64,000 bases of DNA, taken from positions 4,143-68,142 of the forward strand of contig CAYZYP010000001.1 in NCBI GenBank assembly GCA_964482695.1, in the 5' to 3' direction. The stretch comes from an uncultured Gammaproteobacteria bacterium (GTDB lineage: Bacteria; Patescibacteriota; Patescibacteriia; Magasanikbacterales; GWA2-37-8). The notes under the pieces are model-generated. The model saw only the letters and a program-made list of their open reading frames with translations, did no database searches and was not told the origin of the DNA. The position numbers were made by a program, and so were the translations under genes. Positions 1-64,000 of the stretch are shown one piece after another; the first letter of the stretch is position 1; the number at the start of each line of letters is the position of its first letter.

Positions 1-19
1 TATATGATTAATATCATTT

Positions 20-811
20 ATGAAATATTGGCAATTAAACAATACTTGGTTACAAAGGCATTTGGCTTATCCAGCGCGGGTGGTTGTGTGGACCATTGCA
101 GACGTAGCTAATTTTATCGTCTTTCCTTTTATTTGGTTGGCTGTTTATGGTGACAGGCAAATTATTGCCGGCTTCACGCGCTCCGATATTGTTACTTATT
201 ATATTATAATCGCTTTTATTAGTCTTGGTTTTAGTTCTCATATCTCCGCTTATTTGCGTCAGGATATAATGGAGGGTGGGCTTAATACTGTTTTAGTTAG
301 GCCACTCAAGTATTTTTGGTATCGTTTCTTGCATGAATTATCTTATCGTATTGTAGCAGTTACTATCGCTATCTTTTTATTAGCGGTAGTGTTTATATTT
401 TTGCCACAATATATTATTCTACCAAAAAATATTGTTGGTGTTTGTTTGTTTATTCTTTCCTTATTTTTTTCTTTTTTAATATCTCATTTATTACAATGCG
501 TCATCGGTTATAGTTCTTTTTGGTTGGGTGAAACAGGCGCGGCCGATGGCATTAGGCATTTGTTGGAAAAGGTATTTTCTGGTGAATTGGCGCCTTTAGT
601 TTTTTTCCCAGTATATTTACAAATTACCGCCTCTTACTTACCTTTTAAATATACAATATATTTCCCGGCACGGATTTATTTGGGACAGGCAAATGGTAAA
701 GAGTTAGTTATTGGTTTTATGGTGTCTATAGCTTGGGTAGTTGGTTTATTATTAATATCGAGTTTAATGTGGAAAAGAGGATTAAAAAAATATGATGGGG
801 CAGGGATATAA
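20..811 (+). CDS. ABC-2 type transporter permease subunit (polytopic membrane protein)
   Basis: 263-aa ORF, highly hydrophobic with multiple predicted TM segments; first gene of a 3-gene unit ending in an ABC ATPase. Confidence 0.5.
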   Translation: MKYWQLNNTWLQRHLAYPARVVVWTIADVANFIVFPFIWLAVYGDRQIIAGFTRSDIVTYYIIIAFISLGFSSHISAYLRQDIMEGGLNTVLVRPLKYFWYRFLHELSYRIVAVTIAIFLLAVVFIFLPQYIILPKNIVGVCLFILSLFFSFLISHLLQCVIGYSSFWLGETGAADGIRHLLEKVFSGELAPLVFFPVYLQITASYLPFKYTIYFPARIYLGQANGKELVIGFMVSIAWVVGLLLISSLMWKRGLKKYDGAGI

Positions 812-840
812 TAAATTTTATTTTAAGTACGCGTAAATGT

Positions 841-919
841 TATGCCTGGCGCCAGCGGAAAAGACTTTTTGAATCGGCGGGCTATCGCCTCGCCGCTCAA
901 AAAGTATTTTCCGCTGGCG
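841..919. repeat. Palindromic intergenic repeat, family P1 copy 1 (gcgccagcggaaaa...ttttccgctggcg with nested gcgggctatcgcc core)
   Basis: Near-identical copy at 42909-42982; internal inverted repeat gccagcggaaaa(g/t)actttt(t)ga / tcaaaaagtattttccgctggc seen directly. Confidence 0.7.
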
Positions 920-947
920 AATTGACATAAAGACTAATTTTTTTGGC

Positions 948-1742
948 ATGAACCTAAAAAAATATTCTAAAATTTACAAAGTATTTGTGGAAAATGGTAT
1001 TTCCTATGTTACGCAATATCGACATGATAATTGGCTGAATATTTTGGTGCATGTTTTGTGGTTGGGAATGCTATTTTTAACCATTGAAATAATTTTTGGT
1101 CAAACTAACGCTATACTGGGCTGGTCTAAGCAAGAGGTGTATTTATTAACAGTGTTTTGGAGTATGGTTGACGAGGTGTTTGTTATTATTTTTAATGGTA
1201 ATCTGCCGCGCATTCCGGATGTGGTGACAGATGGCAAGCTTGATTTAATCTTGGTCAAACCGGTCAGCACTTTGTTTATGGTCAGCACCAATTTTTTCTT
1301 GTTTAGAGGCGTTTATCGATTAATTACTGTTCTTTTTGTTTTGGGTTGGTTATTTTGGCATTTTGATTATGGTTTTACTATTTGGCATTGGCCGTTATTT
1401 ATAATATTGGCATTAGGATCTATTATGGTTCAATACGCGGTTTATTTAATTATTAATACTTTAAGTTTTTGGTTTTTGCGCATTAACAATATTAATGACG
1501 CGGTGCGTTCTTTTGAGGTTATGGGTCGGTTTCCGTTTAATGTTTTTCCCAAGACAATTAAAATTATCTTTTTTACTGTTTTACCAATTGCTTTCAACGC
1601 TTATGTGCCGATGTCTATTGCTCTTAATCGTTGGCCATGGTATGGGATATTATATGCTTTTGTTTTTGTCATTTTTATTTTTTCACTGTCAATAAAATTT
1701 TGGCATTTTGCCGTTAAAAGGTATTCCAGCGCGTCGAGTTAA
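948..1742 (+). CDS. ABC-2 type transporter permease subunit (second membrane component)
   Basis: 264-aa hydrophobic multi-TM ORF immediately upstream of ABC ATPase. Confidence 0.5.
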   Translation: MNLKKYSKIYKVFVENGISYVTQYRHDNWLNILVHVLWLGMLFLTIEIIFGQTNAILGWSKQEVYLLTVFWSMVDEVFVIIFNGNLPRIPDVVTDGKLDLILVKPVSTLFMVSTNFFLFRGVYRLITVLFVLGWLFWHFDYGFTIWHWPLFIILALGSIMVQYAVYLIINTLSFWFLRINNINDAVRSFEVMGRFPFNVFPKTIKIIFFTVLPIAFNAYVPMSIALNRWPWYGILYAFVFVIFIFSLSIKFWHFAVKRYSSASS

Positions 1743-1760
1743 AATTTAATAACTAATTTT

Positions 1761-2744
1761 ATGTCCATCATCACCCTTAAAAATCTTTCCAAAACTTACG
1801 AATATTATAAAAAAGAACCGGGATTGCGGAATTCAATAAAAGGTTTGTTTCATCGTGAAAAATTATTTGCCAAAGCAGTGCGAGAAGTTAATTTTGAGAT
1901 AGCAGAAGGAGAGTTAGTTGGCTTTTTGGGCCCTAATGGCGCTGGTAAAACAACCACTCTAAAAATGTTATCTGGCATTATTTACCCTACCAGTGGTGAC
2001 GCGCGTGTCTTGGGGTTTCAACCATGGAAAAGGCAGGTGGTGTTTCAAAAACAGTTTGCCATTGTCATGGGCATGAAAAGCCAATTATGGTGGGATTTGC
2101 CAGCCATGGAAACTTTTATTTTAAATAAAGAAATTTACGAAGTGCCAGATAACCAATTTAAAGATCGTTTGAGAGAATTGTCGGAATTATTAGAAATTAC
2201 CGATCTTATCAATATACCAGTACGCAAATTATCTTTGGGACAGCGCATGAAATGCGAGTTAGTAGCCGCTTTAATTCATTCGCCCAAGGTGCTGTTTTTA
2301 GACGAGCCAACCATTGGTTTGGATGTTGTGTCGCAAAACAAGGTCAGGGAATTTTTAAAAGAGTATAATAAAAAGAAAAAAATAACTATTTTACTAACTT
2401 CTCACTATATGGAAGACGTTCAGGCCTTGTGTGAGCGGGTGATTATAATCAACCACGGCCAGTTAATTTATGATGGGAAATTACAAAATTTACTAGATAA
2501 ATATATTGATCATAAAATTTTGGAAGTAACTTTTTTAGAAAAAGTCGCTAAAAAAGATTTAGTGGGTATGGGTGAAATAAAAGAATGGGATCCAAAGAGG
2601 ATAGTTTTGGCAGTGCCTAAAATTGAAGCAAAAAAAGTGGCCGCTAGTATTTTGCAAAATCTGCCTGTTGATGACATTTTGATAAATGAAGTGGACATAG
2701 AGGATGTGGTAAGAAAGGTGTTTATTAGCGACGCAGTTGAGTGA
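1761..2744 (+). CDS. ABC transporter ATP-binding protein
   Basis: Walker A GPNGAGKTT, signature LSLGQRMK, Walker B LFLDEPTIGLD in translation. Confidence 0.85.
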   Translation: MSIITLKNLSKTYEYYKKEPGLRNSIKGLFHREKLFAKAVREVNFEIAEGELVGFLGPNGAGKTTTLKMLSGIIYPTSGDARVLGFQPWKRQVVFQKQFAIVMGMKSQLWWDLPAMETFILNKEIYEVPDNQFKDRLRELSELLEITDLINIPVRKLSLGQRMKCELVAALIHSPKVLFLDEPTIGLDVVSQNKVREFLKEYNKKKKITILLTSHYMEDVQALCERVIIINHGQLIYDGKLQNLLDKYIDHKILEVTFLEKVAKKDLVGMGEIKEWDPKRIVLAVPKIEAKKVAASILQNLPVDDILINEVDIEDVVRKVFISDAVE

Positions 2745-2834
2745 AATGTGGAAGCATTAGCTTCCACATTTCCGAGACGAGGAGCTAATATAGAGTTAGT
2801 ATCCTATATTTCTGGTATAAAGAGTTAATTTTTT

Positions 2835-4652
2835 ATGATTAAAAAACTATTCAAACTTCACTCCAAATTCCAACCAGCTGGCGACCAACCGCAAGCGATA
2901 GAAAAACTAATTAAAGGTATAGAAAAAGGGGATAGATACCAAACTTTAAAAGGCGTTACCGGTTCTGGAAAAACCTTTACCATGGCTAATGTGATAGCCA
3001 ATTTTGATATGCCGATACTTGTGATGGCGCCAAACAAAGCTTTGGCCGCGCAGTTGTATCGTGAGTATAAAAATTTTTTTCCGGAAAATTCTGTTAATTA
3101 TTTTGTTTCCTATTATGATTATTATCAACCAGAAGCGTATCTCCCTACCAGCGACACTTATATAGACAAAGAAGCGATGATTAACGAAGAAATAGATCGT
3201 TTGCGTCACGAGGCAACTAGCGCCTTGGCCACTAGAAAAGATGTGATAGTGGTAGCATCTGTTTCTTGTATCTATAATCTTGGTTTGCCAGAGAGTTATA
3301 CCGCGTCGTCTTTGCATTTGTGTCTTGGCCAATCAATTACGCGTGGTGATTTAACAAGGCAATTGGTAAAAATTCAATTTGAGCGTACTCCGGGGGCTTT
3401 GAGTCGCGGTAAATTTAGAGTGCGCGGTGATGACTTTGAAATTATGCCGGCAACAGGAGAAGTAATTTATCGGATAAGTTTGAGAGAACAGCAGGTGAAA
3501 GAAATATCCATTGTTAATTCTTTAACCAGAACAGTTAAAGAACAACTTAAAGAAATAATTATTTTTCCGGTAAAACATTTTGTTTCTTCTCAACCACAAA
3601 TTACGCGCGCGATAAAAGATATTAAAAGCGAGCTAAAAGAACGTTTATTATATTTTAAAAAGAAAAAGTTGTATATAGAAGAACAACGTTTAGAAAGGCG
3701 CGCTAGATATGACATGGAGATACTCAAAACATTAGGGTATTGCCATGGTATAGAAAATTATTCGCGCCATTTAACCGGCAAGTTAGCTGGTGAACCGCCA
3801 GAAACATTATTGGCCTATTTTCCTAAAAAAGAATTTCTTACCATCATTGACGAGTCGCACGTTGGTCTGCCGCAAGTGCGTGGTATGTATGAAGGTGATA
3901 AAAGCCGTAAAAATGTTTTGGTAGAATATGGTTGGCGTTTGCCATCGGCTTTAGACAATCGACCGCTTAAATTTAGCGAGTTTGAAGAACGAATTGGCCA
4001 GGTAATTTGTACGACAGCCACACCAGGGATTTTTGAATTAAAAAATTCAGTACAAATTGTAGAGCAAATTATTCGACCAACTGGCTTGATAGATCCACCG
4101 ATAGAAATTAAACCTGTTTTTGATAAAAAGAAAAATCAGGGTCAGATAGAAGATTTAATGAAAGAATTGGAAAAAATTGTTAAAAATAATGAAAGGGCGA
4201 TAGTTAATGTCTTAACCAAAAAAATGGCCGAGGACTTAAATGAATTTTTATTGAAGAAAAATTTTAAAGTTAATTACCTGCATTCAGACGTTAAAACATT
4301 ACAGCGCACGGAAATTATTACCAATTTTCGTAGAGGCAAGTTTAATGTTTTAATTGGCGTAAATTTATTACGCGAAGGTTTGGATTTACCAGAGGTAACA
4401 TTAGTAGCTATTTTAGACGCTGACAGAGAGGGGTTTTTACGTAGTGAATCCGCGCTTATTCAAACTATGGGTCGCACGGCGCGCAATGTTCGTGGCAAAG
4501 TTATTTTATACGCCGATACTATCACCGGCTCCATTAAACGCGCTATGAGTGAGGTTGAAATTCGGCGAAAAAAACAAATGGCTTATAACAAAAAACACGG
4601 CATTACTCCGCGCAGTATAGAAAAGGGGATAGAAGATACGTTTGAAAAATAG
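2835..4652 (+). CDS. uvrB: Excinuclease ABC subunit B (UvrB), short form lacking C-terminal UVR domain
   Basis: GVTGSGKTFTMANVI Walker A, helicase motifs, beta-hairpin region YYDYYQPEAY; 605 aa vs ~670 typical. Confidence 0.9.
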   Translation: MIKKLFKLHSKFQPAGDQPQAIEKLIKGIEKGDRYQTLKGVTGSGKTFTMANVIANFDMPILVMAPNKALAAQLYREYKNFFPENSVNYFVSYYDYYQPEAYLPTSDTYIDKEAMINEEIDRLRHEATSALATRKDVIVVASVSCIYNLGLPESYTASSLHLCLGQSITRGDLTRQLVKIQFERTPGALSRGKFRVRGDDFEIMPATGEVIYRISLREQQVKEISIVNSLTRTVKEQLKEIIIFPVKHFVSSQPQITRAIKDIKSELKERLLYFKKKKLYIEEQRLERRARYDMEILKTLGYCHGIENYSRHLTGKLAGEPPETLLAYFPKKEFLTIIDESHVGLPQVRGMYEGDKSRKNVLVEYGWRLPSALDNRPLKFSEFEERIGQVICTTATPGIFELKNSVQIVEQIIRPTGLIDPPIEIKPVFDKKKNQGQIEDLMKELEKIVKNNERAIVNVLTKKMAEDLNEFLLKKNFKVNYLHSDVKTLQRTEIITNFRRGKFNVLIGVNLLREGLDLPEVTLVAILDADREGFLRSESALIQTMGRTARNVRGKVILYADTITGSIKRAMSEVEIRRKKQMAYNKKHGITPRSIEKGIEDTFEK

Positions 4653-4656
4653 TTTA

Positions 4657-4807
4657 TATTTACATCTTTAATATATTTATTTTTAGACACATAAATTTTT
4701 TCCAGCGAAAAAATTTATTTAAGTGCTCGGCAAAAATCCCGACTTCGTCAGGACCATGCATTTTTGCCTCGCAAACTCTAAAAATAAATATATTAAAGAT
4801 GTAAATA
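4657..4807. mobile_element. MITE-like element copy A: 31-bp perfect terminal inverted repeats (tatttacatctttaatatatttatttttaga) flanking ~89-bp core
   Basis: Left TIR 4657-4687 is exact reverse complement of 4777-4807; core is reverse-complement homolog of 16211-16275. Confidence 0.7.
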
Positions 4808-5221
4808 CTATCTAACTTTTGTTAAATCACCATTAATAATAATTGGTTTAACGGCTTCAATTTCGGTTTTGCAATATGGCATATCGGGAATAGAATTCCA
4901 CATAAATATTTTTTGGTTTAAAACATGGGCAAAGCCAATTTCCATTAAAGTATTACCGCCAACATAGTTTTTAATGTCATTTTTATCAAAGTTTAGAACT
5001 AATACCGCGTCCGCACCTTGCATTTTTTTCCAAAATTCCCGAATAGCGTCTTGATTATTTTTTTGCCGCAGTTTAATTTCTTCAATTTCCGCGTCGTTTT
5101 TACCGATCATCGGTTTGTGCAGGTCGGAAATAAAAGCATCGTGGCCTAGTTTATCTAGTTCATTTTTTACTTCTATCATTTTGTCAGTAAATTGCATCGA
5201 GCCGATTATGCCGATTTTCAT
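4808..5221 (-). CDS. Nucleoside 2-deoxyribosyltransferase / Rcl(DNPH1)-like Rossmann-fold protein
   Basis: 137 aa; MKIGIIGS N-terminus and GADAVLVLNF...GGNTLMEIGFAHVLNQKIFMW resemble the NDT/Rcl family motif (D..G...E.G.A...K). Confidence 0.45.
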   Translation of the reverse strand: MKIGIIGSMQFTDKMIEVKNELDKLGHDAFISDLHKPMIGKNDAEIEEIKLRQKNNQDAIREFWKKMQGADAVLVLNFDKNDIKNYVGGNTLMEIGFAHVLNQKIFMWNSIPDMPYCKTEIEAVKPIIINGDLTKVR

Positions 5222-5234
5222 ATAAATAAGAATT

Positions 5235-5450
5235 TTATTTTAATTCAAAAGTATAAACGACATTAATTATTTGATTTTCGTTTTTTACATCGCAAGAAAC
5301 TTGTTTATTGTTTAATGTGTATCGAAGTAATTTTCCATTAATTTTCACAGTCATAATCTCTTTTTCGGAAAGCGGTATGCCACCTTGCCAATCATATTCT
5401 CCTTTAAAATCTCCATTAATAAAGATTGCTTTGGTATTTTTTTTGATCAT
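5235..5450 (-). CDS. Hypothetical small protein (71 aa), translationally coupled to flanking genes
   Basis: ORF start 2 nt downstream of upstream stop codon; no recognisable motif. Confidence 0.35.
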   Translation of the reverse strand: MIKKNTKAIFINGDFKGEYDWQGGIPLSEKEIMTVKINGKLLRYTLNNKQVSCDVKNENQIINVVYTFELK

Positions 5451-5455
5451 AAATA

Positions 5456-5797
5456 TTAAGGATAAAATTTTAACTCGCAGTTTCCTCCTACCAGTGAATA
5501 TAATATGCTTCGGACAGTCGCGTCTGTTTCTTTGGTTCTTTCGGGTTGTGAGGTTAGTCGATTTTCTCCTACAAGGGGAGGCTTAATCTCAAGACGTTCT
5601 CCTCTATTCATTACCGACCAGCCTTTTCCTAATTTTTCTGTAAATGTAGATTCCCAATCCGCGGGTATACTTGTTGGGTCGGAATACGGACCCAATGGGA
5701 GGTTTTTAATCACATATTCATTCTCATGTCCTCCCAATCCAAATTCAATAGTGATATGTGGTTTTTGTAATTGTTCTTTTCCATTTTCTGTTAACAT
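5456..5797 (-). CDS. Hypothetical protein (113 aa), first gene of minus-strand 3-gene cassette; locally GC-richer
   Basis: ORF only; no family recognised. Confidence 0.35.
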   Translation of the reverse strand: MLTENGKEQLQKPHITIEFGLGGHENEYVIKNLPLGPYSDPTSIPADWESTFTEKLGKGWSVMNRGERLEIKPPLVGENRLTSQPERTKETDATVRSILYSLVGGNCELKFYP

Positions 5798-5886
5798 ATT
5801 GGTTTTTTGAAGATTAATTAAGAAATAATATTATATTTTCGTTTATTATACCACTCCCATACTCAATAAATCAATAAATTTAGGGT

Positions 5887-5915
5887 TTGACTACCACCCC
5901 AACTAATGCTAAATT
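5887..5915 (+). promoter_or_regulatory. Candidate sigma70 promoter for uvrA (TTGACT-17-TAAATT)
   Basis: ttgact accaccccaactaatgc taaatt, 17-nt spacer, ~35 nt upstream of uvrA ORF. Confidence 0.35.
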
Positions 5916-5948
5916 ACCCACATACCCCCCTAGACCGTCAAAAAGCGG

Positions 5949-8465
5949 TTGATTTCATGTTTTATGGAAGACAAAATCATCATCAAAGGCGCCAGAGTGC
6001 ATAATTTAAAAAATATCTCTCTGGAAATACCAAAGAATAAAATAACGGTAATTACCGGCGTTTCTGGTAGTGGTAAATCCAGTCTAGCTTTTGATACTAT
6101 TTTTGCCGAAGGGCAGAGAAGATATATAGAATCATTATCTCCGTATGCCAGGCAATTTTTGGGTCAAATGGAAAGGGCTGATGTTGATGAAATAAATGGT
6201 TTATCACCAGCCATTGCCATAGACCAAAAAGCCCTTAGCCACAACCCACGTTCCACTGTTGGCACCCTAACCGAAATTTACGATTATTTACGTGTTTTGT
6301 ACGCCCGCTTAGGCGAGGTATATTGCCCGCAGTGTGATTTAAAAATAGAAAAATTAACAACCGACGAGATGTTGGATATAGTTATTGGCCAAGCCGAAGA
6401 ATTAGACGAAAAAATAGTCACCATATTTTCACCAGTCGTGCGCGAGCGCAAAGGGGAGTATTACCAATTGTTATATGATTTCTTAAATCTGGGATTTGAT
6501 CAAGCGCGCGTTGATGGGGCGTTAGTTTCTTTGCATGAAAGAATAAACTTAGCTCGTTACAAAAAACATAATATTGAAATAATGATTGATAGAGTAATGA
6601 TAAGTGATGTCAGCCGGTTAAACGAAGCCATAGAAAGTGCTTTACATCATAGCAAAGGATTGGTATTGGCAGTGTTTAAAGAAAAATCAAAAGAACCAAT
6701 AGAACGGTTATTATCCAGTAACTGGTCGTGCTCTAACGATGGTTTTTCTTTTCCCGAAATAGAGCCAAGACTTTTTTCTTTTAATAGTCCGGCTGGCGCT
6801 TGCCCGGATTGTCATGGTTTAGGGAAAGTAGAAATGTTTTCCAAAGAAATTTGTCCGGTTTGCCAAGGCAAGCGTTTAAAGCCAGAAGCCCTATCGGTAA
6901 AAATTAAGCATAAAAATATTTTTGAGGTTGCTTCCATGACCATAGAAGACATGTATACATTTTTTATTCAATACGAAATCAAAATGACTGAACGCCAAAA
7001 ATTAATAGCCCATCACGCCACTCGCGAAATTACCGACCGTTTAAAATTTTTACTGGAAGTTGGTTTGGACTATATTACCCTTTCTCGCGAATCTCATACT
7101 TTGTCTGGTGGTGAAGCCCAACGCATCAGATTATCTTCACAAATAGGTTCGCGTTTATCAAACACGTTATATGTTTTAGATGAACCTACCATTGGTTTAC
7201 ATGAACGCGACACCGATCGCTTGATAAAAACTTTAAAATCTTTACGCGATGCCAATAATACAGTTATCGTAGTTGAGCATGATGAACGGACGATTAAAGA
7301 ATCAGATTATTTGGTTGACCTTGGCCCCTTGGCCGGCGAACATGGGGGAGAGGTGGTGTACGTAGGGACAGGTCTAGACCTGTCCCTACAAGGCGATAAA
7401 TCTCGATCTCTTACCATCCAATACCTCACCAACCAACGCCAAGTAGAGGTGCCTAAAAAACGTCGCTGGAAAGAGACCGAAGAATTGTCTATTATCGGCG
7501 CGCGAATAAATAATCTTAAAAACATCAATGTTAAAATACCTTTACGCAAGTTTGTTTGTGTTTCTGGTGTTTCCGGCAGTGGTAAATCTTCGCTACTTTA
7601 TGATACTCTTTACGAAAATATTAATAGAATAAAAAGTAGATACAAAACATTGGAAGGTGCCAGTAAAATTACCGGTACTGAATATTTTGAAAAGGCAGTT
7701 ATTGTTGATCAGTCGCCAATTGGCCGCACCCCGCGTTCTAACCCAGCGACCTATACTGGCATTTTTACCCCTATTCGCGAATTTTTTGCTTCTTTAGAAG
7801 ATTCGCGTACGCGCGGCTATACTATTTCGCGCTTTTCTTTTAATGTCGCTGGCGGGCGTTGTGAAGCTTGCGAAGGCGCGGGAGCAAATTTAATAGAAAT
7901 GCATTTTTTGCCTCCCGTACTAGTGCCGTGCGAAGTTTGTCATGGCAAAAGATTTAGCCGTGAAACATTACAAGTTAAACATAAAAAGAAAAATATTGCC
8001 GATGTTTTAAAAATGACAGTTAGCGAAGCCGTTAAGTTTTTTGAACATATTTATTCTATCACTGACAAGTTAAAAGTTTTGCAAGAAGTTGGTTTGGGTT
8101 ATTTACAACTTGGCCAATCAGCCACTACTTTGTCTGGCGGCGAAGCTCAACGTATTAAGCTGGCGCGCGAATTAACTCAGCCATTAGGTCGTCGAACACT
8201 TTATTTACTCGACGAACCAACCGTTGGCTTGCACTACTTTGATATTGAAATGTTGCTGATGGTAATAAATAAATTAGTAGATAAAGGCAATTCCGTTATC
8301 ATGATAGAACACAATCTGCATATTTTAAAGTCTTGCGACTATATTATTGATCTAGGGCCCGAAGGCGGTGAAAAAGGCGGGCGAGTAGTGGCCAAGGGCA
8401 CGCCCGAAGAAGTAGGCGATAATCCTAATTCTTATACAGGGATGTATTTAAGAGAGATGTTGTAA
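5949..8465 (+). CDS. uvrA: Excinuclease ABC subunit A (UvrA), compact form (838 aa); true start probably MEDKIIIKG at ~5964
   Basis: Two ABC ATPase modules (GVSGSGKSSLAFDT..., GVSGSGKSSLLYDT...), zinc-finger cysteines, LSGGEAQRI signatures; insertion domain region replaced by short linker. Confidence 0.9.
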   Translation: MISCFMEDKIIIKGARVHNLKNISLEIPKNKITVITGVSGSGKSSLAFDTIFAEGQRRYIESLSPYARQFLGQMERADVDEINGLSPAIAIDQKALSHNPRSTVGTLTEIYDYLRVLYARLGEVYCPQCDLKIEKLTTDEMLDIVIGQAEELDEKIVTIFSPVVRERKGEYYQLLYDFLNLGFDQARVDGALVSLHERINLARYKKHNIEIMIDRVMISDVSRLNEAIESALHHSKGLVLAVFKEKSKEPIERLLSSNWSCSNDGFSFPEIEPRLFSFNSPAGACPDCHGLGKVEMFSKEICPVCQGKRLKPEALSVKIKHKNIFEVASMTIEDMYTFFIQYEIKMTERQKLIAHHATREITDRLKFLLEVGLDYITLSRESHTLSGGEAQRIRLSSQIGSRLSNTLYVLDEPTIGLHERDTDRLIKTLKSLRDANNTVIVVEHDERTIKESDYLVDLGPLAGEHGGEVVYVGTGLDLSLQGDKSRSLTIQYLTNQRQVEVPKKRRWKETEELSIIGARINNLKNINVKIPLRKFVCVSGVSGSGKSSLLYDTLYENINRIKSRYKTLEGASKITGTEYFEKAVIVDQSPIGRTPRSNPATYTGIFTPIREFFASLEDSRTRGYTISRFSFNVAGGRCEACEGAGANLIEMHFLPPVLVPCEVCHGKRFSRETLQVKHKKKNIADVLKMTVSEAVKFFEHIYSITDKLKVLQEVGLGYLQLGQSATTLSGGEAQRIKLARELTQPLGRRTLYLLDEPTVGLHYFDIEMLLMVINKLVDKGNSVIMIEHNLHILKSCDYIIDLGPEGGEKGGRVVAKGTPEEVGDNPNSYTGMYLREML
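7362..7389. repeat. 28-bp perfect palindrome gtagggacaggtctagacctgtccctac inside uvrA coding sequence, in a GC-rich patch
   Basis: Read directly; replaces the conserved EGTPEE segment at the end of UvrA ABC module I (translated VGTGLDLSLQ). Confidence 0.6.
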
Positions 8466-8467
8466 TT

Positions 8468-8725
8468 CTATTGATAAATGTCATGAGTACCAATTGAATG
8501 GAAGATAATTATATCATTCTGTCCAAATTCAAAAATAATACGGTATTTGTAACCAATAGAGAATGACCAAAAATTTTTAAGTCGGCCGCTAAGTTTGTGA
8601 GTTTTTAGTGATGGTGCGTGGCAATTTTCACGAAAAATTTGTTCGTTTTCTTCAGCGGTATCTTTAATATTATTAGGCAATTTTTTATACTCCCGAGCAA
8701 ATTTGGGAGTATAGACGATTTTCAT
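8468..8725 (-). CDS. Type II toxin, RelE/ParE superfamily
   Basis: 85 aa; MKIVYTPKFAREYKKL...HKLSGRLKNFWSFSIGYKYRIIFEF..DIIIFHSIGTH pattern typical of RelE/ParE toxins; 3 nt after the antitoxin gene. Confidence 0.7.
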   Translation of the reverse strand: MKIVYTPKFAREYKKLPNNIKDTAEENEQIFRENCHAPSLKTHKLSGRLKNFWSFSIGYKYRIIFEFGQNDIIIFHSIGTHDIYQ

Positions 8726-8727
8726 AA

Positions 8728-8943
8728 TTAACGTAAATCTTTAAGGGATTGAAGTGGTTTTGCTTTGCCAGCGGCAAATTCTTTTCTGCTTTTTTCTAGT
8801 TCATAAATAATTTTATTTTCCATTCGTTCACGTAAAATATGGCGAAAGAATTCGCTTACCGAAGCAAAACCACCAGTTTTAACCTCGTTCTTTATTTCTC
8901 TAACCATGATATTAGGTAAAGAGATATTTACAATATTGCGCAT
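8728..8943 (-). CDS. Ribbon-helix-helix (CopG/ParD-like) antitoxin
   Basis: 71 aa; ISLPNIMVREIKNEVKTGGFASVSEFFRHILRE matches RHH antitoxin N-terminal DNA-binding fold; immediately upstream of RelE-like gene. Confidence 0.65.
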   Translation of the reverse strand: MRNIVNISLPNIMVREIKNEVKTGGFASVSEFFRHILRERMENKIIYELEKSRKEFAAGKAKPLQSLKDLR

Positions 8944-8954
8944 AGACTTAATGT

Positions 8955-8990
8955 TATATGTAATAAATTGTAATAATTTGTATTACAATC
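8955..8990. promoter_or_regulatory. Candidate TA operator: palindrome attgtaata-atttg-tattacaat preceded by direct repeat tgtaataa
   Basis: Located 12-45 bp upstream of the RHH antitoxin start codon on the minus strand. Confidence 0.35.
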
Positions 8991-9015
8991 ATAACATGCT
9001 GCAAATTTTTGTCAA

Positions 9016-10272
9016 GTGCAAATTATGACCTCAAAAGATCAAGCAAAAAAGTTTCCTCTTTCACCGGGTGTTTATCGGTTTATAGATAAGAACGGTGGAA
9101 TTTTGTATATCGGCCGGGCAACCAATTTGCGTGGTCGGGTTTCGCATTACTTTGGAAAAGATATTGACCGCCGGATAGGCGAGATGGTTTCTTTGGCTAA
9201 AAATGTTAGATGCCAGAAAACCGATTCTATTTTGGAAGCGATTATTTTGGAAGCTAATTTGATTAAGAAATACTGGCCGAAATATAATATTAAAGATAGA
9301 GATGATAAATCATTTACTTATTTAGTAATTCCCAAAGGTGATTATCCCAAGCCGTTATTTATCCGCGGTCGTGAATTAGAAAAATTTCCAACTGCCAATG
9401 TTAATATTTTTGGTCCTTATCAAAACGCGGCATTGCTACGCAAGGCATTAAAAATAATCAGGCGGATTTTCCCTTATAGTACTTGCGTGCCCAATTCAGG
9501 GCGTCCTTGCTTTGATTATCAAATCGGTTTGTGTCCAGGTGTTTGCTTGGGTGCCATAAGTAAAAAAGATTATCAGAAAAATATTAAAAATTTAATTTTA
9601 TTTTTAAGCGGTGATAAAAAGAGGTTGTTTAAAAAGTTAAAAACAGAAAACCCAGAAGCGATTATTGCTTTAAAACAAATTCAGGACGTTGCGTTAATAA
9701 TAAATGATGAACAGACCTCCAATTGCCACCTTCTTCGCCACCGCCACAGCGGGATCCCGTTAAAGCGGGATAAAGAGGGGACAGATGGTGAATATAAGGA
9801 TTTTCGCGTAGAAGGTTATGATATTTCTCATTTTGCCGGTAAAGAAACCTATGGTTCTATGGTGGTGTTTAAAAATGGCCAGCCGGATAAAAGCCAATAT
9901 CGGCTTTTTAAAATTAAAACAGCGCCGGCCAGTGATGATTTAGCGGCGTTAACAGAAATGATAACCAGGCGGTTAAAACATTTAGAATGGCCAATGCCGG
10001 ATTTGATGGTGGTTGATGGCGGTTTGCCACAAGTCCGCCAAGTTTACAAAATTTTTAAAGTCGGCAAAGTAGACGTTTCTTTTGTTGGTATTTCTAAATT
10101 GCAGAATGATATTTTAGTTTTTCCTCCTGGCATTACCAAAACTTTCAGAGAGTTAGTAGAAGCGTCTAAACGGATGTTACTTCAAGTTCGCGACGAGGCG
10201 CACAGATTCGCGAATATGGCGAGAAAGAGGAAAATGGGAAAAACGTTGGAAAAAAATTATAATTTATCTTGA
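9016..10272 (+). CDS. uvrC: Excinuclease ABC subunit C (UvrC), compact form (418 aa) lacking C-terminal (HhH)2 region
   Basis: GIY-YIG N-terminus (GVYRFIDKNGGILYIGRATNLRGRVSHYF), Cys-rich middle, RNase H-like endonuclease segment VEGYDISHFAG. Confidence 0.8.
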   Translation: MQIMTSKDQAKKFPLSPGVYRFIDKNGGILYIGRATNLRGRVSHYFGKDIDRRIGEMVSLAKNVRCQKTDSILEAIILEANLIKKYWPKYNIKDRDDKSFTYLVIPKGDYPKPLFIRGRELEKFPTANVNIFGPYQNAALLRKALKIIRRIFPYSTCVPNSGRPCFDYQIGLCPGVCLGAISKKDYQKNIKNLILFLSGDKKRLFKKLKTENPEAIIALKQIQDVALIINDEQTSNCHLLRHRHSGIPLKRDKEGTDGEYKDFRVEGYDISHFAGKETYGSMVVFKNGQPDKSQYRLFKIKTAPASDDLAALTEMITRRLKHLEWPMPDLMVVDGGLPQVRQVYKIFKVGKVDVSFVGISKLQNDILVFPPGITKTFRELVEASKRMLLQVRDEAHRFANMARKRKMGKTLEKNYNLS

Positions 10273-10297
10273 CAAAAGCCATATTTTGTGCTATACT
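10269..10297 (+). promoter_or_regulatory. Candidate sigma70 promoter TTGACA-17-TATACT for the small acidic protein gene
   Basis: ttgaca aaagccatattttgtgc tatact overlapping the last codons of uvrC. Confidence 0.4.
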
Positions 10298-10354
10298 TAA
10301 TCTAAGTTTAAAGGCATTACCTTTAAATTTAGTTAGTTTTTAACTATAAAAAAT

Positions 10355-10624
10355 ATGGAAAGAACGCATCATAGCAAAATAGTAAAAGAGGATATAGAAG
10401 CAGACGAAGCGTTTAAAATGGGTCAACATCAGGATAGAATAGCATACGGCAGAGATCTAGAAGAAGCCAAGGCAACAATGAAAGCAGGCCTAGAAGAAGA
10501 AGAAAGAATACACCAACAAAATTTATCAGCCGAAGTGGCAATGAAAAGAGGCAAAAAAGCAGACGAAGAAGCCCATCAAAAGGGTTTGGCGGAAGAGCCA
10601 AAAGAATACGACAAAGCCGCGTAA
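10355..10624 (+). CDS. Hypothetical small highly charged (E/K/A-rich) protein
   Basis: 89-aa ORF with own promoter and strong terminator. Confidence 0.4.
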   Translation: MERTHHSKIVKEDIEADEAFKMGQHQDRIAYGRDLEEAKATMKAGLEEEERIHQQNLSAEVAMKRGKKADEEAHQKGLAEEPKEYDKAA

Positions 10625-10638
10625 AAATTTTTAAACAC

Positions 10639-10668
10639 AAAACCGCTCTAAAAAGGGCGGTTTTTTAT
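10639..10668. terminator. Rho-independent terminator (aaccgctc taaaaa gggcgg + T6), between convergent genes
   Basis: GC hairpin followed by tttttt on + strand; reverse orientation also partly U-rich. Confidence 0.6.
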
Positions 10669-10670
10669 TT

Positions 10671-12638
10671 TCATTGGCACAAAGGAAAAGTACAAGTTAC
10701 TTTTGTGCCTTTGTTTATTTCACTTTCTATCTTTATATCCCCATCATGATTTTTTATGATTCTTTCACAGATTGCCAAACCAAGGCCGGTGCCCTTTACG
10801 CTATTGTTGGTGTTATTATCAGCTCGATAGAAGCGTTTAAATAAATTTTGTAATTCTATCTTGGCTATGCCAATTCCACTGTCATTTATTACAAGTAAAA
10901 CATTATTTTTATCTCTTTTTAAATTAATAATTATTTTTCTTTCATTGGCAGTATATTTAAAAGCATTGCTTACCAAATTGGTTATTAATTCTTCTAGCTG
11001 TTTTGCTTGGCCAAACAAATAAATGTTGGGTTCTATATTAGAAATAATGTTTATTTTATTTTGTTTAGCTATAACTTGGAAGTATTCTATCAAATCAGTT
11101 AGTAAATAACTAAAATTTATTTTTTGTTTATTATTAACATCAAATTTAAAATCTAACCTAGCTAATTTTAACAAATCAGAAATAAATTTCGAAATATTAT
11201 CTATTGATTTAGAGCATATTTTAAAAGTGTCATTTTTATTGTAACTATTTTCCAGTTGGCACAATTCGCCTTTGATTATTGTTAAAGGAGTTTGTAAGGC
11301 ATGAGAAATATCTAACATCATTTGTGATTGTTTTTCTTGTAAATTTGTTATTTCTTTAGTTCTATTTTTTACCTTTTCTTCCAAATTTTTGGAATAATTT
11401 TTTATTTGTTCATAAAGCCGCGCTTTTTCCAAAGCCATGGTTACTTGGTAAGCAAACGTTTCTAATAATTTTAAATCTTGTTTGCTATAATAGTCACCAG
11501 AAAGTTTTGGTCCTAATAATAAAAAACCAATATTTTTATTTTCTAATAAAAGAGGCACACTGGCGGTTTTCTCGTGCCTGTCATCTATTGAATGTTGGCT
11601 ATAAGTTGTATTTAAAATATAACTAGCTGTACTGGCATGGAGAATTTGTTTTAATTTATCGTTAGTTTCATCAATAATATCTTGTTGATTAATATTTTTG
11701 TTAGCGATAAAACTTAATTCACGCAAAGCCTCGCTATAATTGTATTTATCTTTGAAAAATATTTTATCAGTAAAACGACGAAAGTACAGTTCTATTATTG
11801 GTACGGTAAAAATACCAAAAATAGTAGTAATAATAGCGCTGATAAAATAATTAAAGTGGCTATTGTTTTTTAATAAAACAAGCGAAGTAAATAATATTGA
11901 TAAATAAAATATTATAATAATGCTTAAAATAGCAATATAAATTAAACCGCGTTGGATGATTATTTTGATGTCTAGCAATTTATGTTTTAAGATGACGTAG
12001 CTAGTGAAGATAGCCAAGAAGATAGAAAATTGCGGTCCAAGACTGTAGAATCGAATCTCTCCAAGTAAAGGTAAAATTACGGTAAAAATAATCGCTCCAA
12101 ATAATACCAAAAAAACTCCCATTTTTATGTAGATGATTTGTCTTTTTTGTAGCCACGATGCTTTTGGATAATAGAATAATAAGCGTGTGCCGCCATAAAT
12201 CAAACCGCCCAAAAGAAAAAGTAAAATAGGATAACTAACGATGCCGAGGGTGATTTGCGTGGGCGCATTAGGCGGAAAAAATGTTTCTATTGTATATAAT
12301 TTGGTGAAACTACAAATAGAAAAAATAATACTGGGCGTTAAAAAAAGTATCTTTTTTATTTTACTTAGTCGGTTGTTGATAAAAAATTCTATAAAACATA
12401 AATGATAACTAACAAAAAAGACACCGCCTGTAACAGCCAAACCGCTATAAATTCGCAAAGCCAGATCGCTACTCGCGACATCAGCCATGGCATTACTGCC
12501 AACCCAAACCGTGATGAATAAAATATATAGTCCAAGGTATTTAGCGAGAATGTTGTGTTTCTTTTGTATAAAAACGAAAGCCGCGACCCCCAGGTTTATT
12601 AAAGTGAGAATCGCGGCGGAAATAGTGAAAATAAACAT
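10671..12638 (-). CDS. Sensor histidine kinase with large multi-TM N-terminal sensor region; no response regulator gene adjacent in this window
   Basis: H-box ISHALQTPLT, HATPase_c motifs NLVSNAFKYT, DSGIGI, GTGLGLAI; ~9 N-terminal TM helices. Confidence 0.8.
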   Translation of the reverse strand: MFIFTISAAILTLINLGVAAFVFIQKKHNILAKYLGLYILFITVWVGSNAMADVASSDLALRIYSGLAVTGGVFFVSYHLCFIEFFINNRLSKIKKILFLTPSIIFSICSFTKLYTIETFFPPNAPTQITLGIVSYPILLFLLGGLIYGGTRLLFYYPKASWLQKRQIIYIKMGVFLVLFGAIIFTVILPLLGEIRFYSLGPQFSIFLAIFTSYVILKHKLLDIKIIIQRGLIYIAILSIIIIFYLSILFTSLVLLKNNSHFNYFISAIITTIFGIFTVPIIELYFRRFTDKIFFKDKYNYSEALRELSFIANKNINQQDIIDETNDKLKQILHASTASYILNTTYSQHSIDDRHEKTASVPLLLENKNIGFLLLGPKLSGDYYSKQDLKLLETFAYQVTMALEKARLYEQIKNYSKNLEEKVKNRTKEITNLQEKQSQMMLDISHALQTPLTIIKGELCQLENSYNKNDTFKICSKSIDNISKFISDLLKLARLDFKFDVNNKQKINFSYLLTDLIEYFQVIAKQNKINIISNIEPNIYLFGQAKQLEELITNLVSNAFKYTANERKIIINLKRDKNNVLLVINDSGIGIAKIELQNLFKRFYRADNNTNNSVKGTGLGLAICERIIKNHDGDIKIESEINKGTKVTCTFPLCQ

Positions 12639-12670
12639 AACTAGTTTAAGAGCTGATTAAAATTGATTGC

Positions 12671-13381
12671 TTAGGGGTGTTTACACCGCAAAAGAATACT
12701 AAAATCTCTGCTCTGAGGATCGTGGAGAAAATTGGGCAAGACGGCCAGGATTACTATATGCGGATTATGTAAATATTTGCGCAAAATAAGATCAGGTTCG
12801 GCTAAAGTCGGCAGGTTTGGCAGTTCAGGTTTAGCTGGCAATGTAGGAGCAGCGCATCCGTTTACCATTTTAACACATTCCCAAACATACGATAAGGCAA
12901 GCTGTTTTTCTTGTTCCGGCCTAAAGCCGCTTACCACGGCCTGATTAAAGTAGTCGGAAAATCCGGGGATCCGCGAAACGCCGTGTAGTGGCTTGTGGCG
13001 CGAGTAGGCAAAGTCAACGCAAGCTTGCAGAAGTACGTGTCCGCTGCCGCGATCTACCGAGCAGATAGTAATGCCGAAGTGGCAGTTACCGTTTGGGTCG
13101 TGGACGTGGCGAGAGAATCCGTTATCTGTTAAGTCGTTAAAGGTGGCCAGTCGCGAGATTCCAGCGGCAGTTAGATGGGTAATAAAACAGTAAGTGAAGG
13201 CGGTTATTACGCCATTTTTTTCTGCCAACAAAAATCCCTCGGGGTAAACGTCTAACCATGTTTTGAAGTGTTCCTCCCTATACACTTCAGTACCGGCGTT
13301 TCCCCAAACTTTTTCTTCTACCGCGACGATTTGGGCGATGTCAGCCCAAGTTGCTTGGCGAATTTTTAGTTTTTCTGTCAT
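12671..13381 (-). CDS. GNAT-family N-acetyltransferase-like protein with unusual Pro-rich C-terminal extension; GC-rich gene
   Basis: N-terminal IRQATWADIAQIVAVEEKVW... resembles GNAT fold; local GC clearly above window average. Confidence 0.45.
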   Translation of the reverse strand: MTEKLKIRQATWADIAQIVAVEEKVWGNAGTEVYREEHFKTWLDVYPEGFLLAEKNGVITAFTYCFITHLTAAGISRLATFNDLTDNGFSRHVHDPNGNCHFGITICSVDRGSGHVLLQACVDFAYSRHKPLHGVSRIPGFSDYFNQAVVSGFRPEQEKQLALSYVWECVKMVNGCAAPTLPAKPELPNLPTLAEPDLILRKYLHNPHIVILAVLPNFLHDPQSRDFSILLRCKHP

Positions 13382-13396
13382 CAGCTTCTCCTTGGT

Positions 13397-13795
13397 TTAC
13401 TCGTGCAGGTTATTAACCGGAAATTCAAGCCCACGTTCTATCACTTGCCAGACAATCTTTTTGGCAGAGAACTTGGCCTTGACGTACGCGACCACTTTTT
13501 CCGGATCAAAGTTCTGGCAGGAAAATAGATCCATGAAAAAGCAGTCTTTTTTGCAGTAGGTGTGGATGCTGATGTGAGAGGTGACAATTAGGATTATGCC
13601 ACTCGCGCCAGCGACTGCTGAATCATCAAAACTCGCCACCACCGGCTGGCTTGCTTTTTGCATGCCAACCAACTCCGGCAGTTCTTCTAGCACTTGTTGT
13701 AGTAAGTTGGTGTCGTTTAATTTGTCTGGATCTGCTTGGTAGCAGTCCATAACAAGGTGCAGACCGTAGTATTTATCTTTTTCTCCAATTTCCAT
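13397..13795 (-). CDS. speH: S-adenosylmethionine decarboxylase proenzyme, small class 1 (SpeH/SpeD-like); start taken at MEIGEKDKYYGLHLVMDCY
   Basis: GLHLVMDCYQADPDKLND...IILIVTSHISIHTY...FFMDLFSCQNFDP matches pyruvoyl-dependent AdoMetDC core (HISIHTWPE-like). Confidence 0.65.
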   Translation of the reverse strand: MEIGEKDKYYGLHLVMDCYQADPDKLNDTNLLQQVLEELPELVGMQKASQPVVASFDDSAVAGASGIILIVTSHISIHTYCKKDCFFMDLFSCQNFDPEKVVAYVKAKFSAKKIVWQVIERGLEFPVNNLHE

Positions 13796-13830
13796 GTTTA
13801 TCTCCTTAGGTTGTGAAAGAGCGTTGTTTT

Positions 13831-14487
13831 TTATTTTGTTATTAACGGCGCTAGGATAGTGTTGTGTTTCCAGTACAAACATTCTTTTGGCGGATTGACA
13901 TAACAGATTTTTTTATCAATTTTTTTAAATCCAGCTTGCTGTAAATAGTGCAGATGATTAGGTGAAAAATTATCAACTTCATCTGAATAGTAAGTTAAAA
14001 TTCCGTTTGGTTTTAAAATTCGGTACGCTTCTGGAAAGAATTTAAAATGATTGCAATGGATTTCTTTTTTTCGTAAAGGATAGGTGTCAAACAAAATGCC
14101 GTCTATGCTGTTACTAGGAATAGTTTTAATTGTATCTTCCCAAAAACCTAAGATCGGTTCAATAGAAAAATTAGTTTGTTTTTGAAAATCAAAAATAGTC
14201 TTCCAAACTTGTTTGTTGGCTTCTATTATAATATGCTTTGTTATCTGGCGCTTCTGAATATATTTAGCAGAAATACCCATGCCAAAACCAACTTCCAAAA
14301 TAGCCCCGCCATTTTTAGTGGCAATTTCTGCTAGTAGTTTCATGTAATTGTCTTCCCAGCTTTCCATTATCGGGTGGCCGCAAATTCGCAGTTTATCCCG
14401 CGTGATAAAAATAGGTGCGTCCAGCCATTTTTGTCTGATATTTTTAAAGCCGATTTGTAGGCGAGTTTGGTAGGTATTAATATACAT
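13831..14487 (-). CDS. Guanidinoacetate N-methyltransferase (GAMT)-like SAM-dependent methyltransferase
   Basis: RICGHPIMESWEDNYMKLLAEIATKNGGAILEVGFGMGISAKYIQ...GILFDTYPL...LKPNGILTYY...ILAPLITK closely parallels GAMT (RILGKPVMERWETPYM...GGRVLEVGFGMAIAASKVQ...MITPLVTKG). Confidence 0.65.
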   Translation of the reverse strand: MYINTYQTRLQIGFKNIRQKWLDAPIFITRDKLRICGHPIMESWEDNYMKLLAEIATKNGGAILEVGFGMGISAKYIQKRQITKHIIIEANKQVWKTIFDFQKQTNFSIEPILGFWEDTIKTIPSNSIDGILFDTYPLRKKEIHCNHFKFFPEAYRILKPNGILTYYSDEVDNFSPNHLHYLQQAGFKKIDKKICYVNPPKECLYWKHNTILAPLITK

Positions 14488-14575
14488 AGGTGATTGGTAA
14501 TAATATTATCGACATTCATAATAGCATATACCTACCTATGAAATTATAAATTAAAGATAAAATAAAAATAAACTA

Positions 14576-14601
14576 TGTCACGTTAGTGACATAGTTTAAA
14601 A
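14576..14601 (-). terminator. Hairpin aactatgtcac-gtta-gtgacatagtt followed by T-rich run on minus strand; second similar palindrome at 14641-14672
   Basis: Perfect 11-bp stem; downstream (minus sense) tatttttatttt. Confidence 0.4.
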
Positions 14602-14716
14602 TTACACAACATTTTTTTCCATCCGTTTTTTAGCTCCTTGCTATGTTTACAATTAGTTTGTAAACATAGTGGGAAGCGGATGGGGGAGTCCGCTTGAAGG
14701 TGTGAGTGTAGAGGAA

Positions 14717-14995
14717 CTAGTACCGAATGCCCCAGATTTGCGAGTTGTACCTATAGGCATCGTCGGAGTAGTAGACTGTTTTTTCGACCTTGGGCTTCCG
14801 CCCGTTACTCTTCTTCAAAGCGTCGAGGCCGTTGCCTTTTCCGATGACCGGTGCGTTCGGCACCTTCTCCGGATCCATGCCCTTTTGGAGCTGGTATAGG
14901 CAGCCTCCGATCCAGGCGAGCGTCTGGACGTCGACTCCGAGTTGTCGGGCGAACTTTCTTTTTGTTGTCTTTCTTCTTCGTACTGTGGCGTTCAT
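14717..14995 (-). CDS. Small basic protein (92 aa) with possible HTH segment, in GC-rich patch; strong SD
   Basis: aaggaggtg 5 nt upstream of ATG on minus strand; KFARQLGVDVQTLAWIGG weakly HTH/excisionase-like; GC ~55% vs AT-rich surroundings. Confidence 0.35.
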   Translation of the reverse strand: MNATVRRRKTTKRKFARQLGVDVQTLAWIGGCLYQLQKGMDPEKVPNAPVIGKGNGLDALKKSNGRKPKVEKTVYYSDDAYRYNSQIWGIRY

Positions 14996-15104
14996 ACGCC
15001 ACCTCCTTTATCTAGCCCGCTGTAGCACCACACCATGATCGGCGAGGTGCAAAAGCAGGTCGTGTAATCAAAAATAACAAAGATATATATATATGTCAAT
15101 AGAC

Positions 15105-15145
15105 AAAAACAAAAAAATAGGGGCAGGTTTAAAACCTGCCCCTAC
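15105..15145 (-). terminator. Rho-independent terminator downstream of rplS (ggggcagg-tttaaaa-cctgcccc + U-run on minus strand)
   Basis: Perfect 8-bp GC stem then tatttttttgttttt in minus sense. Confidence 0.55.
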
Positions 15146-15165
15146 GATTAGAAAATATTTGAATC

Positions 15166-15513
15166 TTATTTTTTTACTTCTTTTTTCTTTTCTTTCATTT
15201 TTCTTTTGAATTTTGGATCACGCAAATAATGTAATTTAGCCCTTCTTACTTTGTATTCTTTAACTATCTGGATTTTGGCTACAGCTGGCGAATGAATAGG
15301 ATAAATTTTTTCCACGCCAACACCATCAGAAACTTTGCGCACAGTAATAGTGGCGCCAGCTTCGGCCCCGTGTTTGGCGGCAATAATTGTGCCTTCGTAA
15401 ATTTGAATACGTTCTTTTTCTTCGCCTTTAGTGTTCATTTCTTTAATTTTTTCATGCACCTTTACCACCATGCCTGGTTTGTAGGCATTTTTTTTATTTT
15501 GTTCTTCGGTCAT
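15166..15513 (-). CDS. rplS: 50S ribosomal protein L19
   Basis: [27 protein letters not shown]...RRAKLHYLR. Confidence 0.85.
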
Positions 15514-15548
15514 AAAATATATTTAGTATGCAAAACATGTTGCCAATA

Positions 15549-16145
15549 TTACCCTTTTTTCTTATTTTTGTCAACCATTTTCACGGTTCCTAGCCTATTT
15601 TGTATAATTTGCGCTATTTTATCAATAGTTTCCGTTAATTTACCTTCGGAATTAACTATCTGGTATTGAAATTTATCTTTTTTCTTTAATTCTATTTCCG
15701 CTGATTTAAGTCTTGCTCGAAAATCACCCTCGGTCATTTCACCGCGATTTTTAATATGATCCACCATCTGTTCGTAGTTTTCCGGCAGTAAAAAAATAGT
15801 AATACAATTATTTGGGAATTCTTTTATTAATTGTTCCGCGCCCTGCACGTCTATGTTAAAAAGTACCGGGTTTTTTTCCAATAATTTAATAGTTTCTTGC
15901 TTATGCGTGCCATAATAATCGCCATGCACCTTGGCCCATTCCAAAAATTCACCGGCTTTTTGACGCTTGTCAAATTCAGCAGTAGAAATATAGTACATTT
16001 TTTTATCTTCAACAGAATTTTGTCTTGGCCGGCGAGTGGTATAGGTAACACTAGAGCGCAAATTAGAAAAAGCTTTTAACAGCGATTTAGCCACCGTTGT
16101 TTTCCCAACGCCTGCCGGACCGCAGATAATAATTAAATTTTGCAT
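15549..16145 (-). CDS. gmk: Guanylate kinase
   Basis: GPAGVGKTT P-loop, TTRRPR, FLEWAKVHGDYYGT. Confidence 0.85.
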   Translation of the reverse strand: MQNLIIICGPAGVGKTTVAKSLLKAFSNLRSSVTYTTRRPRQNSVEDKKMYYISTAEFDKRQKAGEFLEWAKVHGDYYGTHKQETIKLLEKNPVLFNIDVQGAEQLIKEFPNNCITIFLLPENYEQMVDHIKNRGEMTEGDFRARLKSAEIELKKKDKFQYQIVNSEGKLTETIDKIAQIIQNRLGTVKMVDKNKKKG

Positions 16146-16182
16146 AAAGAGTGTTGAAGTATAAATACCCTTAGTATGTATA

Positions 16183-16327
16183 GTAATCCTTTAATTAAAT
16201 TATTTTTAGAGTTTGCGAGGCAAAAATGCATGGTCCCGACTAAGTTGGGATTTTTGCCGAGCATTTAAGTCAATTTTGCCGCTGGGCGAAATTGACGTGT
16301 CTAAAAATAATTAAACTAAAGGATTAC
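16183..16327. mobile_element. MITE-like element copy B (inverted orientation relative to copy A), TIRs (g)taatcctttaattaaattatttttaga / tctaaaaataattaaactaaaggattac
   Basis: 16211-16275 is reverse complement (few mismatches) of 4721-4790; imperfect ~28-bp TIRs read directly. Confidence 0.65.
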
Positions 16328-16329
16328 GA

Positions 16330-17313
16330 TTAATGCAAGTTTTTTAGAAAGCTCTCTAATTCTAATGGTAGTTCTATGGTAAATTTTTTCTTTTCATTTT
16401 TTAAATTCACAAAACCTAATTGACAACAATGCAAAAATAGCCGCCCGCATTTTTCGTCCCACTTTCGTTTTTGTTTTTTTTGAAAATATAACGGATCGCC
16501 AACTATAGGGTGATTATACGCCAAAAAATGCGTGCGGATTTGGTGCATACGGCCGGTATAGATTTTAACGCGCAAAAGAGTAAAATTCACAAAACGTTTT
16601 TCAACCAAAAATTCTGTTTTAGCTTCACGGCCATCATCCGACGTCAGTCCATCTTTAAGGTAAGGAATAGCCGCCATCCGGTCGCTATTTTTTGTTCTTT
16701 TAATTGGAAAATTAATTTCATCCCAATCTTTATGTATTTTACCGTGAACCAAGACTAAATATTCTTTTTCTATTTCTCTTTTTTTGAATTGTTCTTTTAA
16801 ACACCCAAACATTTTTTGTGTTCGTGCTACTACCAAAAGACCAGACGCTTCCTTGTCTAGACGGTGAACAATGCCAGGGCGTGTTTCCGGATCATCGCCA
16901 ACTTTTTTAATTTCCGGATATTTCTTTGCCAAAACAGAAGCCACACTCATCGATTCGCGAGCCATGGTTGGGTGAGTAAGCAAGCCAGATGGTTTGTTTA
17001 TTACCAGATAATCGTCGGTTTCGGCGACAATGTTTAATTTAGAATATTTAGCAGAGTTGGCAGCCGGCTTGGGCTGTTTAATTGTTTTAGGTAATTTAGG
17101 TTTTTTGATTATCTTAGATAGTATAATTTTGTCGCCATCTTTTATTAAATTACCGGCTTTTTTAGGTTGTTTATCATTAATTGTTATTTGTTTATTATCT
17201 ATCATTTTTCGTACTTGCGAGCGAGAGACGCCTAATTTTTTTGTCAAAAAAATATCCAGCCGTTGATTGGCAAGTGGCGCGGAAACTGTAAATGTGGTCG
17301 TAAGAGAAGTCAT
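16330..17313 (-). CDS. RluA-family 23S rRNA pseudouridine synthase (RluD-like) with N-terminal S4 domain; start taken at MTSLTTTF
   Basis: S4 motif VSRSQVRKMIDNKQITIN, catalytic HRLDKEASGLLVVA. Confidence 0.75.
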   Translation of the reverse strand: MTSLTTTFTVSAPLANQRLDIFLTKKLGVSRSQVRKMIDNKQITINDKQPKKAGNLIKDGDKIILSKIIKKPKLPKTIKQPKPAANSAKYSKLNIVAETDDYLVINKPSGLLTHPTMARESMSVASVLAKKYPEIKKVGDDPETRPGIVHRLDKEASGLLVVARTQKMFGCLKEQFKKREIEKEYLVLVHGKIHKDWDEINFPIKRTKNSDRMAAIPYLKDGLTSDDGREAKTEFLVEKRFVNFTLLRVKIYTGRMHQIRTHFLAYNHPIVGDPLYFQKKQKRKWDEKCGRLFLHCCQLGFVNLKNEKKKFTIELPLELESFLKNLH

Positions 17314-17319
17314 ATATAG

Positions 17320-17393
17320 TGGGCATGGATGGACTCGAACCATCGACATCCACCTTATAAGGGTGGCGCTCTAACCAACTGAGCTACATGCCC
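17320..17393 (-). tRNA. tRNA-Ile with anticodon UAU (reads AUA)
   Basis: Manual fold of reverse complement: acceptor GGGCATG/CATGCCC, D-stem GCTC/GAGC, anticodon stem CCACC/GGTGG with loop CTTATAA, T-arm GATGG-TTCGAGT-CCATC, discriminator A; no encoded CCA. Confidence 0.7.
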
Positions 17394-17473
17394 GTTAGCT
17401 GGGCATTATACCACTTTTCTTGATTTTTTCAAGGGTTGCCAAGAATTGTTAAAATTGCTAAAATACTATCATT

Positions 17474-18010
17474 ATGAATTTTGATGAAAAATCATTTTTT
17501 AAGATAAACGGATTATCTGGCAAAAACAAATTTTTTGATTATTTTAGTGTTTTTGGTGGTCGTTGGGTGTTGTTCATAATGGGCGGATTTTATGTGGTTT
17601 TGTCTTATCAAAGATTAATGTTAATTACCTTTTTTTATTACGCAATAGCCCTAGCAGGTTTTATTTTTTTTGTCTGGATTTTTAATTGTTTAATTGGAAA
17701 AATAGTGAAGCGTCAACGTCCTTATTTTACTTATTTCGGTAAAGTGAAAAGACTATATAGGCCAATGTTGGGTGAATGGAAATCATTTCCTTCTGATCAC
17801 GCTTCTTTTTCTTTAACCATTTTTTTCTTTTTATTACTGATGCGACCGGAATTGTGGTTGTTTTTTTTATTTATGACGTTGTGGATTTGTTGGGGGCGAG
17901 TTTATGGCGGAGTGCATTACCCGGCTGATATTTTGGCCGGTTGGTTAACAGCAATATTAAATATCACAGCTCTTTTGTCTTTAATTGTATTTATTATTAC
18001 TTATTTATGA
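17474..18010 (+). CDS. PAP2-family phosphatase (membrane)
   Basis: KRQRPYF, PSDHAS, GRVYGGVHYPADILAG motifs. Confidence 0.6.
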   Translation: MNFDEKSFFKINGLSGKNKFFDYFSVFGGRWVLFIMGGFYVVLSYQRLMLITFFYYAIALAGFIFFVWIFNCLIGKIVKRQRPYFTYFGKVKRLYRPMLGEWKSFPSDHASFSLTIFFFLLLMRPELWLFFLFMTLWICWGRVYGGVHYPADILAGWLTAILNITALLSLIVFIITYL

Positions 18011-18702
18011 AAGCAATAATCTTAGCCGGAGGCTTGGGAACACGTTTGCGTCCGTTAACCGATACTACCCCCAAACCACTTTTGCCAATCAAAGGTAAAC
18101 CGACTATGCAGTGGGCAATTGAAAATTTAAAAAAGCATGGTATTTTTAATATTACTTTGGCTATTAGTTTTTTTGCTGACAAAATTAAAGAATATTTTGA
18201 TAATGGTAGCCAGTTAGGTGTTAATTTGACGTATTCAATAGAGGCCGAGCCAATGGGCACAGGCGGTGCTGTTAGGCAAGCGGCCGAGCAAGTGGGGGAA
18301 AATGAGTTCGTTTTAATTTGGGGTGATAATTTAATGGATATTGATATTGGGCAGATGTTACTTCGGCACCAAAATTATAATGGTTTAATAACCATGGCTT
18401 TAACTCCGCGAGAAGACGTGGAAAATTTTGGAGTGGCTACTTTAGACGGCAATAAAATTATCGGCTTTGTGGAAAAACCAAAAAGAGAACAGGCGCCCAG
18501 TAATTTAATTAATGCTGGCGCGTTTGTCATTAATAAAAAGGCGTTGGATATTTTGCCTAATGGTTTTTCCATGATTGAAAAACAATGTTTTGAATTGTTG
18601 GCAAAACAGGGGATGGTTTATGGCTTTACGCATAGTGGACAATGGTTTCCGACAGATACTATAGAAAAATACGAAAAAGCGAATAGGAAATTTAACATTT
18701 GA
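18007..18702 (+). CDS. Sugar-1-phosphate nucleotidyltransferase (RmlA/short GlmU-N-like); start at MKAIILAGG
   Basis: MKAIILAGGLGTRLRPLTDTTPKPLLPI...GTGGAV. Confidence 0.7.
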   Translation: MKAIILAGGLGTRLRPLTDTTPKPLLPIKGKPTMQWAIENLKKHGIFNITLAISFFADKIKEYFDNGSQLGVNLTYSIEAEPMGTGGAVRQAAEQVGENEFVLIWGDNLMDIDIGQMLLRHQNYNGLITMALTPREDVENFGVATLDGNKIIGFVEKPKREQAPSNLINAGAFVINKKALDILPNGFSMIEKQCFELLAKQGMVYGFTHSGQWFPTDTIEKYEKANRKFNI

Positions 18703-18713
18703 GATAAGTTGAT

Positions 18714-19571
18714 ATGAGTAAGAAAAAAATTATAATCATTTTAATTTTAATCGCCATTCCTGTCTTTGTTTATTTTAGGCGAGAGCACAATAAACCAGCG
18801 CCGCAATTATTGCCAATCCGCGAAGAAATTGATATTACTATTATTCCCGGCTGGAATTTGCGCCAAATAGCGGCTGATTGGCAGAAAAAGGGACTGATAA
18901 AAAACGAAGATGAATTATATAAAAGAGTGGGTAAGCCGGCGTATGATTACACAGCCAATGGCCAAAAAGCGCCTATTTTAAGTTTTACCGACAATTATGG
19001 CAAAGATTTATATCCCTTGTTAGCGACTAGGCAAAAAGACGTTTCTTACGAGGGTTATTTTTTTCCAGATACTTATCGTATTTACAAAGATGCCAAACTA
19101 GAAGATATTTTAGAAAAAATTTTTACTAATTTAGAAGATAAAATAACCGTTGAGATGAGAGCGGAAATGAATAAGCAAAAACTCAATTTATTTACTGTTT
19201 TAACCATGGCCTCGTTGGTAGAAAGAGAGGCCCAGACAGAAACTGATATGAAAAAGGTGGCTGATATTTTTTGGCGGCGGTATGAAAAGGACTGGGCGCT
19301 CCAATCCTGCGCCTCGGTAAATTATGTGACTGGTAAAAGTACGCCTGCTATTTCGGCCGAAGATCAGAAAATAGATTCGCTGTATAATACTTATAAATAT
19401 CCTGGGTTGCCTTTGGGGCCGGTTGGCAATCCTAGTTTAACTGCTATAAAGGCCGTGCTTTATCCAGAAAAAAATAGTTATTGGTATTTTATGTCTGGGA
19501 CTGATGGGAAAATAAGATACGCGACAACGTTAGACGAACATAACGCGAATGTTTGGCAATATTTGCGATAA
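18714..19571 (+). CDS. mltG: Endolytic murein transglycosylase MltG (YceG-like)
   Basis: N-terminal TM anchor, LVEREAQTETD and C-terminal YceG-like segment. Confidence 0.65.
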   Translation: MSKKKIIIILILIAIPVFVYFRREHNKPAPQLLPIREEIDITIIPGWNLRQIAADWQKKGLIKNEDELYKRVGKPAYDYTANGQKAPILSFTDNYGKDLYPLLATRQKDVSYEGYFFPDTYRIYKDAKLEDILEKIFTNLEDKITVEMRAEMNKQKLNLFTVLTMASLVEREAQTETDMKKVADIFWRRYEKDWALQSCASVNYVTGKSTPAISAEDQKIDSLYNTYKYPGLPLGPVGNPSLTAIKAVLYPEKNSYWYFMSGTDGKIRYATTLDEHNANVWQYLR

Positions 19572-19590
19572 AAAAGATGTTTAATATTAT

Positions 19591-20859
19591 ATGTTAACCT
19601 TGGAATTTGATTACAATTTGCCAAAAGAATTAATTGCCCAAACACCAGCTAGCCCGCGTGATTCTTCGCGTTTGATGGTGGTTGATAGGAATAATCACGA
19701 TATTCAGCATAAACAGTTTAAGGATATTATTCAATATTTATCCAAAGGTGATCTGTTAGTTTGGAATAACACCAAAGTTTTTAAGGCGCGATTACAAGGT
19801 CGGGTTTTATTGGACGAGGAGACGGACAATATTTCTGACAGGCGAGAAAAAAAACTGGGTTTAACGGACAGGATTTTAAACATGCCGGCAATGGAGATTT
19901 TTTTGGTTCGGCCGATGGAAAATTTTGGCGTTTGGAAAGTGTTGGCTAAACCTGGTAGAAAATTACGCTTGGGGATGAAAATAGTTTTTGCCGAGGATTT
20001 TATTTGCGAAGTGATGATTAAAGAAAGCGACGGGACCATTTTGGTTCAATTCAGCGAAGACGACATGAGCGTACGGGCCAAGGCGAATAAGTATGGAAGT
20101 GTGCCTGTGCCGCCATACATTGAATTTGATAGTCGCTCTGTCATCCCGAGGAGGAGGAACGACGACGAGGGATCTCTGTCTGGACAATTGAGACAGAGAT
20201 CCCTCACTTCGTTCGGGATGACAAAAGAGTTGGCAGAACAATATCAAACCGTCTATGCTAAACACGAGGGTTCGGTGGCGGCACCTACCGCTGGCTTTCA
20301 TTTTACACCAGAATTGATAGAACAGTTAAAACAAAAAGGCGTTGAATTCGCCGAAGTAACTTTGCATGTTGGTTTGGGAACTTTTTTACCGGTTAAGACT
20401 GAAAAAGTGGAGGATCATAAAATGCATAGTGAGTGGATAGAATTAACAGCCGCTAACGCGGATAAAATAAATACAGCCAAAGCAGAAGGCAGGCGGGTTA
20501 TAGCAGTTGGTACTACAACAGTGAGGACATTGGAGGGCGTGAATTTATTTTGTCATCCCCGCGAAAGCGGGGATCCAGCCCAAAAGTTACAGACACTGGA
20601 TTCCCGCCTGCGCGGGGATGACAGTCGCGTTTATTACTTAAAACCATATACCGGCGACATTAACATTTTTATTACTCCCGGCTTCAAATTCCAGATTATA
20701 GACGCGCTAGTAACTAATTTTCACTTGCCAAAATCAACTTTAATTATGCTGGTTAGCGCGTTTGTTGGCGACACCAATTTTGTCTCGGATTGTTATCAAA
20801 AAGCGGTAGAAGCTAAATATCGCTTTTATAGTTTTGGAGATGCGATGTTGATTAAATAA
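19591..20859 (+). CDS. queA: S-adenosylmethionine:tRNA ribosyltransferase-isomerase (QueA) carrying two in-frame palindromic insertions
   Basis: MLTLEFDYNLPKELIAQTPASPRDSSRLMVV...; 422 aa vs ~340 typical. Confidence 0.85.
   Translation: MLTLEFDYNLPKELIAQTPASPRDSSRLMVVDRNNHDIQHKQFKDIIQYLSKGDLLVWNNTKVFKARLQGRVLLDEETDNISDRREKKLGLTDRILNMPAMEIFLVRPMENFGVWKVLAKPGRKLRLGMKIVFAEDFICEVMIKESDGTILVQFSEDDMSVRAKANKYGSVPVPPYIEFDSRSVIPRRRNDDEGSLSGQLRQRSLTSFGMTKELAEQYQTVYAKHEGSVAAPTAGFHFTPELIEQLKQKGVEFAEVTLHVGLGTFLPVKTEKVEDHKMHSEWIELTAANADKINTAKAEGRRVIAVGTTTVRTLEGVNLFCHPRESGDPAQKLQTLDSRLRGDDSRVYYLKPYTGDINIFITPGFKFQIIDALVTNFHLPKSTLIMLVSAFVGDTNFVSDCYQKAVEAKYRFYSFGDAMLIK
20139..20223. repeat. In-frame palindromic element 1 inside queA (outer tgtcatcccga/tcgggatgaca, inner gagggatctctgtct/agacagagatccctc)
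   Basis: Nested inverted repeats read directly; GC-rich vs flanking; translated as SVIPRRRNDDEGSLSGQLRQRSLTSFGMT. Confidence 0.7.
20551..20623. repeat. In-frame palindromic element 2 inside queA (perfect 13-bp termini tgtcatccccgcg / cgcggggatgaca)
   Basis: Termini are exact reverse complements; same terminal motif as element 1; translated LFCHPRESGDPAQKLQTLDSRLRGDD. Confidence 0.7.
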
Positions 20860-20861
20860 TT

Positions 20862-21566
20862 ATGTTGGATAAACTAAGGTTAGACTTGCAAAAAATAGCT
20901 GACCCGATAAAAGCGAAAAATTACGCGCGGTTTTTTAAAACTGGAAAAGGGGAGTATGGCGAAGGCGATAATTTTTTGGGTGTAGTTGTTCCAAACCAAA
21001 GACAAATTGCGGTTAAGTATAAAGATTTAAGTTTGGTTGATTTACAGAAATTATTGTCATCAAATATTCACGAATACCGGTTAACCGCTTTGTTTATTTT
21101 GGTTTCACAATATAAACAATTTAAAAAAGACAAGGAAAAGCGCGGAGTTATTATAAAATTTTATTTAAAAAATACAAAAAATATTAACAACTGGGATTTG
21201 GTAGATTCTTCGGCTCATTATATATTAGGTGATTATTTGCTTGATAAAAAAGACAGAAGTATTTTGTATAAATTAGCTAAATCAAAAAATTTATGGGAAA
21301 GGCGAATCGCTATTATTTCCACATTTGCTTTTATTAGAGCCAGGCAATTTGATAATACTATAAAAATTTCCGAAATTTTATTAAAAGACAAACATGATTT
21401 AATTCACAAAGCGGTCGGTTGGATGTTGCGTGAAGTAGGGAAGAGAAATAAAAAGGTTGAAGAAGGATTTTTACAAAAATATTACAGGCAAATGTCGCGA
21501 ACAATGTTGCGCTACGCGATAGAAAAGCTTCCAGAGAATGAAAGAAAAAGGTATTTAGATAAATGA
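20862..21566 (+). CDS. DNA alkylation repair protein (AlkD/AlkC-like HEAT-repeat glycosylase family)
   Basis: Overall similarity to the DNA_alkylation family (NYARFFKTGKGEYGEGDNFLGV..., WDLVDSSA, HKAVGWMLRE). Confidence 0.55.
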   Translation: MLDKLRLDLQKIADPIKAKNYARFFKTGKGEYGEGDNFLGVVVPNQRQIAVKYKDLSLVDLQKLLSSNIHEYRLTALFILVSQYKQFKKDKEKRGVIIKFYLKNTKNINNWDLVDSSAHYILGDYLLDKKDRSILYKLAKSKNLWERRIAIISTFAFIRARQFDNTIKISEILLKDKHDLIHKAVGWMLREVGKRNKKVEEGFLQKYYRQMSRTMLRYAIEKLPENERKRYLDK

Positions 21567-21584
21567 ATATTCAAAAATCCGAGT

Positions 21585-22268
21585 TTATAACTCGGATTTT
21601 AATTTAAGTGGATTGAAGTTAGTATTTACATCGTAGAAATCTTCATTTTCTTTTTTCTTGAGCCAACTAACCACACGATAAGTAACTGGCAGTAAAATAA
21701 TCTCGGTGCCGATTTTGAAGATATAGTTAGAAATCCAGATAATCCAAATTAAATTCCATGGCACAACACCGGCAAAAGCTATTAGTAAGAAAATAGTAGT
21801 GTCAAATAGCTGGCCAAATACAGTAGAGCCAATGGTTCGAAGCCAAAGCATTTTACCTTTGGTTTTTATTTTTAATTTAGCTAAGATGTAGCTGTTTATA
21901 AATTCTCCGCATAAGTAAGCGGCAAAACTACCCAAGACGATTCTGGGCACTACCCCCAATAGGGATCCAAAAGCGTTAGATTGGGCGATAGCAAATTCAT
22001 CCGCGGCTGATGGCAAAGTAGAGACAAGCCAAAAAACAATTATCATCAGTAAATTCATGGCAAAACCAGCCCAGATAACCCGTCTGGCACGGCCGTAGCC
22101 ATAAACTTCTGTTAGGATGTCGCCAAAAATATAGGCTAGCGGGAATATTATTGTACCACCATCAAAACTAAACCAGCCCAAAGACAATATTTTGGTGCTG
22201 GTAATATTAGAAAGAAGAAGCACGGTGACAAAAAAAGCAGTAATGAAATCCAAATATTTGTATTTCAT
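21585..22268 (-). CDS. yhhQ: Queuosine precursor transporter (YhhQ/Vut_1 family)
   Basis: FDGGTIIFPLAYIFGDILTEVYGY hallmark segment, 6 TM. Confidence 0.7.
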   Translation of the reverse strand: MKYKYLDFITAFFVTVLLLSNITSTKILSLGWFSFDGGTIIFPLAYIFGDILTEVYGYGRARRVIWAGFAMNLLMIIVFWLVSTLPSAADEFAIAQSNAFGSLLGVVPRIVLGSFAAYLCGEFINSYILAKLKIKTKGKMLWLRTIGSTVFGQLFDTTIFLLIAFAGVVPWNLIWIIWISNYIFKIGTEIILLPVTYRVVSWLKKKENEDFYDVNTNFNPLKLKSEL

Positions 22269-22302
22269 ATAGAAATTTTATTGCCTTAATGTCACCTGAG
22301 GC

Positions 22303-22335
22303 GTATTATTTAAAGTAGGGAACGGTTTTAAACCG
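22303..22335 (-). terminator. Hairpin tagggaacggtttaaaaccgttcccta downstream of rplK (minus strand)
   Basis: Perfect 11-bp stem between rplK stop and yhhQ start. Confidence 0.4.
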
Positions 22336-22349
22336 TTCCCTATAAATTT

Positions 22350-22772
22350 TTATTCAACTACGACTCCCATTTGCCTGGCCGTACCCTCTACCATCCTCAT
22401 GGCCGCTTCAACATCATTAGCGTTTAAGTCTGGCATTTTCTTTTCAGCTATTTCGCGTACCTGAGCTTTGGTAATTTTGCCAACCTTTTCTTGCAAAGGC
22501 TTGGCCGACCCCTTGGTAATGCCGGCCGCTTTTTTAATTAATTCCGGTACCGGTGGGGTTTTCATGATAAAGGTGAAACTCCGATCATCGTAAACAGTAA
22601 TAATTACTGGCACTACTTCACCTTTTTTATCTTTGGTTTTGTCGTTGAATTCTTTACAAAAACCTTGGATATTGACACCATGCTGGCCCAAAGCCGGGCC
22701 AATAGGTGGCGCTGGGTTAGCCGCTCCACCAGGAATTTGTAATTTTATTTGTGTTAAGATTTTTTTAGCCAT
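22350..22772 (-). CDS. rplK: 50S ribosomal protein L11
   Basis: [35 protein letters not shown]. Confidence 0.9.
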
Positions 22773-22848
22773 ATGTTTAATTTTATTTTAAAGTTAGGAT
22801 TGAGAAGCCTCTTAGTAGAGCAATCCTGTTTTTGATTAACTTCACGCG

Positions 22849-23394
22849 TCACAATTTTTTTACTTGCATCGCGTCCAATTCTGCTGGCGTTTCACGACCA
22901 AACATCGTAATAAGTACCTTTACCTTACCTCTTTCCTCGTCAACCTCACTAATTTTACCTTCAAAGTTTTTAAATGGGCCATCAGTAATGCGCACAGGTT
23001 GGCCAACTTCCAAATCAAGTTTATGTTGCGGATCTTCGGCCTGCATTCTTTTTAGTAAAACATCTACCTCTTTTTGATCAATAGGGGTCGGTGTTGTGCC
23101 AGAGCCAACAAAACCGGTTACGTTTGGCGTGTTACGCACCACATACCAAGAATCATCGGTAACTGTCATTTCTACCAACACATAACCAGGAAATATTTTT
23201 TCTTCTATTGTAGAACGTTTGCCATTTTTAATTTTTATCTTTTTTTCTTTTGGCACTAAAACATTAAAAATTTTATCTTGCATGTCAAAAGATTCAACGC
23301 GTTGCGCCAAATTGCTTTTAACGTTTTCTTCATAGCCGCTATAGGTGTGCAGTACATACCAGCGACGACCTAAATTGAGAGTTTGTTTAGCCAT
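22849..23394 (-). CDS. nusG: Transcription antiterminator NusG
   Basis: WYVLHTYSGYEENVKSNL NGN domain, KOW C-terminus. Confidence 0.9.
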   Translation of the reverse strand: MAKQTLNLGRRWYVLHTYSGYEENVKSNLAQRVESFDMQDKIFNVLVPKEKKIKIKNGKRSTIEEKIFPGYVLVEMTVTDDSWYVVRNTPNVTGFVGSGTTPTPIDQKEVDVLLKRMQAEDPQHKLDLEVGQPVRITDGPFKNFEGKISEVDEERGKVKVLITMFGRETPAELDAMQVKKL

Positions 23395-23446
23395 AGTATA
23401 AAAAAACTAAATTCTATTTTTGGTTTTATTATCTAGAATTTAGAGC

Positions 23447-23638
23447 TTATTTAATAATTGATTCTATTCCAAGATTAAAAATATAATCTAAAATACTAAA
23501 AAATAGCGCGACTCCAACACTCAAAGCAATTACCAAAATACTATAATTAATAGTTTGCTTTTTGGTTGGCCAGGTTACTTTTTTTAGTTCAAGGTAAGAA
23601 CCAATAAAGTAATTTTTAATAGAATTTATAACTGCCAT
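23447..23638 (-). CDS. secE: Preprotein translocase subunit SecE
   Basis: 63 aa, ELKKVTWPTKKQ + single TM; positioned before nusG. Confidence 0.8.
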   Translation of the reverse strand: MAVINSIKNYFIGSYLELKKVTWPTKKQTINYSILVIALSVGVALFFSILDYIFNLGIESIIK

Positions 23639-23790
23639 ATTTTTTGTTTTTTAAAACAGCCTTTTCGGCTGTATTTCAAAAATAATTATAGCCTAAAGGG
23701 TGCTATTTTGTCAAATGGGTTATACACAGAACCACTAATCTATTTTATTAGTTTTGTTGATTAGTGTAAATTCGTGAAAAAATTTGTGGT

Positions 23791-26040
23791 TCAGATATCC
23801 AAATTTTGTACTTGCTTGGCGTGTGTTTGAATGAATTTTTTGCGCGGTTCAACCTCGTCTCCCATAAGCACCTCAAAGATATTATTGGCTTCTTCGATGT
23901 CTTCCGCGGTGACTTTTTTCATCATACGATTTTCCGGATTCATAGTTGTTGTCCATAACTGGTCTGGATCCATTTCACCCAAACCTTTGTAACGTTGGAT
24001 GTTAATTTTGACCCCGCTAATTTTCATAATTTGATTTTCGTCGCTATTTTCTATTATTTCTTCATCGTCTTCTTTTTCGGCAACATCTTCTTTTTCTTTT
24101 GTCTCTTTAGGATTATTTTTTGTTGTTTTAGTATTTTTTGCCAAATCAGCTAAATGTTTTTCTTTTTCTTCGTCATTATAAACATAATGAGTTTCTTTGC
24201 CAAATTTAATACCATACAAAGGTGGCTGGGCAATATAAATATGGCCATTAGTTATTAAATCCGGAAAATGACGGAAGAAAAAGGTTAGTAGTAGAGTGCG
24301 GATATGAGCACCATCAACATCAGCATCTGTCATAATAACTATGTGATGATAGCGTAGCTTAGAGATATCAAATTGTTCGCCAATATTAGTGCCCAAGGCG
24401 ATAATCAAAGATTTAAGTTCGTTGTTAGTAAGAATTTTATCCAAACGAGCGCGTTCCACGTTTAATACTTTGCCGCGCAAAGGCAAGATTGCTTGGAATT
24501 CTCGATTGCGTCCTTGTTTGGCACTACCCCCAGCCGAATCACCCTCGACGATAAATAATTCTGTTTCTTCGGCGTTGCGGCTGCTGCAGTCGGCTAATTT
24601 ACCCGGTAAAGTAAAACCTTCTAAGGCACCTTTGCGCAATATGGTGTCGCGGGCTATTTTGGCCGCGTGTCGAGCTCTGGCCGAAAGCAAACATTTACCA
24701 ATTATATTTTCGGCGTCTTTTGGGTTTTCTTCTAAAAAAATCAGCATGGCTTCACTCATAACTGTGTCAACAGCAGATTTAACCTCCATATTGCCAAGCT
24801 TGGCTTTGGTTTGGCCTTCAAATTGTGGCTCCGGCACTTTGATTGAAATGATAGCGTTTAAGCCTTCGCGTACGTCCTCGCCAGTTAAATTATCATCTTT
24901 TTCTTTAAGGACATTTTTGTTGCGTGCATAGGTGTTTAAACTGCGAGTTAGAGCTGTACGAAAACCTGCCATGTGTGTACCACCTTCGGGATTAAATATA
25001 TTATTGGTAAAAGCAAAAACAGATTCGGTAAATTCATCGGTATATTGCAAAGCAATTTCAATTTTCATTTTTTCGTATTCTTTTTCTATATAGAAAACCA
25101 AATCGTTTTTTACCGTTTTATTTTGATTAAGGTGCCGGACATAAGAAGCAATGCCGCCTTCAAAATAAAATTGATAAGTTGTGTTGGGGAAGGGGATGGC
25201 GGTTTGATCTAAATTTTTTTCTTCTGTGTTACGACGATCGTTGATAATAATTCGTACGCCTTTGTTAAGGTATGCTTGTTGTCGGATATGGTCAACAATT
25301 GTTTTCCATTCAAAATTTAAGGAATCAAAAATAGTGTTGTCTGGTTTGAAAGTTATGATTGTGCCGGTATCTTTGCAGGCGCCGATTGGACGCACCTTTT
25401 TTATTGGTTCACCGCCATTTTTGTACTCTTGCATCCAAGCTTTACCTTCGCGATGGACTTCGGCTTTGCAATAAGAAGAAAGAGCGTTGACCACTGATAC
25501 ACCAACACCGTGTAAACCACCGGATACTTTATAGCCGCCATCGCCAAATTTACCGCCGGCGTGCAGTTTGGTTAAGACCACTTCTAGAGCGCTGATTTTT
25601 TCTACTGGGTGGATATCAACTGGAATGCCACGGCCATTATCTTTTACTTCTACCGAATGATCTGGTAGTAGTGTCATGGTAATTTCCGTGCAATAACCAG
25701 CCATGGCTTCGTCTATAGAGTTATCAATAACCTCCCAAACTAAATGATGCAAGCCCGAAGGTCCGGTAGAGCCAATATACATGCCTGGCCGGCGTCTAAC
25801 AGCCTCTAAACCTTCTAAAACAGTAATATTTTTAGCGCTATAGCCTTCGGATTTGGGTTTTTTGATTTTGGTTGTTTTTTGGTTTGTGGTTGCTGGCAGA
25901 GCAACTTCGGTTTTTTTGACAGCTACAGCAATTGGTTCTAGGGGTTTAATTTTTGCAATCTCATTTTTTTGATTAGAGGGTGGTTTTTTAATATTTGATT
26001 TTAGTTCAATTCTTCCTTTTTGTATTCGTTTTAATGGCAT
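23791..26040 (-). CDS. gyrB: DNA gyrase subunit B (type IIA topoisomerase ATPase subunit) with N-terminal basic extension and acidic C-terminal insertion
   Basis: GLHHLVWEVIDNSIDE, GGTH, EGDSAGGSAKQGR, QPPLYG, TOPRIM motifs. Confidence 0.85.
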   Translation of the reverse strand: MPLKRIQKGRIELKSNIKKPPSNQKNEIAKIKPLEPIAVAVKKTEVALPATTNQKTTKIKKPKSEGYSAKNITVLEGLEAVRRRPGMYIGSTGPSGLHHLVWEVIDNSIDEAMAGYCTEITMTLLPDHSVEVKDNGRGIPVDIHPVEKISALEVVLTKLHAGGKFGDGGYKVSGGLHGVGVSVVNALSSYCKAEVHREGKAWMQEYKNGGEPIKKVRPIGACKDTGTIITFKPDNTIFDSLNFEWKTIVDHIRQQAYLNKGVRIIINDRRNTEEKNLDQTAIPFPNTTYQFYFEGGIASYVRHLNQNKTVKNDLVFYIEKEYEKMKIEIALQYTDEFTESVFAFTNNIFNPEGGTHMAGFRTALTRSLNTYARNKNVLKEKDDNLTGEDVREGLNAIISIKVPEPQFEGQTKAKLGNMEVKSAVDTVMSEAMLIFLEENPKDAENIIGKCLLSARARHAAKIARDTILRKGALEGFTLPGKLADCSSRNAEETELFIVEGDSAGGSAKQGRNREFQAILPLRGKVLNVERARLDKILTNNELKSLIIALGTNIGEQFDISKLRYHHIVIMTDADVDGAHIRTLLLTFFFRHFPDLITNGHIYIAQPPLYGIKFGKETHYVYNDEEKEKHLADLAKNTKTTKNNPKETKEKEDVAEKEDDEEIIENSDENQIMKISGVKINIQRYKGLGEMDPDQLWTTTMNPENRMMKKVTAEDIEEANNIFEVLMGDEVEPRKKFIQTHAKQVQNLDI

Positions 26041-26177
26041 ATTATATTAGTGTTATTAGCGCCTAATTAGTATTATTAGCACTAACATTTTAGCATGTTT
26101 TGGATAAAGCGGCAAGAGGGCTAGCTAGGCTTTTAGTTTGTTTTCTGTTATAATAATTTTATTAAGTTAAATTTTTT

Positions 26178-27143
26178 ATGGTTAATTTATATAATTTTAA
26201 AAATAGGTCAGTCAACAGTCAGCCGCCAGAGACCAAAGAAGACAAAGCAAGCGAGGCGCCTAAAAAAATAACCGATTTTACTAAGTATGTAAAACCTGGG
26301 GGTGAGGGTTTGAGTGCCAAGGAATTAAAATGGGGTTTGTGGTTAAAAAAGCATGAAGTTTTATTGTATAAATTTTTGGTTGGTTTTCTGATTATTTTTA
26401 TCATTATTAATATTGTTTTTAGTTTTTGGCGTTGGGGTGTTTTTATAACGGGTATTTCTAAACAGCAAATTTTAGATAAGCAATTGTTAAGTTTTATTAA
26501 TTATAGTAGCGGCCATTCGTATTTTGGAGCTCAACCTTTGCAGATAATGGGCGTGCAAGTATTGGCTGGCGGAGTAAACAAATATGATATAATTGCCGAA
26601 GTATATAATCCAAATGATGACTTTATTACTTTTTTTAGTTATTATTTTACCGTAGGTAACGATAAAACCGTTTCCAAAAATACTTTTTTATTACCAGGAG
26701 AGGCCAGACCAGTAGCTATTTTGGGTATTGATAGTGGTACGGTTTTAAATTCTCCAACTTTGACCATAGAAAATTTACATTGGCAACGGGTATCTGCTCA
26801 CGAAATAAAAGATGCCAAGTCGTGGCAGGATTATCGTCTAGATTTTAAAATTAGCAGTACTACTTTTATGGCCGCGTCGGCAAAAACTGGCAGTGGTCCT
26901 GATGCAAATGTTATTCAATTTAAATTAACTAACAGCAGTCCGTATAATTACAAGGAGTCAGAATTTTATATTGGCTTGTATCAAGGAAGCAGTTTTGTTG
27001 GTTTACTGCCATTACGCTTGGATTCTTTTAAATCATTGGAAACAAAAGATATAGATGTTCGCAGTTTTGTTACTAATCTTAATATAAATAATGTTGTTAT
27101 TTATCCGCTAATAAATGTGTACAATAAGAATGTGTATTTTTGA
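26178..27143 (+). CDS. Hypothetical membrane-anchored protein (single TM)
   Basis: ORF with one hydrophobic segment; no motif recognised. Confidence 0.4.
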   Translation: MVNLYNFKNRSVNSQPPETKEDKASEAPKKITDFTKYVKPGGEGLSAKELKWGLWLKKHEVLLYKFLVGFLIIFIIINIVFSFWRWGVFITGISKQQILDKQLLSFINYSSGHSYFGAQPLQIMGVQVLAGGVNKYDIIAEVYNPNDDFITFFSYYFTVGNDKTVSKNTFLLPGEARPVAILGIDSGTVLNSPTLTIENLHWQRVSAHEIKDAKSWQDYRLDFKISSTTFMAASAKTGSGPDANVIQFKLTNSSPYNYKESEFYIGLYQGSSFVGLLPLRLDSFKSLETKDIDVRSFVTNLNINNVVIYPLINVYNKNVYF

Positions 27144-28252
27144 TATTTATTGTTGGTATGTCTATTTTTCGGCGTTTATCTCTTCGTAATTTTGATTGGC
27201 CGTTACTGGTTGCCGTAATTATGTTAATGGCGATAGGACTAGTGGCTATTTATAGTATTGACCTGTCGCGCGGCACAGAACTAACTTTTTTTAAAAAACA
27301 ATTAATTGCCGTGGCGATTGGCATGATTTTGGCATTAGTTATCAGTTTTTCGCAAAGTACTTTGTGGTACAATTTAGCAAAATGGTGGTTTTTCACCGTG
27401 ATAATACTTTTGGTTTTAGTTTTATTGTTTGGTAGTATTATTCGCGGTACTAGAGGTTGGTTTGAAGTGGCTGGTTTTACTTTTCAGCCAGTGGAAATCG
27501 CGAAATTAGGATTGATATTGATTTTGGCTTATATTATTTCTAATTTTGGCCGCCGTTTTGAACGGCCGCTTTTTTTTTATGGCACTGCTTTTGTTGCATT
27601 TTTGCCGGTAGCGTTGGTTTTGTTGCAACCCGATCTAGGGTCGGCGATTTTGTTGGTTTGCATTTGGTTTGGTTTAATGTGGCTAATAGGCGCTAGGCGT
27701 TTGTTTATAGCCACTTTTATTTTGTTTATAGTAGCGGCTTCTTTTGTCGGTTGGCGTTTCTTTTTAAAAGATTATCAAAAAAATAGGCTGATAACTTTTA
27801 TTGATCCTAGCCGCGATCCTTTGAAAGAGGGTTATAATGTTAATCAATCAATTATCGCCGTGGGAGCAGGAAAATTATTTGGTCGTGGTTTGGGTTTTGG
27901 TTCACAAAGCCAGCTTAAATTTTTGCCAGAAGCGCAGACAGATTTTATTTTCGCGGTAATTGGCGAGGAGTTGGGATTAGCGGGCGCGATGGCCTTGTTG
28001 ACATTGTTCGGAATTATTTTTTGGCGGTTGATTTTAATGATTAAGCGGTCTACAGACGATTTTATATCAATTACCGCTAGTGGCTCGTTGATTTTATTTT
28101 TTGCCCAATTTTTTACCAATATTGGCGCTTGTTTAGGGTTGTCGCCTATTACCGGAGTGACCTTGCCTTTTGTAAGTTATGGCGGCTCGTCTTTGGTTGC
28201 CAATTTAATATTAGTAGGCATTTTAGAAAGTATGGCTAGAAAACAGCTCTAA
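27140..28252 (+). CDS. SEDS-family peptidoglycan glycosyltransferase (FtsW/RodA)
   Basis: 10 TM; QPVEIAKLGLILILAY, LPEAQTDFIFAVIGEELG. Confidence 0.8.
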   Translation: MIFIVGMSIFRRLSLRNFDWPLLVAVIMLMAIGLVAIYSIDLSRGTELTFFKKQLIAVAIGMILALVISFSQSTLWYNLAKWWFFTVIILLVLVLLFGSIIRGTRGWFEVAGFTFQPVEIAKLGLILILAYIISNFGRRFERPLFFYGTAFVAFLPVALVLLQPDLGSAILLVCIWFGLMWLIGARRLFIATFILFIVAASFVGWRFFLKDYQKNRLITFIDPSRDPLKEGYNVNQSIIAVGAGKLFGRGLGFGSQSQLKFLPEAQTDFIFAVIGEELGLAGAMALLTLFGIIFWRLILMIKRSTDDFISITASGSLILFFAQFFTNIGACLGLSPITGVTLPFVSYGGSSLVANLILVGILESMARKQL

Positions 28253-28319
28253 TATTACATATACTCTTGACAATATGTGGAAAATCAATTAATATCTTCT
28301 TATCTTTAAAAAAAGGTTT

Positions 28320-28649
28320 ATGTTGGCAAAGGGCGAAGAAAAGCAGCCAGAATCTTGGCGGCAAGGCTTAAAACTAATCAATCAGTGCCCGGTATGTGGG
28401 AGCGATTTTAATAAAAAAATCGCTAAATTTTTTGGTAAAGGAAAAGGATCACAGTTGGTGCATATTACTTGTGTTAAGTGTAAAGGAAATTTTGTAGCCA
28501 ATATTATGATATTTAACAAAGGGGTAAGTACTATTGGTATGATAACAGATCTAAGTTTTGAAGATGTTAAAAAATTACACAACAGCGCGCCAATAGAAGT
28601 AGATGAGGCGATTGAAGGTTATAAAAGATTATTTATTGATGGAAAATAA
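28320..28649 (+). CDS. Hypothetical zinc-ribbon protein
   Basis: CPVCGS...CVKCKG pair; own TTGACA-17-TAATAT promoter at ~28269-28297. Confidence 0.4.
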   Translation: MLAKGEEKQPESWRQGLKLINQCPVCGSDFNKKIAKFFGKGKGSQLVHITCVKCKGNFVANIMIFNKGVSTIGMITDLSFEDVKKLHNSAPIEVDEAIEGYKRLFIDGK

Positions 28650-28730
28650 GGAAAAATAGTTTGTAGAATTATAAAGTTATAAAATTATTAAAATATTTTT
28701 TAACTTTATAATTTTATAACTAATAATAGT

Positions 28731-29447
28731 ATGGATTATAATTTAAAATCACAAAAACGCGAAGAAAAAGGAGAAAAGGTACGTAGCAAACAAATAGTGC
28801 CAGCGATTGTTTATGGCGCCAATGGTAAAAATATTTCATTGTCTCTAGACAGAGATGAATTTAATAAATTATATAAACAAGCAGGCGAATCTAGCTTGAT
28901 TGATTTGTTTGTAGGCGAGCAAAAAGAAGGAAAAGTTCTTATTCAAGCTGTGCAGTACGACCCAGTAACAGATAGAGTTACGCACGTTGATTTGCGTCGT
29001 ATAGACATGAATAAAGAAATTATAACAGATATTTCATTGCAACTTATCAGTGAAGCGCCAATTATCAAGGAGCAGGGCGGTACTTTAGTGAAAAACATTG
29101 ATCAAGTTAAAGTAAAATGTTTGCCTGGAGCGTTGGTTTCGGCAATCACCGTTGATCTATCAGTAATTAAGAGTTTTACCGATGTGATTAAAGTAAAAAA
29201 TTTAATTTTACCACCAGGTATAACTATTATCAGCCCAAGTGGCGACGATGTAATAGCCAAAGCTATCCCAGCTTTAACCGAAGAAGAAATTAAAGCCATG
29301 GAAGCAAAGGGTGCGGCAGATATCGCGAAAATTGAAGTTGCTGGCGCCAAAGAAGAAGTTGTCGAAGGCGAAGAAGCTACTGGCGATGGCAAGAAAGAAG
29401 AGAAAAAAGATGAAAAGAAAGAAGATAAGAAAGATGAAAAGAAATAA
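28731..29447 (+). CDS. rplY: 50S ribosomal protein L25 (Ctc form) with K/E-rich tail
   Basis: SQKREEKGEKVRSKQIVPAIVYGA... Confidence 0.8.
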   Translation: MDYNLKSQKREEKGEKVRSKQIVPAIVYGANGKNISLSLDRDEFNKLYKQAGESSLIDLFVGEQKEGKVLIQAVQYDPVTDRVTHVDLRRIDMNKEIITDISLQLISEAPIIKEQGGTLVKNIDQVKVKCLPGALVSAITVDLSVIKSFTDVIKVKNLILPPGITIISPSGDDVIAKAIPALTEEEIKAMEAKGAADIAKIEVAGAKEEVVEGEEATGDGKKEEKKDEKKEDKKDEKK

Positions 29448-29462
29448 AATTTTAAAAAACAC

Positions 29463-29495
29463 ACATCCCGATTTCCAGTCGGGATGTTTTCTTTA
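29463..29495 (+). terminator. Rho-independent terminator after rplY
   Basis: acatcccgatttccagtcgggatgt hairpin + tttcttt. Confidence 0.6.
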
Positions 29496-29508
29496 GGGAC
29501 TATTTGTT

Positions 29509-30570
29509 TTGATTATGGATTTCCAATTTTTAAAATATCTTGAGGATAAAAAATTTTTAATACCTTTTTTCTTATTTGTTAGTTTTTTGTTTTTATTAGC
29601 AATTAGCTACTGGTCGTATGTTTACTTTACGACCAATAAGTTTTTTTTACAGTTTAATAATAATTTGTCTAATAAACAGCCTGTTTATTTTTCTCAATTA
29701 GACGGCAGTTTGGTCACAAGTAAACAAGACCAAATACCAGAAATAGTTGGTATAATGATTGATAATCATCCAGACGCCAGGCCACAGAGCGGTTTATCAG
29801 AGGCAAGCGTGGTGTATGAAGCTTTGGTAGAAGGAGGCATGACTAGATATTTAGCGATTTACAATAAAGAACAAGTAGTAGAAAAAGTTGGCCCGGTGCG
29901 TAGCGCCAGACCATATTATATTGATTTTTTAGGAGAGTACGGACATCCAGTGTATATGTTTTGTGGCGGTTCACCACAGGCTTTGGAAGACGTAAAAAGC
30001 GTTAATTTGTTGGCTGGCAATGAAATTTATTTTGGCAGTTATTATTGGCGAGATAATGCGCTTGTCTCGCCGCATAATTTATTTACCAGCAGCAGCTTGT
30101 GGAAAAAATTATCTAGTAATTTTAATAAAAATAGCACTTCTTCTGTTTGGTCTGGTTGGCAATTTAGTAACAGTGTCACTTCCAGCAAAGATATTAAAGA
30201 TATTATTCTGTCTTTTTCATACTATTATGAAGTAGAATGGAAATACAATGAAAACAAAAATAATTACGAACGTTATATTGATAATGTTCAGCAGAAAGAT
30301 AGCGCAGGCATGGTTCTTACCGCCGATAATATATTAATACAATTTGCGCCCGTTCAATTATTAGATGAAGTTGGTCGTTTACAAATTGATACCAGCGGCG
30401 GCGGCGAAGCTAGGGTGTTAAGAAAGGGTGGCATGATATATGGCGCGTGGAAGAAAGAAAATAGCCGCACTAGATTTTATGATAAAGAAGGCCAGGAAAT
30501 ATTTTTGGTTCCAGGGAAAACTTGGGTTGAAGTATTGCCGGCAAATGCAATAATTAAAGTATCTAATTAA
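29509..30570 (+). CDS. DUF3048 (YerB-like) domain protein, membrane anchored
   Basis: IMIDNHPDARPQSGLSEASVVYEALVEGGMTRYLAIY resembles DUF3048 core. Confidence 0.55.
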   Translation: MIMDFQFLKYLEDKKFLIPFFLFVSFLFLLAISYWSYVYFTTNKFFLQFNNNLSNKQPVYFSQLDGSLVTSKQDQIPEIVGIMIDNHPDARPQSGLSEASVVYEALVEGGMTRYLAIYNKEQVVEKVGPVRSARPYYIDFLGEYGHPVYMFCGGSPQALEDVKSVNLLAGNEIYFGSYYWRDNALVSPHNLFTSSSLWKKLSSNFNKNSTSSVWSGWQFSNSVTSSKDIKDIILSFSYYYEVEWKYNENKNNYERYIDNVQQKDSAGMVLTADNILIQFAPVQLLDEVGRLQIDTSGGGEARVLRKGGMIYGAWKKENSRTRFYDKEGQEIFLVPGKTWVEVLPANAIIKVSN

Positions 30571-31534
30571 ACAGGCTTATAATAACTATCCGATCTTGTC
30601 CGGCAAGATCTTTTTTTATTTTTACACTAGCCTTTGGAAGTAGGCCGTTAATTATTTTGGTTATTTTTTCAGTTTGACTAGGGTCTATTTCTAATAATAC
30701 CGTAACATTATAATATTTGATATTAGATATCAGATATTGGATTTGTTTTATCAGTTTTTTGTATAAAGATAACCCGTCATTTTTATCGGCGATAAGAGCC
30801 TGGCGTGGTTCATGCTGAATAGTTGGTGAAAAAGCGAATTGTTGGCCAGTGAGATAAGGGAGATTGGCGGTGATTATGTAATTTACGATTGCAGACCTGC
30901 CCGCCAGATGGCAGGCGGGTTGCAGATTTAAGATTTTTTCCATTGGTTGTAATAAGTCTCCATGCAAGAATTGAATTTTTGTATTATGTTTTTGAGCGTT
31001 TGTTTTAGCAACGCGTAAAGCCGGGTGCGAAACATCAATAGCATAGGCAACTATTTGTTTGTTTGTTGCTTTGTCCAGTGGTTTATTAATTGAAATAGGA
31101 ATACACCCCGATCCAGTGCCCACGTCAATAATCGCTAGTTTGTTAATCGCTAGTTGTTCACTATTAATTTGTTTAACAACCTCTTCTACCATTAGCTCTG
31201 TTTCTGGCCTGGGAATAAGCACATGCTTATTAATATAAAAGTCCAAGCCGCAGAATTCTTTGTGTTTGGTAATATAGGCTACGGGCCAGCCTTTTTTAAA
31301 CAGACGCAGATAATAAAAAAAGCGTAATTTTACTAACAAGCCTAATTTATATTCCGGGTGAGAATAGATAAATTCTTTTGATTTATTAATGGCGCGTGCG
31401 AGAAGAATAATTGCGTCCAATTGTTTATTGGGGTTAGATATATTTAAATTTTTAAGGGCGTCTTTTATAATCATAAACTTTAAATCCCGAACTCTAATTA
31501 GTTGTTTTTTTAGTGTAGAGCAAAAGTCCATCAA
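30563..31534 (-). CDS. prmC: Release factor glutamine N5-methyltransferase PrmC (HemK)-like
   Basis: GWPVAYITKHKEFCGLDFYINKHVLIPRPETE, VGTGSGCI, N(L)PY motif. Confidence 0.65.
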   Translation of the reverse strand: MMDFCSTLKKQLIRVRDLKFMIIKDALKNLNISNPNKQLDAIILLARAINKSKEFIYSHPEYKLGLLVKLRFFYYLRLFKKGWPVAYITKHKEFCGLDFYINKHVLIPRPETELMVEEVVKQINSEQLAINKLAIIDVGTGSGCIPISINKPLDKATNKQIVAYAIDVSHPALRVAKTNAQKHNTKIQFLHGDLLQPMEKILNLQPACHLAGRSAIVNYIITANLPYLTGQQFAFSPTIQHEPRQALIADKNDGLSLYKKLIKQIQYLISNIKYYNVTVLLEIDPSQTEKITKIINGLLPKASVKIKKDLAGQDRIVIISLFN

Positions 31535-32981
31535 GTTCCGGTATACATAGCGGGTAGATAGTTTTTAGTCGCCAGCCTTGTTTTTCTAAAATTTTTGGCA
31601 CATGTACGCCAACATAGTCGTTGTTTAAAATTAAGATTTCGTCATAATTGTCTAGTTGGTTATTTTTAATCCAAGCTTCAACTTCTTTATCTTCGTGTTT
31701 AAAGCGAATAAAATTTCTTTTGATAATGGCTTCATCCCAATCGGTTTCTTTTTCTTGAAAGTAAGGCAGTGCCACCAGGGATTGATTATAATACCTGTCT
31801 ATTAAAGGTTTAAAGATAAAACTATTATAAATAAAAATTTGTTTTTTATTTTTGTTAATATTTTGACCGACATATTTATTAATATCGCCCCAATTATTAA
31901 CTGGTAAATTGACGAAAAAAAGGGAAAATAGTCCTGGCAGTAAAGCAATCAAGATGCTTAAATAAGTTAAAGGGGGGAGTTTATTGGTAAAATAAACAAT
32001 AGAATAGGCGCTAAGTAAAGTTATAAAAGGCAAGGCAACAATAATAAATTTAATACTCCAGATTTGTAAACAAGCGGCTATTATAATAGGCAAGAAAACA
32101 AACAATAATAAATAAAAAAAGTTTTTGTCTGCGTGATTGTTGTTTTTTTGTTTAATTAATATCAAAATTATTGATAGGAGTAAAATAATGAAAAAAAGCA
32201 AACTAGTTTGCCAGAAGATAGGCCCAAAAATTAATAATTGCACTGTTTTAACAATAACCTCTAGATTGTATGGAATGTTAAAAAACCAAGCCCCATGAGC
32301 GACGTCGGAATTTAGTTTATTACCTATAGCTGGTATGGCCCAGATTAGCCAAATCAGAAAAGGCAGGATGTTTATTTTTAAATATTTTTTGATTTCGGTT
32401 TTTTCATTTAGCAATATTATAAGCAGTTGCGTTATAAAGATATAACACGATGTCAGGTGGGTAAAGAGTAATAATGTATTAACAAAGGCGAAAATAATAG
32501 CATTTTTTTTGTTATTCTGTTTTTTAACAAAAATTTTAAAAAAATAATCAACCGAAATAATAGTTAACATTAAAAATAGGCTATAACCTCTAGCAGTGGC
32601 CGAAGTTAATATGTGGTATGGGTGCAGAGCTAGCATTAGGCCAGCGATTAGGGCGATTTTTGGATTAAAAATTCTTTTGCTAAAATTATACAAAAAATAA
32701 ACGCTTAAAGAACCAAAAATTAGGCTTGGTATTCGCGCCCAAAATTCGTTGGCTGGGAAAATATAAAACCATAATTTTAAAATAAACATGTGTAGCGGCG
32801 GGTTTGTTTCCCATGTCCAATATTTTAGGCTTAAACCCCACGGTTTTTGGCTGTAAATAAAACTAAATATTTCATCAAACCAAAAATCGCCGTATTTGAT
32901 AATGGTGATGTATCGAAGAATGACACCAACAGCAATAATGATTATTAGAGGTAAATATTTTTTATAACGCGTGATATTCAT
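31494..32981 (-). CDS. GT-C superfamily glycosyltransferase (ArnT/PMT-like, GT39/83-like)
   Basis: ~12 TM, early FDEIFSF (DE motif) in first loop. Confidence 0.5.
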   Translation of the reverse strand: MNITRYKKYLPLIIIIAVGVILRYITIIKYGDFWFDEIFSFIYSQKPWGLSLKYWTWETNPPLHMFILKLWFYIFPANEFWARIPSLIFGSLSVYFLYNFSKRIFNPKIALIAGLMLALHPYHILTSATARGYSLFLMLTIISVDYFFKIFVKKQNNKKNAIIFAFVNTLLLFTHLTSCYIFITQLLIILLNEKTEIKKYLKINILPFLIWLIWAIPAIGNKLNSDVAHGAWFFNIPYNLEVIVKTVQLLIFGPIFWQTSLLFFIILLLSIILILIKQKNNNHADKNFFYLLLFVFLPIIIAACLQIWSIKFIIVALPFITLLSAYSIVYFTNKLPPLTYLSILIALLPGLFSLFFVNLPVNNWGDINKYVGQNINKNKKQIFIYNSFIFKPLIDRYYNQSLVALPYFQEKETDWDEAIIKRNFIRFKHEDKEVEAWIKNNQLDNYDEILILNNDYVGVHVPKILEKQGWRLKTIYPLCIPELDGLLLYTKKTTN

Positions 32982-34414
32982 TTTTTAATTTTTCTAAATA
33001 ATAATACCTTATTTTGATCATAAATTAGCTCAAATTCATTTGTTTTTTTTATTTTTTCAATTTCTTGCAAATATTCTGGATAGAGCAAAGGCAGTACGCG
33101 GTGACAATTGGTGTTTAAAAATATATAATCGCTTTTTGGCCAATTTATTGGAAATTCATAGATTTGCGCGCGGCTCGCGACGCGTGGAACCAGAGTATTG
33201 TCGGCTGTTACCGAGGCGTTACGCGGTATTAACGCCATGGCTTTAATGATGTCCGGTCGTTCTTGGCGAAAATAATGTTTAGCGGTAAAAATTTTGGTTA
33301 AATTTCCGCCTTCGTTAAACGGCACCGCTAACATTAAAATAAAGTTTATTAGAATTATGAGTGTTAAAATAAAATAGGTAGAAATAAAACGTAAACGTTG
33401 TAGAACCAGAGGAACGCCTATGGCCACGATAACAGAAAATTCTACCGAGTATTGGTATTGTGTGCCCCAATAATTCATATTTTGCGCTAAAAATTTCTGG
33501 GCAAAAAGTGGTACGAGTAAAATAGCTAGTCGTGGGTAAAAGAAAACTAAAAATCCTCCGGAAGTTAAAAAGAAATTCCATGTTAATAATTTAAGCGGAT
33601 GGTTAAAAGAAGCAGTGATAATTTCCATCGGCCGACTTAAAATATTTAGTAATGCCTCTAGCGGCCCATTGCCGTATTGCTGGTAATTGCCCCAAAAAGC
33701 GTAAGAATTTTGCAGAAAGAATGGTATCACTATTTTAATGACTAACAAGAAATAGATTAAACTAATAGCTGCTGTGATGAGTCCGTGAAAACGCAGTTTG
33801 CCTTTTTCAAAAATAATTAAAGATAATCCTAAAAATAAGGCAATTAAAGATAAATTTTCTTTGGCCAACAAAAGAAAGCCGAGCAGAATATAATAGTAAG
33901 TTATTTTCTTTTTTTCCAAAGCGTACAATATCCACGGCAAGAACATAATGCCAACAACATTGTTGTGGTAATCATAAGCCAAAGCAGAATAGTTGCCGTA
34001 AAAAAAATAAAAAATAAGCAGTCCGCCAAAAGCCAATAAGATATCTTGCGTTTTAAGTTTGATAAATAAGTAGACTCCCAGGCCGCCAAGTAAAATAGCA
34101 ATAATTTGGAATATCAATAAGGTGTAAGAACCGAACAGCCAATAAAAAGGAGAGACAATAAGCATTAATATCGCGAAATGGTTGCCTAATAAGATTGGTA
34201 CCTCATAAATAGTATTTGGCGCGATAGTAAAGTGAGCATATTGATACACGGCTTGATTGTAGATGCCAAGATCCCAAGCTGTTGTTTGGAAATTGTAATG
34301 TGGTACTATAGAGACAATAGAGTATAAGATGGCGAAAAAAGTAATAATGACGGCAAGCCATTTACTTTCGTGAGCGGCAAAATGTTGTTTTACTGCTGTC
34401 AGTGAGTTGGTCAT
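32978..34414 (-). CDS. DUF2079-family polytopic membrane protein (putative GT-C-like)
   Basis: Many TM; N-terminal region HYNFQTTAWDLGIYNQAVYQ. Confidence 0.5.
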   Translation of the reverse strand: MTNSLTAVKQHFAAHESKWLAVIITFFAILYSIVSIVPHYNFQTTAWDLGIYNQAVYQYAHFTIAPNTIYEVPILLGNHFAILMLIVSPFYWLFGSYTLLIFQIIAILLGGLGVYLFIKLKTQDILLAFGGLLIFYFFYGNYSALAYDYHNNVVGIMFLPWILYALEKKKITYYYILLGFLLLAKENLSLIALFLGLSLIIFEKGKLRFHGLITAAISLIYFLLVIKIVIPFFLQNSYAFWGNYQQYGNGPLEALLNILSRPMEIITASFNHPLKLLTWNFFLTSGGFLVFFYPRLAILLVPLFAQKFLAQNMNYWGTQYQYSVEFSVIVAIGVPLVLQRLRFISTYFILTLIILINFILMLAVPFNEGGNLTKIFTAKHYFRQERPDIIKAMALIPRNASVTADNTLVPRVASRAQIYEFPINWPKSDYIFLNTNCHRVLPLLYPEYLQEIEKIKKTNEFELIYDQNKVLLFRKIKK

Positions 34415-34440
34415 AATGTTAAGTATAGGGTTAGTATTCT

Positions 34441-35193
34441 TTATTCCTCTGACCTATGTTTTTCTTCTTTTTTCAGGACGCATATTATCGAGACCCCACA
34501 AGGCAGTTTGATAAAATTTAGCGCCAGTGATTCTAGATAAAAGATAAATCCTAGTATTTTATTTAGATATTTATTTGGCATAAAGTCATCGGCCAGACCA
34601 AATTTTATATTGAATAAGTTTTTAAATAGTCTGTATATTAATATTGGTAGAAATAAAATAGCATTATAGTAACTAATAAATTCTATTTTTAAGCCGCTAT
34701 TTTTAAAAATTTGTTTTAATTTTCCAATTGTATAACGCCTTTTGTGCTGGAGCAGTGAATCGTGTTCTGACCATAAAAAATTAAAAGCCGGAATAGTTAT
34801 AACAACGAGCCCGTCTTTTTTTGTTAAGTCGTTTAATTTTTTAATTGAATCTTTCTCATTATCAATATGTTCTAAAACATCCAGCATGGTTATTAGATCA
34901 AATTTGTCGCTAATATTATCTTCGGGAAAACGACTTTTAAATATAGACAAAGAAGGAGAACGTCGTTTCGCGAATTTTATGGCTTCATCTGAAAATTCTA
35001 AACCACACACGTCAGTTGAAAATTGTTGTAGCCACACTAGGTTAAAGCCTGTTCCACAGCCAATATCTAGCGCTTTGACTATTTTTTTGTTTAAGAATTT
35101 TTTTAATAAATTTCCGATGATTAATCTTTTTCCGGCGTGCCACCAATGGAATTCTTCTACTTCTGACATTTGTTTATAAGCGCGTATATCCAT
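34441..35193 (-). CDS. Class I SAM-dependent methyltransferase
   Basis: ALDIGCGTGFN motif I. Confidence 0.6.
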   Translation of the reverse strand: MDIRAYKQMSEVEEFHWWHAGKRLIIGNLLKKFLNKKIVKALDIGCGTGFNLVWLQQFSTDVCGLEFSDEAIKFAKRRSPSLSIFKSRFPEDNISDKFDLITMLDVLEHIDNEKDSIKKLNDLTKKDGLVVITIPAFNFLWSEHDSLLQHKRRYTIGKLKQIFKNSGLKIEFISYYNAILFLPILIYRLFKNLFNIKFGLADDFMPNKYLNKILGFIFYLESLALNFIKLPCGVSIICVLKKEEKHRSEE

Positions 35194-35262
35194 ATTATTA
35201 AGAATGTTGAATAACTATTTTATATTCGTCATTTTAAAACAAAATTCGCCATGAGTTCATTA

Positions 35263-36006
35263 TTAACGATGACGTGCTAGCATCCTGATTAGATCATAGA
35301 TAGACAATAAGGCGTCTCTTACCACATTAACCCTAGTATCTCTATTGTCAGACCAGATGACGCCAACCTCTTTAAGCTGGTAGTTGTTTTTTTTTGCTAG
35401 AAATAAAATTTCCGCGTCAAATACCCAACGGTTTATCATGGCCATGGAAAATATTTTTATGGCTGCTTTTTTGGAAAAAATTTTAAAGCCACAATTAAAG
35501 TCTTTGATTTTTACTCCTGTGGCCAGTTGAGACAAAAAAATGTAAAATTCGCCCATTTTTTGTCGACACCATGGCTGTTTTTTAGCTAAAAAGCTGTCAC
35601 AGCCTCTTCTGGTGCCGATTATTATCGGCAGGTGTTGAGCTATGAAAGGCAGAAATTTTTTTAATTCATCGAGCGATGTTGACATATCGGCGTCAATATT
35701 TAAGATATAGTCGCCATTTGCCGCCAAAATGCCTGTTTTTATGGCAAAACCTTTGCCTTTATTTGGTTGATAGTTTATCAGTCTAATTTGTTGATCCGTT
35801 TGTGCATTAATAAAATTTTCTATTATTTTTTTCGTGTTATCGCTGCTGCCGTCGTCTATAAAAATAATTTCTGTTTTTAATTCAGTATTAGTGCGCCAGT
35901 ATTTTTTGATTTCCTGAAAGGTAATATCTAATCTTTTTTCTTCGTTGTAGACCGGTATGACAATTGATAAAAAAAGAGTATCCTTTATTTTTTCCTGAGT
36001 TGTCAT
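35263..36006 (-). CDS. GT2 glycosyltransferase (Dpm1/polyprenyl-phosphate sugar synthase-like)
   Basis: LSIVIPVYNEEKRL...FIDDGSSDNT, DAD motif. Confidence 0.7.
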   Translation of the reverse strand: MTTQEKIKDTLFLSIVIPVYNEEKRLDITFQEIKKYWRTNTELKTEIIFIDDGSSDNTKKIIENFINAQTDQQIRLINYQPNKGKGFAIKTGILAANGDYILNIDADMSTSLDELKKFLPFIAQHLPIIIGTRRGCDSFLAKKQPWCRQKMGEFYIFLSQLATGVKIKDFNCGFKIFSKKAAIKIFSMAMINRWVFDAEILFLAKKNNYQLKEVGVIWSDNRDTRVNVVRDALLSIYDLIRMLARHR

Positions 36007-36084
36007 AATTTTAGATCGTTATTTTATATTGTTAAATAATTAATATCCCTTGGCGCAAGAAATAACATTTACGCGCACTTTAAT

Positions 36085-37137
36085 TTATTCAACTTGATAA
36101 TCAGCTGTTTTTAAAGCCTCAATAATTGGTTCTAAATTGCCTTCTAAAACATTGCCAATATTATTCCAACTTTGGTGGATGCGGTGGTCGGTAATTCTGT
36201 CTTGAGGGAAGTTATAAGTACGAATTTTTTCACTGCGATCGCCAGAGCCAATCTGCGCTAGGCGTTTTTTTGTCATTTCTTTTTCTTGTTTCTCTTTTTC
36301 TAGCGCGTACAATCTGGCGCGCAAAACTGCCATGGCTTTTTCTCTGTTAGCGGTTTGCGAACGTTCGTCTTGACACTGCACGATAGTATTAGTTGGTATA
36401 TGAACTATACGAACAGCGGAGTAAGTGGTATTAACACTTTGTCCGCCATGCCCGCCAGCGCAAAAAGTATCAAGACGTAAGTCTTTTGCTTCTATTTTAA
36501 ATTCTGCTTCTTCTATCTCTGGTAAAATGGCCACAGTAACAGTAGAAGTGTGTACGCGGCCGGATTTTTCAGTATCTGGCACTCGTTGCACGCGGTGCAC
36601 GCCCATTTCATATTTTAAATCTTTATTAACATTCTTTCCTTTGATAGAAAAAATAATTTCTTTAAAACCGCCGATGCCAATTTGGTTTGAACTAAGAATA
36701 CGCGTTTTCCAATGTTTGTTTTCCGCGTAACGGCTGTACATGCGGAATAATTCAGCGGCGAACAAAGCCGATTCATCACCACCAGCGCCAGCCCTAATTT
36801 CGACTATAACATCTTTTTTGTCTAGCGGATCTTGCGGGCGATTCATTTCGGATAAAGTTTTTTCTAGATTTTCTTTTTTATCTTTTAATTCCTGTATTTC
36901 TATACTGGCTAATTCACGCATTTGTTCGTCGGTTTCTTTGTCGATAATAATTTGTGTTTCTACACTGGCCTCTTCTATTTTTTTTAATTCTTCAATTTTT
37001 TCTATAATCGGCTGTAATTCGTTGTATTCTTGACCGGTTATTTTTAATTTTTTCGGATCATTAATCACAGCCGGAGTTTGTAAGCTGTTTTCTAGTTCAA
37101 CAAATTTTTGTAATAATTGAGTGTATTTTTGTAGCAT
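36085..37137 (-). CDS. prfA: Peptide chain release factor 1
   Basis: GGQ motif [12 protein letters not shown], PxT-like region. Confidence 0.9.
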
Positions 37138-37159
37138 ATCGTTTAGCCATGTTGTTTTA

Positions 37160-37267
37160 TAGTCTAAGTTATATACTGATTTTTTGTTGTCAATGGAAAC
37201 CCTCGGGAGGGCGACTGAGCGGAGCGAAGGAGTTTTGACAACAGAAAATCAGTATATAACTTAGACT
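37160..37267. repeat. Long hairpin/MITE-like: 34-bp inverted repeat (tagtctaagttatatactgattttttgttgtcaa) with 1 mismatch around a 41-nt GC-rich core
   Basis: Arms 37160-37193 and 37235-37267 reverse complementary; lies between rpmE stop and prfA start. Confidence 0.6.
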
Positions 37268-37333
37268 GAACTATATTATACCATAAATAAAAACAGACCC
37301 AAGATAATTGTAGTCTGTTTTATCATAAATTAC

Positions 37334-37636
37334 CTAAGCTTTCTTTTTTTCTTGACCAGTTTTTTCCGCTGCCTTTTTAGCCTGGGCTGTCGCTTTTTTA
37401 ACTTTTTTACCTTTACGTTTAAGCGCTGATTCGGTTTGTTTTTCCGCGCGGGCTTCAAATTTTTCTACTCTACGGGCAGTATCAACAAATTTTTGTTTGC
37501 CAGTATAAAATGGATGGCATTTATTACAAAGTTCCACGCGAATTTCTTTTAGCGTACTGCCAGTAGTAAAAGCATTGCCACAAGCGCAGGTTACTTGGCA
37601 ATCAGTATGGTATTTAGGATGAACGTCTTTTTTCAT
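37334..37636 (-). CDS. rpmE: 50S ribosomal protein L31 with K/A-rich C-terminal extension
   Basis: [25 protein letters not shown]...[13 protein letters not shown]. Confidence 0.85.
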
Positions 37637-37720
37637 AGTTTATTAGTTTTGTTTTAAGTGTGCATATAATAGCAATAAACTCTATTAAAGTCAACTATTG
37701 TTTTATCCCCATTAATATCG

Positions 37721-37749
37721 CTTGACTAAAACTGTTGTTTTAGCTATAA
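37721..37749 (+). promoter_or_regulatory. Consensus sigma70 promoter TTGACT-17-TATAAT for rpsB-tsf
   Basis: ttgact aaaactgttgttttagc tataat. Confidence 0.55.
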
Positions 37750-37764
37750 TTTAAGCCATAATTT

Positions 37765-37900
37765 TAATCACTCACCCGCCTTCGCCCCAAAGGGGCTCCG
37801 GCGGGCAAGTCAACTGGCTTGCCTGCTTAAAATATTTTCCTCCTCTAAACACTTAGAGGTAGCGGCGGGGAGGTATCCCATTTGGGATTAATTAAGGAAA
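37765..37900 (+). promoter_or_regulatory. GC-rich structured 5' leader of rpsB (candidate S2 autoregulatory leader)
   Basis: cacccgccttcgccccaaaggggctccggcgggcaagtc...ggtagcggcggggaggtatccca: multiple complementary GC segments in otherwise AT-rich DNA. Confidence 0.4.
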
Positions 37901-37906
37901 AAAAAT

Positions 37907-38683
37907 ATGGTCAAGTTACCTACACTTGTCGAGATGCTAAAAGCTGGCGTGCATTTTGGGCACCAGAAGTCGCGTTGGCATCCAAAAATGGAAAAGTTTA
38001 TTTTTACCACGCGCAATAACGTGCATATTATTGATTTAGAAAAAACCTCAGAAGAATTGAACAAAGCTTTGGATTATGTAAAAAATTTAACAAGTAGCGG
38101 CAAAGTAATATTATTTGTCGGTACTAAACACCAAGCCAAAGAATTGATTAAAAACGCCGCGACAAGTTGCGGGGCGCCATATGTAACCGAAAGATGGATT
38201 GGTGGATTGCTCACTAATTTCAACGAAGTTAAAAGACGTCTTAAAAAATATCGTGAATTAAAAGAACAAGTAGCGACAGGCGAGATAGAAAAGTATACTA
38301 AAAAAGAACAAAGCGAATTAAAAAAGAAATTAGAAAAAATGGAAAGGTATTTATCTGGTTTAATAGATCTTAAAGCCATGCCAGATGCTTTGTATATCGC
38401 AGATATGCGGGTAGACAAGACAGCTTTGAGCGAAGCTGCGCGCAAGAAAGTGCCTGTAGTGGCTGTTAGCGACAGTAACACCAATCCAGAAAAAGTTACT
38501 CGCGCTATTCCAGCCAACGACGATGCTGTTAATTCTATAAAAATTATAGTTGATTTAATAGCCGAAGCGGTAAAAGAAGGAAAATTAGAACTAGAGAAAA
38601 AACAGTTAGAAGTTTCTGTTGCCAAAAAGCCGGAAGTAGTTAGAAAAGAACGCAAGGCGCAAAAGAAAGAAGAATCTTTGTAG
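37907..38683 (+). CDS. rpsB: 30S ribosomal protein S2
   Basis: LKAGVHFGHQKSRWHPKM. Confidence 0.9.
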   Translation: MVKLPTLVEMLKAGVHFGHQKSRWHPKMEKFIFTTRNNVHIIDLEKTSEELNKALDYVKNLTSSGKVILFVGTKHQAKELIKNAATSCGAPYVTERWIGGLLTNFNEVKRRLKKYRELKEQVATGEIEKYTKKEQSELKKKLEKMERYLSGLIDLKAMPDALYIADMRVDKTALSEAARKKVPVVAVSDSNTNPEKVTRAIPANDDAVNSIKIIVDLIAEAVKEGKLELEKKQLEVSVAKKPEVVRKERKAQKKEESL

Positions 38684-38729
38684 AAACAAGCTGGTTTCTC
38701 GTATAGGTTTAAAATTAATTTAATCTATT

Positions 38730-39599
38730 ATGATTATCTCCACTCAAGATATTTCTCAATTGCGCGCGACAACTGGCGCTGGCATGATGGATTGTAAAAA
38801 AGCTTTAGAAGAAGCAAATGGCGACAAAGAAAAGGCCGCAGAAATTTTGCGCAAGAAAGGTATTGTTAAAGCCGCTAAAAGAGCCGACAAAACAGCTGCC
38901 GAAGGTTTGGTACAAATTAAGGTTCAGGGTAAAACAGCAGTAATGGTAGAAGTAAATTCTGAAACCGATTTTGTTGCCAAGAATGATGATTTCAAAATGT
39001 TGATTGAAAAAATAATGGATAGTTTGTTAGAAAATAAACCGGCAAACTTGGAGCAGGCTTTGAATGTCGAAGCCAATGGCAATAAAAAAACTCAAGATCT
39101 ATTAACCGAACTAACCGGGAAGATTGGTGAAAAATTATCTTTCCGCCGTTTTGTTGTTTTAGAAAAGAATGATAACGAGGTTTTTGGCTCGTATACTCAT
39201 ATGGGCGGTAAAATCGGCGTTTTGATTTTACTTGTCGGTGGTACAGAAGAATTAGCGCGCGATATTGCCATGCACGCGGCAGCAGCTAACCCAAAATATT
39301 TAGATAGATCACAAATAGCTAACGATGTGCTAGAAAAAGAAAAAGAAATTTATAGCGAACAATTAAAAGTTCAGAATAAGCCGGCTAATATTATAGAAAA
39401 TATTTTAAAAGGCAAGTTAGAAAAATTTTACGAAGAGGTTTGCTTGCTTGATCAGGTATACATTAAAGATGATAGTAAAAAAGTTGGACAAATGTTGGGT
39501 GGCGACGTGAAAATAAAACAGTTTATACGTTATGAATTGGGAGAAGGGATAGAAAAGAAAAGTAGCGATTTCGCGGCCGAAGTAAACGCGCAGTTATAG
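38730..39599 (+). CDS. tsf: Elongation factor Ts
   Basis: ISQLRATTGAGMMDCKKALEEANGD UBA-like N-terminus. Confidence 0.9.
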   Translation: MIISTQDISQLRATTGAGMMDCKKALEEANGDKEKAAEILRKKGIVKAAKRADKTAAEGLVQIKVQGKTAVMVEVNSETDFVAKNDDFKMLIEKIMDSLLENKPANLEQALNVEANGNKKTQDLLTELTGKIGEKLSFRRFVVLEKNDNEVFGSYTHMGGKIGVLILLVGGTEELARDIAMHAAAANPKYLDRSQIANDVLEKEKEIYSEQLKVQNKPANIIENILKGKLEKFYEEVCLLDQVYIKDDSKKVGQMLGGDVKIKQFIRYELGEGIEKKSSDFAAEVNAQL

Positions 39600-39693
39600 G
39601 TAAAAAATGCTTTGTTAGTGTTAAACTAAAACACTCTGACTAAAGTTGGGGTGTTTTAATTTTGATGGATGTTTGGTATAATAGTAACGTTTT

Positions 39694-40965
39694 ATGCGTA
39701 TTGTAGATAAAATTTTAAGTGATCGTTTTTTTAAAAACAGTGCTATTTATTTTACCGGGACAGTAGCAGTTGGCTTTTTGAATTATTTATTTCACCCAAT
39801 ACTTAGCAGATTAATGGGAGTGGAAGATTTTGGCGATGTACAAGCCTTTTTATCGTTTTTTGTTTTAGTAGGACCTTTGGTAGCGGTTTTTGGCAGTATT
39901 TGTGTTAATATTACGGCCCACAGCGGAGACGAGAAAGAAAAGATAATAATTATTTCCCATTTAAGAAAAATAGCCTTTTACGTGGCCGCGGCTGTTTTTT
40001 TGTTTTTGCTAGCCAGCAGTTATTTTTTAAAAGGATTTTTTAATTTTTCTTCTCTGTCTTCTTTTATTTTGTTATTAGTTTCTCCATTACTTGTGGTTTC
40101 TATTACCATGAGGAATGCTTTCTTGCAGGGTACGCGCAATTTTAAGTCATTGGCGTATAATGGAATAATAGCTTCAATTAGCCGTTTGGTTTTTTCGGTT
40201 TTGTTTGTCGTTATTGGTTGGCACGTTTTTGGAGCGGTCTGCGGCATGTTGATGGCACAATTGGTTACTTTGGGATATTTGTTTTGGAAAACAAAAGATA
40301 AATTAACTTTTGTTCCGGTGTTAGGTCCGTTATTTACAAAAAAAATTTATGGCGAGTTGGGGTATGGTTTATTGGTGTTGGTTGTTTCTTTAACCGCGAC
40401 TTTTCTTTATAGCGCCGATGTTTTGGTTGTCAAACATTATTTTTCCGCGACTCAAGCCGGGTTATATAGCGGCATAGCCATAGTAGGCAGGGTTATTTTT
40501 TTTCTCAGCGCTTCTGTCGGAGCGGTTTTGTTTCCTTCTATAACCAAAGATAATACGGTAGCGGAAAATAATAAATTACTGTTTAAGGCTTTGTTTATTG
40601 TTTTTTTGCTTGGTGGCAGCGCCTGTTTATTTTTTGTTTTATTTCCCAGCTGGCTGGTTCACTTACTGATAGGCTCAAGATATTTAGATTATGTTTATTT
40701 ATTGCCTAGATTAGGGCTTTTGTCGTTTTTGGCGGCAATAGCGCAGATTTTGTTTTTTTACTATCTAGCTCTGCGGCAAAAATTTATATTATTTCCGGCA
40801 ATTATCGGCGTAACGATAGATGTGTTGCTTTCATATTTTAATCATGCTAATCTATACGCGATAGTGAATAATTTTATCTTTGGCAGTTTAACTGTGATAA
40901 TACTTTTGATTATTCCACGGCTGTATGTATATTTTAAACCAAAAACATGGCAGAAAATAAATTAA
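39694..40965 (+). CDS. Polysaccharide/oligosaccharide flippase (MOP/Wzx-like)
   Basis: ~12-14 TM protein, first gene of glycan locus. Confidence 0.55.
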   Translation: MRIVDKILSDRFFKNSAIYFTGTVAVGFLNYLFHPILSRLMGVEDFGDVQAFLSFFVLVGPLVAVFGSICVNITAHSGDEKEKIIIISHLRKIAFYVAAAVFLFLLASSYFLKGFFNFSSLSSFILLLVSPLLVVSITMRNAFLQGTRNFKSLAYNGIIASISRLVFSVLFVVIGWHVFGAVCGMLMAQLVTLGYLFWKTKDKLTFVPVLGPLFTKKIYGELGYGLLVLVVSLTATFLYSADVLVVKHYFSATQAGLYSGIAIVGRVIFFLSASVGAVLFPSITKDNTVAENNKLLFKALFIVFLLGGSACLFFVLFPSWLVHLLIGSRYLDYVYLLPRLGLLSFLAAIAQILFFYYLALRQKFILFPAIIGVTIDVLLSYFNHANLYAIVNNFIFGSLTVIILLIIPRLYVYFKPKTWQKIN

Positions 40966-41888
40966 TATCCATTATTGTTCCGGTTTATAATGAAGAGGAA
41001 AATATACCTCTGCTTTACGATGAGTTAAAGCAAGAATTGGCTAAATTAAACTACAATCACGAATTGATTTTTGTTGACGACGGTAGTACTGACAAAACAA
41101 AAGAAATTATCAACAAATTAATTGACAGTGACCAAAATATTAAATTAATAGAGTTTACCAGAAATTTTGGCAAAGAAGCGGCCACTACCGCCGGTATTAA
41201 TATGTGTAATGGCGATGCTTGTATAATATTAGACGCGGATTTACAACATCCAATAAAATATATTCCAGAATTTATCAAAAAGTGGGAAACAGGCGATGAA
41301 GTGGTAATAGGCGTCAAAAGCAAAGAAAACGAAAGAAGTTTTTTTAGACGAGCCTGTTCGTCATTATTTTATTGGCTGATGAACAGTATATCTAGTACGC
41401 CAATCATACCTCATTCTACTGATTTTAGATTGTTAGATAGAATAGTAATAGACGAATTTAATAAATTAACCGAACGTAACAGAATGACTAGGGGGTTAGT
41501 GGCTTGGCTTGGTTTTAAAAGAAGCCACATTACTTTTATTGTTGGCGAAAGACACGCTGGCAAAGTGAAATATAGTTATCCCAAGTTATTTAAATTGGCG
41601 ATGCATACTTTTGTCGGACATAGTTTATTGCCTTTAAAATTAGCCGGTTATTTGGGCATATTTATTACTTTTTCTTCTGGCTCATTAGGTTTTTTCATTT
41701 TAATTGAAAGGTATATTTTAAACGATCCTTGGAATTTGGGTTTTTCCGGCCCTGCTATTTTGGCCATAATAATCTTGTTTTTAGTAGGTATAATTTTGAT
41801 TTGTCTTGGTTTGATAGCTTTGTACGTCGGCAATATTCATGGCGAGGTAAGGGGCAGGCCGTTGTATGTGATTAGAAGGAAATTGTAA
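40947..41888 (+). CDS. GT2 polyprenyl-phosphate glycosyltransferase (ArnC/Dpm1-like) with C-terminal TM pair
   Basis: ISIIVPVYNEEENI...IFVDDGSTDKT...ILDADLQHP. Confidence 0.7.
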   Translation: MAENKLISIIVPVYNEEENIPLLYDELKQELAKLNYNHELIFVDDGSTDKTKEIINKLIDSDQNIKLIEFTRNFGKEAATTAGINMCNGDACIILDADLQHPIKYIPEFIKKWETGDEVVIGVKSKENERSFFRRACSSLFYWLMNSISSTPIIPHSTDFRLLDRIVIDEFNKLTERNRMTRGLVAWLGFKRSHITFIVGERHAGKVKYSYPKLFKLAMHTFVGHSLLPLKLAGYLGIFITFSSGSLGFFILIERYILNDPWNLGFSGPAILAIIILFLVGIILICLGLIALYVGNIHGEVRGRPLYVIRRKL

Positions 41889-41938
41889 TTTTCGTATTTC
41901 GTATCCTATTGATTTTATAACTAATATATTAGCATTAT

Positions 41939-42877
41939 ATGTCAAAACGCATTCTTGTCACAGGCGGCGCCGGGTTTATTGGTTCTCATTTATGTAAAAG
42001 GCTTTTGCGTGATGGCCATGAAGTTTTGTGTTTGGATAATTTTTTTACTGGCTCCAAAGATAATGTGATGGAGCTGTTGGACAACAAATACTTTGAGATT
42101 ATCCGCCACGATGTCACCCAGCCAATTTTGTTAGAAGTGGACGAGATTTATCATTTGGCTTGTCCGGCTTCGCCTATACACTATCAGTATAATCCGGTGA
42201 AAACTATCAAAACCAATATCATGGGGACTCTTAATATATTAGGATTGGCCAAAAGAGTGGGCGCTAAATTTTTGTTTACGTCTACTTCCGAGGTCTATGG
42301 TGATCCAAAAGAGCACCCGCAAAAAGAAACGTATAACGGCAATGTTAATTGCGTTGGCACGCGTTCGTGTTATGACGAAGGTAAGCGTTGCGCGGAAGCG
42401 CTATGCATAGATTACCATCGGATGAACAAAGTTGATATCCGTATTGTGCGTATTTTTAATACCTATGGGCCGAATATGCACGCCAGTGATGGCAGGGTGG
42501 TGTCTAATTTTATTGTTCAGGCTTTGCAGAATAAAGATATTACTATTTATGGTGATGGCTCGCAGACAAGATCTTTTCAATATGTGGACGATTTAGTAAA
42601 TGGTTTGATTTTAATGATGAATAACCCCTCTGGCTTTATTGGGCCGGTGAATATTGGTAATCCACATGAATTTACAATAAAGGAATTAGCGGAAAAAGTT
42701 TTAAAATTTATTCCTAAAAGTAAAAGCAAACTTGTTTTTCAACCATTGCCAGCCGATGATCCAAAACAAAGAAAACCAGATATATCTTTGGCTAAAAAAG
42801 AACTGGGTTGGGAGCCGGAAGTTGATTTAGTGGATGGGTTGAAAAAGACGATTGGGTATTTTAGAAAGAAGTTATAA
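41939..42877 (+). CDS. UDP-glucuronate decarboxylase (UDP-xylose synthase)-like short-chain dehydratase
   Basis: [39 protein letters not shown] closely parallels the UXS N-terminus. Confidence 0.7.
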
Positions 42878-42908
42878 ACGCGGTAATATTTAAAGTTTAC
42901 TTAAATTA

Positions 42909-42982
42909 TACGCCTTGCGCCAGCGGAAAATACTTTTGAATCGCGGGCTATCGCCCGCGCTCAAAAAGTATTTTCCGCTGGC
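42909..42982. repeat. Palindromic intergenic repeat, family P1 copy 2
   Basis: Matches 841-919 over ~70 bp with nested inverted repeats. Confidence 0.7.
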
Positions 42983-43018
42983 GTGGCGCGTGAATAATAT
43001 TAGTTTGTTAATAAAGTT

Positions 43019-43996
43019 ATGTTACGTTACAGTTTTATTATCCCGGTCAAAGAAATAAATGATTATATCAGAGAATCAGTGAAAAAGATTTTAGAGATAG
43101 AGCGTGATGATTATGAAATTATTATTTATCCCGATAAGATAAATAGTGAAATATGGAAAAAAACCAGGCAAATTGCTAGTGGCTTTGGCGGGCCGGCGAT
43201 GAAAAGGAGCTTGGCTTTGAAAGACGCCTTGGGAGAGATTTTAATTTTTATTGATGATGATGCTTTTCCGGAAAATAATTTTTTAGAGACGCTGGAAAAA
43301 GATTTTGTAGCTAGCCAAGTGGCGGCTGTTGGCGGGCCGGCGATTACGCCGAAAACTGACAATTTTTGGCAAAAAGTATCTGGGGCGGTATTTTTAAGTT
43401 CTTTGTCTGGTGGTTATCCGGAAAGGTACGTGCAAGTAGGCGACAAAAAATTTGTTGATGATTGGCCTAGTGTAAATTTATCAATTCGCAAAGATGTTTT
43501 TAGAGAGTTAGGCGGTTTTGATTGTAATTATTGGCCGGGTGAGGATACTAAATTGTGTTTGGATATAGTTGATAAATTACAGAAAAAGATTTTATACGAT
43601 CCTGGTTTGATTGTTTATCATCACAGAAGGCGGGGGCTGTTGAGGCATTTAAAACAAGTTGGGGGTTATGGCATACATCGTGGCTTTTTTGCCAAAAAAT
43701 TTCCTGGAAACTCGTTAAAATTTAAATATTTTCTTCCTAGCGCCTTTCTATTGTTTGTTATTATTGGAATAGGAGCAAGTTTTTTTTCATCGTTGCTGTT
43801 TAAAATATATTTATTAGGTTGGGTAATTTATTCTCTAGCTTTAACAAAAGCTTTTGTTGATATCAAAAAATACGAAAAAAACAATTTAGTAGTTTTAAAT
43901 TCATTATATTATATTTTTTTTACTCACCTTATTTACGGATTTAGATTCTTGCAAGGTTTTATTTTTACCAAGGAATTAAAAAGTAAATATAGGTAG
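43019..43996 (+). CDS. GT2 glycosyltransferase with C-terminal TM segments
   Basis: FIIPVKEIN..., DDD motif region IFIDDDAF. Confidence 0.6.
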   Translation: MLRYSFIIPVKEINDYIRESVKKILEIERDDYEIIIYPDKINSEIWKKTRQIASGFGGPAMKRSLALKDALGEILIFIDDDAFPENNFLETLEKDFVASQVAAVGGPAITPKTDNFWQKVSGAVFLSSLSGGYPERYVQVGDKKFVDDWPSVNLSIRKDVFRELGGFDCNYWPGEDTKLCLDIVDKLQKKILYDPGLIVYHHRRRGLLRHLKQVGGYGIHRGFFAKKFPGNSLKFKYFLPSAFLLFVIIGIGASFFSSLLFKIYLLGWVIYSLALTKAFVDIKKYEKNNLVVLNSLYYIFFTHLIYGFRFLQGFIFTKELKSKYR

Positions 43997-44002
43997 TTTA
44001 AT

Positions 44003-45508
44003 ATGAAAATTTCTATCTCGTACCCACCACTAGAATCAGAAAAGGGAGTACCACTACTTTCTCAAAATCGTCAATTTCAATGGTTTAACAGTCCAACTTA
44101 TATTTATCCCATGATTCCGGCTAGCGCCGCCTCGCTTCTTAAACAAAATGGTTATGAGGTTTTTTGGGATGATGGAATTGCGGAAGGGTTAACTTATGAT
44201 GAATGGTTAAAAAGAATTATTAAAGAACAGCCAGATGTGGTAGTAATTGAAACAAAAACGCCAGTTGTTAAAAGGCATTGGCAGATTATTGATGAATTGA
44301 AGCAGAAAAGTTTAGAGATTAAAGACTGGAAATTAAAGGTTGTTTTAATGGGGGATCATGCTACGGCTATACCCGAAGAATCAATGAAAAATTGCCAGTC
44401 AGATTTTGTGATTCAAGGCGGTGATTATGATTTTATTTTGTTAAATATAGTAAACTATTTAAGCGGTAAAGAAGATTTGCGTGGTGGGGTTTGGTTTCGC
44501 GAGACCCCCCCATCTCCCCCCCTTATCAAGGGGGGGATAAAGGAGGGGTATAGATGTAAAGGTCCTTATGATCTACATAACCATTCTTTAGACGAGCTGC
44601 CAATGATTGATCGCGAGCTAACCAAATGGCAGTTATACGCTTTTAAAAATGGTAATTTTAAATATACGCCCGGTTCGTATATGATGAGCGCCAGAGATTG
44701 TTGGTGGGGAAAATGTTCATTTTGCTCTTGGACAACTCTTTTTCCAGGAGGCAATTGGCGTACGCGCTCGGCTAAAAAAGCCCTAGACGAAGTTGGGCTT
44801 TTGATTGGTCTAGGCGTTAAAGAAATTATGGAAGATAGTGGTAGTTTGCCTATTGGCGAGTGGCTAAAGGAATTTTGCCAAGGTATGATTGAAAGGGGAT
44901 ATAACAAAAAAGTGGTGATGAGTTGCAACATGCGGATAAACGGAATTAAGGATATTGAAATATGGAAATTAATGAAAAAAGCCGGATTTAGATTTGTTTT
45001 GTTTGGGTTGGAATCAGCAAACCAAAAAACTTTGGATAGGATAAATAAAAATTTAAAAGTAGAAGAGATTGAACCAGGACTTAAAATGTGCAAAGAGGCT
45101 GGTTTAGAGCCTCACATAACAGCTATGATTGGCTACCCATGGGAAAGCAAACAAGATGCCAAAAGAACCGTAGATTTGGCCAGAGATTTATTTAAAAAAG
45201 GTTATGTTGATACCCTGCAGGCAACTATTGTTATACCATACCCCGGTACGCCTTTGTATAAAGAATGTTTAGAAAATGGTTGGTTAAATTTTACTGATTA
45301 CGACCGTTTTGATCAACGCGAACAGGTGATGAAGTCGGAATTAACCACCGCGGATGTCAAAGAACTAACACAGGGGTTGTACAAATCTTTTATTACCCCC
45401 AAGTTTATTTTGCGAAAAATAATTGGCATTAAAAGCTGGAATGATGTAAAATTCTTATGGCGAGCCGGGTGGAAGGTCTTGGGACATTTGGGGGATTTTG
45501 GGAAATAA
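44003..45508 (+). CDS. B12-binding domain / radical SAM domain protein (putative sugar-modifying class B radical SAM enzyme)
   Basis: N-terminal cobalamin-binding-like Rossmann segment; Cys cluster CWWGKCSFC (Cx4Cx2C); C-terminal TIM-barrel-like region. Confidence 0.5.
   Translation: MKISISYPPLESEKGVPLLSQNRQFQWFNSPTYIYPMIPASAASLLKQNGYEVFWDDGIAEGLTYDEWLKRIIKEQPDVVVIETKTPVVKRHWQIIDELKQKSLEIKDWKLKVVLMGDHATAIPEESMKNCQSDFVIQGGDYDFILLNIVNYLSGKEDLRGGVWFRETPPSPPLIKGGIKEGYRCKGPYDLHNHSLDELPMIDRELTKWQLYAFKNGNFKYTPGSYMMSARDCWWGKCSFCSWTTLFPGGNWRTRSAKKALDEVGLLIGLGVKEIMEDSGSLPIGEWLKEFCQGMIERGYNKKVVMSCNMRINGIKDIEIWKLMKKAGFRFVLFGLESANQKTLDRINKNLKVEEIEPGLKMCKEAGLEPHITAMIGYPWESKQDAKRTVDLARDLFKKGYVDTLQATIVIPYPGTPLYKECLENGWLNFTDYDRFDQREQVMKSELTTADVKELTQGLYKSFITPKFILRKIIGIKSWNDVKFLWRAGWKVLGHLGDFGK
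44503..44549. repeat. In-frame GC-rich palindromic insert with C7/C7/G7 homopolymer runs inside the radical SAM gene
   Basis: gagaccccccc atct ccccccc ttatcaa ggggggg ataaaggagggg read directly; translated RETPPSPPLIKGGIKEG. Confidence 0.6.
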
Positions 45509-45527
45509 TCAATACAATTTGCGGTAC

Positions 45528-45556
45528 TTGACATGCGATTAGTTTTAAGGTATAAT
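45528..45556 (+). promoter_or_regulatory. Perfect consensus sigma70 promoter TTGACA-17-TATAAT upstream of abiEi
   Basis: ttgaca tgcgattagttttaagg tataat. Confidence 0.6.
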
Positions 45557-45585
45557 TTCAATAGATTATTAAATTTAATAATTAA

Positions 45586-46206
45586 ATGAAATATCAAGAT
45601 TTTAAAAAAATCATAAATAAGCCATATTTTAGCACTTTGGATATTGTTCTCAAAGATATTAATGTATATAATTATCAATTGTCGTTGTGGCAAAAAAAGG
45701 GCTATCTTGGACACTTAAAAAGAGGACTCTATTTTTTTACTGAACAAGAAAATTTGTTTTCAATTCAAGAAATTTCTTTTTTATTGTACGATCCAAGTTA
45801 TATAAGCATGGAATCGGCGTTGAGTTATTATGGAATTATTCCTGAAATGGTGTACGCGCAAACAGCTATTTCAACAAAGACGACTCGAAAATTTTCCAAT
45901 AAATTTGGTCATTTTATATATCGCCACATTAATCCGAGATTATTTTTTGGTTACAACCCGGTTGAACTTTCGTTTGGTAAATATTTGATGGCAGATCCTG
46001 AAAAAGCGTTGCTGGATTACCTGTATCTAAATTTAGGAAAGATTAACGATGAAAATGATATAGTAGAATTAAGAATAAATTGTTTGGAATTAAAGAAAAT
46101 TATTAATATAAAGAAAATTAACGCGTATCTAAGAGAATTTAATATGCGTAAGTTAGAAAGAACAGTTAATAAATTGTTTGAGATATGCTCACATTTGGAC
46201 AATTAA
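45586..46206 (+). CDS. abiEi: AbiEi-family antitoxin/transcriptional regulator (type IV TA / abortive infection)
   Basis: LSLWQKKGYLGHLKRGLYFF and SMESALSYYGIIPE...ADPEKALLDYL resemble AbiEi N- and C-terminal domains. Confidence 0.65.
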   Translation: MKYQDFKKIINKPYFSTLDIVLKDINVYNYQLSLWQKKGYLGHLKRGLYFFTEQENLFSIQEISFLLYDPSYISMESALSYYGIIPEMVYAQTAISTKTTRKFSNKFGHFIYRHINPRLFFGYNPVELSFGKYLMADPEKALLDYLYLNLGKINDENDIVELRINCLELKKIINIKKINAYLREFNMRKLERTVNKLFEICSHLDN

Positions 46207-46967
46207 AAAGATATTATCCAGACAGCGTAAATATTCCGTCAAAAAATTTATTGGTGGAATATTTGCAATATGAAATTCTTGATTCATTGTATAAACAAAA
46301 AGAAAGCGCGTATTTGAGCTTTATTGGTGGAACCGCGATTCGTATCGTGTATGGAGGTAATCGTTTTTCCGAAGATTTGGATTTTGATAATTTTGGTTTA
46401 TCTTTTGCTGATTTTCAACATTTGATGGATAAAATTGTGGAAGACATGAAAATCAAGGGTTTTTTAATGGACGCGCGCTTAGTGCAAAAAGGCGCGTATC
46501 ATTGTTATATTCGTTTTCCACATATTCTGCAAGCCGCTAATTTGAGCGATATAAAAGGGGAAAAAATATTGGTAAGGGTAGATGCTACGTGGAAAGAAAA
46601 AATATTAGAGCCTGTTTTTTATACGCTAAATAGGTTTGATATTTATCGCAATATACTTGTAAATCCGGAAAATATAATTCTTTCTCAAAAAATGATGGCG
46701 ATACTTGGTCGTAAAAGAGAAAAAGGGCGAGATTTTTTTGATGTCAGCTATTTGTACGGGATGACAAAACCAGACTTTTCATATATTGAAAAGATTATGG
46801 GTATTTCTAGAGAGGAATTTGTTGCTAACTTGCTCGCGAAATGCGACGCGTTGGATTTTAAATCTCTCGCGAAAGATGTTGAACCATTTTTAATGAACCC
46901 AGAACAAATTAGCAGGGTATTGGGTTTTAGAGAATTTATTTACGAAATGAGTAAGAGAGGTATTTAA
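46185..46967 (+). CDS. abiEii: AbiEii/AbiGii-family nucleotidyltransferase toxin
   Basis: LSFIGGTAIRIVYGGNRFSEDLDFD matches AbiEii NTase motif; 22-nt overlap with abiEi. Confidence 0.7.
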   Translation: MLTFGQLKRYYPDSVNIPSKNLLVEYLQYEILDSLYKQKESAYLSFIGGTAIRIVYGGNRFSEDLDFDNFGLSFADFQHLMDKIVEDMKIKGFLMDARLVQKGAYHCYIRFPHILQAANLSDIKGEKILVRVDATWKEKILEPVFYTLNRFDIYRNILVNPENIILSQKMMAILGRKREKGRDFFDVSYLYGMTKPDFSYIEKIMGISREEFVANLLAKCDALDFKSLAKDVEPFLMNPEQISRVLGFREFIYEMSKRGI

Positions 46968-47163
46968 TGCCTTTTCAAAAAGATATTAAAATGTTAGTTG
47001 AAATTCAAAAAGTGAATAGTAAAATTAGCGTTAATATTTACTATCAATATAAATTAATTATCAATGTATAATTAGATATATCTTTTTAAGCAGTTAATGT
47101 CTAAAAAGTAATATATTTTTATGAAAAGGTGCTGAGTCAGATATAAATTTTGTTAGAAGCTCG

Positions 47164-47171
47164 CCCCCCCC
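47164..47171. repeat. Poly-C tract (C8) immediately upstream of GT2 gene start
   Basis: tcg cccccccc tg read directly; lies between an upstream ATG (47150) and the likely start ATG (47189). Confidence 0.6.
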
Positions 47172-47188
47172 TGATAATTTTTATTAAT

Positions 47189-48010
47189 ATGAACCCATTA
47201 GTTTCGGTAATCATCACCACCAAAAACGAAGAGAAAAATTTAGAGAATTGTTTAAAATCAATTAAGGCGCAGACCTATAGTCCAGATAAGATAGAAATTA
47301 TCGTGGTTGACAATGATTCTAGCGATACAACCAAAGAAATCGCGTTACAATATACTCAATTAGTATTTAACAAAGGGCCAGAGCGATCAGCGCAGAGAAA
47401 TTATGGTGTTGAGAAAAGTAGTGGAAAATATTTTTTGTATTTAGACGCCGACATGATTTTAAGCGAGAAAGTTGTTGCGGAATGCGTGGAAAAAATGGAA
47501 GCAGATAGTGATTTGGTTGGCCTATATATTCCAGAAATAATCATGGGTGATAGTTTCTGGTGCAAGGTACGGCGGTTTGAAAGGGTATTTTATAATGGGA
47601 CGGTGATAGACTGTGTACGATTTATAAGAAAAGACAAATTTATAGAAGTAGGTATGTTTGATTTGTCTATGACTGGACCAGAGGATTGGGATTTGGATAA
47701 AAAATTAAGAAATAAAGGCAAGGTTGAATTAATAACAGAAAAGTTGTATCATAATGAAATAGAATTTAATTTAAGAAAATATTTATCTAAAAAGAGTTAT
47801 TACGCGAAAAGTTTTGAGACATATATTAGAAAATGGGGGAAAGATGATAAAGATGTAAAAAAGCAGTTTGGTTTTTACTATAGATTTATAGGAGTTTTTA
47901 TAGAGAAAGGGAAGTGGAAAAAATTATTTTTTCATCCCATTTTAACTCTAGGCATGTATTTCTTAAGGGGGTTGGTGGGTATTAGGTATTTGTTTAATTT
48001 TTTATATTAA
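47189..48010 (+). CDS. GT2 glycosyltransferase; start taken at MNPLVSVIITT
   Basis: VSVIITTKNEEKNL...IIVVDNDSSDTT...LDADM. Confidence 0.65.
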   Translation: MNPLVSVIITTKNEEKNLENCLKSIKAQTYSPDKIEIIVVDNDSSDTTKEIALQYTQLVFNKGPERSAQRNYGVEKSSGKYFLYLDADMILSEKVVAECVEKMEADSDLVGLYIPEIIMGDSFWCKVRRFERVFYNGTVIDCVRFIRKDKFIEVGMFDLSMTGPEDWDLDKKLRNKGKVELITEKLYHNEIEFNLRKYLSKKSYYAKSFETYIRKWGKDDKDVKKQFGFYYRFIGVFIEKGKWKKLFFHPILTLGMYFLRGLVGIRYLFNFLY

Positions 48011-48069
48011 CATATAAATTAATTTGTTTAGAAAATAAAAAATTTATTTCTCCCTCACTAATTTAAAGT

Positions 48070-49113
48070 ATGAAAAAAGCTCTCATAACCGGCGTCACAG
48101 GTCAGGATGGTTCATATTTAGCGGAACTTCTTTTAGAGAAGGGCTATAAAGTGTATGGCTTGCAACGCAAGGTAAGTACTTTTAATACGGAACGTATAGA
48201 TCATTTTTATGATAAGCCGGGGTATGAAAATTTTCTAGGTATATATGGCGACTTAACCGACGCTAGTAGTATTAGTCGAATTATTGAAAAAGTTGAACCA
48301 GACGAGATATATCACCTAGGAGCGCAGAGTCATGTACGAGTTAGTTTTGATATCCCCGAATACACGGTAAATGTTGATGCGTTGGGCACTCTTAGGATAT
48401 TAGACGCAATTAAGGAAAGTGGTATTAGAACTAAATTTTATCAAGCATCTTCTTCCGAGATGTTTGGTAAAGCACAAGAAGTGCCACAAAAAGAAACCAC
48501 ACCGTTTTATCCTCGCAGTCCTTACGCTTGCGCCAAAGTTTTTGCTTATTGGATTACTCAAAATTACCGTGAAGCATATAATCTTTTTGCTTGTAATGGT
48601 ATTTTATTTAACCATGAATCACCGCGGCGTGGTGAAACTTTTGTCACTAGAAAAGTAACCCGTGGTTTGTCTAGAATAAAGTTAGGTTTAGATAAAATTT
48701 TAAAATTGGGCAATTTGAATGCTAAAAGAGATTGGGGGTATGCTCCAGAATATGTGGAAGCTATGTGGTTAATGTTGCAACAAAACGAACCAGATGATTA
48801 TGTAATAGCCACAAATGAGAGCCATACTGTTAGAGAATTTATCGAAGAGGCCGCTAAATTATTTGATATATCTTTGGAATGGCAGGGCCATGGGTTGAAT
48901 GAAAAGGGGGTAGACAAAAAAACGAATAAAATAATAGTAGAAATCGATCCTAAATATTTTCGTCCAGCCGAGGTGGACATATTAATAGGTGACTATTCTA
49001 AAGCCAGAACAAAACTAGATTGGGAACCAAAAGTAAAATTTAAAGAGTTGGTAAAGATTATGGTTAAAGCCGATTATGAAAAAGAAAAGCGTTCCTTTAT
49101 TCCTGTTAAATAA
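48070..49113 (+). CDS. gmd: GDP-mannose 4,6-dehydratase
   Basis: [29 protein letters not shown], YxxxK region, overall GMD length and motifs. Confidence 0.85.
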
Positions 49114-49234
49114 AAGAAAGAATATCTTTGGTTTGGCTAAGGTGTTCTTTTTGAAGTGTTATAACCACTCGAAAATAATAATTTTATAGTATTAATTAAA
49201 AGAATTTTAAATTGCGAGTAAATTAAAATGTTAT

Positions 49235-50473
49235 TTGTCTGTGAAATTTATGAATGTAGAACTGGATAAAAAAAATTTTGATATATTATTTCTCTCTATT
49301 TATGAATCGCCTACGTTGACTAATGTGAGAAATTATATATTATCAAAAACACAATCAAAATTTGATTTTATGATTTTTGGATTATTGGCGAATAAAAACA
49401 ATAAAACATATAAAGACGTTTATTTCGTCAGATCAAATGGAGAGAAAATAAATAAAAGTGCTTCTTATAAATTTTGTCTAAAGACCCCATTTTTAGAATT
49501 GTTCCAATTTTTTTCTCAATTAAAAGTTTTTTTTGTTCTTTTAAAAATTATCAAGAATAAAAAATATGATATTTGTATTGCTCAAACACCAACTCTCGCT
49601 GTCTTGGGATTGCTTCTAAAGAAAATTGGTAAATGTAAAATGACCATTGCCCACGTTACCGATATTTATAATGAAGAAAATAAGGGTTTTATAAATAATA
49701 TTTTAATTTCAGTGCAAAAATTGTTACGTAGGATAGCCTATAAAAACGATTTTATTTGGTATCAACATGAAGGTGTAAAAAAATGGGATGAAAAACGTGG
49801 TTTTGTAACAAATAATTTTTTTATCGAAGGAGAGTCGTTCGATTTTGAAGAAGTTCAGCGAAGTCTAGGTGTTAAAAAAAAGACAAATCAAGTTTGTTAT
49901 GTTGGGAGAATGGATAAATATTCGGGGTTAGACATCGCTATAAAAAGTATTAAGTTGATAAGGGACAAAATACCGGATATTTTTTTAGCGGTAATAGGTG
50001 GGTATTTAGAGAAAGATATTATTTATTATAAAAAATTAGCTAATCAGGAGGGGGTTTCCGACGCGGTTAAATTTTTTGGGTATATTCCCGATAAAAATGA
50101 TGTAAAAAAAATTATAGCAGAGTCTGTATTAGGGTTCGCTATATATAGTCCTGATAAAAAAAATGGTGTGTTATATACTATCCCCGGCAAAGTTTTAGAT
50201 TATTTACAAGCAGGAGTTCCTGTAGTAATAACCAAACAAGGGCCCCAAGTAAAAGATGAAATTAATAAGTATAATGCAGGAATTTTAGTAGAATACGATA
50301 CCAAAGATATAGTAAATAAAGTGACTAATGTACTACTGCAAAAGGATAAATTAAAGGAATTACAAGACGGGGTTTTAAAATTGACGTGCAATTTAGGCCA
50401 TGATAAGATACAGCTAAAATTATATAATAAATTTGTTGAGGTATATGGTAATTTTGCCAAGATTAAAGATTGA
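49235..50473 (+). CDS. GT4-family (GT-B) glycosyltransferase
   Basis: C-terminal EGVSDAVKFFGYIPDKNDV...GKVLDYLQAGVPVV nucleotide-sugar binding half. Confidence 0.5.
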   Translation: MSVKFMNVELDKKNFDILFLSIYESPTLTNVRNYILSKTQSKFDFMIFGLLANKNNKTYKDVYFVRSNGEKINKSASYKFCLKTPFLELFQFFSQLKVFFVLLKIIKNKKYDICIAQTPTLAVLGLLLKKIGKCKMTIAHVTDIYNEENKGFINNILISVQKLLRRIAYKNDFIWYQHEGVKKWDEKRGFVTNNFFIEGESFDFEEVQRSLGVKKKTNQVCYVGRMDKYSGLDIAIKSIKLIRDKIPDIFLAVIGGYLEKDIIYYKKLANQEGVSDAVKFFGYIPDKNDVKKIIAESVLGFAIYSPDKKNGVLYTIPGKVLDYLQAGVPVVITKQGPQVKDEINKYNAGILVEYDTKDIVNKVTNVLLQKDKLKELQDGVLKLTCNLGHDKIQLKLYNKFVEVYGNFAKIKD

Positions 50474-50510
50474 AGATTAAAAAATATAAATAATTTTAAT
50501 AAAAAATTAT

Positions 50511-51686
50511 ATGGTGGCACAGCGTGCGTCGTGGAAATTACAAGAAAGTATTTTAGAACAAAATGATTTTGAGGATTTAATAAAATTTGTTAAAGCAACC
50601 GACCAATTTACCCAATCTGTTAAAGTTAGGGAATTTGAAACAAAGTTTGCCGAATGGCAAGGATGCGAGTATTGTGTTTATGTCAATTCTGGCAGCTCGG
50701 CCAATTTATTGTTGATTAATTCTTGGAAAACATTAAGGGGTTGGTCGTTCCAAGATGAGATAATTGTTCCAGCTGTTACTTGGCCAACTAATGTTACTCC
50801 AGTAATACAAAGTAATCTTACTCCAATTTTTGTTGATGTAAATTTAGATGATTTATCTTTTGATTATAAACAATTAAGTAGTTCTATAACGGCAAAAACA
50901 AAGGCAATTTTTATAACACACCTGTTGGGGTTTCCAGCCGATATTAATAAGATAAAAGAAATTATCGGCGATCGAGATATAATAATTTTAGAAGATTGTT
51001 GTGAATCAATGGGCGCCCAAATTAAAAATGTGAAAGTAGGTAATTTTGGTTCTGGTGGAACCTTTAGTTTTTTTTGGGGTCACCACATGACTACCGTTGA
51101 AGGCGGCATGATTTGTACAGATGACGAAGAGCTTTATAAAATGTTGTTATTGAAACGTTCTCACGGGTTGGCTCGAGAGTTGCCCAAAGAGTATCACGAA
51201 GAAATAAAAAAACGTTATTCCGATATAGATTTTAAATTTTTATTTTTAACAGATGGTTTTAATGTGCGAAACACAGAATTGCACGCTGCCATAGGGCTAG
51301 CTCAATTAACGAAAATTGATGGTTTTATCAAAAAAAGAAATGAAAATTATGGATTATTTTTGGATATTTGCTCTGACTATGATAATTTAATTTTAATTAA
51401 AAAAGAAGGCACATCATCTTTTGCCCTACCTTTTGTTTTTAAAGAAAAATCAAAAAAGGAGGAATTCGAAAAATATATTATAGAAAAAGGAATAGAAGCC
51501 AGGCCTCTTATTAGCGGGAATCTTTTGCGACAGCCATTTTTGAAAGAATATTACAACCCAGCACGTTTCCAAAATGCAGATTTTTTACATATGAATTCTT
51601 TCTATATAGGGAATAATCAATTTGTAAATAAAGATAGATTGGCTATCCTAGACTCTTTAATGAAAACATTTTTTAGTAAATCATGA
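50511..51686 (+). CDS. DegT/DnrJ/EryC1-family PLP/PMP enzyme, ColD/E1-like 3-dehydratase type (His in place of Schiff-base Lys)
   Basis: FSFFWGHHMTTVEGGMICTDDEE: HH where aminotransferases have K. Confidence 0.55.
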   Translation: MVAQRASWKLQESILEQNDFEDLIKFVKATDQFTQSVKVREFETKFAEWQGCEYCVYVNSGSSANLLLINSWKTLRGWSFQDEIIVPAVTWPTNVTPVIQSNLTPIFVDVNLDDLSFDYKQLSSSITAKTKAIFITHLLGFPADINKIKEIIGDRDIIILEDCCESMGAQIKNVKVGNFGSGGTFSFFWGHHMTTVEGGMICTDDEELYKMLLLKRSHGLARELPKEYHEEIKKRYSDIDFKFLFLTDGFNVRNTELHAAIGLAQLTKIDGFIKKRNENYGLFLDICSDYDNLILIKKEGTSSFALPFVFKEKSKKEEFEKYIIEKGIEARPLISGNLLRQPFLKEYYNPARFQNADFLHMNSFYIGNNQFVNKDRLAILDSLMKTFFSKS

Positions 51687-51704
51687 TTAATAAAATCATC
51701 AATT

Positions 51705-52643
51705 ATGAATAAAAAAATTAAAATTTTTGTTGCCGGCGGTACAGGTTTTTTAGGTAAGAGAATTATTAACAAATTAGAGAGTATCGGACATAATTATTGT
51801 TCAACTTCTTTGAGCCAAGGGGTTGATTTTCGCGATCTAAGGCAGGTAATTAATTATTTTGAAAAAGAAAAACCGGAAATAGTGATTAATTGCGCGGCTT
51901 GTGTTGGAGGCATACAATTTGTCGCGGAACATGAAGGAGAAATATATTTTAATAATATTTTAATTAGCGCCAATCTAATTGAGTGCGCAAGAAGATTCAA
52001 GGTGCAAAAATTTATCAATCCAATTTCTAATTGTTCTTATCCCGATGTTTTAGAAAAGGATTTCAAAGAATCTGAATGGTGGAACGGACCGCTTCATCCT
52101 TCTGTGCTGGTTTACGGATTTGTTAAGAAAGCAATTTGGGTTCAAGCTAATGCTTATTACAATCAATACAGAATGAAATTTTTGAATTTTATTATTCCCA
52201 ACATGTATGGACCGGAGGATCATTTTGACGAATTTCGTTCGCATGCTTTGGGGGCTTTAATAACAAAAATAGTTAAGGCTAAGGAAATAAAATTGCCAAA
52301 AGTAATAGTTTGGGGGACAGGCAAACCGATTAGGGAGTGGCTATATGTGGATGATTGTGTAGAAGTTTTTACCAAGGCTCTAGACATGGAGCCGATGATT
52401 GAACCAATAAATATTGGGCAAGGAAAAGGTATCACTATTAAGAATATGGCAGAAATGATAAAGAGAGTTGTAAATTATGAAGGAGAATTGGTTTTTGATG
52501 ATTCTAGACCAGACGGCGCGCCACGCAAAGTAATGAATATAGATAAAATGGAAAAAATATTTAATTGGCTGCCGCCAACTAAATTAGAAGATGGTATTAA
52601 AAATACAGTGGATTGGTATTATAAAAATCATATTAATAAATAG
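51705..52643 (+). CDS. GDP-L-fucose synthase-like / GDP-L-colitose synthase-like NAD(P)-dependent epimerase-reductase
   Basis: IFVAGGTGFLGKRI, extended SDR fold, Fcl-like length. Confidence 0.6.
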   Translation: MNKKIKIFVAGGTGFLGKRIINKLESIGHNYCSTSLSQGVDFRDLRQVINYFEKEKPEIVINCAACVGGIQFVAEHEGEIYFNNILISANLIECARRFKVQKFINPISNCSYPDVLEKDFKESEWWNGPLHPSVLVYGFVKKAIWVQANAYYNQYRMKFLNFIIPNMYGPEDHFDEFRSHALGALITKIVKAKEIKLPKVIVWGTGKPIREWLYVDDCVEVFTKALDMEPMIEPINIGQGKGITIKNMAEMIKRVVNYEGELVFDDSRPDGAPRKVMNIDKMEKIFNWLPPTKLEDGIKNTVDWYYKNHINK

Positions 52644-52647
52644 TTTT

Positions 52648-53064
52648 ATGCATGCGCATGAAAAATTAATTGAAGATCGGGGGGTGATAATAGCCAAAGT
52701 AATCAAAAATCATGAATGGCCAAAAAATTTAAAATTTTACTCAACAGAAGATGATTTTTTGCAAGTAGCAACTTGGAATTATAATTCCGGCAAACATTTG
52801 AAGGCACATGGTCATAAAATATGTGAAAGAGTTTCAAACAGGACTAATGAGTTATTATTTATTAAACAAGGTAAGCTTAAAATATATTTTTACAACGGCC
52901 GAAACAAACTAATTGCTGAAGTAGTAATAAAGACAGGTGATATGGTGGTAGTTTATGCTGGAGGCCATGCTTATGATATTTTGGAAGATTATACCCAGGT
53001 TTTAGAAGTAAAAAACGGTCCTTATCCTGGTTTAGAACTAGATAAAAAGGTAATAGAAAAATAA
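52648..53064 (+). CDS. WxcM/FdtA-like cupin sugar 3,4-ketoisomerase; start at MHAHEKLI
   Basis: Double-stranded beta-helix-like segments (KAHGHK, GDMVVVYAGGHAYDI). Confidence 0.45.
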   Translation: MHAHEKLIEDRGVIIAKVIKNHEWPKNLKFYSTEDDFLQVATWNYNSGKHLKAHGHKICERVSNRTNELLFIKQGKLKIYFYNGRNKLIAEVVIKTGDMVVVYAGGHAYDILEDYTQVLEVKNGPYPGLELDKKVIEK

Positions 53065-53074
53065 AGATTAATGT

Positions 53075-54169
53075 ATGCTAGAGTTAAAGCAAAAATTTTT
53101 TAACCAGATGGAACCATGGTATGGTGAAGAAGAAATACAAGCAGTTACTGATTATTTGCGTGGTGGCGGTTGGATTATGGAATTTAAAAAGACCAAAGAA
53201 TTTGAAAGAATGATTTGTGAATTTACTGGCGCTAAATATTGCAGTGTAGTCAGTAATGGCACTGTAAGTTTGTTTATCGCTCTTAAAGCTATTTGTTTGG
53301 AGCAGGGCGACGAAGTGATAGTACCAGATTATACCATGATAGCTACTCCCAACGCTGTGCTTTTGGCTGGTGGCAAACCAATTTTTGTTGATGTTGATGA
53401 TAGTGTGTGTTTGGATGTAGAAAAAGTAAATAAAGCAATCACCAGTAGAACAAAAGTTGTTTTTCACGTAAGTATTAATGGCCGAGCTGGGAGGCTGAAA
53501 GAATTGAAAGAATTATGTGATAGAAAAAATGTTATTTTATTAGAAGATGCCGCCCAAGCAATTGGTTCGTTTTACCAAGGCAAACATTTAGGTCGTTTTG
53601 GAGCTATTGGTAGTTTTTCATTTAGTGTTCCTAAAATTATTACTACTGGTCAAGGTGGGGCTTTAATTACCGATGACGAACAATTATATAAAAAAATTTG
53701 TAAAATTAGAGATTTTGGTCGTATTAGTGGGGGGGTGGATATTCATGACGAAGTAGGTTGGAATTTTAAGTTTACTGATTTACAGGCTGTTTTTGGCATA
53801 GAACAAATAAAAAAAATATCAGATAGAATAGAAAGAAGAAAAAAAATATACCGTTTATATCAACAAGAGTTAGGTGGTATGGAACAGATAAGATTTATTA
53901 AAAATGATTTTAATGAAACTACCCCCTGGTTTGTGGAAATTTTAGTAAAAGAACCGAGCAAATTGCAGAATTATTTAAAAGAACATGGCATTAGTAGCCG
54001 ACCTTTTTACCCAGCTATCCACACCCAAAAGATATATAGTTATGTTCAAGGGGATTTTGCCAAGGCATCATATTTTGGCACTCATGGTTTGTGGTTGCCT
54101 TCGGCAAGCCAAATAACAAATGAGGAGGTAAAATATATTTGCAATTGGATAAAATCATTTTATGGTTAA
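53075..54169 (+). CDS. DegT/DnrJ/EryC1-family PLP-dependent sugar aminotransferase (FdtB/perosamine synthetase-like)
   Basis: [26 protein letters not shown] with conserved Lys. Confidence 0.7.
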
Positions 54170-54719
54170 ATTATATTATCAGTTTTTAAAAATTTTTGGT
54201 AAGTTATATAAATTTTTTTTTAGGAATAATTTTATTGCTGGAAAAAATTTTCAATTGTATCTTGGTGGCGGTATTATTGGAAAAAAAGAGTTTATAAGAA
54301 TAGGAAATAAAGTAATTTTATTTGGGTGGTTAATAAGTGACGGCGGTAAAATTATTATTGGTGATAGCACGGTAATTCATAAAAAAACAATTATTCGTTC
54401 GATGGGAGAAATTAAAATAGGAGCGCATTGTGATATCGCCAGCGAAGTTTATATTCAGGATCATAATAGTATGTCGTTAAATTATTTAGATCGTAGGCGT
54501 TGCGAAGGTGAGATCGCGCAAAAGCCCGTATTTATAGGTGATGATGTTTGGGTGGGAAGAAGAGCCATGGTAATGAAAGGTGTTATTATTGGCGATAGAG
54601 CTGTGATCGGCGCGGGTGCCGTTGTAACCCATGACGTACCGGCAGACAGTATCGTAGCAGGCAATCCTGCGGTTATAGTAAAATATTTAAAAAATGATCA
54701 TGGTGATAAACTTGGCTGA
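54162..54719 (+). CDS. Left-handed beta-helix (hexapeptide) sugar N-acetyltransferase (FdtC/WbbJ-like)
   Basis: [48 protein letters not shown]. Confidence 0.65.
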
Positions 54720-55878
54720 AAAAAAATTTTTAATTTTAACGCATACCTTTGCGACCGGTCCAACACAAGAATTGAGAGATTTTTTGTTAAAAAATAAATC
54801 CTATTTTGCTTTCATAGAACATCCTTTCCCTTATAATAAAAAGCAGATTTTTTCTAAAATAACTTGGTTTAAAGATGGACAGCCAATAAAATTTTTAGAA
54901 AGTATTGCTGTAAAAGGGCCAGATATATTATTTTATATTAAAGATTTTGTTTATACTTTATATTTTGTAATTAAGGGACGACAGCATTATGATTTGTGTG
55001 TTGCTGCTGACACCTTGAATGCTTTTTCAGCTTGGTTTTTAAAAAAAATAGGTTATATTAATAAGGTGATTTATTGGACAATAGATTATACTCCAAAGAG
55101 ATTCAATAATTATTTTTTAAATAAAATTTATCATAGGTTAGATAAATTTTGTTGTTATCACTGTGATTTTTTGTGGAATAGCTCTCTTAGGATGCAGGAA
55201 GCCAGAGAAGATAGTGGTGTCCGCATGGGAAAATGCGCCGAGGAAATAGTTGTTGAGGACGGCTGTCATTTTGAAAATATAAAGCGATTTCCTGATGGCG
55301 AAATGAGCAGATTTAAATTAGTTTTTATGGGTCATCTGGTTAAAAATAAAGGCGTTGACTTAATTATTAATATTTTGCCAATTTTATTAAAGGATTATCC
55401 GGAGATTACTTTTACTATAATTGGCACGGGAGAAGAAGAAGACAATCTCAAAGAGTTGACTTGTAGGTTGGAAATCCAGAGTAAAGTTGTGTTTAAGGGA
55501 TATGTAAAATGTCATCGAGAAGTAGAAGAAATTATTGCATCTTGTGGAATAGCTGTGGCTCCCTATGTGCCAGATTTAGGAAGTTTTAGTTTTTTTTCTG
55601 ACGTTGGTAAGGTAAAAGTATATTTAGCTTGCGGCTTACCAGTTTTAATTACCGATGTTCCCCAAATAGCTCGGGAAATTGAAGAAAATGAGGCCGGTTT
55701 AATATTTAAATATAATGAAGACAGTTTAATTAGAAAGTTGAGGTTTCTATTGGCTGACGAGAAAAAGTATTTAAAATATAGAAATAATGCTATATTTTTT
55801 ATTAAAAATTTAAGTTGGGATAAAATATTTACAGTAGCGCTAGACAAAACTATCGCCAGTTTGTATAAAACAATTTAA
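54694..55878 (+). CDS. GT4-family glycosyltransferase
   Basis: [15 protein letters not shown]...GIAVAPY...[11 protein letters not shown]. Confidence 0.6.
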
Positions 55879-55884
55879 TGATTT

Positions 55885-56802
55885 ATGAAATTATCAATAG
55901 TAATTACGACAAAAAATCGGCAACAAGATTTGTTGAATTGTTTACATTCTATTTTACTTTCTGTTTTTTCCAGCAAGTTCGAAATTATTATAATTGATGA
56001 TTGTTCAAAAGATGGCACTGAAAAACTTGATGACGTCATCTTACAAACGATGTTTAATTTTAAAAATATTAGAATTTATCATTACGAGGAATCTTTGAAA
56101 CTGGTTAAAGCGAGAAATGTTGGCGCGAAATTGGCGAAAGGTAAATATGTTTTATTTATTGACGATGATAATGTTGTTGAAAATAAGATGATTCAATCGC
56201 TGGTTGATTTTGCGAATGAAGATGGCGAGTATAAGATAATTGGTCCGACTATGTATAGAAGTGACGCTAAAAAATATCTAAGTTATCAAAAGTTTAATTT
56301 TTTTACTGGTAAAACTACGGGTGTAGTTGTTTGTTCATTAAACAAAATTAATAATAGCGATGGTGTCCCTAATGTTTTTCTAATTAAACAAGAAGTATTT
56401 AAAAAATGTGGTTATTTTGACGAAGATTTAATTCAAACATATACAGAACCAGATTTTACTTTTCGTGCCAAAAGATATGGTTATAAAAGCGGAATTATGA
56501 ACGGTGTGAAAGTGTATCATAATGTGGAAGAAAAAAATCCCCACTCACCGCGTGCGTTAGGTGGTATGTTCAGCCAAAAGGCTTACTGTTTGATACGTAA
56601 TCGGTTTGTTATTATCGGACGATACGGTAAGTGGTATCATAAATTTATTTTTTTATTATTTTTTTCATGGATATGGCCGTGTATGTATTCTTTTTTTATG
56701 TTACGTTTTTGTAGATTTGAATTAATAAAATTGTATTGGTTTGGATTTAGGGATGGAATTATATTTTTTTTAACTAAAAAATTACGTAATTCCTTATCTT
56801 AA
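55885..56802 (+). CDS. GT2 glycosyltransferase with C-terminal membrane segment
   Basis: LSIVITTKNRQQDL...IIIDDCSKDGT...FIDDDN. Confidence 0.65.
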   Translation: MKLSIVITTKNRQQDLLNCLHSILLSVFSSKFEIIIIDDCSKDGTEKLDDVILQTMFNFKNIRIYHYEESLKLVKARNVGAKLAKGKYVLFIDDDNVVENKMIQSLVDFANEDGEYKIIGPTMYRSDAKKYLSYQKFNFFTGKTTGVVVCSLNKINNSDGVPNVFLIKQEVFKKCGYFDEDLIQTYTEPDFTFRAKRYGYKSGIMNGVKVYHNVEEKNPHSPRALGGMFSQKAYCLIRNRFVIIGRYGKWYHKFIFLLFFSWIWPCMYSFFMLRFCRFELIKLYWFGFRDGIIFFLTKKLRNSLS

Positions 56803-56847
56803 GTTTAAAATAGCAGTTGATTTTTGTAGTATTTAAATAAATTAAAT

Positions 56848-57540
56848 ATGGGTTCTTCTTTACAAGAAAGGTATCAACGTAATAGTTATCATAAATTTCA
56901 AAGATGCCAAATTGAATTTTTTTTATCTTGTCTTACTGCCAGTAATTATAAAAATACATTGGATGTTGGCTGTGGTAAGGGATTTTTTAGTTATATAGGG
57001 GCTAGACAAAAAAAATTTGAGAATTGTTATGCCTGCGATGTTTATAATGATTATCAAATTGAAGAAATAAGTAAATTTGCCAATGTTATTTATAAGCCGG
57101 TAAACAAAAATGGAACATTGCCATTTGTCGACGATTTTTTTGATTTAGTTTTTTCTGTAGATGTTATAGAACACGTTGAAGACGACATAAAGTTCATTAG
57201 AGAAAAAATAAGAGTGTGTAAGCGTGGAGGAGAGATAATAATAGGTACTCCTAATTATTTTCGAATTACAAATTTATTTTTGTTATTTTTGGGTAAATTA
57301 AAATATCCTAGAAAAATGGGGGTAGACTCTTATGGCGATGTCATTCATTTAAGAGAATACAGTCTTAATAAATTAATAGATAAAGTTATTTTTGCTTCAG
57401 ACGGTTTGATTATTAAAAAAGATATAGAGGTATTGCCTTGTTGGTTGGGTATAATGCTATATAATATTGGTTTAAATACTGTACCTTTTTTTTTAAAATG
57501 GATGTGCCAGTTTTGGTTTATTAAATTTAAAAAAAAATAA
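56848..57540 (+). CDS. Class I SAM-dependent methyltransferase
   Basis: LDVGCGKGFFS, VDVIEHV. Confidence 0.55.
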   Translation: MGSSLQERYQRNSYHKFQRCQIEFFLSCLTASNYKNTLDVGCGKGFFSYIGARQKKFENCYACDVYNDYQIEEISKFANVIYKPVNKNGTLPFVDDFFDLVFSVDVIEHVEDDIKFIREKIRVCKRGGEIIIGTPNYFRITNLFLLFLGKLKYPRKMGVDSYGDVIHLREYSLNKLIDKVIFASDGLIIKKDIEVLPCWLGIMLYNIGLNTVPFFLKWMCQFWFIKFKKK

Positions 57541-57542
57541 AC

Positions 57543-57701
57543 TATGTGTGGTATTTTAGGATTAGTTAATAGAAGTGGTGAGCCAGCCGATAGAGAAGTT
57601 TTTTCTAAAATGTTGGACACTTTGAATAAAAGAGGACCAGATCAGACAGGTGTTTTGATGGTGGGTTTTTTAACAAAAAGTTTAAAAGGCAATTATTCGT
57701 A
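57543..57701 (+). pseudogene. Truncated N-terminal fragment of a glutamine-hydrolysing asparagine synthase (AsnB/WbpS-like)
   Basis: 52-codon ORF MCGILGLVNRSGEPADREVFSKMLDTLNKRGPDQTGV... matches the AsnB N-terminal nucleophile region (MCGI...RGPD) then terminates. Confidence 0.55.
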
Positions 57702-57720
57702 GAATATTTTTAAAATAAAG

Positions 57721-58503
57721 TTGACAGCAGTTTTTTACTATTACATATATTTGATTTTAATTATTTTATTCAACATTTTTTGTGATATTATGAAAATTAA
57801 AGATTGGTACAAAATATATTTTTTGATATTTCCTTTGCGTTTGATTAGATATCATAGTTATCGAATTGGGATTTTTGTAAAAAAAGTAGTAGAGTCATGC
57901 GATGAAAAAGATAAAAAAATATTAGATGTAGGTGCTGGAGACTGCCCATATAAAAAATGTTTTAAACATATCCTATATTTTTCTCAAGATGTCCGGCAAA
58001 ACAAAAGTAGGTCTATTGATTTTGTTGGTGATATTAATACCGGTTTGAATGAGATAAATGACAATTTTTTTGATTATATTCTCTGCACGCAAGTATTAGA
58101 ACATATTAAAGAGCCCAAAAAGGCTTTTAAGGAATTTTATCGCGTATTAAAACCAGGTGGAAAAGTTTTTTTAACAACCCATTTGTGTTTTGAAGAACAC
58201 ATGATACCTTATGATTATTTTCGTTTTACCAAGTACGGACTTAAATATTTAGGAGAATCTTCTGGTTTTGCGATGGAACATATAGCACCACACGGCGGGG
58301 TATTTCACCTGTTGGCTCTCATTGTAGATACTATCCCGATTAAAATATTTTTTAAACGCCAAAGTTTTTGTTATCATCTTTATTTAATTCTGTTTACTAT
58401 ACCAATTTTAATTTTTAATAGCCTATGCTATTTGTTAGATTTTTTAGATAAAGAGAAAATAATGACTTTAAATTACGAATGTGTTTATTATAAGAAAAAA
58501 TAA
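57721..58503 (+). CDS. Class I SAM-dependent methyltransferase (start possibly MKIKDWY at ~57791)
   Basis: ILDVGAGDC, VLKPGGKVFLTT. Confidence 0.55.
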   Translation: MTAVFYYYIYLILIILFNIFCDIMKIKDWYKIYFLIFPLRLIRYHSYRIGIFVKKVVESCDEKDKKILDVGAGDCPYKKCFKHILYFSQDVRQNKSRSIDFVGDINTGLNEINDNFFDYILCTQVLEHIKEPKKAFKEFYRVLKPGGKVFLTTHLCFEEHMIPYDYFRFTKYGLKYLGESSGFAMEHIAPHGGVFHLLALIVDTIPIKIFFKRQSFCYHLYLILFTIPILIFNSLCYLLDFLDKEKIMTLNYECVYYKKK

Positions 58504-58556
58504 GAGGCAAACATTTATTTTTTGTTTGTTTAATTTATTTTCGCTATTGTTTTTTT

Positions 58557-61244
58557 ATGTTGTGGCTTAAAGGTATAAAAAAAAGATTGTATTACGTTAG
58601 CTGTCGTTTGAGGGGTAAAATATATCCGTTATCCTTTTTTGTTATAGGGCTTCTGTCTTTATTGTGGTTTGAAAAATCTACATTAATAGCCGGCGGTAGT
58701 TTTAATTGGCCTGTTGATTTTGTTTATTATTTTAAAGATACAATATCTGGTTGGCGACATATAGATTTATTTGGTAATTACAACGTAAGACAATATGCTT
58801 ATTTATTTCCCTATGCTATTTTAGGTTATTTTTTCCAATTAATTTTTGATAATTCTTTGGTTTATGAAAAATTTTTATTTTATACTTGTTTTAGTTTTTC
58901 TGGGTTTTCAATGTATATATTGGCAAGAAGATATGGAATAAGTAAGACAGCCTGTTTTCTTGCCGGTTTATTTTATATGTTTTCACCGTTTGCTCTTTTG
59001 GTTGTGTGGTACCTATCAATTGGTTTTTATTTCCCTTTTTATAGTTTTTTACCTTTGTATATCTTGTTACTGCTAGATTTTTTAGAAAATCGGAGGGATC
59101 TTTGTTTGACTTTATTTTTTTTAACTATCTTACCGTTATCAATAACTTTCGGCAACCCAACTTTTTTACTATTAATAGTTTTTTTCTTTATAATTTATTT
59201 TTTTTATCATTTGTTTGTTGGTTCAGACAAGCTAGCCTTGATAAAAAAATTTGCAATATTTTTTATTTTTTATTTCCTTATTAATCTATATTGGATAAGC
59301 CCGCTAATTTTTGATTTGAATAATCAATATGTGGCGGCCGACAATCAGACCGTACTGCAAACTGCAAGTGACGCAGAAAATATCAAATTGAACAGTTTTA
59401 AAAATTATGAAAATTTTAGGAATTTTGGCCTGTGGAGTTTCCACGCTGAACACGATGGAGACTATTATTATCCTTGGCACGGGTATTATTTGTCTAAAAT
59501 TTTTATAATTTTTTCTTTTATTATTCCATTAATTTTATTATTTTCTTTTGTTGATAAAAATATTAAAGATAAAAAGAGCAGGTTGTTTTGGGTTGTTATT
59601 TTTATTATTTTTTTTACTTTAAATGCCTTAGCGAATGTAAAAATAGGCACTAGCCTAGCTTTGATTATTCAGAGGATTCCTTTTTTAGAAAGGGCTTTTC
59701 GTGGAGGTGGAACTAAATATGGTTTCGTGTATACCCTAGCTTTTTCGATGGTATTAGCTTACGGTTTTGATTTTTTGAAGAAAAAATTTAAATATTATAT
59801 TTTAGTGTTAGCAGTGCCTATCATGATAATAGGTTTTCCTTTTATAACAGGAGATGTGGTTTATCGCGGAGGGCGTATCATGACTGCTTATCTAGCCCAA
59901 GTACCAAAAGAATATTTTTTATTAAAAAATTATTTACAAGATCGCAAACTTAATGGGCGTGGTTTAGTTTTCCCAACTGCTTTTTTTTATAGTTATTTTA
60001 ACGAATGGAACGCGGGTTATAGTGGTACAGATTATTTAAGAGAATTTACCAAAGAACCAATTATTAGCACCTCGGATGGTTTATTGGTTCCATATATATA
60101 TAAGGTGGCAGGTTTAAAGAATGGCCACCTTCCGTTTGTATTAGATATTTTTAATATTAAAAATATTATTTATCGTGCCGACTATAATGTAAACGGTAAA
60201 TTTTTTAGTATAGACGAATCATTATTTTCCACAATAAATAGTAAGATTGTTTATGACAACGATATTTTTACTGTGTCACAGAGAAATAGTTCATGGCCAC
60301 ATATCTATATTCCGGACAAAATTATTAATTGCGTCGGCGGTGTGGAAAGTTTAGTGCGTTGCGTTGGTGTTTTTGACTATGATTTTCGTCCAGTGATATA
60401 TTTTAGTGGACAAAATAAGGACAAAAGTTTTCTAATAGATAAAAATGAATATAATAAAGTTGAATCAACGCCCCATCTAGAATTTGAAAAAATTAATTCC
60501 ACCAAATATCGTCTTCGTATTCACCAAACCTCTAGCATTTTTCCTTTAGTTTTTAGTGAGAATTACCACAATAGTTGGAAAGTCTATGTCATGAAATCAA
60601 AAAATTTAAAGACAGAATTTGAAAGTGGACTAGATAACAAAGTTATTAATTATAAAATATTAGCTAATAACGAAGATGACCAGGCCACCAAATTAGAATT
60701 AGAAGATTTCATTAAAAAAGGTTTTGTTTCTACTTTAGGCGACGGCTCAGAAAAACAAATTAAACATAAAAAATATGAAAATGGTCAAGAAAAGTTAGAT
60801 TATATTGAAAAATATAATATTGACTTTATCTCCAAAAATTTTCAAGGCACCATCCAAAACAACAATCTCCCAAAAGGAAAATTTTACGAAACGTGGTTGG
60901 CTGGAAAATTGGGAGAAAAAAATAATGGAATCACGCAAAAGATTTTTAGTCTTGTCCAAAATAATAGTATAAAACAATTACCCGAAGAAAATCACTTAAC
61001 AGCCAACGGCTATGCTAATAGCTGGCTAATAGAAACCGATAAAATTTGTTCGCAGACTGATTTTTGTGTCAAAAATCCCGACGGCACCTATGACTTTGAA
61101 TTAGTAGTGGAATTTTGGTCGCAGCGGTTATTTTATATTGGCTTGTTTGTATCTGGCATCACTTTGTTTGGTTGTCTTGGTTATTTAATGTATGATATTT
61201 TAAAAAAAAGGGGGAGGGGAAAAGACCAAGAGGTAAAAAAATAG
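58557..61244 (+). CDS. Large polytopic membrane protein (895 aa): ~13 N-terminal TM, large extracytoplasmic domain, C-terminal TM; putative GT-C-type glycosyltransferase
   Basis: Hydrophobicity pattern only; no diagnostic motif found (no WWDYG). Confidence 0.4.
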   Translation: MLWLKGIKKRLYYVSCRLRGKIYPLSFFVIGLLSLLWFEKSTLIAGGSFNWPVDFVYYFKDTISGWRHIDLFGNYNVRQYAYLFPYAILGYFFQLIFDNSLVYEKFLFYTCFSFSGFSMYILARRYGISKTACFLAGLFYMFSPFALLVVWYLSIGFYFPFYSFLPLYILLLLDFLENRRDLCLTLFFLTILPLSITFGNPTFLLLIVFFFIIYFFYHLFVGSDKLALIKKFAIFFIFYFLINLYWISPLIFDLNNQYVAADNQTVLQTASDAENIKLNSFKNYENFRNFGLWSFHAEHDGDYYYPWHGYYLSKIFIIFSFIIPLILLFSFVDKNIKDKKSRLFWVVIFIIFFTLNALANVKIGTSLALIIQRIPFLERAFRGGGTKYGFVYTLAFSMVLAYGFDFLKKKFKYYILVLAVPIMIIGFPFITGDVVYRGGRIMTAYLAQVPKEYFLLKNYLQDRKLNGRGLVFPTAFFYSYFNEWNAGYSGTDYLREFTKEPIISTSDGLLVPYIYKVAGLKNGHLPFVLDIFNIKNIIYRADYNVNGKFFSIDESLFSTINSKIVYDNDIFTVSQRNSSWPHIYIPDKIINCVGGVESLVRCVGVFDYDFRPVIYFSGQNKDKSFLIDKNEYNKVESTPHLEFEKINSTKYRLRIHQTSSIFPLVFSENYHNSWKVYVMKSKNLKTEFESGLDNKVINYKILANNEDDQATKLELEDFIKKGFVSTLGDGSEKQIKHKKYENGQEKLDYIEKYNIDFISKNFQGTIQNNNLPKGKFYETWLAGKLGEKNNGITQKIFSLVQNNSIKQLPEENHLTANGYANSWLIETDKICSQTDFCVKNPDGTYDFELVVEFWSQRLFYIGLFVSGITLFGCLGYLMYDILKKRGRGKDQEVKK

Positions 61245-61335
61245 GCAAAATAATTTTGATTTGCTTTTCATGATGTTAAGTGATAATATATTGTAAGGAG
61301 TTAACATTTAAGATTTAATTCTAATAATTTTTAAT

Positions 61336-62565
61336 ATGCCCCAGCCCTCAATAGAAGGAGAAAAAAAAGGAGTTTTGACCAAGTTAATAATTGGCGTTGT
61401 CTTGGTTTTGGTTGTCGCCGGCGGTCTAGTTTATTATTTTCTAGCCTTTTTTAAAGGCAGTTCATCTAGCATTTATCAATCAGGTGTTGAGCTAAAAGAA
61501 GTCAAAGTGCAAAAAATTACTTCACAAACCAGTGATTATGCCTGGCAAGTAGGCAGTAGTACTATGGCTTCTAGAGTAAAAATAACTAATTTTGAAAATA
61601 ACGAAAAATGGCAGGGTGGCGGGGTTTATGATACCTCTGTTTACTACGAGGGCTCACAGAGTCTAAGCTTGGTTAGCGTTGACAGAAAAGAAATTAAAAC
61701 TTATTTAAAGAAAGATTTGGATTTGTCAAACATGGAGTACGCGGAATTTATGATTAATATCAATGACAAAAACGCCATAGAAAATATCTATCTAGAGTTT
61801 GGCGATTTAGAGATGAATAATTATTATAGCTATAATTTATCAAATTTAGAGAATGGCTGGAATTTTGTTCAAATACCAAAAAAACAATTTGTGGCTACGC
61901 TTGATGGCAAAACTAGCTTTGATTGGGACAAAATAAAAAAGGTGCAGTTACGCGCTAATTCCAGAGTTGATTCAATGCTAATAGCCAGAGTAGATATGTT
62001 GCGTGGCATTGTTAATTCGGATAACTTTATTAAGAATTGGAAAGTTTATAACGATCTTGAGAAAAAAACTTTTAGTTTGTATCAAGTTGGCGACAGAGAT
62101 GGTTTAGTGGTTCGTAATTTAGGATCTTCCAGAGCTGTGTTAAACGATGTTAAAAATGCCAAGAATTTTATTTATTCAGCTTCTATATCGCCGCAATCCA
62201 ATTCTTTAAGTGGTTTGTTTATTCGTGGCAATTATACCAATGGCTATGGTTATTATTTTCTAATTGGTGGTGTAAGGGAAAATACTTGGCAGATAACAAA
62301 ATTAGGCAACAAAGGGTGGCTAACGGCCAGTGATGTAATAAGAGGCACTATTGGCAACGAAGTATTTCAAAATGACAAAGAATATTGGCTAAGAGTAGAA
62401 GCCAATAGCAGCGATATGAAGTTTTATTTATCTTTTGATGGTGATAAATATTATCAGTTAGGAGAATTAAAAGATTCAGAATTTACCAGCGGCGGGATTG
62501 GCGTAGCCGTGTTGAGTAATTTAGGCTGGAGCGTGTTTAATGATTTTATGTATAAGAAATTATAA
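61336..62565 (+). CDS. Signal-anchored secreted/surface protein, hypothetical
   Basis: N-terminal TM then 380-aa beta-rich domain. Confidence 0.4.
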   Translation: MPQPSIEGEKKGVLTKLIIGVVLVLVVAGGLVYYFLAFFKGSSSSIYQSGVELKEVKVQKITSQTSDYAWQVGSSTMASRVKITNFENNEKWQGGGVYDTSVYYEGSQSLSLVSVDRKEIKTYLKKDLDLSNMEYAEFMININDKNAIENIYLEFGDLEMNNYYSYNLSNLENGWNFVQIPKKQFVATLDGKTSFDWDKIKKVQLRANSRVDSMLIARVDMLRGIVNSDNFIKNWKVYNDLEKKTFSLYQVGDRDGLVVRNLGSSRAVLNDVKNAKNFIYSASISPQSNSLSGLFIRGNYTNGYGYYFLIGGVRENTWQITKLGNKGWLTASDVIRGTIGNEVFQNDKEYWLRVEANSSDMKFYLSFDGDKYYQLGELKDSEFTSGGIGVAVLSNLGWSVFNDFMYKKL

Positions 62566-62581
62566 GCGACGCAGGCGAGTG

Positions 62582-62605
62582 AAAAGCAAACTTGTTTGCT
62601 TTTTC
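62582..62605 (+). terminator. Rho-independent terminator (aaagcaaac-ttg-tttgcttt + ttcg)
   Basis: 9-bp stem then T-run, immediately after stop of preceding gene. Confidence 0.55.
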
Positions 62606-62675
62606 GAGCCGAGGAGTTTATACACCCCGTGGTCTTCGCCACAGGAGAGGGTTTATAAAAGTTACACAAAACATA

Positions 62676-63656
62676 ATGAATTTTGTAATTTTTTTAGGCA
62701 AATTAAAAATTTTTCTATTTAAGCGCGGTTTGGTATTAATTGAAAGTTTAAAAATAATCTTTGCCAAAATGCTGGCCGACGCTCGGAAACAGCCAATAAC
62801 AACTTTGGCCGTGTTTGTTGTTTTTAGCGCGCTGTTTTTTATATTTGATAACAAATTAGCCGCTTTACTTATAGCTTCTATAATTCCGATTATTGTTTTT
62901 CGTTGGGATCCGCGGATTTATTTTGGTTTTGCCTTATTATTTTTGTTTGTTACGCCATTTTTTTTAATTTTTCAGCAAGAATATTTGGCAGAACAAATGG
63001 CTATTTACACCTATTATTTGCTTTGCGCCGGAGTAGTTTGCCAAATTATTGAATACGCGCGCGATAATCGAGATGGAGGTGGAGCGACAAAAGAATTTAA
63101 ACAATGGGCTAAAATTAATATTAGTAGTTTAGTTTTAATAATTATTGTTATATTATTTTCCGTTGGTTTTTATTATATAAATAACAAATTTACCAAACAG
63201 CTGGCCGCACAAAACAAACTTTTAATGCAAATGGGAGGTTACAAAGTAGAAGAAGCCGACAAAGAATTGGGGAAATTAAAAAAACAAATAAAAGATTTGG
63301 TTGATTTATATAGCGGCGTCTCTGTTTCTTCTATTAATAATTTAACCAGCAGTTCGGCTAGCGGCGCTGTTTTAAAAACAAAGCCTATTACAGTAGAAAT
63401 ATTAAATGGTACTCTGTCAAAAGGGATGGCTACTGATTTAGGGGATCTTTTAAAAAATAAAGGATTTACAATAATAAGTGTCGGCAACGCTAACGGCAAT
63501 TATACTACCACTACTATTTTTTATAATTCCACCGGCAAGAATTACGCCGAAGCAGTAGAAAAAGAAGTGAGTAATTTTTATTTTACCCAAACACAAGAAT
63601 CTTCTGCTAAATTAAACAGTGATGTTTTGGTGATAATTGGCACTAAAAAGAAATGA
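62676..63656 (+). CDS. Membrane protein with C-terminal LytR_C (LytR/CpsA/Psr C-terminal) domain; start taken at MNFVIFLGK
   Basis: ITVEILNGTLSKGMATDLGDLLKNKGFTIISVGNANGNYTTTTIFY...VLVIIGTK. Confidence 0.55.
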   Translation: MNFVIFLGKLKIFLFKRGLVLIESLKIIFAKMLADARKQPITTLAVFVVFSALFFIFDNKLAALLIASIIPIIVFRWDPRIYFGFALLFLFVTPFFLIFQQEYLAEQMAIYTYYLLCAGVVCQIIEYARDNRDGGGATKEFKQWAKINISSLVLIIIVILFSVGFYYINNKFTKQLAAQNKLLMQMGGYKVEEADKELGKLKKQIKDLVDLYSGVSVSSINNLTSSSASGAVLKTKPITVEILNGTLSKGMATDLGDLLKNKGFTIISVGNANGNYTTTTIFYNSTGKNYAEAVEKEVSNFYFTQTQESSAKLNSDVLVIIGTKKK

Positions 63657-64000
63657 GAAAAAAAATAATTAAATTTCTTCCCATAGCCTATTTTATCGTA
63701 TTGGCTTTAGCGATTTTAGGGCCGCTACTCAAGCCTGGCTATGTTTTTTTATTAGATTTTGTTTTAGCGCCAACCTCTTATTTTAATTTCAGTAATTATT
63801 TAAACGGCCAAAGTTTGCTTGCTTCTCTACCGTATAATCTTGTTGTTTATTTATTATCTTTGTTGATACCAGCGTGGATTATTCAAAAAATAATCTTCTT
63901 TTTTATTTTTTTCTTCAGTGGTTTCGCCATGTGGCGGTCTTTGCCAGAAAAATTGGGAGTAGGCCCACGTTTAATAGCAAGCACTTTTTTTGTTGTTAAT
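63654..64000 (+). CDS. Partial (5' end only) polytopic membrane protein, runs off window
   Basis: ATG overlapping previous stop; MRKKIIKFLPIAYFIVLALAILGPLL... hydrophobic. Confidence 0.35.

Follow-up and report, generated by a model that had tools for sequence, protein, structure and literature searches.

A GC-rich patch with an orphan 92-codon reading frame in the response-regulator slot of a conserved gene cluster, on a Magasanikbacteria contig

The window described here, which is the whole 64-kb stretch of DNA that was analyzed, has a GC content of 34.7% and was placed in Candidatus Magasanikbacteria (CPR/Patescibacteria) by the relatives of its L19 protein. Between the terminator of rplS and a methyltransferase gene, both on the minus strand, lies a short patch of very different composition. 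The main features of this part of the window are as follows:

10671–12638: histidine kinase, intact, 655 aa; cluster gene
12671–13381: protein of unknown function, 236 aa, referred to in the following as unk236; cluster gene
13397–13882: AdoMet-decarboxylase (SpeD) homologue; the cluster gene after the methyltransferase
13831–14487, minus strand: guanidinoacetate-N-methyltransferase-like (GAMT-like) gene; first gene of the downstream cluster
14672–15068, no strand: GC-rich patch, 397 bp, 54.4% GC
15117–15145, minus strand: intrinsic terminator of rplS, a 13-bp stem followed by a T-run; end of the conserved host synteny

The patch has sharp boundaries on both sides and an excess over the window of about 20 percentage points of GC. 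Calculated over 200 nt, GC reached a peak of 0.58 within the patch, compared with a window mean of 0.347 (sd 0.06), and this peak is the maximum of the 64 kb. The initial annotation, made from the sequence, had described an anomaly of about 400 bp and ≈55% GC at this position, which was borne out. It had also called four overlapping ORFs; the overlap is there, but the number of ORFs of at least 40 aa is five (76 aa on the plus strand, 92 aa on the minus strand, 82 aa on the plus strand, 65 aa on the minus strand and 54 aa on the plus strand).

The same sequence is present in other groundwater-metagenome assemblies, with one or two mismatches per 4–12 kb. Three further contigs from three samples (ENA ERZ909578, ENA ERZ909575 and JGI 3300009296) contain the patch together with both of its flanks in identical form, and the copies from the three samples show zero substitutions inside the patch. 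The patch is therefore no assembly artefact. An assembly chimera or a contaminant read-through, as the sharp compositional boundaries might suggest, is effectively refuted by these contigs and can be regarded as extremely improbable.

In eight relatives from the Magasanikbacteria, the gene order at this locus is queA, yceG, NTP-transferase, PAP2, rluD, gmk and rplS, followed by a convergent uvrA, with the uvrA match ending ≈60–230 nt past the rplS match (≈60 nt in the spacers that were read, those of loci L003 and L011). In the window, 6.7 kb of DNA (8466–15165) is found between rplS and uvrA. This insert comprises a ParE/RHH toxin–antitoxin pair (8468–8943), uvrC, an 89-aa ORF, the kinase, unk236, the SpeD homologue, the methyltransferase and the patch. 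The toxin–antitoxin pair lies at one edge of the insertion, and the patch is the rplS-proximal edge of this variable, horizontally acquired region. No integrase or transposase gene was found in the 6.7-kb insert, and no att-like repeats of at least 11 nt are common to both island edges. A ninth relative (L006) carries a different insertion at the same site, with an ORF of 1327 aa.

Homologues of the methyltransferase, at 63% identity or less, are found in a conserved CPR cluster made up of an OmpR-type response regulator, the methyltransferase, the SpeD homologue, an unknown protein of ≈236 aa and a histidine kinase. Ten loci had the full cluster plus some upstream DNA; the regulator is located directly upstream of the methyltransferase in nine of these, and after the kinase in the tenth. 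The patch occupies this regulator slot, at the same position and on the same strand relative to the methyltransferase gene. When the 64-kb window was searched by tblastn with three of the cluster regulators, no response regulator was detected, nothing scoring better than E = 0.1. We also considered whether the region holds a decayed response regulator and rejected this: an HMM built from 11 cluster regulators gave negative bit scores in all six frames of 14488–15166, and tblastn was also empty. Gene order thus suggests that the regulator was replaced, as far as can be judged from relatives so distant that their methyltransferases are at most 63% identical. The homologous clusters occur in genomes ranging from 32 to 61% GC, and a published study reports that SpeD homologues are often passed horizontally between CPR bacteria of subsurface waters (PMC10407285).

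Read on the minus strand, the patch and its immediate flanks contain the elements of a small transcription unit. From the 5′ end of the predicted transcript to its 3′ end, these are:

15071–15099, minus strand: sigma-70-type promoter, TTGACA-17-TATTTT with a TG-extended −10, 10 of 12 matches plus the TG
15059–15068, minus strand: right copy of an inverted repeat, GTCGTGTAAT (minus strand ATTACACGAC), at the GC boundary and 2 nt from the −10 hexamer
15016–15059, minus strand: hairpin in the 5′ leader of the transcript, leader fold z = −4.6 relative to shuffles
14985–15008, minus strand: Shine–Dalgarno (SD) sequence AAGGAGGTG (15008 to 15000) and a 7-bp hairpin (15002 to 14985)
14717–14995, minus strand: 92-aa ORF, product referred to as p92; pI 10.2, net charge +11.5, hydrophilic
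14674–14695, minus strand: hairpin a, a 7-bp GC-rich stem, AAGCGGA/TCCGCTT, just past the stop codon at the GC boundary
14641–14669, minus strand: hairpin b, the second palindrome, AT-rich, with 12-bp arms CTATGTTTACAA/TTGTAAACATAG that are 100% complementary
14601–14610, plus strand: left copy of the inverted repeat, ATTACACAAC, pairing at 9 of 10 positions with the right copy
14559–14598, minus strand: hairpin c, the first palindrome and intrinsic terminator of the p92 unit; 13-bp stem (14569–14598), 4-nt loop and tail TTTTTATTTT
14553–14561, minus strand: box TTTATCTTT, directly past the terminator; conserved cis-element of the methyltransferase operon

The promoter is located in AT-rich DNA directly upstream of the patch, with a predicted start at ≈15064, on the first GC-rich bases. 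It is one of only three sites with a perfect −35 plus the TG on both strands of the 64 kb (128 kb scanned). In the other contigs, a SNP at 15096 turns the −35 hexamer from TTGACA into TTGGCA. The SD sequence AAGGAGGTG lies 4 nt before the ATG at 14995 (AAGGAGGT at 5 nt) and has no second copy on either strand of the window, in agreement with the strong SD previously noted ahead of the minus-strand 92-aa ORF. The 3′ part of the SD is contained in the stem of the 7-bp hairpin (15002–14985), with the AUG in the loop.

SD sequences are nearly absent from the genes of this Magasanikbacterium. In 48 of the 55 long ORFs in the window, the upstream match to the SD consensus was 3 nt or shorter; a canonical SD (AAGGAG, with normal spacing) precedes just one other gene, that for unk236, which is the other GC-rich islet (47% GC). 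Taken together, the foreign-type SD and the GC excess of 20 points argue for an SD-using donor of higher GC as the source of the patch. Efficient translation of p92 in the present host is doubtful, because a stable hairpin partly encloses the SD and AUG, and the host genes are largely without an SD.

According to this layout, transcription would start at the first GC-rich bases, from a host-like AT-rich sigma-70 promoter at 15099–15071, and would produce an RNA of ≈500 nt consisting of a structured leader, an SD partly sequestered with the AUG, the 92-codon ORF, three 3′ hairpins and the terminator at 14598–14569. The patch is real: a mini transcription unit on the minus strand, sharply bounded and foreign in appearance, with an orphan ORF.

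The frame of the p92 ORF is self-contained, since an in-frame stop is present five codons upstream of the ATG. Its GC content at the three codon positions is.51/.41/.69 (chi2 = 16.35, p = 2.8e-4), the usual pattern in genes from GC-rich genomes. The sole other frame in phase with this periodicity is that of the antisense 82-aa ORF, which was rejected as a coding frame: it has no homologue, and its GC2 exceeds its GC1, which is atypical. When the patch was shuffled with preservation of dinucleotides, an ORF of at least 92 codons appeared in 24% of the shuffles with any start codon and in 5.6% with ATG; the length of the p92 ORF alone is not significant for this composition. The gene caller used for the public collection left the ORF uncalled. 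Two features, the GC3 periodicity and the SD, are what favors coding, and the minus-strand 92-aa frame is supported as the best coding candidate in the patch. Examples of the tryptic peptides of p92 are FARQLGVDVQTLAWIGGCLYQLQK and TVYYSDDAYR.

An AlphaFold model of p92 from the single sequence had a low pLDDT (55.7), with predicted helices at residues 10–19, 23–37, 56–62 and 78–88. The helix at 10–19, a turn and the helix at 23–37 give the segment ARQLGVDVQTLAW a helix-turn-helix-like look in this low-confidence model, with no profile to back such an assignment. Foldseek searches with the model against the PDB returned a best E-value of 2.3, which is meaningless, and thus no fold match. Most plausibly, p92 would be a small, very basic, largely helical, nucleic-acid-binding protein, the binding being suggested by its composition.

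Sequence searches with p92 were negative throughout. An exhaustive HMMER phmmer search of 1.84 billion representative proteins (called genes only) and a word-indexed search of 5.8 billion clusters found no homologues. At E ≤ 1, the only Pfam match was to E3_binding (E = 0.17, below the cutoff), with no HTH_17, MerR or HTH_Tnp. The PHROGs families yielded a single 14-residue match (E = 0.0098) to a family without assigned function, and nothing significant; NCBIfam and PADLOC gave no matches, and no relatives were found among the PDB sequences. Searches of phages and plasmids were empty by tblastn with p92, and blastn gave only chance matches of 28–59 nt. Viral, genome and metagenome contigs were also scanned with peptide patterns and likewise yielded nothing, although this is weak evidence, as the DNA collections did not even include the source contig, and the JGI contig with the patch was not returned from the metagenome collection; one exact DNA pattern was absent from the viral contigs. 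Among related loci, no similarity to the patch was detected by blastn, nhmmer or tblastn in 49 CPR loci downstream of rplS, nor was any found in 83 methyltransferase-cluster loci. Conservation of the ORF in relatives, on which the reading of the initial annotation had been made to depend, is thus lacking in the 1.84 billion proteins and in 130 related loci.

We also compared the region with known RNA families, among them tmRNA, RNase P, SRP, 6S, riboswitches and large ornate RNAs. At gathering thresholds, Rfam 15 matched only a tRNA at 17320–17393 in the whole window. In E-value mode, a search of 14400–15250 gave only noise inside 14672–15068; the weak matches to PyrG_leader (34 versus 65 bits) and L20_leader (33 versus 59 bits) correspond to two terminator hairpins, the L20_leader match being the rplS terminator hairpin at 15117–15145. 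ARAGORN detected no tmRNA. The patch thus has no Rfam match to a known structured RNA, such as tmRNA, RNase P or SRP, which would have spoken against a protein-coding module, and in this respect that reading survives. Folding of the whole patch was only modestly more stable than that of shuffled sequences (minus strand z = −2.6, plus strand z = −1.3).

The 3′ hairpins and the TTATCTTT box fall within 14553–14700; relative to shuffles, the fold of the 3′ region has z = −8.3. The terminator claimed in the initial annotation was confirmed as the 13-bp stem at 14569–14598, followed by TTTTTATTTT. A box of the form TTATC(N)TT is present in 9 of the 12 spacers between regulator and methyltransferase genes, compared with 0.41 per kb in the background; two loci (L071 and L075) have it in repeated form, CTTTATCT. 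The box is not part of the patch, because it is a conserved cis-element of the methyltransferase operon in the homologous clusters; the DNA leftward from the terminator, including the box, is native operon DNA.

Ahead of the methyltransferase gene, the relatives likewise have a terminator in this position, unrelated in sequence, and the window keeps the same architecture, with the terminator at 14598–14569 followed by TTTTATCTTT. Because this terminator-then-box arrangement is shared, the first palindrome is a terminator that ends the upstream unit, and not an operator. Hairpin b has no U-run on either strand and no conserved counterpart in the relatives. The two palindromes had previously been interpreted as an operator pair with shared half-sites. 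CTATGT/ACATAG is indeed present in both, and both are perfect, but one of the hairpins had been counted twice, as a terminator and as an operator-like palindrome. ACTATGT occurs nine times in the window compared with 4.8 expected, three of the nine being located here, and 8 of 100 shuffles reached nine. We put the probability that two such hairpins would have a 6-mer in common by chance at ≈0.05, which is marginal. Neither palindrome overlaps the p92 promoter and neither is conserved in the relatives. The sharing of half-sites therefore stands as an observation, while the operator-pair reading is not supported, the first palindrome being a terminator whose counterparts in relatives are unrelated in sequence; hairpin b might still be an operator.

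The inverted repeat of 10 nt brackets 468 bp, from the terminator to the −10 hexamer. Exact copies of ATTACACRAC occur only three times in the window. No target-site duplication can be seen in the sequence, and there is no other copy of the patch in the 64-kb window. The repeat may represent a recombination or element boundary, or it may be due to chance.

Several known systems resemble the patch in part. Like ORFan small genes at island edges, it has atypical GC, a foreign SD and no homologues, and lies at the edge of an insertion that includes a toxin–antitoxin pair; it differs in that its insert lacks an integrase, a tRNA attachment site and flanking direct repeats, in a GC content far above that of the remaining insert, and in lying precisely where a conserved operon has its regulator. 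The p92 unit shares with the OmpR-type regulator of the CPR cluster its position, its strand and a terminator followed by the TTATC(N)TT box, but p92 has 92 aa compared with ≈225 aa for the regulator, has no receiver domain and shows no similarity to it in any frame. Excisionases of the HTH_17 type and OrfA of IS3 elements are comparable in size (60–100 aa), in the basic N-terminus, in the predicted helix-turn-helix-like segment and in residing on acquired DNA, whereas p92 matches no profile, lacks a partner integrase or OrfB and is without relatives in phages or plasmids. For IS3 OrfA in particular, there was no Pfam match, and what comes after the ORF is not an overlapping OrfB but hairpins and a terminator. 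Integron cassettes and MITE-like elements are similar to the patch in length (≈470 bp), in having one orphan ORF, atypical GC and a palindromic 3′ region, and in the 10-nt inverted repeats (9/10). The patch differs from them in having no attC core sites, target-site duplication, second copy in the window or integron integrase; the core-site patterns RYYYAAC and GTTRRRY were absent from both strands of 14540–15120 in a regex scan.

Our preferred explanation, to which we assign a probability of roughly 0.5, is that the patch is a horizontally acquired small gene, or what remains of one, a complete monocistronic unit of ≈400–470 bp that displaced the regulator gene. The ORF would be a real gene, now or until recently, from an SD-using donor of ≈55% GC. 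Illegitimate recombination between the promoter and terminator of the regulator gene would have displaced that gene, presumably leaving the kinase without a partner in the window. Against this explanation, p92 has no homologue and hence no sign of purifying selection. The absence of homologues and of conservation would also fit an inert piece of foreign filler, in which a GC-rich fragment became integrated by illegitimate recombination at the island edge, deleting the regulator, and the ORF, SD and hairpins are decaying leftovers from the donor. We consider this possible, though less probable than the acquisition of a small gene. It is consistent with the ORF being uncalled by gene finders and not significant in length, with host genes that largely lack an SD, with the sequestration of the SD and AUG in a hairpin, and with the −35 SNP (TTGACA/TTGGCA), which segregates in the population as it might in an unconstrained promoter. 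However, the unit is unusually complete for filler: a top-ranking promoter lies exactly at the boundary, and it is followed by an SD, an ATG, 92 codons in an unbroken frame that shows GC3 periodicity, and a terminator. Its GC has not been ameliorated and its frame is undisrupted, which suggests that the acquisition was recent or that the sequence is under selection.

GC-rich islands within AT-rich genomes are often RNA genes, and a lineage-specific structured non-coding RNA of ≈400–500 nt, transcribed from the promoter at 15099 and containing the ORF only incidentally, would account for an island with its own promoter and terminator in which the gene caller called nothing. The folding of the leader and of the 3′ region (z = −4.6 and −8.3) points in the same direction, but these scores are due mostly to perfect UTR hairpins, the terminator among them, and the patch as a whole reached only z = −2.6. 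Since there was also no Rfam match at permissive E-values and no tmRNA, and an RNA gene would leave the 3-base periodicity in phase with the SD-led ORF unexplained, we consider this unlikely. The initial annotation had favored the remnant of a phage or other mobile element, encoding an excisionase, an HTH regulator or an IS OrfA, and had taken the two palindromes for operators. The foreign look on which this was based holds, in terms of GC, SD and the position at the edge of an insertion with a toxin–antitoxin pair at the far edge; the protein is basic, with the helix-turn-helix-like ARQLGVDVQTLAW in the low-confidence model, and the two hairpins share ACTATGT. The specific identity did not hold up: no family was significant in Pfam, PHROGs, NCBIfam or PADLOC, with none of HTH_17, MerR and HTH_Tnp appearing at E ≤ 1; there were no PDB relatives, and tblastn against phages and plasmids was empty. 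No integrase or OrfB is adjacent, the insert has no integrase or transposase, the island edges have no att-like repeats, and one of the supposed operators is the terminator. An excisionase, HTH regulator or OrfA is therefore quite improbable.

A more far-reaching version, which we regard as a long shot, is that p92 is the founder of an unsampled family of basic nucleic-acid-binding proteins, carried on an inverted-repeat cassette of ≈470 bp that swapped out the response regulator of a two-component-controlled polyamine-type operon. If this were true, the cassette would insert between an existing promoter and terminator, and the operon would have been rewired from control by a kinase to control by a foreign mini-regulator.

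As a single orphan sequence without comparative support, the patch is of modest value in itself. The CPR cluster, the TTATC(N)TT box, the SD-poor host and the missing regulator will probably prove more widely useful. The genomes of CPR bacteria are small and are regarded as streamlined. Should the ORF be expressed, a CPR (Patescibacteria) genome would have captured a foreign mini-gene, equipped with translation signals that are not native, in the exact place of a regulator, and the locus could illustrate how the control of an operon is rewired by very short horizontal transfers.

A 6.7-kb insertion (window positions 8466–15165) separates the convergent rplS and uvrA genes, as seen by comparison with eight related Magasanikbacteria genomes. 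The related locus L006 carries another insertion, with a 1327-aa ORF, at the same site, which suggests that the rplS–uvrA site may be an insertion hot spot. A type II toxin–antitoxin pair, in which a toxin of the ParE/RelE family is partnered by an RHH (CopG) antitoxin, lies at the end of the insertion nearest uvrA. The insertion also holds a highly charged ORF of 89 aa, which the public gene caller predicts and which had no match in a Pfam search.

Features in and near the insertion (window coordinates)
8468–8725 and 8728–8943, both minus strand: the two genes of the toxin–antitoxin pair
10355–10624, plus strand: the 89-aa ORF, flanked by uvrC and the histidine kinase gene
10671–14487, minus strand: window copy of the methyltransferase gene cluster
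14553–14561, minus strand: window copy of the TTATC(N)TT box, seen also in regulator–methyltransferase spacers among loci L054–L075
14610–14639, minus strand: AAGGAG/tiny-ORF segment
17319–17393, minus strand: tRNA-Ile with a UAU anticodon

The gene cluster around the methyltransferase has a conserved order in CPR bacteria: an OmpR-type response regulator, a GAMT-like methyltransferase (PF27704), an AdoMetDC/SpeD homologue, a protein of ≈236 aa and a histidine kinase (loci L054, L055, L057, L059, L063, L065, L070, L071, L075 and L088). Fusions of the methyltransferase with the decarboxylase homologue occur in some genomes (protein entries P0090, P0097 and P0114). The ≈236-aa protein had no significant Pfam match, and GNAT scored only below threshold (E = 0.19). 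The regulator is absent from the window copy, which looks mosaic, because the decarboxylase homologue and 236-aa genes have a GC content of 44–47% vs 30–34% for the methyltransferase and kinase genes.

Host genes are almost never preceded by a Shine–Dalgarno (SD) sequence: over the whole window, 48 of the 55 long ORFs had a match of at most 3 nt to the consensus. A canonical SD at the usual spacing was found only ahead of the two GC-rich units, namely p92, the 92-aa basic ORF of the GC-rich patch, and the 236-aa gene (12671–13381, minus strand), which has AAGGAG 6 nt 5′ of its ATG.

When the window was compared with the other contigs carrying the patch, the sole polymorphism in the rplS–methyltransferase spacer was at position 15096, which is T in the window and in contig L002, and C in ENA contig k127_314714 (L001 and L052) and JGI contig L053. 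With the C, the p92 promoter has TTGGCA instead of TTGACA as its −35 hexamer.

Between hairpin b, downstream of p92, and the terminator there is a second SD-like AAGGAG (14639→14634, minus strand), followed by two tiny minus-strand ORFs, MEKNVV from 14622 and MLCNFKLCH from 14612, the latter ending inside the terminator loop. The 10-nt sequence CCATCCGTTT (14619–14628) can pair with AAGCGGATGG (14674–14683) across hairpin b, giving alternative pairings.

Outside the insertion, the mechanically called RluD-type ORF (339 aa, 16330–17349) runs into the tRNA-Ile, whose UAU anticodon is unusual among bacteria; the true start of this gene is therefore further downstream, and the public annotation gives it a length of 337 aa.

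Directly 3′ of the terminator that precedes the methyltransferase gene, the window and nine of 12 relatives carry the TTATC(N)TT box. L071 and L075 have it as direct repeats, CTTTATCT. In both of these loci, and also in L059, repeated copies of the reverse complement of the box, AGATAAAG, precede the regulator gene. A copy of AGATAAAG also overlaps the p92 SD (15013→15006, minus strand). The box is probably the binding site of the cluster's response regulator.

What the first reader, a model, noticed from the sequence alone, without database searches (positions are those of the whole stretch)
20139..20623. Two related palindromic elements inserted in frame into queA (RPE-like selfish elements in a housekeeping gene)
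queA translates to 422 aa where QueA is normally ~340 aa. The excess maps to two GC-rich nested-palindrome segments, 20139-20223 and 20551-20623. Both terminate with the same motif, tgtcatccc(c)g...c(g)gggatgaca. The reading frame is preserved through both, so they are translated as extra surface loops. This is the behaviour described for Rickettsia palindromic elements. I know of no description of it in Patescibacteria-type genomes. It implies an active or recently active repeat family that tolerates, or selects for, protein-internal insertion.
Basis: partly seen in the sequence, partly recalled or inferred. Interest (0 to 1): 0.8.

Follow-up and report, generated by a model that had tools for sequence, protein, structure and literature searches.

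The report
Mobile palindromes translated inside queA
Two short hairpin-forming mobile DNA elements sit in frame inside the housekeeping gene queA of a Magasanikbacteria (Patescibacteria) genome; they belong to a cosmopolitan repeat superfamily whose arms, in related genomes, flank a small SsnA-type single-strand DNA nuclease gene.

Summary
queA (19591-20859, 422 aa) carries two GC-rich palindromes, 20139-20223 and 20551-20623. Both have TGTCAT...ATGACA ends, both are in frame and stop-free, and both are missing from the closest orthologues.

They are not a private family. The two arms of element 2 match the published Ssn-related motif (the NTS/dRS3 hairpin of Neisseria). A near-identical composite sits in frame in ileS of Sphingopyxis. 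Element 1 belongs to a subfamily abundant in Magasanikbacteria MAGs, with 116 or more loci in a capped scan. About 25% of those copies lie in frame inside genes such as RecG, KsgA, LeuRS, DnaE, ComEC and UvrD. The rest are intergenic.

A third copy lies in the same genome 250 nt past the window end, again in frame. In five related loci the same arms bracket a ~96-aa GIY-YIG gene that is 43-48% identical to gonococcal SsnA. The short elements therefore look like gene-less, MITE/REPIN-like derivatives.

QueA loops B and C are recurrent insertion sites across 120 orthologues. Mobilisation by the nuclease and translation of the inserts are inferred, not shown.

The elements are depleted in coding DNA, so they are tolerated there, not favoured. 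This is a new member of a known kind, of moderate to high interest.

The parts
19591..20859 (+). queA (tRNA preQ1(34) S-adenosylmethionine ribosyltransferase-isomerase), 422 aa, intact host gene
   Evidence: ORF. Pfam PF02547, E 1.5e-122, profile covered 3-322 of 322. PDB QueA 1vky, E 6.5e-92. The AF2 model matches 1vky/1yy3/1wdi by Foldseek, E 1e-24 to 1e-29. yceG-queA-...-rplK-nusG synteny is kept in orthologues.
20139..20223 (.). Element 1, 'type 1' subfamily: 85-nt palindromic element TGTCAT...ATGACA, translated as aa 184-211 (VIPRRRNDDEGSLSGQLRQRSLTSFGMT), QueA site B
   Evidence: Sequence. Hairpin -51.2 kcal/mol, z -6.7. Absent from the closest orthologues. 87% identical to a paralogous copy in the same genome. 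Family census. pLDDT below 50 over residues 184-207.
20139..20149 (+). Element 1 outer inverted repeat, left arm TGTCATCCCGA; pairs with 20213-20223
   Evidence: Read. Paired in the MFE structures. T at -1 of GTCAT is invariant in 109/109 family members.
20213..20223 (+). Element 1 outer inverted repeat, right arm TCGGGATGACA
   Evidence: A at +1 of ATGAC in 108/109 family members.
20167..20180 (+). Element 1 inner stem, left half GAGGGATCTCTGTC (family-defining core)
   Evidence: The core pattern GGATCTCTGTC-N8-20-GACAGAGAT was found in 116 or more stretches of genome contigs.
20192..20205 (+). Element 1 inner stem, right half GACAGAGATCCCTC
20551..20623 (.). Element 2, 'type 2': 73-nt composite of two inverted Ssn-related motifs, translated as aa 321-344 (CHPRESGDPAQKLQTLDSRLRGDD), QueA site C
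   Evidence: I5: 28-nt arms, 89% complementary. Hairpin -50.1 kcal/mol, z -9.2. Sub-threshold Rfam match to WsnRNA46 with the same architecture. Full-length relatives in Azospirillum, Sphingopyxis and Cupriavidus. pLDDT 51-63 over 321-350.
20551..20578 (+). Left arm of element 2: TGTCATCCCCGCGAAAGCGGGGATCCAG, an Ssn-related motif (NTS-like hairpin)
   Evidence: Matches the published SRM pattern; 0.04 matches expected per shuffled window. Three mismatches to the NTS consensus, two of them a compensatory pair in the stem. Folds as an 8-bp hairpin in ssDNA, -9.8 kcal/mol, z -5.5. The 27 nt from GTCAT are identical to the copy in Sphingopyxis ileS.
20579..20595 (.). 17-nt spacer (loop) between the two arms of element 2
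20596..20623 (-). Right arm of element 2 (read on the - strand: TGTCATCCCCGCGCAGGCGGGAATCCAG), an Ssn-related motif
   Evidence: SRM pattern match. Two mismatches to the NTS consensus. Hairpin -6.2 kcal/mol.
19801..19890 (+). QueA site A (aa 71-100): extra segment present across the clade, accounting for about 23 of the ~75 extra residues; not a TGTCAT element
   Evidence: Gap in the alignment to 1vky. All 120 homologues have a segment here, 20-67 aa between fixed anchors, most 22-28. A few relatives carry further inserts here.
63653..64000 (+). Start of a 588-aa membrane-protein gene that runs off the window. 250 nt beyond the end (window-equivalent 64248-64329) it carries a third, in-frame type-1 element (CHSEEEHSDDEESLSKLRQRSFAPLRMT)
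   Evidence: L129 gene 12318-14084, element at 12913-12994, on the same JGI contig as queA. 87% identical to element 1.

Best explanation
The two segments are copies of two subfamilies of one superfamily of short, non-coding, palindromic mobile elements with TGTCAT...ATGACA termini.

What each element is.
- Element 2 is a head-to-head pair of Ssn-related motifs. These are the NTS/dRS3-type hairpin that SsnA-family GIY-YIG nucleases bind and cut as single-stranded DNA.
- Element 1 belongs to a subfamily that is abundant in Magasanikbacteria. Its arms share the GTCAT...ATC frame but have no hairpin of their own. It has a strong inner stem, GGATCTCTGTC/GACAGAGATCC.

The likely partner. In related genomes the same arms bracket a ~96-aa SsnA homologue. 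In one case the gene sits in the loop of a type-1 element. The 70-90-nt elements are therefore best read as gene-less derivatives, comparable to MITEs or REPINs, that depend on such a nuclease supplied in trans.

How they came to be in queA. Each element entered queA after the lineage split from its closest sampled relatives, at two loops (B and C). These loops are hit again and again in this clade. Most insertions into genes are lost. These two survive because the net insertion is a multiple of three, the frame read has no stop, and the 28 and 24 hydrophilic residues lie in permissive loops. QueA is still made, with two extra loops.

Shown:
- the anatomy of both elements;
- absence from the closest orthologues;
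- family membership of the arms;
- a dispersed family with both intergenic and in-frame copies;
- the nuclease gene flanked by the same arms in relatives;
- depletion of the elements in coding DNA.

Inferred:
- that the nuclease mobilises the elements (about 0.5);
- that the inserts are translated and not removed (about 0.85);
- that insertion was recent and independent, not ancestral (about 0.7).
For: Anatomy and in-frame state.
-. Element 1 is stop-free in 4 of 6 frames and element 2 in 3 of 6.

Insertions relative to QueA.
- Gaps against solved QueA at residues 179-214 and 318-350.
- The baseline length in the clade is 361-367 aa. The closest orthologue P0004 (72% identity, 371 aa) is empty at B and C.

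Independent insertion events.
- Type-1 at site B occurs in three separate NJ clades: the window sequence, P0010+P0038, and P0018.
- Site C carries the element in different frames: TGT CAT in the window and P0116, GTC ATC in P0019.
- P0010 carries the type-1 element at B and also, inverted, at C.
- Element 1 is 87% identical to the third copy of its own genome, against 74-76% to the elements at the orthologous queA site.

Identity of element 2.
- The published SRM pattern hits exactly its two arms, with 0.04 matches expected by chance. Each arm has 2-3 mismatches to the NTS consensus.
- The same composite lies in frame in Sphingopyxis ileS.
- Rfam WsnRNA46 shows the same termini and architecture, below threshold.

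Family census.
- 116 or more stretches, nearly all from Patescibacteria/Magasanikbacteria MAGs, at 5 to 25 loci per genome.
- 110 of 127 matches have both termini.
- 27 of 109 lie in long ORFs, in RecG, KsgA x2, LeuRS x2, DnaE, ComEC and UvrD.
- This is a depletion against 91% open DNA, p 4e-61.
- Length classes differ between ORF and intergenic copies, Fisher p 9e-5.

The partner gene.
- Five ~96-100-aa GIY-YIG ORFs have PF01541 E values of 1e-14 to 1e-17. Each is flanked by GTCAT...ATGAC arms.
- The arms of two gene-carrying units (L114 left, L096 right) match about 100-135 sites in 64-74 loci at 4 or fewer edits, the L082 right arm 16, the L085 type-3 arms 33-36; the L082 and L068 left arms match only their own locus.
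- The proteins are 43-48% identical to the gonococcal SsnA orthologue. Y6, Y17 and E64, the residues mutated by Chenal et al., are invariant.

Literature.
- PMC11893778 covers SsnA, NTS, SRM and the NTS-ssnA-NTS arrangement.
Against: - No SsnA-like gene lies in the 64-kb window or in the ~9 kb of extension that could be reached. The only GIY-YIG domain there is that of UvrC. The source genome may therefore have no active partner.
- The arms of element 1 do not fit the published SRM pattern and do not fold alone.
- No target-site duplication was seen. No single rule for the inserted unit explains all in-ORF length classes.
- The 3' junction at site B is identical in four orthologues. This would also fit one old insertion followed by many losses.
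- No closely related filled/empty pair was available, so no insertion event was caught in the act.
- No expression or peptide data exist.
- SsnA is documented as a nuclease that restricts transforming DNA, not as a transposase (PMC11893778).
Confidence: 0.75

Rival explanations
1. Old passengers. The two segments descend from ancient insertions into the QueA loops of an ancestor of Magasanikbacteria. They were inherited vertically and lost precisely in most lineages, since palindromes delete easily. The family is no longer mobile in this genome.
For: - Homologous type-1 elements sit at site B with the same 3' junction (GMT-x-EL) and the same frame in the window, P0010, P0038 and P0018.
- No nuclease gene lies in the window.
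- Only two copies occur in 64 kb.
- The NJ tree rests on 307 columns and is not strongly resolved.
Against: - The closest relatives (P0002, P0004, P0003, P0006) lack the site-B element.
- Site-C copies are read in different frames and belong to different subfamilies in different clades.
- Element 1 is closer to a paralogous copy in its own genome (87%) than to the 'orthologous' copies (74-76%).
- The stems are nearly perfect.
- One genome carries the same subfamily at B and, inverted, at C.
Confidence: 0.15
2. Host-serving sites. The hairpins are kept because they act as DNA or RNA signals. They could be SsnA target sites that limit integration of incoming single-stranded DNA around or inside genes, as NTS does in Neisseria. 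They could also be mRNA structures that tune queA expression. On this view translation is a side effect.
For: [quoted passage not shown]
- Patescibacteria keep ComEC, and ComEC itself carries such elements in a relative.
- The arms of element 2 are conserved down to 27/27 nt with a proteobacterial copy, despite a 35% GC host.
- The stems are strong.
Against: - Presence at a given locus is patchy among close relatives. This is the signature of a selfish element, not of a conserved regulatory site.
- Copies are depleted from genes.
- Different subfamilies and quite different repeat families fill the same loops. This argues for permissive sites, not for a specific signal.
Confidence: 0.12
3. Adaptive protein loops. 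The inserted peptides were selected because they give QueA a new surface, for example for partner binding. The DNA palindromy is secondary.
For: - The inserts are hydrophilic and probably lie on the surface.
- Claverie and Ogata proposed such a role for RPE peptides (own knowledge; also the review PMC10969869).
Against: - The peptide sequence is not conserved among orthologues. The same DNA is read in different frames (CHP... versus VIP...).
- The same elements occur intergenically in the majority of cases.
- Model confidence is low and no defined fold is predicted.
Confidence: 0.04
4. Artefact or other intervening sequence. The segments are an assembly chimera, an intein, or an intron-like RNA that is spliced out.
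For: The composition is foreign, 54-60% GC in a 35% GC genome.
Against: - The identical 422-aa product is on record from three contigs in NCBI, JGI and ENA assemblies.
- Homologous elements occur in dozens of independent MAGs and in a cultured Sphingopyxis.
- At 24-28 aa the segments are far too short for an intein, and Pfam finds only the QueA family.
- No intron or other Rfam family reaches threshold.
- ORF copies keep frame and are stop-free, and their length classes differ from intergenic copies. Splicing would not require this.
Confidence: 0.02

Closest known systems
Ssn-related motifs (SRM), including the Neisseria Transformation Sequence NTS/dRS3, and their GIY-YIG nuclease SsnA (Chenal et al., Nat Commun 2025, PMC11893778)
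   Same: - Both arms of element 2 match the published SRM pattern and differ from the NTS consensus at 2-3 of 28 positions.
- They have the GTCAT 5' flank, the hairpin and the ATCYRG 3' flank, and they fold as ssDNA.
- In relatives the arms flank a 43-48% identical SsnA homologue with Y6/Y17/E64 conserved. This is the NTS-ssnA-NTS arrangement.
   Different: - Here two motifs are fused head-to-head into one 73-nt unit that sits in frame inside a gene.
- The paper describes single hairpin repeats around genes in Proteobacteria. It mentions neither Patescibacteria, coding insertions nor RPEs.
- The arms of element 1 fall outside the SRM pattern.
- No ssnA lies in this window.
- The documented role of SsnA is restriction of transforming ssDNA. 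Mobilisation is only a hypothesis.
Rickettsia palindromic elements (RPE; Ogata et al. 2000; summarised in PMC10969869)
   Same: - Short palindromic repeats inserted in frame in unrelated housekeeping genes and translated as extra loops, with other copies intergenic. In R. conorii nearly half of 44 copies lie in ORFs. Here the figure is about a quarter.
- Both hosts are small-genome, host-dependent bacteria.
- Chenal et al. list Rickettsia among genomes with more than 300 SRMs.
   Different: - RPEs are ~100-150 bp, whereas these are 73-85 nt.
- The host phylum is different.
- Sequence similarity to RPE consensus sequences could not be tested, because no Rickettsia DNA was reachable.
- No partner enzyme has been reported for RPEs in what I could search. 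Here a candidate exists.
REPINs and their RAYT transposase (Bertels and Rainey 2011, PMC3116915; own knowledge)
   Same: - A REPIN is two short hairpin repeats in inverted orientation, separated by a spacer and forming one long hairpin.
- REPINs are non-autonomous and tied to a small single-copy nuclease gene that is itself flanked by the repeats.
- Element 2, and the arm-gene-arm units in relatives, have exactly this logic.
   Different: - The partner is a GIY-YIG ssDNA nuclease, not an HUH (IS200/IS605-type) RAYT.
- REPINs are extragenic, whereas these also survive inside genes.
Wolbachia sRNA 46 (Rfam RF02625, WsnRNA46) / Wolbachia palindromic repeats
   Same: The consensus uGuCauccgaG...GGgauCcaG - loop - CugGauuCC...cggauGaCa has the same termini, the same ATCCAG/CTGGAT inner junction and the same long-hairpin architecture as element 2.
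   Different: The score of 28.2 bits is far below the gathering score of 65.3. The arm interiors and the loop differ. There is no evidence here for a stable small RNA.
Classical bacterial MITEs (Correia/NEMIS, ERIC, RUP and others; review PMC10969869)
   Same: Terminal inverted repeats, small size, many copies, occasional in-frame fusion with host ORFs, and derivation from a gene-carrying parent by internal deletion.
   Different: No target-site duplication was seen. The parent carries a ~96-aa GIY-YIG nuclease, not a DDE transposase.

Membership tests
Ssn-related motif (SRM) / NTS repeats | Sequence matches the published degenerate SRM pattern HGTCWYN(0-2)YYVSBRHN(0-5)WNVSBRGN(0-2)RNCYNB | tested here: met
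   Element 2: both arms match (20551-20578 +, 20596-20623 -), against 0.04 matches per shuffled window. Element 1: its arms do not match.
Ssn-related motif (SRM) / NTS repeats | NTS sensu stricto: CGTCATTCCCGCGMAVGCGGGAATCYRG with at most one mismatch | tested here: not met
   Three mismatches in the left arm and two in the right. T7C is shared by both; A22G, in the left arm only, keeps the stem pair. The arms are therefore SRMs, not canonical NTS.
Ssn-related motif (SRM) / NTS repeats | Each repeat forms a hairpin as single-stranded DNA, with an oriented GTCAT 5' flank | tested here: met
   Element 2 arms: -9.8 kcal/mol (z -5.5) and -6.2 kcal/mol. Element 1 arms: z about 0, so not met for that element.
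Ssn-related motif (SRM) / NTS repeats | Spatial association with an ssnA (single-domain GIY-YIG, cd10448) gene | tested here: inconclusive
In related Patescibacteria, five SsnA homologues (43-48% identity, catalytic Y/Y/E conserved) are flanked by type-1, type-3 or related arms. The CDD cd10448 assignment itself is not testable here.
Ssn-related motif (SRM) / NTS repeats | Binding and cleavage by the cognate Ssn nuclease as ssDNA | not testable with these tools
   This needs biochemistry.
Rickettsia palindromic elements (RPE) | Palindromic repeat inserted in frame in protein-coding genes and compatible with the fold of the host protein | tested here: met
   In frame in queA at two gaps between conserved blocks. 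Low-pLDDT excursions on an otherwise QueA-like model. Family members lie in frame in RecG, KsgA, LeuRS, DnaE, ComEC and UvrD.
Rickettsia palindromic elements (RPE) | Sequence similarity to one of the RPE consensus families | not tested
   No Rickettsia sequence was reachable: the pRF accession is not in the collection and the supplement was not held. The only lead is that Chenal et al. list Rickettsia among SRM-rich genomes.
Rickettsia palindromic elements (RPE) | Size of about 100-150 bp and occurrence in Rickettsia | tested here: not met
   73 and 85 nt. The host is a Magasanikbacterium. The elements therefore work like RPEs but are not filed as RPEs.
MITE (non-autonomous derivative of a gene-carrying element) | Terminal inverted repeats shared with a longer element that encodes the enzyme | tested here: met
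   Arm-gene-arm units occur in L068, L082, L085, L096 and L114. In L082 the gene lies in the loop of a type-1 element. The arms of two units match about 100-135 sites in 64-74 loci. This was shown in relatives, not in the window genome.
MITE (non-autonomous derivative of a gene-carrying element) | Target-site duplication | tested here: inconclusive
   No direct repeat flanks the copies. The invariant T(-1) and A(+1) and the Y/R at positions +/-2 may be element or target. No filled/empty pair was available.
Rfam RF02625 WsnRNA46 | Covariance-model score at or above the gathering threshold (65.3 bits) | tested here: not met
   28.2 bits, E about 1e-3 to 7e-3.
Intein / self-splicing intron | Intein splicing domains, or group I/II intron RNA structure | tested here: not met
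   Pfam finds only Queuosine_synth. The inserts are 24-28 aa. No intron family appears in the Rfam E-value scan.

The most novel reading that the evidence does not exclude
TGTCAT...ATGACA palindromes may be the non-autonomous form of a minimal (~0.4 kb) mobile element whose only gene is an SsnA-type single-strand DNA nuclease. On this reading the system spans phyla, from Patescibacteria to Alpha- and Betaproteobacteria. It would be the general cause of RPE-like translated palindromes in housekeeping proteins. If so, the enzyme behind Rickettsia RPEs, not identified in what I could search or recall, would be an Ssn, and 'NTS-ssnA-NTS' would be a transposon and not only a transformation-control module.
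Probability: 0.4. Interest if true: 0.85.

Novelty: new member of a known kind. Interest (0 to 1): 0.62.

Why it matters
- In-frame 'selfish' palindromes are textbook only for Rickettsia. Here the same behaviour is common in an unrelated, uncultured phylum with tiny, ~91% coding genomes. It affects core enzymes: QueA, LeuRS, DnaE, RecG, KsgA and UvrD.
- The work ties that behaviour to a repeat class with a biochemically characterised partner, the SsnA ssDNA nucleases. It also shows gene-carrying and gene-less forms side by side. Whether these nucleases mobilise the repeats therefore becomes directly testable.
- There is a practical side. Such inserts inflate protein lengths and create spurious repeat peptides such as CHSE..EESLSQ..QDD, VIPAKAGIQ and DSRFRGNDK. 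They can break assemblies and mislead annotation and homology searches in CPR metagenomes.

Tried and rejected
- my first gapped pattern allowed only 20-50 nt between the termini and found nothing. The real gaps are 55 and 67 nt. A regex scan replaced it.
- the fifth GGGATGACA, at 46758, is a lone 9-mer inside a gene and not an element.
- no SsnA-like ORF lies in the window or the first loci. Only the GIY-YIG domain of UvrC is present.
- NCBIfam has no model for the small GIY-YIG proteins.
- the PDB gives only UPF0213 GIY-YIG structures (1ywl, 1zg2), and no SsnA.
- Rickettsia felis plasmid NC_007110 is not in the plasmid collection.
- no supplement is held for PMC11893778.
- no RPE consensus sequence was readable. 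The RPE sequence comparison was abandoned.
- the type-1 core has no match in viral contigs.
- a search of the protein database with the element peptides failed. The first query was too short. The concatenated query then shared no three words with any entry, and one capped search was wasted.
- the last window ORF is not on record under my start codon. The neighbouring gene worked.
- a metagenome-contig scan for the subfamily-specific left arm found nothing, not even the source contig. That collection evidently lacks the source sample, so copies in the source genome could not be counted.
- Rejected readings: intein, intron, assembly artefact and adaptive loop (see the rival explanations).
- The idea that elements are specially 'coding-adapted' is not supported. 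They have 1.76 stop-free frames per element, against 1.53 in shuffles.
Full report
THE OBSERVATION

The ORF 19591-20859 (+) encodes a 422-aa protein. It is QueA: Pfam PF02547, E 1.5e-122, with the whole profile covered. Its nearest solved relatives are QueA of T. maritima, B. subtilis and T. thermophilus, 345-347 aa. The alignment to 1vky falls into three blocks, with gaps at residues 71-100 (site A), 179-214 (site B) and 318-350 (site C).

Sites B and C contain the two reported segments.
- Element 1 is 20139-20223: 85 nt, 54% GC.
- Element 2 is 20551-20623: 73 nt, 60% GC.
- The window as a whole is 34.7% GC.
- Both begin TGTCATCCC and end GGGATGACA.
- Both fold as long hairpins far better than shuffles. 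As RNA: -51.2 and -50.1 kcal/mol, z -6.7 and -9.2. As DNA: z -7.2 and -7.5.
- Both are read through in frame, as VIPRRRNDDEGSLSGQLRQRSLTSFGMT (aa 184-211) and CHPRESGDPAQKLQTLDSRLRGDD (aa 321-344).

1. About 23 extra residues lie at site A. All 120 closest homologues have a segment there (20-67 aa, most 22-28), and it is not such an element.
2. Only the arms of element 2 are hairpins in their own right.
3. The window holds no further full copy.

The identical protein is on record from three contigs of NCBI, JGI and ENA assemblies. An assembly artefact is therefore unlikely.

LINEAGE-SPECIFIC INSERTIONS AT HOT SPOTS

The 120 closest QueA homologues (58-73% identity) are from Candidatus Magasanikbacteria and other Patescibacteria. 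They range from 361 to 482 aa, with a baseline of 361-367 aa. The length variation maps to sites A, B and C, and to a fourth site D near residue 394.

The closest relatives lack the site-B element. P0004 (72% identity, 371 aa) is empty at both B and C.

Homologous type-1 elements occupy site B in P0010, P0038 and P0018. In an NJ tree on 307 core columns these, together with the window sequence, lie in three separate clades.

Site C carries TGTCAT-type elements in more than ten scattered clades. They belong to different subfamilies and are read in different frames: TGT CAT in the window and P0116, GTC ATC in P0019.

P0010 has the same subfamily at B and, in inverted orientation, at C. Its right arm at C is almost the exact reverse complement of its left arm at B (one G/A difference, plus a degraded terminus). 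Other, unrelated repeat peptides fill the same loops in further orthologues.

An AlphaFold model built with 50 homologues has a confident core. Foldseek places it on QueA structures, with E values from 1e-24 to 1e-29. Confidence is below 50 over residues 184-207 and between 51 and 63 over residues 321-350. Both inserts therefore behave as loop excursions.

WHAT THE ELEMENTS ARE

A literature search for the arm sequence led to Chenal et al. 2025 (PMC11893778). That paper reports the following.
- It defines the Neisseria Transformation Sequence (NTS) as CGTCATTCCCGCGMAVGCGGGAATCYRG. This sequence contains dRS3.
- It defines a degenerate 'Ssn-related motif' (SRM).
- It shows that the small GIY-YIG nuclease SsnA binds and cuts these hairpins as single-stranded DNA.
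- It notes an NTS-ssnA-NTS arrangement.
- It lists Rickettsia and Wolbachia among SRM-rich genomes.

The published SRM pattern hits the window at exactly the two arms of element 2, plus one probable chance site. Only 0.04 hits are expected in shuffles. The arms differ from the NTS consensus at 3 and 2 of 28 positions. One change (T7C) is shared; in the left arm a second change (A22G) restores the stem pair. Element 2 is therefore a head-to-head pair of SRMs with a 17-nt spacer.

Rfam gives a sub-threshold match to WsnRNA46 of Wolbachia (28 bits against a gathering score of 65). Its consensus has the same TGTCATCC...GGATCCAG / CTGGAT...GGATGACA architecture.

BLAST against plasmid records finds full-length relatives in Azospirillum, Sphingopyxis and Cupriavidus. 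In Sphingopyxis indica pMC4 the copy lies in frame inside ileS, as RHPRESGDPERASANPTLDSRFRGNDK. Its left arm is identical to that of the window over the 27 nt from GTCAT.

Element 1 is a different subfamily, which I call type 1. It has the same TGTCAT/ATGACA ends and a GTCAT...ATC frame. Its arms fit neither the SRM pattern nor a hairpin. It also has a strong inner stem, GAGGGATCTCTGTC / GACAGAGATCCCTC.

FAMILY CENSUS

I scanned one genome per GTDB species for the type-1 core, GGATCTCTGTC-N8-20-GACAGAGAT. The results were as follows.
- Nearly all stretches come from Patescibacteria or Magasanikbacteria MAGs.
- The MAGs labelled 'uncultured Gammaproteobacteria' are in fact close relatives of the window organism. 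For example, UvrA is 75% identical over 869 aa.
- Single MAGs contribute 5 to 25 loci each.
- Of 127 matches, 110 have both termini.
- In 109 complete copies, position -1 is always T and position +1 is A in 108.
- 27 of the 109 lie inside long ORFs, with at least 40 aa on both sides. The other 82 do not.
- Yet 91% of this DNA is in open stretches of at least 100 aa. That is a strong depletion, binomial p 4e-61.
- The hosts of in-frame copies include RecG, KsgA/RsmA (two genomes), LeuRS (two genomes), DnaE, ComEC (two to three copies) and UvrD.
- Intergenic copies have modal lengths of 76 and 82 nt (GTCAT to ATGAC; 44 of 82 are 1 mod 3). ORF copies avoid that class (3 of 27; Fisher p 9e-5). A frame filter would produce this pattern.

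Relatives also carry type-1 copies in the rplK-nusG spacer.

In the window's own genome a third copy lies 250 nt past the window end. It is at L129 12913-12994, on the same JGI contig as queA. It is in frame in a 588-aa membrane protein. It is 87% identical to element 1, whereas the elements at the orthologous queA site of P0010 and P0038 are only 74-76% identical. This favours genome-resident subfamilies that insert anew over one inherited insertion.

THE LIKELY PARTNER

Five of the fetched loci encode ~96-100-aa single-domain GIY-YIG proteins, with PF01541 E values of 1e-14 to 1e-17. Each is bracketed by inverted arms ending in GTCAT and ATGAC.
- In L082 the gene sits in the loop of a type-1 element, and its stop codon is the TGA of the terminal ATGAC.
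- In L085 the arms are SRM hairpins of the kind found at QueA site D.
- The arms of the L114 and L096 units match about 100-135 sites in 64-74 loci at 4 or fewer edits.

tblastn places these proteins on a single locus of the N. gonorrhoeae chromosome, at 48% identity and E 5e-17. That locus encodes the SsnA orthologue. It has Y6, Y17 and E64, the residues mutated by Chenal et al., and ten NTS copies lie within 3.2 kb of it. In a joint alignment the Patescibacterial proteins are 43-45% identical to it, and those residues are invariant.

The short elements thus relate to arm-ssn-arm units as MITEs relate to insertion sequences, or REPINs to RAYTs.

No such gene lies in the window or in the ~9 kb of extension that could be reached.

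MECHANISM, AND WHAT IS SHOWN VERSUS INFERRED

Shown:
- the anatomy of both elements;
- their absence from the nearest orthologues;
- membership of the arms in the SRM/TGTCAT superfamily;
- dispersal within and between genomes, in both orientations and several frames;
- depletion in coding DNA;
- co-occurrence with an SsnA homologue flanked by the same arms in relatives.

Inferred:
1. An Ssn-type nuclease, acting on single-stranded hairpin DNA, mobilises the gene-less elements. SsnA is so far documented only as a site-specific ssDNase that restricts transforming DNA. I put this step at about 0.5.
2. Most genic insertions are purged. Survivors are those that add a multiple of three nucleotides, are read in one of the stop-free frames (two per strand in element 1; two on + and one on - in element 2), and land in permissive loops. 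The third frame on each strand ends in the TGA of ATGACA.
3. The inserts are translated. The frame and length filter argues for this (about 0.85).

Why the same loops, and nearly the same nucleotides, are hit repeatedly remains open. It could be target preference, structural permissiveness, or spread of filled alleles by recombination. No target duplication was seen. The two in-ORF length classes are not explained by a single rule for the inserted unit.

COMPARISON WITH KNOWN SYSTEMS AND NOVELTY

The behaviour is that of Rickettsia palindromic elements (review PMC10969869). Membership in the RPE families could not be tested, and size and host differ. I therefore file the elements as working like RPEs, not as RPEs.

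Element 2 is a member of the SRM class, though not canonical NTS. Element 1 is a new subfamily outside the published pattern. The logic is closest to REPIN/RAYT, with a GIY-YIG enzyme in place of an HUH enzyme.

Searches of the held literature found no account of such elements in Patescibacteria, and none linking RPE-type coding insertions to Ssn. One paper does note GIY-YIG genes among those exchanged between Patescibacteria and other bacteria (PMC12455944).

I rate the finding as a new member of a known kind, with interest 0.62. The more ambitious reading is given 0.4. It holds that this is a minimal, cross-phylum mobile element driven by Ssn, and that it is the general cause of translated palindromes, including RPEs.

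CAVEATS

- The census is capped, and it rests on an exact 20-nt core.
- The 'in ORF' calls rest on open frames, with Pfam confirmation for 8 of the 10 host proteins tested.
- The QueA tree is a quick NJ tree.
- The source genome beyond the window could be reached for only ~9 kb.
- One capped protein search was wasted and one metagenome scan was uninformative.

Noticed in passing
L129 12913-12994 (window-equivalent 64248-64329; host gene starts at window 63653): A third type-1 element of the same genome lies just past the window end. It is in frame in a 588-aa multi-pass membrane protein with no Pfam hit (CHSEEEHSDDEESLSKLRQRSFAPLRMT). It is 87% identical to element 1.
   Followed up: yes
window 7353-7390 (in ORF 5949-8465, UvrA): A perfect 14+14 palindrome, GTAGGGACAGGTCTAGACCTGTCCCTAC, lies in frame in UvrA (peptide VGTGLDLSLQ), in a GC-rich patch. 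It may be another short in-frame palindromic insert of a different family.
   Followed up: partly
window 44500-44550 (in ORF 44003-45508, radical SAM protein): A C-run/G-run palindrome, CCCCCCCATCTCCCCCCCTTATCAAGGGGGGGATAAAGGAGGGG, lies in frame (ETPPSPPLIKGGIKEGY). Similar peptides of the 'SPLEGGKGDV / PPSRGDL' kind fill QueA sites B and C in other Magasanikbacteria. It looks like a second repeat family that also lands in protein loops.
   Followed up: partly
window 850-919 and 42918-42983: Two copies of a ~75-nt intergenic palindromic element, GCGCCAGCGGAAAAGACTTTTTGA...TCAAAAAGTATTTTCCGCTGGCG. They are 85% identical including ~20 nt of upstream flank. These are the strongest hairpins in the window (-51 and -58 kcal/mol per 90 nt). 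Each lies just after a gene end.
   Followed up: partly
window 19801-19890 (QueA aa 71-100): An extra segment (LDE..D.I....TD(R/K)ILN, most 22-28 aa) is present across the clade relative to solved QueA structures. In some relatives it is itself expanded by further repeat-like inserts, to as much as 67 aa.
   Followed up: partly
L003 5491-5549 and L005 1979-2037 (QueA site D, about aa 394): A third subfamily occupies a fourth QueA loop in two orthologues: AGTCATCCTGAATTTATTTCAGGATyTAAGCGAAAGATTCCGAAACAAGTTyGGAATGACA, peptide SHPEFISGSKRKIPKQVWNDS. The same arms flank the SsnA homologue in L085.
   Followed up: yes
L124 2509-2586 (Sphingopyxis indica plasmid pMC4, ileS): An element-2-like composite lies in frame in isoleucyl-tRNA synthetase of a cultured alphaproteobacterium. 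PGAP annotates the CDS as intact. In-frame SRM pairs are therefore not confined to Rickettsia or Patescibacteria.
   Followed up: yes
window 17319-17393: tRNA-Ile with anticodon UAU, as called by ARAGORN. This is an unusual way for a bacterium to read AUA.
   Followed up: no
L021 and L051 (LeuRS of related MAGs): Leucyl-tRNA synthetases of 918 or more and 1252 aa carry NUDIX and serine-hydrolase domains inside the enzyme, in addition to several in-frame palindromic elements.
   Followed up: no
L008-L123 record titles; NZ_CP119140.1: Two database labels are wrong. Many TPA MAGs titled 'uncultured Gammaproteobacteria bacterium' are close relatives of this Magasanikbacterium (up to 75% protein identity to window genes). 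Separately, PLSDB holds whole N. gonorrhoeae chromosomes as 'plasmids'.
   Followed up: partly
window about 1915-2163; L127/L128 ends: Contigs from two other assemblies of this organism end near window position ~2040, where inverted repeats lie. Repeats may be breaking assemblies here.
   Followed up: no
L002 152-505; L007 3291-3641; L005 2188-2674; L003 7292-10735: The queA neighbourhood of relatives collects other small selfish or accessory genes. These include a 23S-rRNA-IVP four-helix-bundle gene, a DUF559 endonuclease and a HicAB pair next to queA, and an intein in GyrB.
   Followed up: no

Follow-up and report, generated by a model that had tools for sequence, protein, structure and literature searches.

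A 46-nt C7/G7 nested palindrome within a Patescibacteria radical-SAM gene is probably a copy of a dispersed, coding-compatible repeat family

Homopolymeric contingency loci are the phase-variable poly-G/C tracts of Neisseria, Haemophilus, Campylobacter and Helicobacter, and the tracts of the established G/C switches are 7 nt or longer. The Rickettsia palindromic elements (RPEs; Ogata et al. 2000) are palindromes of about 100–150 bp found in-frame in unrelated housekeeping genes, where they add a structure-compatible peptide, conserved in one frame, that is absent from the orthologues; they are confined to Rickettsia and its relatives (PMC10969869). REPs, including the intragenic families tagged with GTAG/CGTC, are imperfect palindromes of 20–40 nt without target-site duplication (PMC3733652), and to them belong the REPINs (PMC3116915). 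Most REPs are extragenic, but some copies are intragenic, notably in replication and repair genes, and they presumably move as single-strand hairpins (PMC3733652, PMC3116915). The GC clusters of yeast mitochondria are short GC-rich palindromes of an AT-rich genome, which are regarded as mobile and form optional in-frame insertions in var1; some of them, the 'byp' elements, which are GC clusters of Magnusiomyces mitochondria, are bypassed in translation (PMC8811140). Finally, MITEs (Correia/NEMIS, Nezha, ERIC and others) are non-autonomous elements of 100–400 bp with inverted-repeat ends and target-site duplications, derived from recognisable IS, which sometimes form in-frame fusions (PMC10969869).

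The window, that is, the whole 64-kb stretch of DNA analysed here, carries inside ORF 44003–45508 a palindrome of 46 nt (44504–44549) that reads A-C7-ATCT-C7-TTATCAA-G7-ATAAA-GGAGGGG-T and forms a nested hairpin. Its first C-run is preceded by GAGA, the last A of which belongs to the element, and its terminal GGGGT is followed by ATAG. The features are the following.

44003..45508, + strand: host gene, a B12-binding-fold radical-SAM enzyme of 501 aa (ORF list, Pfam), in a glycan-biosynthesis cluster of a Patescibacteria genome
44504..44549, + strand: whole element, a nested palindrome encoding T168–G182 and the first base of Y183; limits taken from the sibling copy L187
44505..44511, + strand: outer left arm, C7, seen in the sequence; the predicted fold pairs it with 44542–44548
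44512..44515, + strand: left internal-loop spacer, ATCT, seen in the sequence; AT in most family members
44516..44522, + strand: inner left arm, C7 (sequence and predicted fold)
44523..44529, + strand: loop TTATCAA, whose TT/AA lengthen the stem and leave a 3-nt apical loop; family consensus TT-NNN-AA
44530..44536, + strand: inner right arm, G7 (sequence and predicted fold)
44537..44541, + strand: right internal-loop spacer, ATAAA, seen in the sequence; 2–6 nt and purine-rich in the family
44542..44548, + strand: outer right arm, GGAGGGG (G7 with one A), also present in the sibling L187
44549, + strand: closing T, seen in the sequence

The initial annotation had described C7, C7 and G7 runs capable of forming a hairpin and translated in-frame within a radical-SAM gene of a surface-glycan locus, and each part of this description holds. 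Indeed, the three runs occupy 44505–44511, 44516–44522 and 44530–44536; folding with both RNA and DNA parameters predicts a nested hairpin, with an inner stem C7TT/AAG7 and an outer stem ACCCCCCC/GGAGGGGT containing one mismatch; codons 168–182 of the ORF give TPPSPPLIKGGIKEG; and the neighbouring genes encode glycosyltransferases, sugar epimerases, DegT aminotransferases and a Wzx-like flippase. The RNA folding energy is −32.7 kcal/mol (76-nt region folded), with a z-score against shuffles of only −1.8 to −2.2, since the shuffles retain the composition of the G/C runs. The GC content is about 70% in the element and 28–41% in the window. Single C6/G6 runs are not enriched (14 in the window against 12.6 expected) and the pattern C6-N3-30-G6 occurs once in the 64 kb but never in 100 dinucleotide-preserving shuffles, so that the unusual feature is the combination of runs. 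Searches against Rfam matched no family, either at five loci carrying the element (E <= 1) or across the window (gathering thresholds).

The host protein matches Radical_SAM in Pfam (6e-15) and B12-binding (6e-5, the latter under the gathering score). Its NCBIfam matches are far under the cut-offs, the best being HpnJ and BchE, and its Foldseek matches are AprD4, MgmA, OxsB and TsrM. The CX4CX2C cluster motif is intact (C233, C238, C241), the Cys columns being invariant in the homologue alignment, and the homologues are labelled Patescibacteria, Falkowbacteria or Moranbacteria. No transposase was seen among the genes with Pfam matches at 34–55 kb of the window, nor was any other mobilising gene identified.

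Comparison with orthologues, which the initial annotation had proposed as a check, shows that the two closest (P0002 and P0003, 82% identity) do not have the insert, and neither do 40 other aligned homologues; it is absent from the 120 homologues listed, the window's own protein excepted. Where these two orthologues read W-Y-R-[RE]-[DN]-G-E-I-K-[CN]-[RS]-G, the window has WFRETPPSPPLIKGGIKEGYRCKG. The window gene has therefore undergone a net gain of 12 codons (+36 nt), and despite the insert the reading frame and all invariant residues are kept. In the AlphaFold model of the host protein (pLDDT 87, pTM 0.88), residues 171–180 are the only internal segment with a pLDDT below 50, and this low-confidence loop is placed between the beta-strands 163–166 and 183–185. 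The insertion site is a beta-hairpin turn between the B12-like domain and the radical-SAM core. In translation, the insert would give a disordered, Pro/Gly-rich loop at the protein surface, which the model suggests to be neutral or nearly so. The protein alignment and the AlphaFold model had led us to consider the insert as a contiguous 36-nt block, 44504–44539, with the outer G-run coming from the host; this delimitation was overturned by the sibling L187.

This near-identical sibling lies on a metagenome contig, within an unrelated Ser/Thr-kinase ORF, where it is read as HPPSPPLTKGGIKEG. It is identical to the window across CCCCCCATCTCCCCCCCTTA[C/T]CAAGGGGGGGATAAAGGAGGGGT, and beyond both ends the sequences are unrelated. 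All 43–46 nt are common to the two, the right arm ATAAAGGAGGGGT included, and 13 of the common bases lay outside the search pattern. As the outer right arm is also found in L187, it is part of the element and not host sequence.

The initial annotation had further suggested a search for other C7-N-G7 hairpins. The 64-kb window contains none beyond this single family copy, but many were found in other genomes, metagenomes and viral contigs. In total, over 250 related copies, a lower bound, came out of the collection scans, from Patescibacteria, Nitrospirae, Cyanobacteria, Poribacteria and viral contigs, where the taxon labels are those of MAG records and mis-binned contigs are possible. The genome scan for the inner hairpin yielded at least 120 loci, in Cyanobacteria, Poribacteria, Nitrospirae and about 8 Patescibacteria; the metagenome scan yielded at least 120 loci, and the viral-contig scan 49 stretches. 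The exact 21-mer C7-TTATCAA-G7 had no match in the viral-contig scan, and the 17-mer had only 4. The consensus of the metagenome copies is YA-C7-AT-C7-TT-NNN-AA-G7-N2-6-G7-TR, with a core of 37–46 nt, its left half being largely imposed by the search patterns. All four runs are present in 104 of the 122 distinct metagenome copies among the matches listed, the search pattern having demanded only three, and run lengths across the family copies go from 6 to 9. At the ends, 83% of the copies have A at −1, 78% have T at +1 and 78% have C or T at −2; in 100 family copies this conservation stops at −2/+2 and the flanks are random farther out. The window copy has the same four-run architecture and A/T ends, with unrelated flanks. 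We saw no target-site duplication of 3 nt or more, identical flanking k-mers being at chance level, and TA...TA flanked 22 of the 100 copies, where 12 would be expected.

The sites themselves are not homologous, copies being found in many unrelated genes in addition to the near-identical one of L187. About two thirds of the family is in-frame and intragenic: at least 60 stop-free codons lie on each side in 79 of the 122 metagenome copies among the matches listed. The host genes include those of PurL, ValRS, a P-type ATPase, Cas10, PriA, GuaA, PolA, KsgA, Wzy and an NRPS. The KsgA and GuaA copies appear as insertions relative to solved homologues. The literature searched, the cyanobacterial small dispersed repeats of Elhai 2008 apart, has no description of the family. 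Separately, one GC-rich viral contig (L172) carries 10 copies and was left out of the comparison with ORFs.

These results indicate that 44504–44549 is probably a member of a dispersed repeat family whose copies are very small nested palindromes, selfish and coding-compatible, and not a contingency switch. The initial annotation had offered another in-frame palindromic element as its second option, and it is this option that is borne out by the dispersed family, by the near-identical sibling in an unrelated gene and by the other palindromes of the window. The element would have inserted into the gene in this lineage while some 10 nt of the host, the codons for N-G-E and one further base, were lost, leaving a net +36 nt. 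No close strain gave an empty-site allele, so that the junction and this loss are both deduced from orthologues only 82% identical. Since 46 is not divisible by three, the insert would have survived only through that loss. The C7/G7 runs would be the stems of the element, which may persist in genes as selfish DNA because four to six of its six reading frames contain no stop and its C/G runs are read as Pro and Gly, which suit loops. As for its movement, we speculate that a hairpin-recognising single-strand DNA enzyme acts in trans, in the manner proposed for REP/RAYT and IS200/IS605. Such an enzyme would best fit the lack of target-site duplication, the conservation of the YA/TR ends only and the stable single-strand hairpin.

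Among the described systems, the RPEs resemble this element in that it lies in-frame in unrelated ORFs, as a tolerated surface segment absent from the orthologues. However, it measures 41–46 nt (46 nt in the window), has C7/G7 homopolymer stems, is read in every frame and in either orientation, and spans several phyla as well as viral contigs. Its host belongs to the Patescibacteria and not the Rickettsiales, and it is set apart, by description, from the RPE sequence families. Like the REPs, it is a short palindrome without target-site duplication and with copies inside genes, but it has no GTAG/CGTC tag, its ends are YA...TR and its stems are homopolymeric. Moreover, REPs and REPINs are present in tens to hundreds of copies per genome, mostly extragenic and often as inverted pairs, whereas here there is one copy in 64 kb and most of the family is intragenic. 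With the GC clusters it shares a GC-rich palindrome, in-frame in a low-GC window, a resemblance that shows analogy only and not homology; these belong to an organellar, fungal system and have AG/TAG terminal repeats read as target duplications. Finally, it is, like the MITEs, a small repeat with inverted-repeat ends found in-frame in genes, but it is shorter and has no target-site duplication of at least 3 nt.

More tentatively, the copies could represent an undescribed cross-phylum class of coding-compatible mobile hairpins of about 45 nt with C7/G7 stems. This wider reading, which we consider possible but somewhat doubtful, would imply horizontal spread, a preference for protein-coding genes, essential ones included, and movement by a putative enzyme recognising the hairpin or an alternative structure. 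Phages might take part in the spread, as the copies in viral contigs make phage carriage possible. If true, no smaller in-frame selfish element would be known, and Pro/Gly-rich loop insertions in the proteins of uncultivated bacteria would have in it a general source.

The hairpin could instead be a nucleic-acid structure selected for an action in place: an mRNA hairpin combined with PP-x-PP that makes ribosomes pause between two domains, a translational bypass of the 'byp' type, or a hairpin, G-quadruplex or i-motif switch acting on replication or transcription. The stability of the hairpin given above would suit such a role, as would its site at a domain boundary and the recurrence of copies in inter-domain linkers, exemplified by the PolA copy (L024). 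The orientation of the copies relative to the coding strand is biased (54:17), translational bypass of GC clusters is documented (PMC8811140), and the G7-N4-G7 half of the family, read from the consensus, matches the quadruplex motif G3N1G3N4G3N1G3. However, the element is open in-frame, which makes a bypass unnecessary, and the window copy, with three G3 tracts only, fails the canonical quadruplex motif. The host sites are diverse and extend beyond domain boundaries, and no Rfam family matches the element. We therefore regard a function in place as unlikely.

The initial annotation had put first a possible phase variation by slipped-strand mispairing in the runs. In this reading, frame shifts arising in C7, C7 or G7 would toggle the glycan-modifying radical-SAM enzyme on and off. 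The starting point is sound, as three 7-nt G/C homopolymers do lie within an ORF of a surface-glycan cluster, as in contingency loci, and the variation of run lengths in the family (6 to 9) implies that slippage happens over evolutionary time. However, the window tracts are short, 7 nt being at or under the tract lengths of the established switches. The lengths of the three runs are the same in four independent assemblies from different samples (JGI 3300009296, SRR2177954, SRR2177951 and SRR5855239), a comparison obtained by exact protein look-up and hence biased towards in-frame alleles. Nor did the N-terminal 167 aa find a near-identical truncated product in a collection of 5.8 billion proteins, the best match being 79% identical. 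Furthermore, equal runs, as arms of the same conserved palindrome, occur in the essential genes of ValRS, GuaA, PurL, PriA, PolA and KsgA, where on/off switching is senseless, so that they are a property of the element and not an adaptation of the radical-SAM gene. A phase-variable gene is thus very unlikely here, and its annotation as such is unsupported; the odd Pro/Gly loop is explained as passenger DNA.

A local origin would have the palindrome arise in situ, with no relatives elsewhere, after the G-rich ancestral GGGGAGATAAAG underwent small duplications and was copied by template switching (fold-back). The orthologues' GGG GAG ATA AAG at the site does resemble the window's GGGGGGGATAAAG, and the mismatch between a net gain of 36 nt and a palindrome of 46 nt would suit a local rearrangement. 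However, L187 has the entire sequence, right arm included, in an unrelated gene of another organism, and its flanks show that it is neither chimeric nor a piece transferred from the radical-SAM gene; hundreds more copies share the four-run architecture. This makes a local origin highly improbable. A sequencing or assembly artefact, such as poly-G/poly-C read artefacts joined into the contig, has next to no likelihood, homopolymer runs being error-prone in sequencing but the bases being identical across four assemblies from different runs and assemblers, the frame being preserved by the insert, and the element being present in hundreds of unrelated contigs.

If a full census confirms that this palindrome of 41–46 nt recurs, highly conserved in sequence, across these phyla and viral contigs, the family would offer a tractable system for the movement of very small repeats without target duplication, and a route to studying how proteins gain loop insertions. 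It would also be a warning for annotation, such runs leading to frameshift calls, split genes and spurious 'hypothetical proteins' in MAGs, and it would bear on the tolerance of several intragenic GC-rich palindrome families by reduced CPR genomes. In the same window, further in-frame GC-rich palindromes lie in the genes of QueA, a PrmC-like methyltransferase and UvrA, and the orthologue L003 also carries in-frame GC-rich palindromes, indicating that the genome tolerates such inserts.

The C7/C7/G7 runs that the initial annotation placed inside the radical-SAM gene were found as described when the sequence was re-read (44504-44549). On the + strand, 5′ to 3′, they are arranged as follows.

44504, +, A
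44505-44511, +, C7
44512-44515, +, ATCT
44516-44522, +, C7
44523-44529, +, TTATCAA
44530-44536, +, G7
44537-44541, +, ATAAA
44542-44548, +, GGAGGGG
44549, +, T

The proposed pairing of the C and G runs also stood: folded as RNA and as DNA, the element is predicted to form a nested hairpin, with an inner stem C7TT/AAG7 and an outer stem AC7/GGAGGGGT. It is a local GC-rich island in a 28-41% GC background and the sole C6...G6 pair at most 30 nt apart in the 64-kb window (0 of 100 shuffles); lone C6 or G6 runs are as frequent as expected by chance.

Outside the window, the hairpin is widely dispersed. With the inner hairpin CCCCCTTATCAAGGGGG as query, a search of GTDB genomes, one per species, returned at least 120 loci, and the matches listed come from Cyanobacteria, Poribacteria, Nitrospirae, about eight Patescibacteria (Saccharibacteria, Doudnabacteria, Paceibacterota and unclassified) and others; many of them carry the outer C-run and/or the outer G-run, neither of which the pattern demanded. 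The three-run unit C6+-N2-6-C6+-TTNNNAA-G6+ is present in 49 viral-contig stretches, with varying apical triplets. A metagenome scan with the window's left half, apical triplet free, also gave at least 120 loci. The full four-run nested architecture is found in 104 of the 122 distinct metagenome copies listed, with a modal core of 41 nt, C7-AT-C7-TTNNNAA-G7-CGAA-G7. The search pattern dictated the left half of this consensus, but neither its fourth run nor the A/T ends nor the genic location. In the family, position -1 is A (83%) and -2 is C/T (78%), +1 is T (78%) and +2 is A/G (67%), and the flanks are random beyond. We also noticed local clusters of copies. Tandem arrays of 37-nt period, with the unit C6-TTATCAA-G6-ACTAA-G6-ATCGGCA, represent the same hairpin family, amplified head-to-tail in the Microcystis ichthyoblabe chromosome (L005, 6520-6960) and at other Microcystis loci. 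Within 15 kb of a viral contig (IMGVR_UViG_3300032160_001195; L172, 4070-11352), C7-TG-C7-TTGCGAA-G7 occurs ten times, with copies on both strands and three at an exact 198-nt spacing.

A near-identical sibling, ctcaCCCCCCATCTCCCCCCCTTACCAAGGGGGGGATAAAGGAGGGGTtatc, on the metagenome contig Ga0209536_100103085 (L187) lies inside a Ser/Thr protein-kinase ORF, in the same frame as in the window, and is translated HPPSPPLTKGGIKEG. Aligned with the window copy, gagaCCCCCCCATCTCCCCCCCTTATCAAGGGGGGGATAAAGGAGGGGTatag, it differs only by a single C of the first run and a single base of the loop, whereas the sequences on either side are unrelated. The right arm ATAAAGGAGGGGT, common to both copies, is therefore part of the element, which is 46 nt long (44504-44549).

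The host ORF (44003-45508) encodes a 501-aa B12-binding-fold radical-SAM enzyme (Pfam). Its best NCBIfam matches, HpnJ and BchE, both fall far under their cut-offs, its Foldseek neighbours are AprD4, MgmA, OxsB and TsrM, and its homologues are of Patescibacteria origin. The surrounding glycosyltransferases, epimerases, aminotransferases and flippase bear out the surface-glycan locus proposed initially, and the JGI contig Ga0103681_1000184 is identical to the window across 21.4 kb. In an alignment of 42 homologues, TPPSPPLIKGGIKEG is found at the insert site of the window protein alone. Indeed, the two closest orthologues (L002 and L003, 82% identity), a comparison that the initial annotation had called for, lack these residues and read W-Y-R-[RE]-[DN]-G-E-I-K-[CN]-[RS]-G where the window protein reads W-F-R-E-TPPSPPLIKGGIKEG-Y-R-C-K-G, a net gain of 12 codons. 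As the gene grew by 36 nt and the element measures 46, about 10 host nucleotides are missing, namely the N-G-E codons and one base found in all orthologues; presumably, only an insertion accompanied or followed by a frame-restoring loss of host sequence would have survived. The loop is hypervariable in the alignment, and other homologues hold unrelated inserts there. In a confident AlphaFold2 model built from this alignment (pLDDT 87, pTM 0.88), residues 171-180 are the sole internal segment with pLDDT below 50, between strands 163-166 and 183-185. The radical-SAM cysteines are preserved and no invariant column is disrupted, so that the insert is predicted to be a surface loop at a β-hairpin turn.

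Downstream, a gene pair for an AbiEi-like antitoxin and an AbiEii toxin (45586-46967) separates the radical-SAM gene from the next glycosyltransferase; in L002 and L003 the radical-SAM gene is immediately followed by another gene. Long contigs (150-370 kb) of other lineages carry calls for short N-terminal pieces of this radical-SAM family (132-178 aa; P0185, P0188, P0196 and P0228), which may be split or frameshifted genes; P0185, P0188 and P0228 end close to the same variable linker.

Most copies of the C7/G7 family lie inside genes, in-frame. At least 60 stop-free codons flank the copy on each side in 79 of the 122 metagenome copies listed, a minimum given the short length of many contigs. 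Ten host ORFs compared with Pfam correspond to PurL (two loci, one with two copies), ValRS, a P-type ATPase, an Eco57I-type methylase, Cas10/Cmr2, a TPR protein, PriA, a protein kinase and GuaA. The genome scan added PolA, KsgA and a Wzy-type ligase in Patescibacteria, and a cyanobacterial NRPS. The PolA copy sits in the linker that joins the exonuclease domain to the polymerase domain, and the KsgA and GuaA copies look like insertions against solved structures. Across one element, stop codons are absent from four to six of the six frames; the PPHPPLxKGG frame is preferred, and the C-runs come first on the coding strand in a 54:17 bias. Since all frames and both orientations are nevertheless in use, it is the DNA palindrome, and not a peptide motif, that is conserved. 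The dispersed family, the sibling in an unrelated gene and the orthologues devoid of the insert support the second suggestion of the initial annotation, an in-frame palindromic element.

Its first suggestion, a phase-variable gene, found no support. The radical-SAM protein is encoded identically in four independent assemblies (JGI 3300009296, ENA ERZ909578 (SRR2177954), ENA ERZ909575 (SRR2177951) and Logan SRR5855239), which over 4-21 kb show 0-1 substitutions and identical C7/C7/G7 lengths. As this look-up by exact protein would miss frameshifted alleles, the N-terminal 167 aa were searched separately, and no near-identical truncated product was found in a collection of 5.8 billion proteins (best match 79% identical). 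Moreover, the same runs occur in essential genes. A C8 tract (47164-47171) that precedes the ATG (47189) of a family-2 glycosyltransferase by 17 nt is, from its position, a more classical phase-variation candidate than the C7/C7/G7 element; the three other assemblies covering this tract show no variation in it.

The palindromic family behaves like the Rickettsia palindromic elements (PMC10969869), intragenic REPs (PMC3733652) and the GC clusters of yeast mitochondrial var1 (PMC8811140), but differs from them in its 41-46 nt size, its homopolymer stems, the lack of a tag or duplication, its mostly intragenic location and its spread over phyla and viral contigs. We found no description of it in the literature searched, which did not include a potentially relevant paper on small dispersed repeats of cyanobacteria, and the family is widespread and apparently undescribed. 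Nothing indicates a classical transposon. The flanks of family copies show no target-site duplication of at least 3 nt, and TA...TA flanks occur in 22 of 100 copies (12 expected). The element carries no GTAG/CGTC REP tag and matches no Rfam family. Our best guess, by analogy with REP/RAYT (PMC3733652, PMC3116915), is that the mover would be a hairpin-recognising single-strand DNA enzyme.

Further in-frame GC-rich palindromes, of other sequence families, are present in the window and in L003.

20552-20622, QueA (ORF 19591-20859), 71-nt GC-rich double palindrome GTCATCCCCGCGAAAGCGGGGATCCAG ... CTGGATTCCCGCCTGCGCGGGGATGAC, in-frame CHPRESGDPAQKLQTLDSRLRGDD
30889-30926, minus strand, PrmC-like methyltransferase (ORF 30563-31534), palindrome TTGCAGACCTGCCCGCCAGATGGCAGGCGGGTTGCAGA, in-frame LQPACHLAGRSA
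7362-7389, UvrA (ORF 5949-8465), perfect 28-nt palindrome GTAGGGACAGGTCTAGACCTGTCCCTAC, in-frame VGTGLDLSLQ
L003 1687-1790, radical-SAM orthologue, GC-rich palindrome CCGTCAAAGGCG...CGCCTTTGGCGG, 14-bp stem, in-frame SSVKGGSPAIGGQSAFGGK

The QueA palindrome is an insertion relative to T. maritima QueA (PDB 1VKY), and the window QueA has two more inserts (about aa 71-95 and 179-214). The UvrA palindrome starts with GTAG, the REP tag. The L003 palindrome differs from the window element and lies at another variable loop, where the window gene has no insert. These cases suggest that such genomes carry intragenic palindromes as a general feature. Two further structures were also noticed: a long intergenic inverted repeat (37161-37267), in which AT-rich arms (AGTCTAAGTTATATACTGATTTT..., at least 23 nt) enclose a GC-rich centre GGAAACCCTCGGGAGGGCGACTGAGCGGAGCGAAGGAG, and, at 37775-37809, the GC-rich palindrome CCCGCCTTCGCCCCAAAGGGGCTCCGGCGGGCAAG, which belongs to the leader region of rpsB and precedes its ORF (37907).
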